Positions 1 to 25,645 of a stretch of 25,645 nucleotides of DNA are shown piece by piece. The position numbers were made by a program, and so were the translations under genes. The notes below the pieces were generated by a model. The model saw nothing but the letters and a program-made list of their open reading frames with translations, searched no databases and had not been told where the DNA came from. Location of the stretch: the IMG/VR virus record IMGVR_UViG_3300037307_000181, positions 66,523 to 92,167 of that record; one strand, written 5' to 3'. The stretch is from a virus. Every line of letters begins with the position of its first letter. The first letter of the stretch is position 1.

Positions 1-33
1 GAACTTATCCTAGACGAAGTTAGCGTGGGGTAG
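1..33 (+). CDS. Possible 3' end of an upstream gene (..ELILDEVSVG*)
   Basis: Frame 1 is open from the window edge to TAG at 31-33 and is followed directly by a terminator-like hairpin. Too short to verify. Confidence 0.3.
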   Translation, partial: ELILDEVSVG

Positions 34-42
34 TTCTCCTAG

Positions 43-77
43 AGGGGTGGAATATAATTTCCACCCTTTTCTTTTTT
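43..77 (+). terminator. Rho-independent terminator
   Basis: GGGTGGAA (45-52) pairs with TTCCACCC (59-66), followed by TTTTCTTTTTT. Confidence 0.8.
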
Positions 78-82
78 CCAAT

Positions 83-95
83 TCTATGCTATAAT
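83..95 (+). promoter_or_regulatory. Extended -10 promoter (TGnTATAAT)
   Basis: TCTATGCTATAAT, the same motif as the other promoters in the window. No clear -35. RBS AAGGAG at 112-117. Confidence 0.7.
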
Positions 96-125
96 TAATA
101 GTACAGAAGTAAAGGAGAACATACT

Positions 126-269
126 ATGACACTTATCAAAACACTATTCGCTGTAATAACCCTACCTATTGTAGCAGTCACCACCATAATCGCTGTTGCA
201 TATGTGGGGATCATCCTGATAACACTCGGCATAGTTTTTATAACCGTAAAAACAATCATCGCAATATAG
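126..269 (+). CDS. Small hydrophobic membrane protein (47 aa), not in the ORF track
   Basis: AAGGAG RBS, then ATG at 126. Translates as MTLIKTLFAVITLPIVAVTTIIAVAYVGIILITLGIVFITVKTIIAI*, almost entirely hydrophobic. Confidence 0.7.
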   Translation: MTLIKTLFAVITLPIVAVTTIIAVAYVGIILITLGIVFITVKTIIAI

Positions 270-282
270 GAGAAGATCACAA

Positions 283-432
283 ATGGTAAAACGAATAAGC
301 ATCAAGGAGCATATCATCGAACTAATCAACGAAGCTAAAAATATGTATCCAGGTGTAGATGCATTTGGGGTTGACATTGACGTTGACGAAAATGAATGGG
401 ACATAGTTATCACCGTAAAATCACTAGTTTAG
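283..432 (+). CDS. Small hypothetical protein (49 aa), not in the ORF track
   Basis: AGGAG RBS overlaps the previous stop. Translates as MVKRISIKEHIIELINEAKNMYPGVDAFGVDIDVDENEWDIVITVKSLV*. Its stop overlaps the next RBS (AGGAGG). Confidence 0.7.
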   Translation: MVKRISIKEHIIELINEAKNMYPGVDAFGVDIDVDENEWDIVITVKSLV

Positions 433-441
433 GAGGTAGAT

Positions 442-702
442 ATGTATAGGGTTGTTCTGGAACTACCCTTTGATGTTGTCCTCGTGCACCATCAGGGGTT
501 TGATGAGAAAGAAACAGCCCAGGTTCTGGTAGACCAACTGCCAGGACAATTCCGAGTAGTAGATGATAAGGAAGTAAACCTGGACAAAGCTGTTGTAATA
601 CCCATGAGGCATAGAAAGAGAGTGAGAGATGAACGTAGTAGATGTAAAGATCAACCAACTAATAACATCCAGCAATGTTCGCAAGTCACTGATAGGCATT
701 GA
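442..702 (+). CDS. Hypothetical protein
   Basis: Strong AGGAGGT RBS. The 3' end overlaps the ParB-like gene by 74 nt. Confidence 0.6.
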   Translation: MYRVVLELPFDVVLVHHQGFDEKETAQVLVDQLPGQFRVVDDKEVNLDKAVVIPMRHRKRVRDERSRCKDQPTNNIQQCSQVTDRH

Positions 703-1435
703 AGAACTTGCCAAGTCAATGGCGGAGAATGGTCAAGAGATCGAGATACGCATCTTCCCTAATGGACAGAAGGGCAAATACTTTGTAAAGGCGGGGCACA
801 GGCGCATCGCTGCTGCAAAGATGTTGGGGTGGGACTCAATCCGAGCAGTGGTAGAGACTGCTCCAGAAGATGAAGCAGGACTTCTGCTCCACCAGTACAT
901 CGAGAATGCACTGCGTGAGAACATGAGCTTCCTGGATACGGCTAACGTATATGGCAGGTTGATTGAACTGGGCTGGTCTCAGCACGAGATCGCTCAGAAG
1001 TTTGGTATCTCAGACACAGAGGTTAGCCTGACCCTCTCTGTCCTGGGCATGTCACCGAAGCTTCAAGAGGCAGTCGAGAATGGCTCAATCAAACCATCTG
1101 CACTGCGCCCCCTGGCTAGTCAGCCTGTGGATGTACAGGAAGAACTAGCAGAACAAGTAATACGTGCCAAGACTGTGCGCAAGATTTCCGCTCTGGTTAG
1201 TGCCAGCAAGCGGAAGGCAGAGACGAATAGTGTAGTTGTTGAGGCTGATGTCCACCAGATTGTTCCCAGTGATATTGATCCAATGGAGCTACTGGTGATC
1301 GAGGAAGCAAAGGATGTGCTATCTAAGCTGCGCTCCTTCAGATCATCGGTTGATGCTGTTGACAAAAGCCAGATCGTTGATGATGTTCGTGAAATGTGTG
1401 CAATCCTAGACGAAATATGGAGTATCGTAAAATGA
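629..1435 (+). CDS. parB: ParB/Spo0J-like protein (ParB N-terminal domain plus HTH)
   Basis: NVRK..IEELAKSM..NG, the AGHRR arginine patch, IEN..RENMS, and an HTH (WSQHEIAQKFGISDTEVS). Confidence 0.85.
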   Translation: MNVVDVKINQLITSSNVRKSLIGIEELAKSMAENGQEIEIRIFPNGQKGKYFVKAGHRRIAAAKMLGWDSIRAVVETAPEDEAGLLLHQYIENALRENMSFLDTANVYGRLIELGWSQHEIAQKFGISDTEVSLTLSVLGMSPKLQEAVENGSIKPSALRPLASQPVDVQEELAEQVIRAKTVRKISALVSASKRKAETNSVVVEADVHQIVPSDIDPMELLVIEEAKDVLSKLRSFRSSVDAVDKSQIVDDVREMCAILDEIWSIVK

Positions 1436-2067
1436 CTTCAATATATATCAAGAATGATACACTGCTTCCTGCAAGACACAAGCATGACCTGTATCGTACT
1501 GAGCTAAACCTGATCCGTGAGGCAGTCAAAACTTTTCTGGTCAGGGACTCACAGCCCCACAATATCTTGGATATTGGGGCGGGTGATGGAAGGTGGGGGA
1601 AGATTACCAAGCAGTATACCGGAGCACAGCATCTAATTGGTGTTGAGATCATGGATGTACCTAACCCAGGAGAGTTTACATTGTGGTGTCCTAACCAGGA
1701 TTTCCTAACTTGGGAGATAGACAACGTGGGGATACAGTTTGATGTGATCGTGTCTAACCCACCTTACTATGCCGCTGAGGATATTATCCGCAGAGCACTG
1801 TCAATCCTAGCTCCTCGTGGCACAGCCCTGTTCTTGTTAAGGCTGGCTTTCCAGGCGGGTGTAAGCAGGTACAACAACTTCTGGAATGAATACCCGCTGA
1901 GCAGCCTGGGTGTGCTCAGCCGCAGACCTTCGTTCTACGGTAATGGAACAAACGGCACTGACTATGGCATCTTCTGCTGGAGAAAAGGCAGAGATGGTGA
2001 GTTCTCATATTTCAGTAACGACTCACGAGCCTGGATAACTAAACTGATCAACTACGAGAGGGACTGA
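1432..2067 (+). CDS. Phage-type SAM-dependent DNA amino-methyltransferase (probably N6-adenine)
   Basis: Motif I LDIGAGDG, GVEI, then catalytic VSNPPY and C-terminal RRPSF. Start placed at the ATGA overlap with the parB stop. Confidence 0.8.
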   Translation: MTSIYIKNDTLLPARHKHDLYRTELNLIREAVKTFLVRDSQPHNILDIGAGDGRWGKITKQYTGAQHLIGVEIMDVPNPGEFTLWCPNQDFLTWEIDNVGIQFDVIVSNPPYYAAEDIIRRALSILAPRGTALFLLRLAFQAGVSRYNNFWNEYPLSSLGVLSRRPSFYGNGTNGTDYGIFCWRKGRDGEFSYFSNDSRAWITKLINYERD

Positions 2068-2594
2068 TGAGAATAGCGATTGATGTTGATGATGTACTTT
2101 GTGGACTGGTTGAAGAGGTTGTCGAAATCTACAATGATTCTTGGGGGGATACTCTTACTAAGGACAAAATCACAGTCTGGAATATGTCACGTTTCGTAAA
2201 GCCACAGTGTGGTACTTTCGTGCAGAAATACTTCAATATGCCAGGACTATATGACAATGTAAGACCTATTCCTGGGGCACAGATGGGTGTAGAAAAGCTG
2301 CGCAGCTATGGATGTGAGTTGCTTTTTGTAACGGCAGCACTGCCAGATGTTATGGGTGAAAAGTTTAAATGGTTGCAAGCTTATGGATTTACTGACGACC
2401 TGCGTGAGTATATTGTAGCCAAGAACAAGAGCGTGATTCAAGCCCATGTGCTCCTGGATGATAACTACGACAACACCAGCACATTCAGGGGGTACGGTAT
2501 GCTATACACACAGCCCTGGAATGATAAGCACAACGTAAAGTACAGGGTAAACAATTGGGAAGAGTTCGATGAGTTTATAAGGAGGATGCTATGA
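2067..2594 (+). CDS. 5'(3')-deoxyribonucleotidase, HAD family (NT5C-like)
   Basis: HAD motif I IAIDVDDVL, PIPGA, FVTA, K..WL, LLDDN, and PWN..RVNNWEE. Confidence 0.85.
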   Translation: MRIAIDVDDVLCGLVEEVVEIYNDSWGDTLTKDKITVWNMSRFVKPQCGTFVQKYFNMPGLYDNVRPIPGAQMGVEKLRSYGCELLFVTAALPDVMGEKFKWLQAYGFTDDLREYIVAKNKSVIQAHVLLDDNYDNTSTFRGYGMLYTQPWNDKHNVKYRVNNWEEFDEFIRRML

Positions 2595-2671
2595 AAGATT
2601 GGGGATGTCTTGTAATCTTACTTCTACTGCTAACCGTGATATTACTTAGGATTGCGGGGATATTTGTATGA
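2591..2671 (+). CDS. 26-aa single-helix membrane peptide, not in the ORF track
   Basis: MKDWGCLVILLLLLTVILLRIAGIFV*. ATGA overlaps at both ends, with AAGGAGG upstream. Confidence 0.65.
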   Translation: MKDWGCLVILLLLLTVILLRIAGIFV

Positions 2672-3024
2672 TCATACCTGTTACTGATCTCATATTCTTG
2701 GGGGAAAACCCAAATGTTATCTTATTTGGTGACACAAAGGGCAATGTGATTGCTATCAATAAAATTCCGGCACTGCATGTGCCTGAGGAAGCACTAATTG
2801 GCAACGAGTTTATGATGGCATCCGTTGACTTTGGGAAACACAATGTACTTCTACTTAGCAACGGGGAGTTTCCAGAACACCCCACTGAAATAACCTACGA
2901 GAATATAAGCATGAAGTACCTACCAGACAATAAAGGAAAACCTGTTGTCAAATGCGGGTATTCTGTCAGGAACAACAGATGGGTTGTGGTTGATCCTATG
3001 CCATATAAAAAGGATGGAACTTAA
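2668..3024 (+). CDS. Hypothetical protein
   Basis: Fills the operon and overlaps both neighbours (ATGA upstream, TAATG downstream). Confidence 0.7.
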   Translation: MIIPVTDLIFLGENPNVILFGDTKGNVIAINKIPALHVPEEALIGNEFMMASVDFGKHNVLLLSNGEFPEHPTEITYENISMKYLPDNKGKPVVKCGYSVRNNRWVVVDPMPYKKDGT

Positions 3025-3677
3025 TGTGGTCATACTATGGCAGAAAGATGAAGATAATTAACGAGTATCCACAACCTGAACATGACACAATCATAGAACC
3101 GTTTGCTGGTACAGCCAGCTATGCCTACAAATACTGGGGGCACGATGTAATCCTGGTTGACAAATACGATGTGATTATCAAGGTATGGAAATACTTGCAG
3201 CAAGCCTCGCCTAACGATATTCTCCAACTACCTGATGTTGAGAGTGGTGAGTTTATTGGAGACAAGTATGAGTGGCTGTGTGATGAAGAACGCTGGCTGA
3301 TTGGGTTCTGCATCAACAATGGTAGTCAAAGACCAAAGCACACTGCTGGCAGAATGAACTTCAATTCATGGGGCAGAGATAAGCACAGAATTGCAAATGA
3401 CCTGCACAAGATCAGGCACTGGAAGCTGATCCTTGGCGACTACAGGACAATCGCTAATTTCCCTGCCACTTGGTACATTGATCCACCCTATCAGTTTCAG
3501 CACGAGTATGTGCACAACAACATTGATTACACTACCCTGGCTGAGTGGTGCAAATCCAGGCAAGGACAGGTAATTGTGTGTGAGAACTCACATGCAAATT
3601 GGATGAACTTCAAACCACTGATCAGCCTGTATGGTCAAAGAACAAGAACACTAGAGGTGATGTGGTATCGTGAATAA
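3024..3677 (+). CDS. Dam-like (D12 class) N6-adenine DNA methyltransferase, short phage form
   Basis: YYGRK (motif X), IIEPFAGTA (motif I), YIDPPY (motif IV), and DY..LAEW. Confidence 0.85.
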   Translation: MWSYYGRKMKIINEYPQPEHDTIIEPFAGTASYAYKYWGHDVILVDKYDVIIKVWKYLQQASPNDILQLPDVESGEFIGDKYEWLCDEERWLIGFCINNGSQRPKHTAGRMNFNSWGRDKHRIANDLHKIRHWKLILGDYRTIANFPATWYIDPPYQFQHEYVHNNIDYTTLAEWCKSRQGQVIVCENSHANWMNFKPLISLYGQRTRTLEVMWYRE

Positions 3678-3694
3678 GTTTTGCATGTGCAAAG

Positions 3695-3722
3695 ATGGGT
3701 GGGGGAAACCTCACCCATTTTT
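3695..3722 (+). terminator. Rho-independent terminator with GAAA tetraloop
   Basis: ATGGGTGGGG-GAAA-CCTCACCCAT followed by a T run. Confidence 0.85.
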
Positions 3723-3733
3723 GATTCCTACCA

Positions 3734-3762
3734 TTGACGATATTATATTTCTATGCTATAAT
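3734..3762 (+). promoter_or_regulatory. Sigma70/sigmaA-type promoter
   Basis: TTGACG, 17 nt spacer, TATAAT with extended TG. Confidence 0.85.
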
Positions 3763-3785
3763 TATTATATAACAAAGGAGCTTAC

Positions 3786-4370
3786 ATGGATAATGTACCA
3801 AGCGTTTTGATGTGTGTAGGAAGAAAATACTATAAGCTGTACCAGATCATCAACGAGGCATACAACGCTGGTGTATCTAAACGTATCCCTGCGAATACCA
3901 TACCAGAAGGGCTGGAAGTAGGCGTTAGCAAAATCTTCCTGGCTCACCCCGATGCAATCGTAAAAGTAAATAAACCTGGATGCATACTACAAGACTTAGC
4001 ATATGACCTTGTTCAGCTAGAGGCTATGACACAGACCCAGTTTATGAAGCTGGTTGATGTGGAAAAACCATACTGGACAGGACACGAACTCAATGCTGAG
4101 GACTTTGTACCTGAGTGTATGCTGGATGTAGCGATTGCTTTATCTACACTGCCAGACGAAGATCACCAGAAAATGGTAGAAAAGTATAACCTGGAGTTCT
4201 GCATGGGTATCTTTGGTTTCAGCTTCTTTGGTGGGTTTCAGTATGTCTGCCGACCCAACGAGGATGAACTTCCAGTAGAGCTATCCCACCTGGAAGGATA
4301 TGTAGAACCTGTACACGTTGTCTACGAGAATGAGAGCACAGAAGAAGAGGATGTTGCCGATGCCAACTAG
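3786..4370 (+). CDS. Hypothetical phage protein
   Basis: AAGGAG RBS, first gene after a promoter, 194 aa with an acidic tail. Confidence 0.75.
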   Translation: MDNVPSVLMCVGRKYYKLYQIINEAYNAGVSKRIPANTIPEGLEVGVSKIFLAHPDAIVKVNKPGCILQDLAYDLVQLEAMTQTQFMKLVDVEKPYWTGHELNAEDFVPECMLDVAIALSTLPDEDHQKMVEKYNLEFCMGIFGFSFFGGFQYVCRPNEDELPVELSHLEGYVEPVHVVYENESTEEEDVADAN

Positions 4371-5025
4371 GATTGTATCGGAAGTAAAACGTGGATGTGG
4401 ATACCGTAAGGAAGGTGGTGTTTACATGATCGGCGGTGGGGAAAAATCAGAGAATGGCGTTCTTCCCATGTTCACAGAGATCAACCCGCCCATCCCATAC
4501 AGTGTGCAGTTGCACAGAAGTTTCAGGCTCGTAAATGCACAAGCTGTGCTCAGCCGCTCACCGATGGACTCCTGGTGGATTGGTGCATCAAAAGATACGG
4601 AACAGAAAAAGAATGCAGATGCCTGGGCTATCAACACATTTGGCATGACCATCACAAAACGACTAGAGACTGGTGATTGCGCTGATGCTAAAGATGCTGA
4701 TGAAGCACTGGCAATCTTGGTGAGCAAGATCAAGCTTGACCCGAATGATAATCGACTGTATAGTTACTTCCAGCAGCTATCTCGCTCAAGGATACAAGAA
4801 CTGCCAAGGGTTGCTGAGCACTATGCTAGTCTGCATGAGCATCTGGTTAAGTATGCGAATACCAAGAACCTTGGCTCTTTGGTGGGGGCACAGGCAGCAC
4901 TGTGGAGAACAGCTTACACGATCCAACCGTCAAAGCGACCCACATATGTACCATATTTGGTACGCTTCCTGATGCTGATGAACCTGACCAAAGACGCACT
5001 CGCAATGAAACGAATCTTTTTATAG
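4360..5025 (+). CDS. Hypothetical phage protein (N-terminal RGCGYRKEGGVY)
   Basis: Long ORF overlapping the previous stop. GAGG lies upstream of ATG 4360; ATG 4351 is an alternative start. Confidence 0.7.
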   Translation: MPTRIVSEVKRGCGYRKEGGVYMIGGGEKSENGVLPMFTEINPPIPYSVQLHRSFRLVNAQAVLSRSPMDSWWIGASKDTEQKKNADAWAINTFGMTITKRLETGDCADAKDADEALAILVSKIKLDPNDNRLYSYFQQLSRSRIQELPRVAEHYASLHEHLVKYANTKNLGSLVGAQAALWRTAYTIQPSKRPTYVPYLVRFLMLMNLTKDALAMKRIFL

Positions 5026-5038
5026 GAGAAAAAATACA

Positions 5039-5323
5039 ATGGTACGTAAAAGAACAACGGAATACCCTTTTGCTGGACGGCCTCCAAAACCTGTTGCCGA
5101 AAAGGTTGGACGACCCGTTCGTGCTCTCGTAACAGTGGCTGTGCAAAAAGCTATGATGGAGTTTGCACGACTGCATGGGATACCACAGCCTCCAAGAGGA
5201 TCGGTGGCATCCGACGCCGTAAGACTGGCTATATATCGCAGCCTAATTCAGGACGGTCTGATGACACCTGAACTAATGCAGGATGAGACCTGGACTTCAC
5301 TCAGGGAGAAAGGACTTGTATAA
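5039..5323 (+). CDS. Small putative DNA-binding protein (possibly ribbon-helix-helix-like)
   Basis: AGGAG RBS. Basic N-terminus with GRPPKP/GRP, then a strand and helices (SDAVRLAI). The fold is an inference. Confidence 0.55.
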   Translation: MVRKRTTEYPFAGRPPKPVAEKVGRPVRALVTVAVQKAMMEFARLHGIPQPPRGSVASDAVRLAIYRSLIQDGLMTPELMQDETWTSLREKGLV

Positions 5324-5808
5324 TGCCAATATGCCCAGGATGCAAGACGGAGCAAAAGAAACGGATAAATGATGCATGCCCAAAGTGTGGTACAGAAGTA
5401 TCTGTATATAAGGGCAGGTGGTATCGCACAGAGCTAGGATCACCAAGCGTTGCAATGCTAACCCACCTGGAAACCAGGGCATCTAAAGCACTGTCTCTAA
5501 AGAACGGCAGCAAAGTTGTCTACAGAATCCCTAAGAAAGGTGCACTATATGTGAGGGAGCTTGTATCTGCTGAAAGGCTGCTGAACTTGGTAGATGGTGA
5601 TTATGATCTGGCTGTTGATGCGATTGACATTCTCTTTTTTGACAAGCAGTTCAACTGGAAGATATACACCAGCTTACTGTATATTGACAAAGACTTCCTG
5701 GTAGCTAAAGCAATTGCTGAGGCTAACCGAGAAAAAAGAAAAGAGCAAGAAGAAAAGGCTAGAAAAACAATCGCACTTATTGTTGATAAAGAAGATGTGT
5801 TTGCGTAG
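5323..5808 (+). CDS. Zinc-ribbon protein
   Basis: N-terminal CPGC..CPKCG, TAATG-coupled to the previous gene, directly upstream of the polymerase. Confidence 0.7.
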   Translation: MPICPGCKTEQKKRINDACPKCGTEVSVYKGRWYRTELGSPSVAMLTHLETRASKALSLKNGSKVVYRIPKKGALYVRELVSAERLLNLVDGDYDLAVDAIDILFFDKQFNWKIYTSLLYIDKDFLVAKAIAEANREKRKEQEEKARKTIALIVDKEDVFA

Positions 5809-5820
5809 CTATGCTATATA
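5809..5820 (+). promoter_or_regulatory. Variant extended -10 upstream of the DNA polymerase
   Basis: CTATGCTATATA resembles the shared motif but lacks the final T of the hexamer and has no -35 at 17 nt. Confidence 0.45.
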
Positions 5821-5841
5821 TATTGTACCGGAGGATAGAAC

Positions 5842-7641
5842 ATGCTAAAAGACTTTAAGTTGATCGAGAATGCAGATGATGTGGGGGCTGTGCTCAACAC
5901 CCTAAATGAATCACCTGACTTTGCACTAGACCTGGAGACTACTGGACTCAGCTATGAGACAGATGAAATCTTCGGGGTGGCCCTGGCTAATGCAGACCAG
6001 GAGTGGTTCGTGGCCGGTGGTGCACTTGTGGCTTGCCTACACGGACTCCAGTCACTAGTTCGAAACAAGAAAGTTATCTTTCACAATGGTATGTTTGATA
6101 TGCACTTCCTGCACAATGGTGTTTTCAATGTCCGACCAGTCAATATATTTGACACAATGGTTGCCCAGGCACTTATAGATGAGAACCAAAGTCTGGCTCT
6201 CAAAACCCTGGCGCAAACAAAGCTAGGTGTAGAAGAACACCTGCCTAGCTTCAAGGATATGCTGACAGATGCAAAGAAAGTAAAGAAGGCTAAGCGTCTG
6301 GATCAGGTGAACATATTTGACATTCCAATGGACAAGCTTTCGCTGTATGCTGGTCTGGATGCACGTCTTACTTATGAGCTATATCGCAAGTCAATGTATG
6401 AGCTACACCAGGAGAGCATGACTAAAATCTTTCACGATATTGAGATGCCGTTCCTGTTTGTTCTTATGGAAATGGAAGAGGCTGGTTTCTTCATTGATGG
6501 CACAGTATTGGGTGAGCTAAACGTAGACTTTGCTAACCAGCGTGACAGTGCAAAGGGCACATTCTTGTCTATCTCAGACGGAGTGAATCCAGACTCTAAT
6601 CCACAAGTAGCTAAATATCTATTTGAAACATTGAAATACAAACCATCTAAGAAAACTGAATCTGGTGCTCCATCTGTAGATGTTATGTCATTGACCAGAC
6701 TGCTGCCAAAGGACAAGAATGGTGCGGTGGCTGCTCTACTTGCTTACCGAAAATATGAAAAGCTGTTGGGTACGTATATTGAACCAATCAATGAGCGAAC
6801 TCAGGGTGGGCAGCTAAGACTAAGAGGTGAGTTCAACCAAACAGGCACAGTAACTGGCAGGCTATCATCATCTAATCCTAATCTACAAAACATACCCGCT
6901 CGTGGTGATTCTGGTTCTAGGGTCAGGTCTCTTTTCTCAGCACCAAAAGGATACAGCTTCCTAGATGCTGACTACAGCCAGCTTGAACTGCGCATCTGTG
7001 CACACTACTCGCAAGACCCTAACCTGGTTAAAACATTCATCGAGGGTGGTGATCCACACCAACTGACAGCAGACTTGTGTGGTGTAGATCGGAGCACAGG
7101 CAAGACTTTGAACTTCGGTGTACTCTACGGAAGCGGCCCAAAGACAATGGCAGATACCGTTGAGAAATCTGGAAAGCCGAGACCTACGGAAGAGACAACC
7201 AAGAAGTGGCTGCAAGCTTTCGATAAAGCATATCCCACTATTGTGTACATGAAGCAAATGCAGATCATGCAAGCACGTGAGCAAGGCTATGTTGAAACTA
7301 TCGGACGCAGGAAGCGCAGACTTCCAGATATCAACAATCGAGACCAGAGTCTACGTGCTCGTGCAGAGAGACAAACATCCAACTCAGTCATCCAGGGTAG
7401 TGCTGCCGACATCATCAAGTATGCAATGCTGAGCATCTTCCCCTATATGGGAGACTATGATGCAAAGATGACGGCGCAGGTACATGATGAGTTGTGCTTT
7501 GAAGTTCCAGAAGAAGCTGCCCCTGAGTTTTCTGAGTTTGTGTCAAACAGAATGATAGGAGTTGGTGAATACTTTGATATGCTTGTACCTCTGGAAGCAA
7601 GCCCAGGCATTGGAAAGAACTGGGATGAAGCCAAGCACTAA
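5842..7641 (+). CDS. polA: Family A DNA polymerase with 3'-5' exonuclease and no 5'-3' exonuclease domain
   Basis: ExoI DLETTG, ExoII FHNGMFD, ExoIII YAGLDA, TGRLSSSNPNLQNIP, motif A DYSQLELR, motif B R..GKTLNFGVLYG, motif C VHDEL. GGAGG RBS. Confidence 0.97.
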   Translation: MLKDFKLIENADDVGAVLNTLNESPDFALDLETTGLSYETDEIFGVALANADQEWFVAGGALVACLHGLQSLVRNKKVIFHNGMFDMHFLHNGVFNVRPVNIFDTMVAQALIDENQSLALKTLAQTKLGVEEHLPSFKDMLTDAKKVKKAKRLDQVNIFDIPMDKLSLYAGLDARLTYELYRKSMYELHQESMTKIFHDIEMPFLFVLMEMEEAGFFIDGTVLGELNVDFANQRDSAKGTFLSISDGVNPDSNPQVAKYLFETLKYKPSKKTESGAPSVDVMSLTRLLPKDKNGAVAALLAYRKYEKLLGTYIEPINERTQGGQLRLRGEFNQTGTVTGRLSSSNPNLQNIPARGDSGSRVRSLFSAPKGYSFLDADYSQLELRICAHYSQDPNLVKTFIEGGDPHQLTADLCGVDRSTGKTLNFGVLYGSGPKTMADTVEKSGKPRPTEETTKKWLQAFDKAYPTIVYMKQMQIMQAREQGYVETIGRRKRRLPDINNRDQSLRARAERQTSNSVIQGSAADIIKYAMLSIFPYMGDYDAKMTAQVHDELCFEVPEEAAPEFSEFVSNRMIGVGEYFDMLVPLEASPGIGKNWDEAKH

Positions 7642-7656
7642 GTCCACATTTAGACC

Positions 7657-7685
7657 TTGACGGATAATAATAACTGTGCTATAAT
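7657..7685 (+). promoter_or_regulatory. Sigma70/sigmaA-type promoter
   Basis: TTGACG, 17 nt spacer, TATAAT with extended TG. Confidence 0.85.
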
Positions 7686-7702
7686 AATAGGAGGAGTTAA
7701 TC

Positions 7703-7942
7703 ATGGTAAATAGAGTAATGATTGTAACCAAAAATGATCTTGTACGTTACGCAGATATACACTACCCAAAAATCACTGACCTAAAGACTGCTTGCGTAGC
7801 AAACGTTATGATCTACTTGGATGACTTTCTTTTTACTATCCTACTTAACAGATTTGCGGAAAGCAAATGGGTTTTCGGTGTGCTAGCAGACCTGCCTACA
7901 TACCTTGAACGCTTATCGGAGGGTGATTGTGAGCGAGTATAA
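7703..7942 (+). CDS. Hypothetical protein
   Basis: AGGAGG RBS after the promoter; overlaps the helicase start. Confidence 0.7.
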   Translation: MVNRVMIVTKNDLVRYADIHYPKITDLKTACVANVMIYLDDFLFTILLNRFAESKWVFGVLADLPTYLERLSEGDCERV

Positions 7943-8927
7943 TCCTTCTATCCAAGCACTGCTTGATGAAACAGTAGATGACTGGGGAGACCCAAAGCTG
8001 AATCGTGAAGGGCTTGTTCCTTATGGCATCAAGCTTATTGATCAAGCACTCTATGGTATTGACACACTGAACGGAGAGGTTAGTGTAATCATTGCACCAG
8101 AAAAACAACGCAAGACTACGCTGGCTGTCAATATCCTGTGCAACTACATGACCTCTCCAAAACCAAAGGTCAAGCCATTCACAGTAGTTGACACCCTGGA
8201 AACTGGTATGCACCCGAAACGCTACCGTGACACCCTAATATCCAACATGGCTACCAGAGTCTTAATGGGTGGTGGGCACAGATACAAAACATACTGTCCA
8301 GCTTGCGATCTGGCGCAGTGTGCTCATCTCGGAATCTCTCCTGAGTTCTTGCGCTACAACACCAGGACAAATGAACAGACTAAAGCTATCTCTACTGCTA
8401 TGCAGATTATGAGAGAATGGCCTCTGTTTATCTTCGGTGCTAACCCATACCAGGGAAATACCCGCAACCTGGATGTATCCATCAAAAGAAAAGATAATCG
8501 CTGGCTGTCCGTCATTGAACAGTTCGGCGCAAAGATATTTATCGTTGACCACGTACAGCAATACAGCTTTGCTGATGAGCCAACTGATTACGAGAAGCAG
8601 TTACGGGCTGTGGCTGCTATCGGTGACATTGTAGCTCAGGAGCATGTTGTATGTTTGCTGCTGTCTCAGGTATCCCTAACATCTATCCGTGACAATAAAA
8701 GTGGAACGGGCAGACTTATGGCTGCTGGTGGAGGCAAAGCTCAACAAGAAGCAAATGTAACTTTCTCTGTTAGTTATACTCAAAATAGCGGCGAAATGAA
8801 AATAACGATAGAGGAATCACGTAAAAGCGGCACATTTTCTGTATACCAGTCTATTGAAGATACATCAGGCGCATTCTATGGGGATGCAAGGGAGTTTTAT
8901 AGTCCTAAATCTAACACTGCTGAGTAG
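7929..8927 (+). CDS. DnaB-like (SF4/RecA-fold) helicase C-terminal domain with degenerate Walker A
   Basis: G..YGIKLID..LYG, VIIAPEKQRKTT (Walker A position), TLE, IFIVDHVQ (Walker B), LLLSQ, QQEANV. GTG start at 7929 after GGAGG. Confidence 0.7.
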   Translation: MSEYNPSIQALLDETVDDWGDPKLNREGLVPYGIKLIDQALYGIDTLNGEVSVIIAPEKQRKTTLAVNILCNYMTSPKPKVKPFTVVDTLETGMHPKRYRDTLISNMATRVLMGGGHRYKTYCPACDLAQCAHLGISPEFLRYNTRTNEQTKAISTAMQIMREWPLFIFGANPYQGNTRNLDVSIKRKDNRWLSVIEQFGAKIFIVDHVQQYSFADEPTDYEKQLRAVAAIGDIVAQEHVVCLLLSQVSLTSIRDNKSGTGRLMAAGGGKAQQEANVTFSVSYTQNSGEMKITIEESRKSGTFSVYQSIEDTSGAFYGDAREFYSPKSNTAE

Positions 8928-8940
8928 CCCAATTTCGTTA

Positions 8941-8969
8941 TTGACATATACTACTTATGGTGCTATACT
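8941..8969 (+). promoter_or_regulatory. Sigma70/sigmaA-type promoter
   Basis: TTGACA, 17 nt spacer, TATACT with extended TG. Confidence 0.85.
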
Positions 8970-9004
8970 TACAAGCACTAAATAAAACGAAAGGCGGTTT
9001 ACAC

Positions 9005-9295
9005 ATGGGCTATACAATATTAAAACCAGTTGATGCAGATGAAATCCCTGACTGGCAACGCAGACCTCCTAAGTGGAGTGATTTGGTAGATGCCGTACTG
9101 GAACTACCAGTTGGAAAAGGTATCCCCGTAATATTTGATGATGAGGCGATAGCAAAACGTGCTAGGAATGCAGTCCGTGATGCCGCCAACCTCAGAGAAG
9201 GTGAGATATCTGTCAGGACACGCCTAGTTCAGAACAATGATGGCACAACAACCCTGTTTCTAACCAGAGTTAATCCACCAAAACCAAAAGAATAG
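9005..9295 (+). CDS. Small hypothetical protein (96 aa)
   Basis: Start moved to ATG 9005 (AAGGCGG upstream) because the track start at 8957 lies inside the promoter. Confidence 0.7.
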   Translation: MGYTILKPVDADEIPDWQRRPPKWSDLVDAVLELPVGKGIPVIFDDEAIAKRARNAVRDAANLREGEISVRTRLVQNNDGTTTLFLTRVNPPKPKE

Positions 9296-9321
9296 TACAA
9301 AAAGATTAACAACTTAATAAC

Positions 9322-9347
9322 AGCCCATTATTTTAATGGGCTATTTT
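9322..9347 (+). terminator. Hairpin, probable weak terminator
   Basis: AGCCCATTA-TTT-TAATGGGCT followed by ATTTT. Confidence 0.6.
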
Positions 9348-9360
9348 AATTGGAGGCACT

Positions 9361-10380
9361 ATGGAGTTGAGTGTACAATTTAATGATACGGCAGAGAAAG
9401 AAATTGTATCCCTGGTAAAAAAGATGGAGCTACTGCCCATCGTGGAGGCACTGAGGAATGACAGCAGTCTATCTGATGACCTGCGCAGGTCTCTATCATC
9501 TATGCTTGAAATCATTGTGGATATTTTTTCTTCTGATTTACCTGCTATAGAAAAAGACCCCGAAGAAACCCTGATGATTGTTAGTAGAGATATCAACTTG
9601 GCACGGCTGCTGCGTGAACGTGGTCTCTTCCGTCTATACCAATTGGCTAATGAGCGTGTTACTGTCGATCCTGAGACTGGTCAGCAGTCTGATGATGGTG
9701 TGCACATCCCCCTATTTATGTTGATCACAAACCCGATGACTAGCGCAAGGTTTGCTACCCAGGAGGAGTTTATCGGGTGGTTCTGTTCGGAGGCACACGT
9801 TGCCAGATCAATGGTGTTTGGCAGGTTCTCTACCATCGACAGAACCATGTCACTTGGGTACAGCCTGGAAGATACATTTAATCTGGTAATGAAGAAACCC
9901 TATGCTATCCGAGAGACCCTGAACCTAGTAGCTGAGTGGGAAAAGGGTGAACTGGTCAGCATCAATCCAGATGTGGCTGTACAAATTGCCAGGAAAATCT
10001 CACCTGATATAGCAGACCAGATTGAAATCCTGGCAGAGCAGGTGAAAAAAGATGACAGTCGAATGCACGAGTTATCAGATGCTATGAAACCTGTGATAGC
10101 AGACCTACTGCAAGAAGTAGCAGACCATGATCGTGCCAAAGATGCCCTGGAGTTTGTGCGCTATGATGTATTGGGCAAGCCGGAGATCGAGTATGAGTGG
10201 GATGATGACCTGGGAGCTTTGGTGATCACGTTCATTCAAAAGGGTATTGATGATACTGGTACTGAGCACATTATGGATGCTGTCAAAATACCTTTCGTTC
10301 CAGATATCATTACCCTGCCAGAAGAAGTCAAGGGAGACCTGATCCGCAGACTTCCGGTAAAAAATAAATATGTCTCTTGA
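9361..10380 (+). CDS. Hypothetical acidic, mostly helical protein (339 aa)
   Basis: GGAGG RBS and long ORF. No catalytic motif recognised. Confidence 0.75.
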   Translation: MELSVQFNDTAEKEIVSLVKKMELLPIVEALRNDSSLSDDLRRSLSSMLEIIVDIFSSDLPAIEKDPEETLMIVSRDINLARLLRERGLFRLYQLANERVTVDPETGQQSDDGVHIPLFMLITNPMTSARFATQEEFIGWFCSEAHVARSMVFGRFSTIDRTMSLGYSLEDTFNLVMKKPYAIRETLNLVAEWEKGELVSINPDVAVQIARKISPDIADQIEILAEQVKKDDSRMHELSDAMKPVIADLLQEVADHDRAKDALEFVRYDVLGKPEIEYEWDDDLGALVITFIQKGIDDTGTEHIMDAVKIPFVPDIITLPEEVKGDLIRRLPVKNKYVS

Positions 10381-10405
10381 CACAATTCAATATCTATGCT
10401 ATAAT
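10377..10405 (+). promoter_or_regulatory. Sigma70/sigmaA-type promoter
   Basis: TTGACA (overlapping the upstream stop), 17 nt spacer, TATAAT with extended TG. Confidence 0.85.
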
Positions 10406-10439
10406 TACAGTACGATAAATTGACAAGGAGAATAACTCT

Positions 10440-11282
10440 ATGACTAATCAAATTGTACAAGGCAGAAACTTTTTACGGGAATATTGTACGCTGACTGGCT
10501 TTACCATGAGTGAAGCCCTCACACAAATGCAAGCTGTGCTCCCTCCAGCCGCATACAAATCTATCCCAGGGAGCAATGCCGACCTAACTGACATTGATCC
10601 TAGCTACCTGACTGAGTGGGCTACTCGTCTCTTCGGTGCTTGTGGCATCGGCTGGTTCTATGACTATGCACCTGAAAGCCTGTCAATCGTAGCTACTGAA
10701 AAGACAGCAAAGAGTGGTCGCCAGTACACTAACTATGATGCACTTATCACACGCCTGGAACTGGTATACACCTACTTTGACAACGATGGAAACCAGCACT
10801 TCTCTACACCAATCGTTTCAAATGGTGGTAGCGGGAACGAGGATCGTGGCTATGCTGTTCGTGGTGCAATCACCAACGCTATCGGTGCTGCATTTGCTAA
10901 GTTGCTGTGGCAGCTACCTGTATACAAAGGTATTGTTACCCACCAGAACGCTGCTGAGAAATACAGCGCACAGCAGAAGAAAGCCGGAGTCAGTGGCAAC
11001 GTCAGTGAAACCAGCAAAGCTGCTGAGGTAAAACCAGAACTCAACTTGAGCCTGAAAGTTCCAGAGAACACGAACATCCCAACGGGTGGGCAAACTCTAG
11101 AGGCAGTCTGCAAAGACAAACAGTTTGGTGAAGCCACCCTGACCTTTCTGGCGGGAAGACGACCTAACGTAGCTGGTGTAGTCTTTGATCCAGCAGATGA
11201 CGAAGGCAAGCTGATCAAGGAGACCTGCAACGAAATCCTGGACTCAGGAAACTACGAAAAAACAAGTAAGAAAGCTAAGTAA
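10440..11282 (+). CDS. Rad52/Sak-like single-strand annealing protein
   Basis: LTDIDPSY..E.ATRLFGACGIGW and A..GAITNAI..A...L....VY match the Rad52/22 fold signature. Basic linker and variable C-terminus. Confidence 0.75.
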   Translation: MTNQIVQGRNFLREYCTLTGFTMSEALTQMQAVLPPAAYKSIPGSNADLTDIDPSYLTEWATRLFGACGIGWFYDYAPESLSIVATEKTAKSGRQYTNYDALITRLELVYTYFDNDGNQHFSTPIVSNGGSGNEDRGYAVRGAITNAIGAAFAKLLWQLPVYKGIVTHQNAAEKYSAQQKKAGVSGNVSETSKAAEVKPELNLSLKVPENTNIPTGGQTLEAVCKDKQFGEATLTFLAGRRPNVAGVVFDPADDEGKLIKETCNEILDSGNYEKTSKKAK

Positions 11283-11289
11283 TGCAACT

Positions 11290-11318
11290 AGCCTGGGAGA
11301 AATCCCAGGCTTTTATTT
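11290..11318 (+). terminator. Rho-independent terminator with GAAA tetraloop, ending the left arm
   Basis: AGCCTGGGA-GAAA-TCCCAGGCT followed by TTTATTT. Confidence 0.85.
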
Positions 11319-11420
11319 AAGTAAGTGATCTTCTGGTGACAACAAAGACCACCGCATAGTAATATTCCCCAAGTGCAGAATATGGTAAAATAGTGCAGAG
11401 GCTCAATGTCAGAGAGCCAC

Positions 11421-11460
11421 AAAAAAGACCACCCACCTGTGGGAAGTGAGCAGTCTTTTT
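11421..11460 (-). terminator. Probable (bidirectional) terminator downstream of the tRNA
   Basis: AAAAAGAC and GTCTTTTT enclose an inner CCCAC/GTGGG pair, giving U tracts on both strands. Confidence 0.55.
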
Positions 11461-11623
11461 GTAGAGAGAACCCTATATATGGGGGTAATGGCGAGGGTGG
11501 GACTTGAACCCACAACCAATGGCTTATGAGTCCACTGCTCCACCGTTGAGCTACCTCGCCTGATTTTATACCCCTATATATGGTGTTCTTCATCCCCATA
11601 GACCTATCTCATCCCACAGGTGG
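11433..11623. repeat. Nested inverted and direct repeats enclosing the tRNA; candidate attP region
   Basis: Perfect 12-bp inverted repeat CCACCTGTGGGA (11433-11444) / TCCCACAGGTGG (11612-11623). 12-bp direct repeat CCCTATATATGG (11471-11482 and 11572-11583). Confidence 0.7.
11489..11560 (-). tRNA. tRNA with CAU anticodon (elongator Met or lysidine-modified Ile2); CCA not encoded
   Basis: Reverse complement folds as GGCGAGG TA GCTC-AACGGTG-GAGC A GTGGA-CTCATAA-GCCAT TGGTT GTGGG-TTCAAGT-CCCAC CCTCGCC A. Not an initiator: G1-C72 is paired and the anticodon stem lacks three G-C pairs. Confidence 0.93.
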
Positions 11624-11655
11624 CACTACTTTTCCAGCCTTCGGAGGAGGCCACC

Positions 11656-12585
11656 ATGAACGTAGAGCAAGGGTCATCAAAACAAGAAGAAGAATACTAT
11701 ATAGAACCGATGGTAAAAGCATTCCTTTTGGACTGCAAAGCACGTAGTCTCGCCAGGGGTACAATCTACTTCTATGAGACAAAGCTATTCCTGTTTGTCA
11801 GGCACTGTGCACAAAACCAACTGTGGAAATTCACAGACCTGAGCACAGGCGATGTGCGTCAATTCCTGGCAGATATGCACGACAAGGGTCACAACAAAGG
11901 CGGCGTATGGGGCATCTACCGAGCACTAAAAACATTCCTGTTCTGGTGGGAGAACGAGGTCGAGCCACCCAACTGGAAGAATCCAATCCGCAAGATCAAG
12001 ACTCCAGATATCCCTAAGGAAATCCTCGATCCTGTAGAAATAGATGACCTGGACGATCTGCTTGACGTGTGCCAGCGGGGTACATTCACAGGGGATCGAG
12101 ATCGTGCTATCTTCATGTGCCTGTTTGACACTGGTGCACGTGCACAAGAGTTTCTAGATATTGACCTATCCGATGTTCGCATCACAACGGGGGAAATCAC
12201 AATCCACAGCGGCAAAGGGGGAAAGACACGCCAAGTCTACCTTGGCAGTAAGAGCCGCAAATCACTTCGAACCTACCTGAAATACCGAACAGATTCACAG
12301 CCAGCTTTATGGGTCACAGACAACCAGGAGGATCGCCTAACCTACTGGGGTCTCAGGCAGATTCTCAGGCGCAGGTCTGAGAAAGCCATGCTCACCCACG
12401 AGCTAACCTTGCACAGCTTCCGCAGAGGCTTCGCCCTGAACATGCTGCGCAATGGGGCAGACATCTATGCCATTCAAGGACTCATGGGACACGAGACTCT
12501 AACCATCCTGAGCCGATACATCAAGCAGACGGATGCAGACCGAGCAGCAGCCCATAGACTAGGATCACCTGTTGACAACAAATAA
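11656..12585 (+). CDS. int: Tyrosine recombinase / phage integrase (XerC/D-like)
   Basis: Catalytic set R (DTGARAQE), K (GKGGK), HxxR (LHSFRR), H (LMGH) and Y (SRY), plus an N-terminal core-binding domain. GGAGGAGG RBS before ATG 11656. Confidence 0.95.
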   Translation: MNVEQGSSKQEEEYYIEPMVKAFLLDCKARSLARGTIYFYETKLFLFVRHCAQNQLWKFTDLSTGDVRQFLADMHDKGHNKGGVWGIYRALKTFLFWWENEVEPPNWKNPIRKIKTPDIPKEILDPVEIDDLDDLLDVCQRGTFTGDRDRAIFMCLFDTGARAQEFLDIDLSDVRITTGEITIHSGKGGKTRQVYLGSKSRKSLRTYLKYRTDSQPALWVTDNQEDRLTYWGLRQILRRRSEKAMLTHELTLHSFRRGFALNMLRNGADIYAIQGLMGHETLTILSRYIKQTDADRAAAHRLGSPVDNK

Positions 12586-12602
12586 CCTATTATATGAAGA
12601 AA

Positions 12603-12629
12603 CCCACGCCTAAAAGCGGGGGATTTTTT
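12603..12629 (+). terminator. Imperfect hairpin terminator between convergent genes
   Basis: CCCACGC-CTAAAA-GCGGGGG followed by ATTTTTT. Confidence 0.55.
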
Positions 12630-12631
12630 GT

Positions 12632-13504
12632 TTATGCTACCTGTCTTGATAGTATTTTGACTGCATTTTTGTATGTGTTATCCAGATACTTGTTTCGATC
12701 TGGTTGTGTGATATAGTGCATTGGTTTCTCTTTCGAGAACCTCTCTTCAATCTGCTCGGCACTCCACCCATTGATCACTAGGTGCATCACCAGTGCAAAC
12801 TCTGCCTCAGACCTGGATGGATAGAACTTGTTCTCAAGGATTTCACCTGTCCTGTAGTCAATCATCGGGATGCGCTGACCAGTCCTGGCAAACCTCAGTG
12901 CCTCAAACAAGCGGATCGCTGGAGGGTTTGCTCTGAACGGTCTGTTGCTGATATCTTTGATGCCTTGCTTGCCCTGGTAGTCTCCCTTGACTCTGGTGAG
13001 GACTTGTAGACTTGACCAGAGCACAGGTGGCTGTATCTCAGCAAACGCATCAATCCCACCCTGGATGAACTCGTACTCACCCTCCGGCAGCTTGCTGCCT
13101 GGAGCTAGAACATAGGCAGGTCTGCGCACTCTTAGTTCACCATCACCGATCTCAGGAGGAAGCTTGTAGTATGCCTGGGCATCATCGGGCACGTCAAAAA
13201 CTTTCATCCAGAAGTGGTTGGTCTTGCGCTTCGGTGTGCGCACAACTGTCACCCACTCCATCAGCTTCATGTCATACAGCAACTTGATCACGTTGTCCCT
13301 AGCCTGATCGCTGTCTGCATCAATCACCAGGAAGCCATTCTCGCTGCCAGTAAACAGACCGATATTAGAGTCTTTGCTAAAAGCGTGTGTCTTTTCTACT
13401 GATGACAGTGAACAGCCACGCACAGGCTCTTTGCTGTTTGGTTGAAGCGGGAACAGGATAAAACCAGCTTCTTTATATTTTCCAACAAGTTCACGAATGT
13501 CCAT
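12632..13504 (-). CDS. Bifunctional DNA primase/polymerase (Prim-Pol, AEP superfamily) with helical C-terminal domain
   Basis: Y...GF.LFPL.PNSKEP, NIGLFTG, LVIDAD, VRTP..HFW, YVLAPGS..Y; C-terminal SRSEAEFAL and YL..T..NA. Confidence 0.85.
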   Translation of the reverse strand: MDIRELVGKYKEAGFILFPLQPNSKEPVRGCSLSSVEKTHAFSKDSNIGLFTGSENGFLVIDADSDQARDNVIKLLYDMKLMEWVTVVRTPKRKTNHFWMKVFDVPDDAQAYYKLPPEIGDGELRVRRPAYVLAPGSKLPEGEYEFIQGGIDAFAEIQPPVLWSSLQVLTRVKGDYQGKQGIKDISNRPFRANPPAIRLFEALRFARTGQRIPMIDYRTGEILENKFYPSRSEAEFALVMHLVINGWSAEQIEERFSKEKPMHYITQPDRNKYLDNTYKNAVKILSRQVA

Positions 13505-13531
13505 GTCTCCTCCAGACTTTGCACGTGCAAA

Positions 13532-14533
13532 CTATATCTCTTCTTCATCTTCGGTATCGAGAGTGGCATATGCATTCAGGTTGTACTTCTCGATAACAGG
13601 ATAGTCCTCTGCCTTGATCTTCCCGATGCGAATGTGCTTCAACGCACGGTTGATATCCAGGATTGTTTGGTGGTGAAACTTCTCGAAGTCCTCTGGAGTC
13701 TGATATCCGTACAAAACACTCAGATAAAGACTGCGAGACACATTCCAGTTTACTTCAAAGATTCCCCTGGATTCATTGAACACAAGCTCAGGTTCAAGTG
13801 TAGGAAGTTCATTGTTTTTGAAGTAGCTAGTCATCCTGGTGATATCTGTATAGAACTTCTCTCTAAGTTCATCATCTTTTCTACTGACTACAATCTCGGC
13901 AACTGTGAAATCATCTTTCGATACATACAGCAATATACCCTGCTGAATACCAGACATTTCCAGGTAAGCATAAAGCTGTAGCTTGTTGTGATTGTAACCT
14001 TTGAAGTTACCAAACTCATCACGATTACCCTTCTTCCAGAATGCCATCGAGTTGATTGATTTCACCTCAACAAGCATCGGTTCTGGCAATCCATGCGGAT
14101 ACATTTCCTTCAAACCTTCCAAGATTGATGTAGCCTTTCCTTCGAGCAGACCATCATCCAGACCAGCACCAAATTCTTTTAGGTTCTTATCAATACTGGC
14201 TTGTACATCATCCCAACCAGAGAAACCACCCACCAGGGCATCCAACTTACCAACAACCTTCAGGTGATCCTCTGTCTCAGACAGCTCAAGCCAGTCTTGT
14301 GTACTCTTTAGGATACCCGCCATCGCCAGTGAACGAACTACGATAAACTCAATGACTTTTCCAGCATCAAAGATGCGCAGTGTACGCTCATTGAATGGGT
14401 TGGTTATTGGAGTCCCAAGCATAGACTGGTAGCGATCTGCAAAAGACATACCGATCTCAGATGACCTGATGTAATTGCGATACTTCGGAGGTCTTTCCTC
14501 CCTAACTACTTTGTTCCAGTGCTCTTGAATCAT
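13532..14533 (-). CDS. PD-(D/E)XK exonuclease (solo Cas4/RecB-like)
   Basis: RSSEIG, F..G...E, GKLDAL, LVEVKS, QLYAY, GILLYVSKD. Start at the ATGA overlap (GTG 14539 is an alternative). Confidence 0.8.
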   Translation of the reverse strand: MIQEHWNKVVREERPPKYRNYIRSSEIGMSFADRYQSMLGTPITNPFNERTLRIFDAGKVIEFIVVRSLAMAGILKSTQDWLELSETEDHLKVVGKLDALVGGFSGWDDVQASIDKNLKEFGAGLDDGLLEGKATSILEGLKEMYPHGLPEPMLVEVKSINSMAFWKKGNRDEFGNFKGYNHNKLQLYAYLEMSGIQQGILLYVSKDDFTVAEIVVSRKDDELREKFYTDITRMTSYFKNNELPTLEPELVFNESRGIFEVNWNVSRSLYLSVLYGYQTPEDFEKFHHQTILDINRALKHIRIGKIKAEDYPVIEKYNLNAYATLDTEDEEEI

Positions 14534-15261
14534 TTGCACCTCTGCAAGTAAGTCGGTGTAAACCAGCTAACGAAGTCCAGCCTCTTTGGTGGGTTAGACA
14601 TCCACGATGTGTTAGGCTCTCTGATGCTAAAACACATTCTAACAGTAGCCAGATCGCCTATAAAAATTGACTGATATTTACCACTACCAGACAGCCAGCT
14701 TATTGTCTTTGTTTCTTCTACTTTTTGTGTAAGATACAGCAACTGGTTTACATCTTCTGCAAGATATGTCAACACAGCGTCATGTTCTCCAGCAGCCCAC
14801 AGTGCAGGGGCTTGCGCCCCGCCCATATCCGTGATTATCCGACCATTTTTAAGGGCTACTTCATGCTTCTTGCCCTCCAGACCAGCACCACGACAAGCTT
14901 TGTCTAGTCCAAGATAATGACCCTTAGTAAATGTAACAATTAGCATCAAATCAACATGCTCCAACACCAACTTGCTACAGTCATCAAACCTACCAGACTC
15001 GTGGGCAAGAACCTGGAAATCAAACCCACACCCGTTCCACGTTACTATGGTAAAACCCTGCTTTGTCAGGTCTACCAATGTGTCAACAAGCTTATTTGCA
15101 TCTTCTCTCACCATACCGCTGTGATTGTAGAAAAAATCAGGTTCTGTTTTGTCACTTCTACGGATGGCAGCGCAGGAAATCCCTAGCTTACTATAATCCA
15201 CTGCTTCATCTGGCTTCATTTCTCTCAGAATCTCTAAATCGAATGTAGCTATTTTCATCAC
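14530..15261 (-). CDS. Stand-alone DEDDy / RNase H-fold 3'-5' exonuclease
   Basis: ExoI TFDLEI, ExoII VTWNGCGFDF, HVDLM, GLDKA, ExoIII YLAEDV. Confidence 0.8.
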   Translation of the reverse strand: MMKIATFDLEILREMKPDEAVDYSKLGISCAAIRRSDKTEPDFFYNHSGMVREDANKLVDTLVDLTKQGFTIVTWNGCGFDFQVLAHESGRFDDCSKLVLEHVDLMLIVTFTKGHYLGLDKACRGAGLEGKKHEVALKNGRIITDMGGAQAPALWAAGEHDAVLTYLAEDVNQLLYLTQKVEETKTISWLSGSGKYQSIFIGDLATVRMCFSIREPNTSWMSNPPKRLDFVSWFTPTYLQRCK

Positions 15262-15282
15262 ACTCTCTCCCGTTATTTATCG

Positions 15283-16134
15283 TCATATAAGTATAGCATA
15301 CTTTTGGTCTTTTGTAAATGGTACAGTCGTGAACTCTAATGCATCGTGACTTACACTGCCCACCCTGTGCTCAGCTATGTCACAATATTTCTGCGAAGAG
15401 TCTATCCCTATGTAGTTTCTTCCTGTCAGCTTTGCCATCTTTAGTGTTGTGCCAGAACCACACATGGGATCGAGCACAGTGTCGCCTTTATTAGACCACG
15501 CCAAGATGTGATCCAGTGCAAGCTGCTCAGGGAACATAGCAGGGTGATCAATCCCCCACTCCTCTGATGTGTTTCCACCACCCAGGCTGTATGTCCAGAT
15601 GTTCTCCATCATCACGTGATCCTGGAAGCTGTGCACACCAAGAGCCTTGAACTCTCCCTGCTTGTTGCGGGTGAACTTCTTTGTCCTGAATGTTCTGCTG
15701 TCATTCCATTTGTTACTCTTCGGTCTAGCCAGAGCATTAAATGTCTTGGGCGTTCCCTTTGAAAACACAAACATGTACTCAAACGCCTGTCTAAAACGTT
15801 TCTGCTTCATCCAGTCATTTGGTACTGGGTTTGCTTTGGCGTAGATCATGGTATCGTGCAGGGTGAAACCAAACTTAGCAAAGGTAATAGCATGACGAAA
15901 GCTGGTCAACGACTCTCCCTTACTCTTGACGGTATCTCCAACAACCCACACCACTACCCCACCCTGCTTTGTCACCCTGAGTAAGCCAGTTATGATTCTT
16001 TCCAGGTCAAACCTGTAGCCATCATATGTTCTGGCATCGTCATAAGGTGGGCTGGTAACTGTCAGGTCGATAGATTCTTGATCAATAGCTGTGTGCAGTA
16101 AATCTGCGGCATCACCACATAGAATGTTGTTCAT
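15283..16134 (-). CDS. Beta-class N4-cytosine/N6-adenine DNA methyltransferase
   Basis: IDLTVTSPPY precedes HPAMFPEQL and VLDPMCGSGTT..GRNYIGID. SPPY favours m4C. Confidence 0.92.
   Translation of the reverse strand: MNNILCGDAADLLHTAIDQESIDLTVTSPPYDDARTYDGYRFDLERIITGLLRVTKQGGVVVWVVGDTVKSKGESLTSFRHAITFAKFGFTLHDTMIYAKANPVPNDWMKQKRFRQAFEYMFVFSKGTPKTFNALARPKSNKWNDSRTFRTKKFTRNKQGEFKALGVHSFQDHVMMENIWTYSLGGGNTSEEWGIDHPAMFPEQLALDHILAWSNKGDTVLDPMCGSGTTLKMAKLTGRNYIGIDSSQKYCDIAEHRVGSVSHDALEFTTVPFTKDQKYAILI
15290..15318 (-). promoter_or_regulatory. Promoter inside the MTase 3' end, driving the exonuclease-nuclease-primase genes
   Basis: On the - strand: TTTACA, 17 nt spacer, TATACT with TATGC extension. 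Confidence 0.7.
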
Positions 16135-16568
16135 TGTCCTTTACCTTTTATATGACTTGTTGGATTGCTCAAAAAGTTTTTTACAAACCAGTCCCAAAGC
16201 GTAAGGGGTTCTTCTTCTGAACTCGCAGAACTGTCACGCTCAATCTCATACTGTAGCATTGTCTCATCAACGTAGTCGTGATGCCCACCTTGGTACGGGT
16301 ATGGGTCATTATTTTCGATGGGATACGGATAAGCATCTTGGGTTGCATCCGGTTCTGGATATGGGTAGACATCCTGAGTTGATGTTGATACTGGTGTAGC
16401 GTATTTTGTTGGTGTTACATACGGAACAATTGTTTCATCTGCTGGTGCATTGGTAGGAGTGCTACCTGGATCATCGTAAGCACCGAACACACTGGCTGGC
16501 ACAAAAAACAGCAACATGCACATAACAGCTAAAACAGAAGTAATAAGTAGAACTAGTTTTCTTGACAT
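16131..16568 (-). CDS. Exported or membrane-anchored protein with Thr/Pro-rich region and YPY repeats
   Basis: Signal-peptide-like N-terminus (MSRKLVLLI..VFGA), then TQDVYPYP, TQDAYPYP and DPYPY. GGAGG RBS. Confidence 0.7.
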   Translation of the reverse strand: MSRKLVLLITSVLAVMCMLLFFVPASVFGAYDDPGSTPTNAPADETIVPYVTPTKYATPVSTSTQDVYPYPEPDATQDAYPYPIENNDPYPYQGGHHDYVDETMLQYEIERDSSASSEEEPLTLWDWFVKNFLSNPTSHIKGKGQ

Positions 16569-16576
16569 AAATCCTC

Positions 16577-17005
16577 CTATTTGCGAACTATCTCTTTGCC
16601 AGGCCAGTAGATGTGCACAGGGATACCCTTCTCTACGGCTTTCATAATCGTGTCATGAGTTCCATTTGTTGGGTTGTCAACATCCATGAATGCAATGACA
16701 GCATCAGCGTCATTTACAACCAGAGTATTCCTGCGCATACCAGCTAAAGCGTCATACTTCCTGCCGTTTTTCCTGGTCTTGATTACTGCATCTGGACGTG
16801 AAAGATCATCCCAGTAAGCTGGATGTACAACGGGTACAGGCAGCTTACGCTCGTTTGCCCACTTTGCACCAATCAGGTCTGCACCCTCAGCACCACCTGT
16901 GACAACGATAAATGGGCCAATTAGATTCATATACTTATCCAGTACATCATAAGCATATGCATCGTCTTTGAATGTTCTGCTTCCAACAACAGCTATGCTG
17001 AGCAT
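16577..17005 (-). CDS. SLOG superfamily protein (YspA/DUF2493-like)
   Basis: IAVVGSRTF, VTGGAEGAD, AGMRRN..V..ADAVIAF, GT..TI..A..KG.PV. Confidence 0.85.
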   Translation of the reverse strand: MLSIAVVGSRTFKDDAYAYDVLDKYMNLIGPFIVVTGGAEGADLIGAKWANERKLPVPVVHPAYWDDLSRPDAVIKTRKNGRKYDALAGMRRNTLVVNDADAVIAFMDVDNPTNGTHDTIMKAVEKGIPVHIYWPGKEIVRK

Positions 17006-17190
17006 TTTTCATTCCAAACAACGTAAAACTTTGGTGGGTTAGAGTCTACTAACTGCTCCTTACATAACTCCCAAATCTTACCGCAGTCGTCACACTGCCA
17101 CACTGTGCCAACGCCCATCCACGCCATAGGGAAAGGCTTTTCACAATCATGTTTTTTGTTTGGTGAAACAACTTTTAGAAATGCCATCAC
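16993..17190 (-). CDS. Small putative zinc-binding protein
   Basis: HDC..GTVWQCDDCGKIW. GGAG RBS. Confidence 0.6.
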   Translation of the reverse strand: MMAFLKVVSPNKKHDCEKPFPMAWMGVGTVWQCDDCGKIWELCKEQLVDSNPPKFYVVWNEKCSA

Positions 17191-17213
17191 GCACTCTCCA
17201 TGTTATAGGGGTA

Positions 17214-17235
17214 AGACCCGTATTTCTACGGGTCT
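17214..17235 (-). other. Perfect GAAA-tetraloop hairpin without a U tract
   Basis: - strand AGACCCGTA-GAAA-TACGGGTCT, overlapping the ligase stop codon. Confidence 0.65.
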
Positions 17236-19411
17236 ACTCTGAACCACCGTCTGAAAGATACATATCACGCAAGGTGATGATGTCTGTGTTTTTTACAAAG
17301 TCCAAGTCAGCAATACTCTTGACCCAGGCGTAAAACCTATTCTGTGTTGGTGTGTTCAACCACTCCGTGTGCACCTGACGACGACGAGCTACAACGTCCT
17401 TCAAGCCACGAAGCATCTTCCAGGTCTTGTAGTACAGGAACTTGATCTTGAACTGGAAACCATCTGCACGCTCCACAACAACACCTTCGAAACGAGAACC
17501 GTTTATACGTCCAAACTCATAGTCATTCTCTGCACTTTCAACGAAGGCATAGAACTCTGCCCAGTTGTTGAACACATCTACAACAGGCTTGCAGTAAAAC
17601 CTAAAGTAGTTAGCCACTGCAATCAGGTCAGGATATGCGTATTTCTGGAACTCAAAGGTACGATAAACAACATCCAGAAGAACAACGTGTGGGTGATTGT
17701 ACTTGATGATGTGTGGATCATTGACAGGATCAACCACTTCGAAAACCATAGATACGTTGTTTTCTTTTAGGAAGTCCTTCAACTGATCGAAGTGCTCGGT
17801 GCTGCTCAGGATATCGTAGAACCACTTCTGGTATTCTCCCTGGTTAGTGCTCTTGGTTGCCACAAACAAAGAGTCATCCTCAGAGTTGTATCCTACAATA
17901 CCCAAGTACCCGTTGATCTTCATGTATGCCACAGCAGGAAACTGCATGGTGCGGCGCAGGTTCTCAACTTTGGTCTCATCACGCTCACCCAGGTTGAAAA
18001 ACTTCTCGTAAGAACGAGCGACAACCTCTTTTGTTGCAACGTTGACGAACAAACCACGAGCCTTGGTTGTGATGTCATCCCACTTACCTTTCAAGAAAGC
18101 TTCACGAGTGAAGTTGAAAGAAGAGATATTGTTGCCAAGGTCTTTCTCGTAGATGTACTTACTCTGGCGCATTGCCTCGATGATGTCAACAGACTGGGTG
18201 TTCACTTCAATAACCTCGTCACTACCACGCTGAGCAAAGGTATTGTTTTTGATCTCAACTGGGCTAAATCCATCATTGTCCAGGATAACCGCACGGAACA
18301 TTCCACCAAACTCTACCTTCTCGCAGATGTTGAAGCAGCGACCATTCTGAACTGGTGATGATGCAATGTTTCGATGACCGTGCACCTGATAGAAGTTGTC
18401 TGGAGTGTTTCTCATAAAAGACTCTTCAACAACATCAACATCCTCATACTTGCCAACACCCTTTATCATTTCATCTGTAGCTGTAAAAGGTGATGGGAGC
18501 ACAGGCAGCCCACCGTGACAGACAAAAACAACTTTTCCACGATACTCGTAGTATGCCATCTGACCCAGGCGGCGGTAGAACTCACGCATCTCTGACTTAT
18601 CAACACCAGCATTGATGAACTGTGGTTTGGTAACGTGCTCAAACTCTTTTGACTTAGCCTCTTCGTTGTTTGCCCAGTACCACAGCCAGCGTTCGTGGTT
18701 GCCCTCCAGAAACAAAACGTTTGGCTTACCTACGAACTGCTGCAAGAAACGAAAAGTCTCAACATTCTGGATACCACGATCAAAGTAGTCTCCAGTGAAG
18801 ATATAGAACTCATCTGAGTTGAAGCCAAATGCATCAAAGTAGTCTACCAGCGGATCAACACAGCCGTGTATATCACCCAGGTGGTGGATACGATTCCACT
18901 TGTTGAAGTCAAAAGTATTTAGCTCATGGAACAAGCTCCAGAACTCTTCTGGTGTGATCTGCTTTGTCCAAGTAGGAGTTGGCTGTGTCTCGATTTTGCT
19001 AACCATTGTCAAAATAGCATCCTCTGGAACACGCTTGTGCACAGGTCGTGCAGCGTTGCGGCGAAGAACATCGTCGGTTGGGATATCAAACTGAACTGTG
19101 TATGCACGATAGCGATAGTGTTGGCACAAGTCCTTATACTTGTTGATCATTCCAGCACGTGCGTGTGTAGCATCGACAATCGTGAACTCACCACGTGCCA
19201 TACGCTCCTGTAGCAAACCAAACATCCAGTTCCACACCTTGCTGTCGTTCTTGTTTGTGATCTCCAGTTCCCCACGAACGTTCAGGGTTGGAGACTGAAA
19301 CATCATACGAACATCATCGGCAGAGATGGTGTATGGCTGCAAGCCGTTCTCAGCGATCCAAGTTGATTTTCCAGCACCTGCTGGTGCACGAAGTAAAATA
19401 AGATTACGCAC
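17234..19411 (-). CDS. RNA repair enzyme: polynucleotide kinase + metallophosphoesterase + Rnl1-type RNA ligase
   Basis: P-loop APAGAGKST, SADDVR, VDATH, RNAAR. Phosphoesterase GDIHG, GDYFDRG, GNHE, HGG, HGH. Ligase ARGLF, KFFN, KINGYLG, FE, EGVV, KIK. GTG start with GAGGAG RBS. Confidence 0.9.
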   Translation of the reverse strand: MRNLILLRAPAGAGKSTWIAENGLQPYTISADDVRMMFQSPTLNVRGELEITNKNDSKVWNWMFGLLQERMARGEFTIVDATHARAGMINKYKDLCQHYRYRAYTVQFDIPTDDVLRRNAARPVHKRVPEDAILTMVSKIETQPTPTWTKQITPEEFWSLFHELNTFDFNKWNRIHHLGDIHGCVDPLVDYFDAFGFNSDEFYIFTGDYFDRGIQNVETFRFLQQFVGKPNVLFLEGNHERWLWYWANNEEAKSKEFEHVTKPQFINAGVDKSEMREFYRRLGQMAYYEYRGKVVFVCHGGLPVLPSPFTATDEMIKGVGKYEDVDVVEESFMRNTPDNFYQVHGHRNIASSPVQNGRCFNICEKVEFGGMFRAVILDNDGFSPVEIKNNTFAQRGSDEVIEVNTQSVDIIEAMRQSKYIYEKDLGNNISSFNFTREAFLKGKWDDITTKARGLFVNVATKEVVARSYEKFFNLGERDETKVENLRRTMQFPAVAYMKINGYLGIVGYNSEDDSLFVATKSTNQGEYQKWFYDILSSTEHFDQLKDFLKENNVSMVFEVVDPVNDPHIIKYNHPHVVLLDVVYRTFEFQKYAYPDLIAVANYFRFYCKPVVDVFNNWAEFYAFVESAENDYEFGRINGSRFEGVVVERADGFQFKIKFLYYKTWKMLRGLKDVVARRRQVHTEWLNTPTQNRFYAWVKSIADLDFVKNTDIITLRDMYLSDGGSE

Positions 19412-19441
19412 TATATTTTCTCCTCATTAGTTAGTACAATA

Positions 19442-19470
19442 ATTATAGCATAAATATTGTACTACGTCAA
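19442..19470 (-). promoter_or_regulatory. Sigma70/sigmaA-type promoter overlapped by a 9-bp inverted repeat
   Basis: - strand TTGACG, 17 nt spacer, TATAAT with extended TG. TAGTACAAT (19432-19440) / ATTGTACTA (19456-19464). Confidence 0.85.
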
Positions 19471-19472
19471 GA

Positions 19473-20726
19473 CTAGACAGCACCGAAGATAGGTTCTCCT
19501 ACCTTCTCTGGCTCTCCCATCATGGACTCCATCTCAGGGACAGGCCAGTTCTTCCAGTCATTCATAACTTCATCATACGGAACAAACGTATACTCAACAC
19601 GTTCAACCAAACCATTCTTGCGTAGAAAAACACGGAAAATTGCGCCACCAATAACAGGCTTCAATGACTTGCGCTTCTCGTAGCTGGTCAAACCTTCGAA
19701 GCAACCTGGGTAACAAGCAACCATGTTGCCACGCTGGAACTTGGTCTCAACATGAACATGACCAGCGATCAGAAACTGTACATTAGGATTCTCGTTGTTT
19801 GCAATCGCTCTTTCTAATTCATCGTAGGCATACTGTTCCATGCCCTTCTGCAAGCGTGTGCTCAAACTGTAGCCAGTACCACCACCAGGATGCCATAGGC
19901 GCACAGCGATCTTATCTGTAAGCGGTATGTCAGCTACATCATATCCCAGGTACACAACATCATCCCTGATCTGCGCTAACCTGTAGATTGGATCAATTCC
20001 TGCGTTGGAAACGCACCAGTAGTCGTGGTTTCCACCTAGCTTATAATACTTTAGACCAGGAAAATGCGGCGTGTACTGATCAGCCAGCCACACCTCGCCC
20101 ATAGCTGTTCGTGCATAATCGAAACGACCCAACGGCCTCAGTGATGGGATAATATCAAACTCCTGTCCACGATAGCCACCCACGCCAATTGTCAAATCAC
20201 CAGGATCGAACACCACACGAACACCATATTCTTCATAGGCTAACTCAATAAACGATGCTCTTGCAGAAGGCTGTGCAAACAGCGATCCGGCATGCAGGTC
20301 TGATGCTATAGCGAATGAGATCATACTGGCTGAGCCTTTTGAAATGGCTTTCTTCTGGATGTCCACATGAGGACGCTCACGGTTTCCAGCTTTGAAGTGA
20401 TCCCTGGTTTCTTCAATAACAAACCCCTCATGCCTCATACGCTTGATCAATCCTGCCGCTGCACGTGGAGCAATCCCAAGACGATCCGCTAACTGTGTAA
20501 TTGTCATGGGCGATTTCTTTAGCATGTTGTAAAGAATTTCAAAGTCAGGTGCTGGCTGCTCTATCTGGTCTTTCTCTTCTCTCATCTCCTGTAGTCTCCT
20601 ATTCAGTGATACTGAGTTCAACCCACCCAGTTCTTTTGCTAATTCGTCAACACTAATGTTTTCTTCATACCGCTTTTTGTAAATTTGTTCACGTTCATCT
20701 GCATCTAAGTCAGCCCAAGCTGGCAT
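19473..20726 (-). CDS. Calcineurin-like metallophosphoesterase with N-terminal HTH domain(s)
   Basis: SDLHAGS, PGDLT, GGNHD, WHPGGG, AGHVH. N-terminal SVDELAKELGG and MTITQLADRLGI look like HTH segments. Confidence 0.85.
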   Translation of the reverse strand: MPAWADLDADEREQIYKKRYEENISVDELAKELGGLNSVSLNRRLQEMREEKDQIEQPAPDFEILYNMLKKSPMTITQLADRLGIAPRAAAGLIKRMRHEGFVIEETRDHFKAGNRERPHVDIQKKAISKGSASMISFAIASDLHAGSLFAQPSARASFIELAYEEYGVRVVFDPGDLTIGVGGYRGQEFDIIPSLRPLGRFDYARTAMGEVWLADQYTPHFPGLKYYKLGGNHDYWCVSNAGIDPIYRLAQIRDDVVYLGYDVADIPLTDKIAVRLWHPGGGTGYSLSTRLQKGMEQYAYDELERAIANNENPNVQFLIAGHVHVETKFQRGNMVACYPGCFEGLTSYEKRKSLKPVIGGAIFRVFLRKNGLVERVEYTFVPYDEVMNDWKNWPVPEMESMMGEPEKVGEPIFGAV

Positions 20727-20757
20727 TCTATCCTCCTATATATGGTATGGTTCTATA

Positions 20758-20786
20758 ATTATAGCACAGATATGGGATTATGTCAA
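20758..20786 (-). promoter_or_regulatory. Sigma70/sigmaA-type promoter
   Basis: - strand TTGACA, 17 nt spacer, TATAAT with extended TG. Confidence 0.85.
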
Positions 20787-20793
20787 CGCTAAC

Positions 20794-20820
20794 AAAAAAG
20801 GGTGGCGTTTTCAGCCACCC
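20794..20820 (-). terminator. Rho-independent terminator ending the lysis/late operon
   Basis: - strand GGGTGGC-TGAAAAC-GCCACCC followed by TTTTTT. Confidence 0.85.
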
Positions 20821-20843
20821 CTTGTTGGTTGGTGTTCATCCCC

Positions 20844-21209
20844 CTAGCCAATTCCATAGTCTGGTTTCTTCAAATGCTTTATTAGAAATTCATGCAGGTA
20901 GTTGCTGCTTCTTCCAATCGTAAGTCCACTGACTAGAATACCTAGCCATGAAACAGTAAATGGGTTAGCTGACTTTACCATATCTGATATTACTGCCCCA
21001 ACAATATAGATCAGATCAATCTGCCAGTAAAATGCAAAACCTACACCAATAGCAGCAGCTACATAACGAAGCATCCACTTGAATGGTTTAATTTTTTCCA
21101 TTCCTGGAATGTTGTCAATGGGTGTGCCGAGTAAATACTCTACCATTGTTTCAATGAAGAATGCCAAAGCAAAAGCTACCCCGATATAAACGAGAGTCTG
21201 TACAATCAT
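20844..21209 (-). CDS. Putative holin (about 3 TM helices)
   Basis: Hydrophobic helices, SGL.IGR.SN.LHE motif, basic C-terminus, near the endolysin. Confidence 0.6.
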   Translation of the reverse strand: MIVQTLVYIGVAFALAFFIETMVEYLLGTPIDNIPGMEKIKPFKWMLRYVAAAIGVGFAFYWQIDLIYIVGAVISDMVKSANPFTVSWLGILVSGLTIGRSSNYLHEFLIKHLKKPDYGIG

Positions 21210-21233
21210 ATTAGCCTCCTCACAACAAAAGTA

Positions 21234-21593
21234 TTATGCAAGCTTTAGTGCAGCAACCGAAACACCTGATTGCACACTAAAATTAACCAACACGGCTTCA
21301 TCCAAATCTGGTGTTGTAGAATCCTGACTATAAACACTTGGAGAAAATGGGCCGATCATCTTGTCACCTGTTGTTGCTGGAACAGAAAATGTCAAATCTG
21401 CTACTACCAAACCTTCTACAGTAACAGGAACATCAACCGTAACAGTGCATGCTGAGCCACTCGTATTCTTTACGTGCAGAAAAACCTTTCCACTTGAATT
21501 GTCAAATGCGAACCCATCTACTGTTGCAGCGGAATAAGATGGGGTAATCCCCGATTTCGTAATTGATTGAACTGCTAGTTGTGTACGTGCCAT
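21234..21593 (-). CDS. Small beta-rich protein, possibly a virion structural/decoration protein
   Basis: MARTQL N-terminus, Ser/Thr/Val/Ala-rich, FLHVKN..TVTV and IGPF. GGAGG RBS. Confidence 0.5.
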   Translation of the reverse strand: MARTQLAVQSITKSGITPSYSAATVDGFAFDNSSGKVFLHVKNTSGSACTVTVDVPVTVEGLVVADLTFSVPATTGDKMIGPFSPSVYSQDSTTPDLDEAVLVNFSVQSGVSVAALKLA

Positions 21594-21606
21594 AGTAATC
21601 CTCCGG

Positions 21607-22677
21607 CTAACTTATCAAAATTTGTCCATCATATCTCATGGCTGCATACTGCTTTTTTCCAATGCGCAGCCAGATATTATTACCATCTATAACTCTATCC
21701 AGTGCTTCAACAACATCACCGCTTCTCAATGTGAACCACACTCTGCTTGGTTTATATACCGTTCCAGGTGCTCTGCCATACAGCTTGCTCGGTATAATCT
21801 CGTCCCTGACATTTAGACTGCTGGCAGAAACCTTATACAATTTGATTACCTTTTCTGTAGGCTGTTCAGGTTCTGGATCAGGTTCGAGCACAGGGGGTGG
21901 AAGTCCTGCCATTGCAGCTAACCAGTCTGGTCGCTTGATAGCTTCGTCTAAATCCCAAAATCCCCAGGCTGGCAGCTTTAGCTCATCACGAGCTACAGTG
22001 ACAAACTCTTTTATCTGGTCAGCAGTAACCGTCCAGCCGTGCTCAGCAAACGATGCACCAATCGGTACATGCGGCAACTTACGAATTGTATTATATTCGT
22101 TCACCATCTTTTTAAGCTGAAAACCTGGGTTGTTTGCAAACATCCAGTAGACTTGTGCAGCAATATGTGTATTCGCAGAGTGGTTTACAAACGCAGAAAA
22201 CGGGAACTGCGAGTGGTAGGATGGGTAGCGATATGAGCACAGGGCTACAGGAAAACCAGAACCCAGTCCAAGATTATTCATATACTCTTTTGCCAGGGCG
22301 TTGACTGTATCTTTTGGAAGTCTCTTCCACTTGGCATCAATGTTAGCAACATCCTCAGCGTCAACCAACCAGTGTGATAGCCCGTACTTTGATACAATCG
22401 GTTTTACAGCACGAGCCTGCCCAGTAACGTTGGTTGTATAAACAAAACCCCAACCGCCAACCTCGATACCTGCGTTCTTAAAAGAACTAATAACATAAGT
22501 AAGATATTCTGAACTTGCGCTTTTGCTCCCATCTTCATTAATCAAGTTCCAGGGAAATGTGTAGTCCAGCATCTTGATGCTCACCCACTGTGCCCCAATA
22601 TCTTTTAGGGTTTTGATCGTGCTTTCAATGGGAAGCACCCTTTGTAACTGCCAAATTAGAAATCCAAGACCTATCAT
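21607..22677 (-). CDS. Putative endolysin: TIM-barrel glycoside hydrolase (GH25-like) + Pro/Glu linker + SH3b-like domain
   Basis: WVSIK, GGWGFVY, DxE (VDAE), QVYW; linker PPPVLEPDPEPEQP; V.A..LNVR..PG..W; lies between membrane proteins. Confidence 0.7.
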   Translation of the reverse strand: MIGLGFLIWQLQRVLPIESTIKTLKDIGAQWVSIKMLDYTFPWNLINEDGSKSASSEYLTYVISSFKNAGIEVGGWGFVYTTNVTGQARAVKPIVSKYGLSHWLVDAEDVANIDAKWKRLPKDTVNALAKEYMNNLGLGSGFPVALCSYRYPSYHSQFPFSAFVNHSANTHIAAQVYWMFANNPGFQLKKMVNEYNTIRKLPHVPIGASFAEHGWTVTADQIKEFVTVARDELKLPAWGFWDLDEAIKRPDWLAAMAGLPPPVLEPDPEPEQPTEKVIKLYKVSASSLNVRDEIIPSKLYGRAPGTVYKPSRVWFTLRSGDVVEALDRVIDGNNIWLRIGKKQYAAMRYDGQILIS

Positions 22678-22684
22678 ATCACCT

Positions 22685-23143
22685 CTAAGGAGCGTTTATG
22701 TGTGGAATAAGAGTAAACAGAAACCACAAAACGATTGCCACAATAACGGGAGAAAAAATTTTGTCAACATACCAGGGCATCTTCTTACTGCTCTCTATGA
22801 CACTACCTATCTTATCTTTAGACTCTTCATCTTTCTTGTGTGTCACCGATATAATCCCAAGTTCTGCTTTGATTTCATTGACTGAATCAGCAAGCTCACA
22901 TAGCTGCTTTTCTCTTTCCAAATCATTTTTTACAACTATATCAACAGATGTGCTGAGCACAGCCATCTTTGTGACCAGACCCTCTGTTCCGTTGTGACCT
23001 CGAATTGTTCTGCCAAGCTCAACAACAGAATCTTCAACGGATTCCAGACGTTTTTCCATAGCGTCAGTTGAACGAACAATGGTATTTAGTCTATCCATAA
23101 TCTGAAAAGTTTCTCCTAATGTAGGATATTCTTCTTGTACCAT
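22685..23143 (-). CDS. Coiled-coil protein with C-terminal TM helix (lysis-associated, holin/XhlA-like)
   Basis: Heptad-rich body with GHNGTEGL and a hydrophobic C-terminus, directly upstream of the endolysin. Confidence 0.55.
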   Translation of the reverse strand: MVQEEYPTLGETFQIMDRLNTIVRSTDAMEKRLESVEDSVVELGRTIRGHNGTEGLVTKMAVLSTSVDIVVKNDLEREKQLCELADSVNEIKAELGIISVTHKKDEESKDKIGSVIESSKKMPWYVDKIFSPVIVAIVLWFLFTLIPHINAP

Positions 23144-23195
23144 CGTTTTATCTCCTGTTGTTGATTATCTACTATCTTCAATCGAAAAGTACCAG

Positions 23196-23226
23196 AAAAA
23201 GAAAAAGGCTACCAATATTGGTAGCC
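23196..23226 (-). terminator. Terminator formed by a perfect 20-bp palindrome
   Basis: GGCTACCAATATTGGTAGCC (23207-23226), followed on the - strand by TTTTTCTTTTT. Confidence 0.8.
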
Positions 23227-23240
23227 AGTTTTTATTCAAC

Positions 23241-23570
23241 CTACTCAACAGACACATCTTCAACCGATTCTTTAGGCTTTACAAGCTCTGTTAGTGACTC
23301 CTTCAACTGGTCAATTGCCAGGAATGCCGTTTCAATGTACTCAGGTGACTGCGTAATATGCGGTGAAATCGTAAAATCAAACAAGCCACCAGGAGCAACT
23401 GCTAAAGTTATCAACCCCATGTTCTCTATAACACTCTTTTGCAGTGCCATGATTTTCATCATATTGTCCAGGGCTGTGCTTACATTGCGTGGATCATCAA
23501 TACCAAACTCACGCATAAACTTGTTCATAAATTCTTCTGGAGTTACGGATAATTTACTTTTCTTTGTCAT
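23241..23570 (-). CDS. Hypothetical protein
   Basis: Start reassigned to ATG 23570 (GGGAG RBS, 4 nt after the previous stop). Confidence 0.65.
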   Translation of the reverse strand: MTKKSKLSVTPEEFMNKFMREFGIDDPRNVSTALDNMMKIMALQKSVIENMGLITLAVAPGGLFDFTISPHITQSPEYIETAFLAIDQLKESLTELVKPKESVEDVSVE

Positions 23571-23574
23571 TCTA

Positions 23575-23901
23575 TTACTCCCAATTATCAACAATATCCA
23601 ATGCATACTTTGCAAACTGCAACGGCATCATCTTGGCATCAAATATAGCGTTGATCTGCTCCTTTATCCACCGACTATGCAGGGAAGAAAACGAATCCTT
23701 AAGCTCAAATGGATCATCCATAGACTGCACAGGCAATGGTGTATTCAGACCTAATATATTTGTAATATCTACCACGATCCTAGCAGTAGCCTTGTCTACT
23801 CCCTTTGTGACCTTTCCCTTGTCATCAATTTCTGTCATCATATTGATAATGAAAGCAACTGTAGCTGCGTGACCAACCTTAAATACAAAATCTTTTACCA
23901 T
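23575..23901 (-). CDS. Hypothetical protein
   Basis: AAGGAG lies 8 nt before ATG 23901; first gene after a promoter. Confidence 0.65.
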   Translation of the reverse strand: MVKDFVFKVGHAATVAFIINMMTEIDDKGKVTKGVDKATARIVVDITNILGLNTPLPVQSMDDPFELKDSFSSLHSRWIKEQINAIFDAKMMPLQFAKYALDIVDNWE

Positions 23902-23930
23902 TTTCTTCACTCCTTATATAAGATTATATA

Positions 23931-23959
23931 ATTATAGCACAATAATACTTATTTGTAAA
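23931..23959 (-). promoter_or_regulatory. Sigma70/sigmaA-type promoter
   Basis: - strand TTTACA, 17 nt spacer, TATAAT with extended TG. Confidence 0.8.
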
Positions 23960-24299
23960 GCATTTTTACAGAAAAAAATCCAATAAAACATGTGATAAAA
24001 GCCCACAAAAGCATACCACAAGTAAGTACAGCGTACCAGTGAAAAGGCCTACCACCCTGGGTGATCCAAGCAAGAACGTTATACCAATGGTATCCTTTTT
24101 GAACAGCCACCCAAATATGGTCGAGATCAATAAGTACCCCAACAGTCCCGCCAATCCAGAAAGCACAAAGTGCCCGAACGGTGATGACAGAAAAACTCGT
24201 AGAAATTGCAAGAATGTATACCCCAAAAACAGGGATTGCCAGTAAAGTAAGTAAAATAGATGTAATATCAATTAGTACCTCCGCATTAATATATATCAT
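23949..24299 (-). CDS. Membrane protein with DLDH..R.FH motif (resembles YdjM-like membrane metal-dependent hydrolases)
   Basis: Three to four hydrophobic segments with GVLIDLDH and GRPFH. Start placed at the ATGA overlap at 24299. Confidence 0.55.
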   Translation of the reverse strand: MIYINAEVLIDITSILLTLLAIPVFGVYILAISTSFSVITVRALCAFWIGGTVGVLIDLDHIWVAVQKGYHWYNVLAWITQGGRPFHWYAVLTCGMLLWAFITCFIGFFSVKMLYK

Positions 24300-24679
24300 T
24301 CTAGTATATCCCATTGTTCTAACGATAAAACAGTTCCATTTCCATTGATAATACCGTGTGCATACAGAAGTACAGCCACCAGCTTCCAACGCTGAGCATC
24401 TGTCATATTAGCAACACTAAGCCCAATCAATGTTTGTAATTCACTAATAATTTTTTGCTTTCTGGTTTCCTTGTCTACAGCTCTAGATTTCCAAGCATCA
24501 ATTTGTTCGCTGGTAAATACTGTTCCAGATATAACTACACCATCTTGTGTAACTTGTCTATTTATCCACCCGTTAGTAATATCACTACCGATATCAATAA
24601 CCTCTTTATCATTATCTGTAATGCTGTTTTCAGTAAAACCAATAAGCTCTTTTGTGATTTTGTCTATTATAATATTCAT
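24296..24679 (-). CDS. Hypothetical protein, possibly a tail-fibre assembly/chaperone
   Basis: Directly follows the tail-like gene. The function is inferred from position only. Confidence 0.5.
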   Translation of the reverse strand: MNIIIDKITKELIGFTENSITDNDKEVIDIGSDITNGWINRQVTQDGVVISGTVFTSEQIDAWKSRAVDKETRKQKIISELQTLIGLSVANMTDAQRWKLVAVLLYAHGIINGNGTVLSLEQWDILE

Positions 24680-24694
24680 GGTGTTACTTCACTC

Positions 24695-25645
24695 CTAATA
24701 AAACTTTATACGATCAATATTAATTTGTTCATAGCTTCCACCAACAAGATAGAACCTAAGTGTTTTTATAATTGTTGGATACCCCGCTCCAGGAGCAGAA
24801 GAGCCTAATTGCGCAGGAATACCTGCATCTATATCCCAAAAGTCTGCATAATATGCTGGTGTAGCATAAACTGTAATTTGAAGTCTATATCTATGACCAC
24901 CATTTACAATTCCAACACATACTTGTGTTCCGTCTGCTGCGGAAATAGTTATACCAGTACCAACGTACCAGTAAGCATATGTTCCTAAATCCTTACGCTT
25001 AAATCGTACTGCATAATACTTATCTGTAGATGTTGGATTTTGTACACCCCACATGCGAATTTCTGAGATAATAGCATCAGCACCCGATGTTCCTGTCATT
25101 CCAACATAGTTAAAATCAATCTGACAATAACTTTTTCCTGTGGCATCTGTCCACTGTAAATATCCATTTCCTGAACCATTATTATCAACCATTGATAAGT
25201 GGTGTCTGTATGAATTAGATTTATATGTTTGATTTGAAACAGCACTAATTGAAAATCCGCCAGGAGAAGCACCAAAAGAATATGTGCTGCTCTGACTATC
25301 ATTAAAATCTGCAATATGATTTGTAAAATCATTTTGCCCAAACTCTAATAGTGACACTGGGTAAGCATCAGCAGCAGCTAATGCTTTCGGAAACAGCCTA
25401 TTATACGATAAATTAGCAATATTTCCTAAATCGTCTTTAACAAAAAGATTATCTGTATAAGCATACAAAGTGGAATTAGAATCTTCTCCGGTAGGAATAG
25501 ATGATTGATTTACTATCTTTATTGGTTTGCTTGCCCTAATATCATTTTGAGTGATCACAAGCTGACCAACAGCAGTACCATCACTGGCTTTCAAATAAAT
25601 ATAAGGTGCACCAGAATTCTTGGTAACACTAATAAGTAGTGCCTG
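24695..25645 (-). CDS. C-terminal part of a tail / receptor-binding protein (5' end outside the window)
   Basis: The frame stays open to the window edge (QALLISVTKNSGAPYIYLK..). Rich in Ser/Thr/Gly/Tyr, predicted beta-rich, ends in IDRIKFY, and lies upstream of the lysis genes. Confidence 0.6.
   Translation of the reverse strand, partial: QALLISVTKNSGAPYIYLKASDGTAVGQLVITQNDIRASKPIKIVNQSSIPTGEDSNSTLYAYTDNLFVKDDLGNIANLSYNRLFPKALAAADAYPVSLLEFGQNDFTNHIADFNDSQSSTYSFGASPGGFSISAVSNQTYKSNSYRHHLSMVDNNGSGNGYLQWTDATGKSYCQIDFNYVGMTGTSGADAIISEIRMWGVQNPTSTDKYYAVRFKRKDLGTYAYWYVGTGITISAADGTQVCVGIVNGGHRYRLQITVYATPAYYADFWDIDAGIPAQLGSSAPGAGYPTIIKTLRFYLVGGSYEQINIDRIKFY

Follow-up and report, generated by a model that had tools for sequence, protein, structure and literature searches.

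A whole tRNA(CAU) gene between NrdR-type box pairs as the probable attachment site of an Anaerolineae phage

What a complete tRNA gene does at the centre of a long inverted repeat, directly beside the gene of a tyrosine recombinase, is the question raised by a stretch of 25,645 nucleotides of viral DNA (positions 66,523 to 92,167 of the IMG/VR record IMGVR_UViG_3300037307_000181). This stretch is called the window here, and positions are counted in it unless the full record (G000:C1) is named. The record is 92,167 bases long, its ends overlapping by 154 nt, and contains 33 tRNA genes and one tmRNA. Its products include major head, portal, terminase and ribonucleotide reductase proteins, which mark it as a tailed-phage-type genome. 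The tRNA considered here is the only one of the 33 on the minus strand. Viral scans with the integrase, the neighbouring exonuclease or the DNA polymerase retrieved no related phage, and no GenBank phage matched across the arms of the repeat. The features of the locus are collected in Table 1.

Table 1. Features at and around the tRNA(CAU) locus, in window coordinates (int, integrase gene; a dot marks features without strand)
Feature	Position	Strand	Basis
Repeated strong phage promoter (also elsewhere in the genome)	10371-10420; 19430-19470, 20745-20790	+; -, -	
Exonuclease-like ORF upstream of the hairpin	10440-11282	+	PHROG match
Terminator-like hairpin closing the upstream gene	11290-11311	+	Consensus scan
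Copy of the host promoter of the same tRNA gene, toward int, opposite to the tRNA	11326-11370	+	Match to host loci
Candidate degenerate extra half-site copy, 128 bp from the loop	11394-11404	+	8/11 either-half match, background 0.9% per position
Intrinsic-terminator-like hairpin 3' of the tRNA, spanning the left 12-bp repeat	11417-11464	-	-23.7 kcal/mol, z -4.4
NrdR-type box, outer left, containing the left 12-bp repeat	11430-11445	.	12.2 bits, genome rank 5
NrdR-type box, inner left, 40 bp from the outer	11470-11485	.	21.3 bits, genome rank 1
Whole tRNA(CAU), putative block common to attP and attB	11489-11560	-	ARAGORN; Rfam RF00005, 68.4 bits; host match
Predicted recombination core, two half-sites around the 7-nt loop 11524-11530	11515-11539	.	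Fragment ends in relatives; symmetry axis 11528
NrdR-type box, inner right	11571-11586	.	17.1 bits, genome rank 2
NrdR-type box, outer right, containing the right 12-bp repeat, 40 bp from the inner	11611-11626	.	7.7 bits, genome rank 20, weakest of the four
Tyrosine recombinase, 309 aa, XerC/D-like, without detected arm-binding domain	11656-12585	+	Pfam, structure and residue comparison
Candidate degenerate extra half-site copy, 144 bp from the loop, in the first int codons	11666-11676	+	8/11 either-half match

The origin of the tRNA emerged from the comparison with candidate host genomes that the initial annotation had proposed. A degenerate pattern of the tRNA retrieved 86 loci from GTDB, the titles of which read Anaerolineaceae or Chloroflexota in almost every case and Atribacteria in one; one of the loci, an Anaerolineaceae chromosomal gene (L040), is identical at 72/72 positions, and the other 85 differ at 1-3. 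In a 5.4-Mb single-contig relative (G087) three CAU tRNAs were found. By general tRNA identity rules the other two look like initiator and Ile2 types, so that the site tRNA is likely, by elimination, an elongator tRNA(Met). The probable source sample contains a 71-nt unitig that coincides exactly with 11490-11560; its depth is 20.5, versus 5.9-9.4 for the phage contigs, and sequences other than the phage flanks branch off at its ends. This unitig is the shared block and not a junction, and contigs cannot phase across the 71-nt repeat; no integrated copy or attL/attR junction of the phage was seen in the source-sample contigs, which break there. Short repeats of the tRNA 3' end occur within 80 nt after several host copies (L007, L009, L046, L060, L073 and others) and were likely left behind by other elements that use this gene.

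The adjoining int gene starts at an ATG (11656) preceded by a GGAGG ribosome-binding site at 11643, and its product matches PF00589 (E 1.5e-29). The catalytic residues R162, K187, H253, R256, H279 and Y288 are all present; across 24 sequences H279 is nearly invariant and the other five are invariant. Pfam detects SAM-like and catalytic domains only in the 309-aa protein, and no N-terminal arm-binding domain; the nearest solved structures are XerC-like, XerA and XerD. GenBank phages hold no close integrase, the best reaching ~33% identity over part of the protein. With this size, no such domain and no arm-type sites, a lambda-type heterobivalent integrase was rejected, and a 103-aa minus-strand ORF over the tRNA, which has no family match, was dropped. 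Since the tRNA is host-identical and adjoins an intact XerC/D-like integrase, the site is most likely an attP, and its assignment as the attP of an Anaerolineae phage is made with high confidence.

How such a site operates can be approached through relatives of the integrase, which were found in 45/401 host-family genomes (E <=1e-70) and 16/401 host-class genomes (E <=1e-55); the locus set was extended by 10 of the 21 viral loci and, from metagenomes, by the best 80 of 361 loci. Removal of 9 duplicates from 166 loci left 157 non-redundant ones, and exclusion of 7 with <=60 nt upstream left 150. A tRNA or tRNA fragment lies directly upstream of int in 121/150 loci; the statistics exclude the 29/150 without a tRNA match and 2 with low identity or no loop. 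Among the 121, the tRNA is represented by a 3' part in 23, a 5' part in 11, a middle part in 5 and the whole gene in 82, of which 51 run in the same direction as int and 31, the window included, in the opposite one, a class that overstates whole-gene duplication, since some of its members are probably ordinary host genes; candidates are the 'full, minus' loci L154, L229, L239, L241, L251 and L254, which have host-like promoters. Eight complete islands of 4.0-11.6 kb, with integrases 46-54% identical, could be delimited: 5/8 (4.0-6.9 kb) lie between two whole tRNA copies and 3/8 between a whole copy and a 3' fragment. In one island the duplication extends 13 nt past the tRNA 5' end, which suggests that the 5' half was captured from the host.

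The fragments also locate the crossover. Relative to the loop centre, none of the 21 scored 3' fragments begins later than -3 and none of the 11 5' fragments stops short of +4, so that their common part is the anticodon loop and the crossover is predicted there; a crossover near the tRNA 5' end was dropped, as the fragment ends converge on the loop. A whole-tRNA attP appears, with good support from these comparisons, to be a recurrent state in the integrase family. The initial annotation had proposed an attP with a whole tRNA as core, whose integration gives two intact tRNAs; the 72/72 host identity and the two-copy islands (5/8) support this, and the wider interpretation is only partly supported.

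Three kinds of relatives depart from this pattern. A 5' tRNA half with the host promoter precedes the boxes described below and int at L104, L114, L129, L196, L222, L227, L231, L232 and L238. By analogy with tRNA-dependent lysogeny, such elements must presumably rebuild the tRNA gene at their other end or complement it, and the 5'-fragment relatives may behave like that system. At L155, ~197 nt upstream of int residue 20, a 3' tRNA fragment has loop letters that differ from the cognate and is possibly a secondary-site insertion. Small elements with two paralogous integrases, divergent about one att site or pointing inward from both ends, occur at L151, L163, L225, L228 and L243 (L185/L150 by matching flanks); a XerC/XerD-like division of labour is possible.

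The inverted repeat that drew attention to the site is real. As had been described initially, the tRNA lies between arms of about 55 nt that are imperfect reverse complements, with a perfect 12-bp inverted repeat at their outer ends (11433-11444 / 11612-11623) and the right arm ending about 20 nt (precisely 19-20) ahead of the integrase GGAGG. The arms, 11433-11487 and 11569-11623, are complementary at 40/55 positions (73%). When inverted repeats of 55 nt separated by 30-150 nt are compared across the 92-kb phage genome, this one comes out on top, and it exceeds the 31-33 pairs of the best such repeat in 8 Markov-resampled genomes. The symmetry axis falls at 11528, within the anticodon loop, and not at the tRNA midpoint, so that the element is symmetric as an inverted repeat but not about the middle of the tRNA. 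Pairing is densest in four palindromic 16-mers (outer boxes 12/16, inner boxes 13/16); between the boxes the spacers pair at 13/24 (binomial p 0.004), and beyond the arms 14/50 positions pair.

Arm complementarity is not conserved: the arms of 17 relatives pair at 21-33 of 55 positions, and a null of unrelated arms has a mean of 23 and a maximum of 31. The initial annotation had itself named loss of the complementarity in relatives as a refuting outcome, and for this part of its proposal that is the outcome obtained. The far arm at the site has a 40-bp box geometry like that of the int-side arm, while the far arms of relatives with the same tRNA type have 31-32 bp, so that one arm was probably copied from the other in the phage lineage; the strong arm-to-arm similarity is thus probably due to local duplication or quasi-palindrome correction and is not a conserved feature. 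This bears on two further suggestions of the initial annotation, an integrase-invertible tRNA cassette between the 12-bp repeats and a long RNA stem that presents the tRNA or controls int translation. Both draw on the 40/55 complementarity and on a strong predicted fold (z -7.9 and -5.8, the tRNA's own stems included), and a tRNA direction relative to int that varies across the family and a host promoter copy lying backwards to the tRNA, hinting at past inversion, may be added. However, besides the missing conservation, there is no bias towards G-U pairs among the mismatches of the arms (3 for the plus strand, 2 for the minus strand, 13 of other kinds), the 12-bp repeat is contained in an NrdR-type box, and the orientation flips among 85-90% identical integrases come at least partly from twin-integrase elements. 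In the source sample, a contig runs unbranched across the right outer repeat and no inversion joints are listed, at a low depth of ~6 and with the left arm not covered. Inversion at the 12-bp repeat would also break the minus-strand terminator, which argues against the cassette. The stem was rejected, active inversion at the 12-bp repeat was dropped as no sign of it appeared in these contigs, and together the two are barely credible.

The initial annotation overlooked that the crossover maps to the anticodon loop, as predicted from relatives, and that the arms are, by sequence match, pairs of NrdR boxes. An unseeded palindromic search on 35 host nrdR promoters returned the motif CCcCcAtATaTgGgGG, with a second box 30-31 bp away in 31/35; in the hosts, nrdR is immediately followed by a ribonucleotide reductase gene. 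The four boxes at the site are 16-bp partial palindromes that match this motif (C4, G13), and both pairs have 24-bp spacers, 40 bp box to box. The central 12 bp of the outer left box are identical to a box in one host nrdR promoter (L119), where the same outer 12-mer stands 31 bp from a near-identical inner box, and the inner right box agrees at 15/16 positions with E. coli nrdAB box 1 as printed in Table 1 of PMC13584703. nrdR was present in 5/5 and 40/41 sampled genomes of the probable host family, and no match to nrdR was found in the phage genome. No reductase gene lies near the box pairs and no promoter lies over the boxes in the window, the nearest promoter ending 65 bp to the left of the outer left box. 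None of the 25 top-ranking NrdR boxes lies upstream of the ribonucleotide reductase gene that the phage itself encodes (G000:C1 36061-37974), while the att site has four boxes.

According to the available text of the sources, NrdR binds box pairs with 14-17 and 24-27 bp spacers and puts two 90-degree kinks in DNA (PMC12051234), requires dATP and ATP for DNA binding (PMC9110341) and binds foreign boxes (PMC13584703). The accessible part of PMC12051234 also describes one natural 24-bp-spaced pair that was bound poorly; 24 bp is close to the limit of the spacers tolerated, and this and the weak outer right box count against the NrdR reading. The boxes share with the NrdR operators of these three papers, in their available text, the 16-bp partial palindromes, C4/G13 and pairs set 3-4 helical turns apart, and with host nrdR promoters the motif itself; they differ in that the two pairs are symmetric about a recombination core, do not lie over a promoter and have no reductase gene near.

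The boxes recur in relatives, which were grouped in clusters at 70% identity with one box per cluster for phase; L032 and L054 were dropped from the host control, and L151 and L163 from the far-side phase test. Int-side boxes of >=9 bits occur in 40/65 integrase clusters and are absent in 25/65, compared with 3/78 (3') and 0/82 (5') host tRNA flanks. In complete islands, boxes of >=5 bits are found in 13/16 element arms versus 1/16 host flanks. The spacing of the pairs is 31-32 or 40-42 bp in 23/24 clusters, and these family spacings, as measured on the sequences, are within the spacer ranges given as NrdR-bound in the accessible text of PMC12051234. At a period of 10.3 bp the boxes are phased to the anticodon (R 0.68, n=40, p ~1e-8), and much less to int residue 20 (R 0.24) or the tRNA edge (R 0.23); p values are optimistic, because clusters at 70% are still related and the period was picked among values tried. 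The int-proximal box keeps phase with the predicted start codon as well (R 0.56, n=39, p 5e-6), in part since some boxes adjoin the ribosome-binding site or constitute it, so that the int side alone cannot separate a recombination role from gene control. On arms without adjacent int the boxes are again phased to the loop (R 0.82, n=12).

It is on this point that the most serious alternative turns, namely that the attP is the same and NrdR controls transcription only, blocking read-through into int from 11326-11370 in the circular phage or from the host tRNA promoter in plus-type lysogens, the far-side boxes being relics of twin-integrase elements. Repression is the tested role of NrdR, box-to-start distances cluster and are phased, the promoter at 11326-11370 points through all four boxes toward int, and twin elements with divergent int genes exist, in which the boxes on both sides precede an int gene. 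However, no promoter overlaps the boxes in 22 minus-type int arms (median 2.1 bits, versus 2.9 for coding background and 9.6 for host nrdR promoters). Far-side boxes persist without a second int at 9/10 loci (one of these, L163, looks twin-type with a 139 nt flank) and are phased to the loop, and repression needs neither phasing to the cut point nor the outer half-sites described next. Control of transcription alone is accordingly rated as rather unlikely, though worth serious attention.

Relatives have a further copy of their own core half-site on the far side of the outer box, at 121-157 bp from the loop. These copies match their own target tRNA at 8.8/11 positions versus 7.3 for non-cognate ones (24 clusters, p 1.4e-4), have one orientation in 18/19 cases and occur on both arms of minus-type islands. 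The two copies in the window are weak, degenerate candidates by sequence. The left one has counterparts in relatives at 125-127 bp; the right one, at 7/11 to a single half, is at background level, and its position and orientation agree with those of the nearest same-tRNA relative (L146: +143, 10/11). The boxes are constant across target tRNAs and the extra half-sites vary with the target. This difference weighs against the idea that the boxes are recognised by a different protein whose palindrome is similar, or serve as arm sites of the integrase itself. The motif is short and partly degenerate and NrdR binding is only predicted, which leaves some room for such a binder; but the boxes match those of host nrdR promoters, the outer 12-mer being identical, the pairs have canonical NrdR spacings, and the integrase has no detected arm-binding domain. 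Another binder is therefore considered very unlikely.

The preferred reading, towards which the comparisons lean with moderate confidence, is that of an attP made of a whole host-identical tRNA with an NrdR box pair on each side, at which host NrdR would be a DNA-bending helper of the integrase. The comparisons show that the tRNA is a copy of the host gene and that related elements sit between two tRNA copies. The integrase would cut at the anticodon loop, as judged from the fragment ends. Integration would then produce, at one end, host promoter, tRNA and phage terminator and, at the other, int, arm, tRNA and host terminator, with both tRNAs intact. On the arms, identified as box pairs by sequence match, a dATP/ATP-loaded NrdR tetramer on each pair would kink the arm and fold it back, so that extra integrase subunits on the outer half-site copies could take part in the synapse, in a way comparable to the action of IHF at lambda attP. 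Such folding would stand in for the missing arm-binding domain of the integrase. More speculatively, high dATP and slow DNA synthesis would favour integration. Whether NrdR is an accessory factor for widespread Anaerolineae arm-less integrases in general, tying integration and excision to the dATP level, is regarded as evenly balanced.

Borrowed host factors have precedents: lambda attP uses IHF and, in Xer recombination, ColE1 cer uses ArgR/PepA and pSC101 psi uses ArcA/PepA. The likeness would lie in a host DNA-bending regulator that shapes the synapse of a tyrosine recombinase; the factor here would differ in being NrdR, a dATP sensor, the target is a tRNA gene, and there are no lambda-type arm sites. 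A further parallel is TnpI at the internal resolution site of Tn4430, where, in the accessible text of PMC2847244, directly repeated recombinase motifs outside the core are accessory sites. TnpI thus shares the extra recombinase-binding motifs but resolves cointegrates, and no host factor is named in that text; the extra half-sites here lie beyond the NrdR box pairs, on both arms. As regards tRNA-dependent lysogeny, the available part of PMC10865867 describes a phage-borne tRNA of the target isotype that likewise secures host tRNA after integration, but with a core of ~10 bp, the complementing tRNA elsewhere and lambda-like integrases; here the tRNA itself is the att block.

The site belongs with the anticodon-centred tRNA integrases, yet it lacks their fragment signature and is not lambda-type. 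It shares with Islander site A, as presented in the available text of PMC4383910, a tyrosine recombinase next to a tRNA-derived att, a crossover in the anticodon loop and restoration of the gene upon integration; it differs in having a whole gene and not a fragment in attP, and a XerC/D-like enzyme without detected arm-binding domain. In the same text, Islander rejects hits within a full-length tRNA. The fragment signature is absent here, where the tRNA is whole, as it is at both ends of 5/8 islands; since fragment finders of this type filter out islands with two whole tRNAs, the family is probably undercounted and its second tRNAs miscounted as host genes.

A literature search, mostly of non-subscription journals, found no published link between NrdR boxes and att sites. 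If the preferred reading is true, integration would be gated directly by metabolism, through a nucleotide-sensing repressor inside the recombination site, and NrdR, which is known for repressing ribonucleotide reductase genes, would have a second function; host-state sensing by temperate elements is mostly known via DNA-damage repressors and general DNA-bending proteins. A dATP-switchable integrase without arm domain could also serve engineering. Because NrdR proteins bind foreign boxes, according to the available text of PMC13584703, the model would be testable with three purified parts.

Transcription signals around the site fit into this scheme to different degrees. The minus-strand terminator-like hairpin folds on the tRNA strand only (z 0.0 on the plus strand) and would end transcription from the host promoter at attL. 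The promoter copy at 11326-11370, with a -35-like element at 11336-11341 and a -10 at 11360-11365, is identical at 40/45 positions to the tRNA promoter in 2/86 host loci (L012 and L021, E 6e-9), matches genome G004 at E 2.6e-8 and has the top promoter score near the site, in a model trained on these host promoters. It would be a candidate int promoter, active only in the circular genome. It faces the 3' end of the intact tRNA, and this backward orientation hints at a past rearrangement or inversion. As an alternative to a half-site, 11394-11404 could be what is left of the 5' end of a tRNA formerly located behind the promoter copy, a reading that is suggestive only, 323/5000 shuffles scoring equal or better for tRNA-relic content, with no position constraint. 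The att-adjacent promoter differs in type from a strong repeated phage promoter (TTGACA ... TGCTATAAT) that stands ahead of many gene blocks.

Finally, the surrounding genome suggests another use of the site, as one that mainly resolves dimers of a circular plasmid-like prophage in the manner of cer or psi, with NrdR as accessory factor. The enzyme is XerC/D-like, a ParB-like gene is present in the window, and the cumulative GC skew peaks inside the att tRNA (G000:C1 78022, window 11500), 45.7 kb from its minimum at 32295 on a 92.0-kb circle, hence almost exactly opposite. However, the skew plateau at the tRNA is ~2 kb wide and coincides with converging transcription, the relatives are chromosomal islands at tRNA genes, and the host-identical tRNA and the minus-strand terminator serve integration; dimer resolution as the main role is thus highly improbable. 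Elsewhere in the window, 17234-19411 on the minus strand encodes a 725-aa Pnkp-like kinase-phosphatase-RNA ligase fusion, which likely repairs tRNAs; the tRNA set of the phage is nearly complete. Two tRNAs of this set have the unusual anticodons AAA (Phe) and ACA (Cys) (G000:C1 64092-64166 and 64816-64891) and lie next to copies with GAA and GCA.
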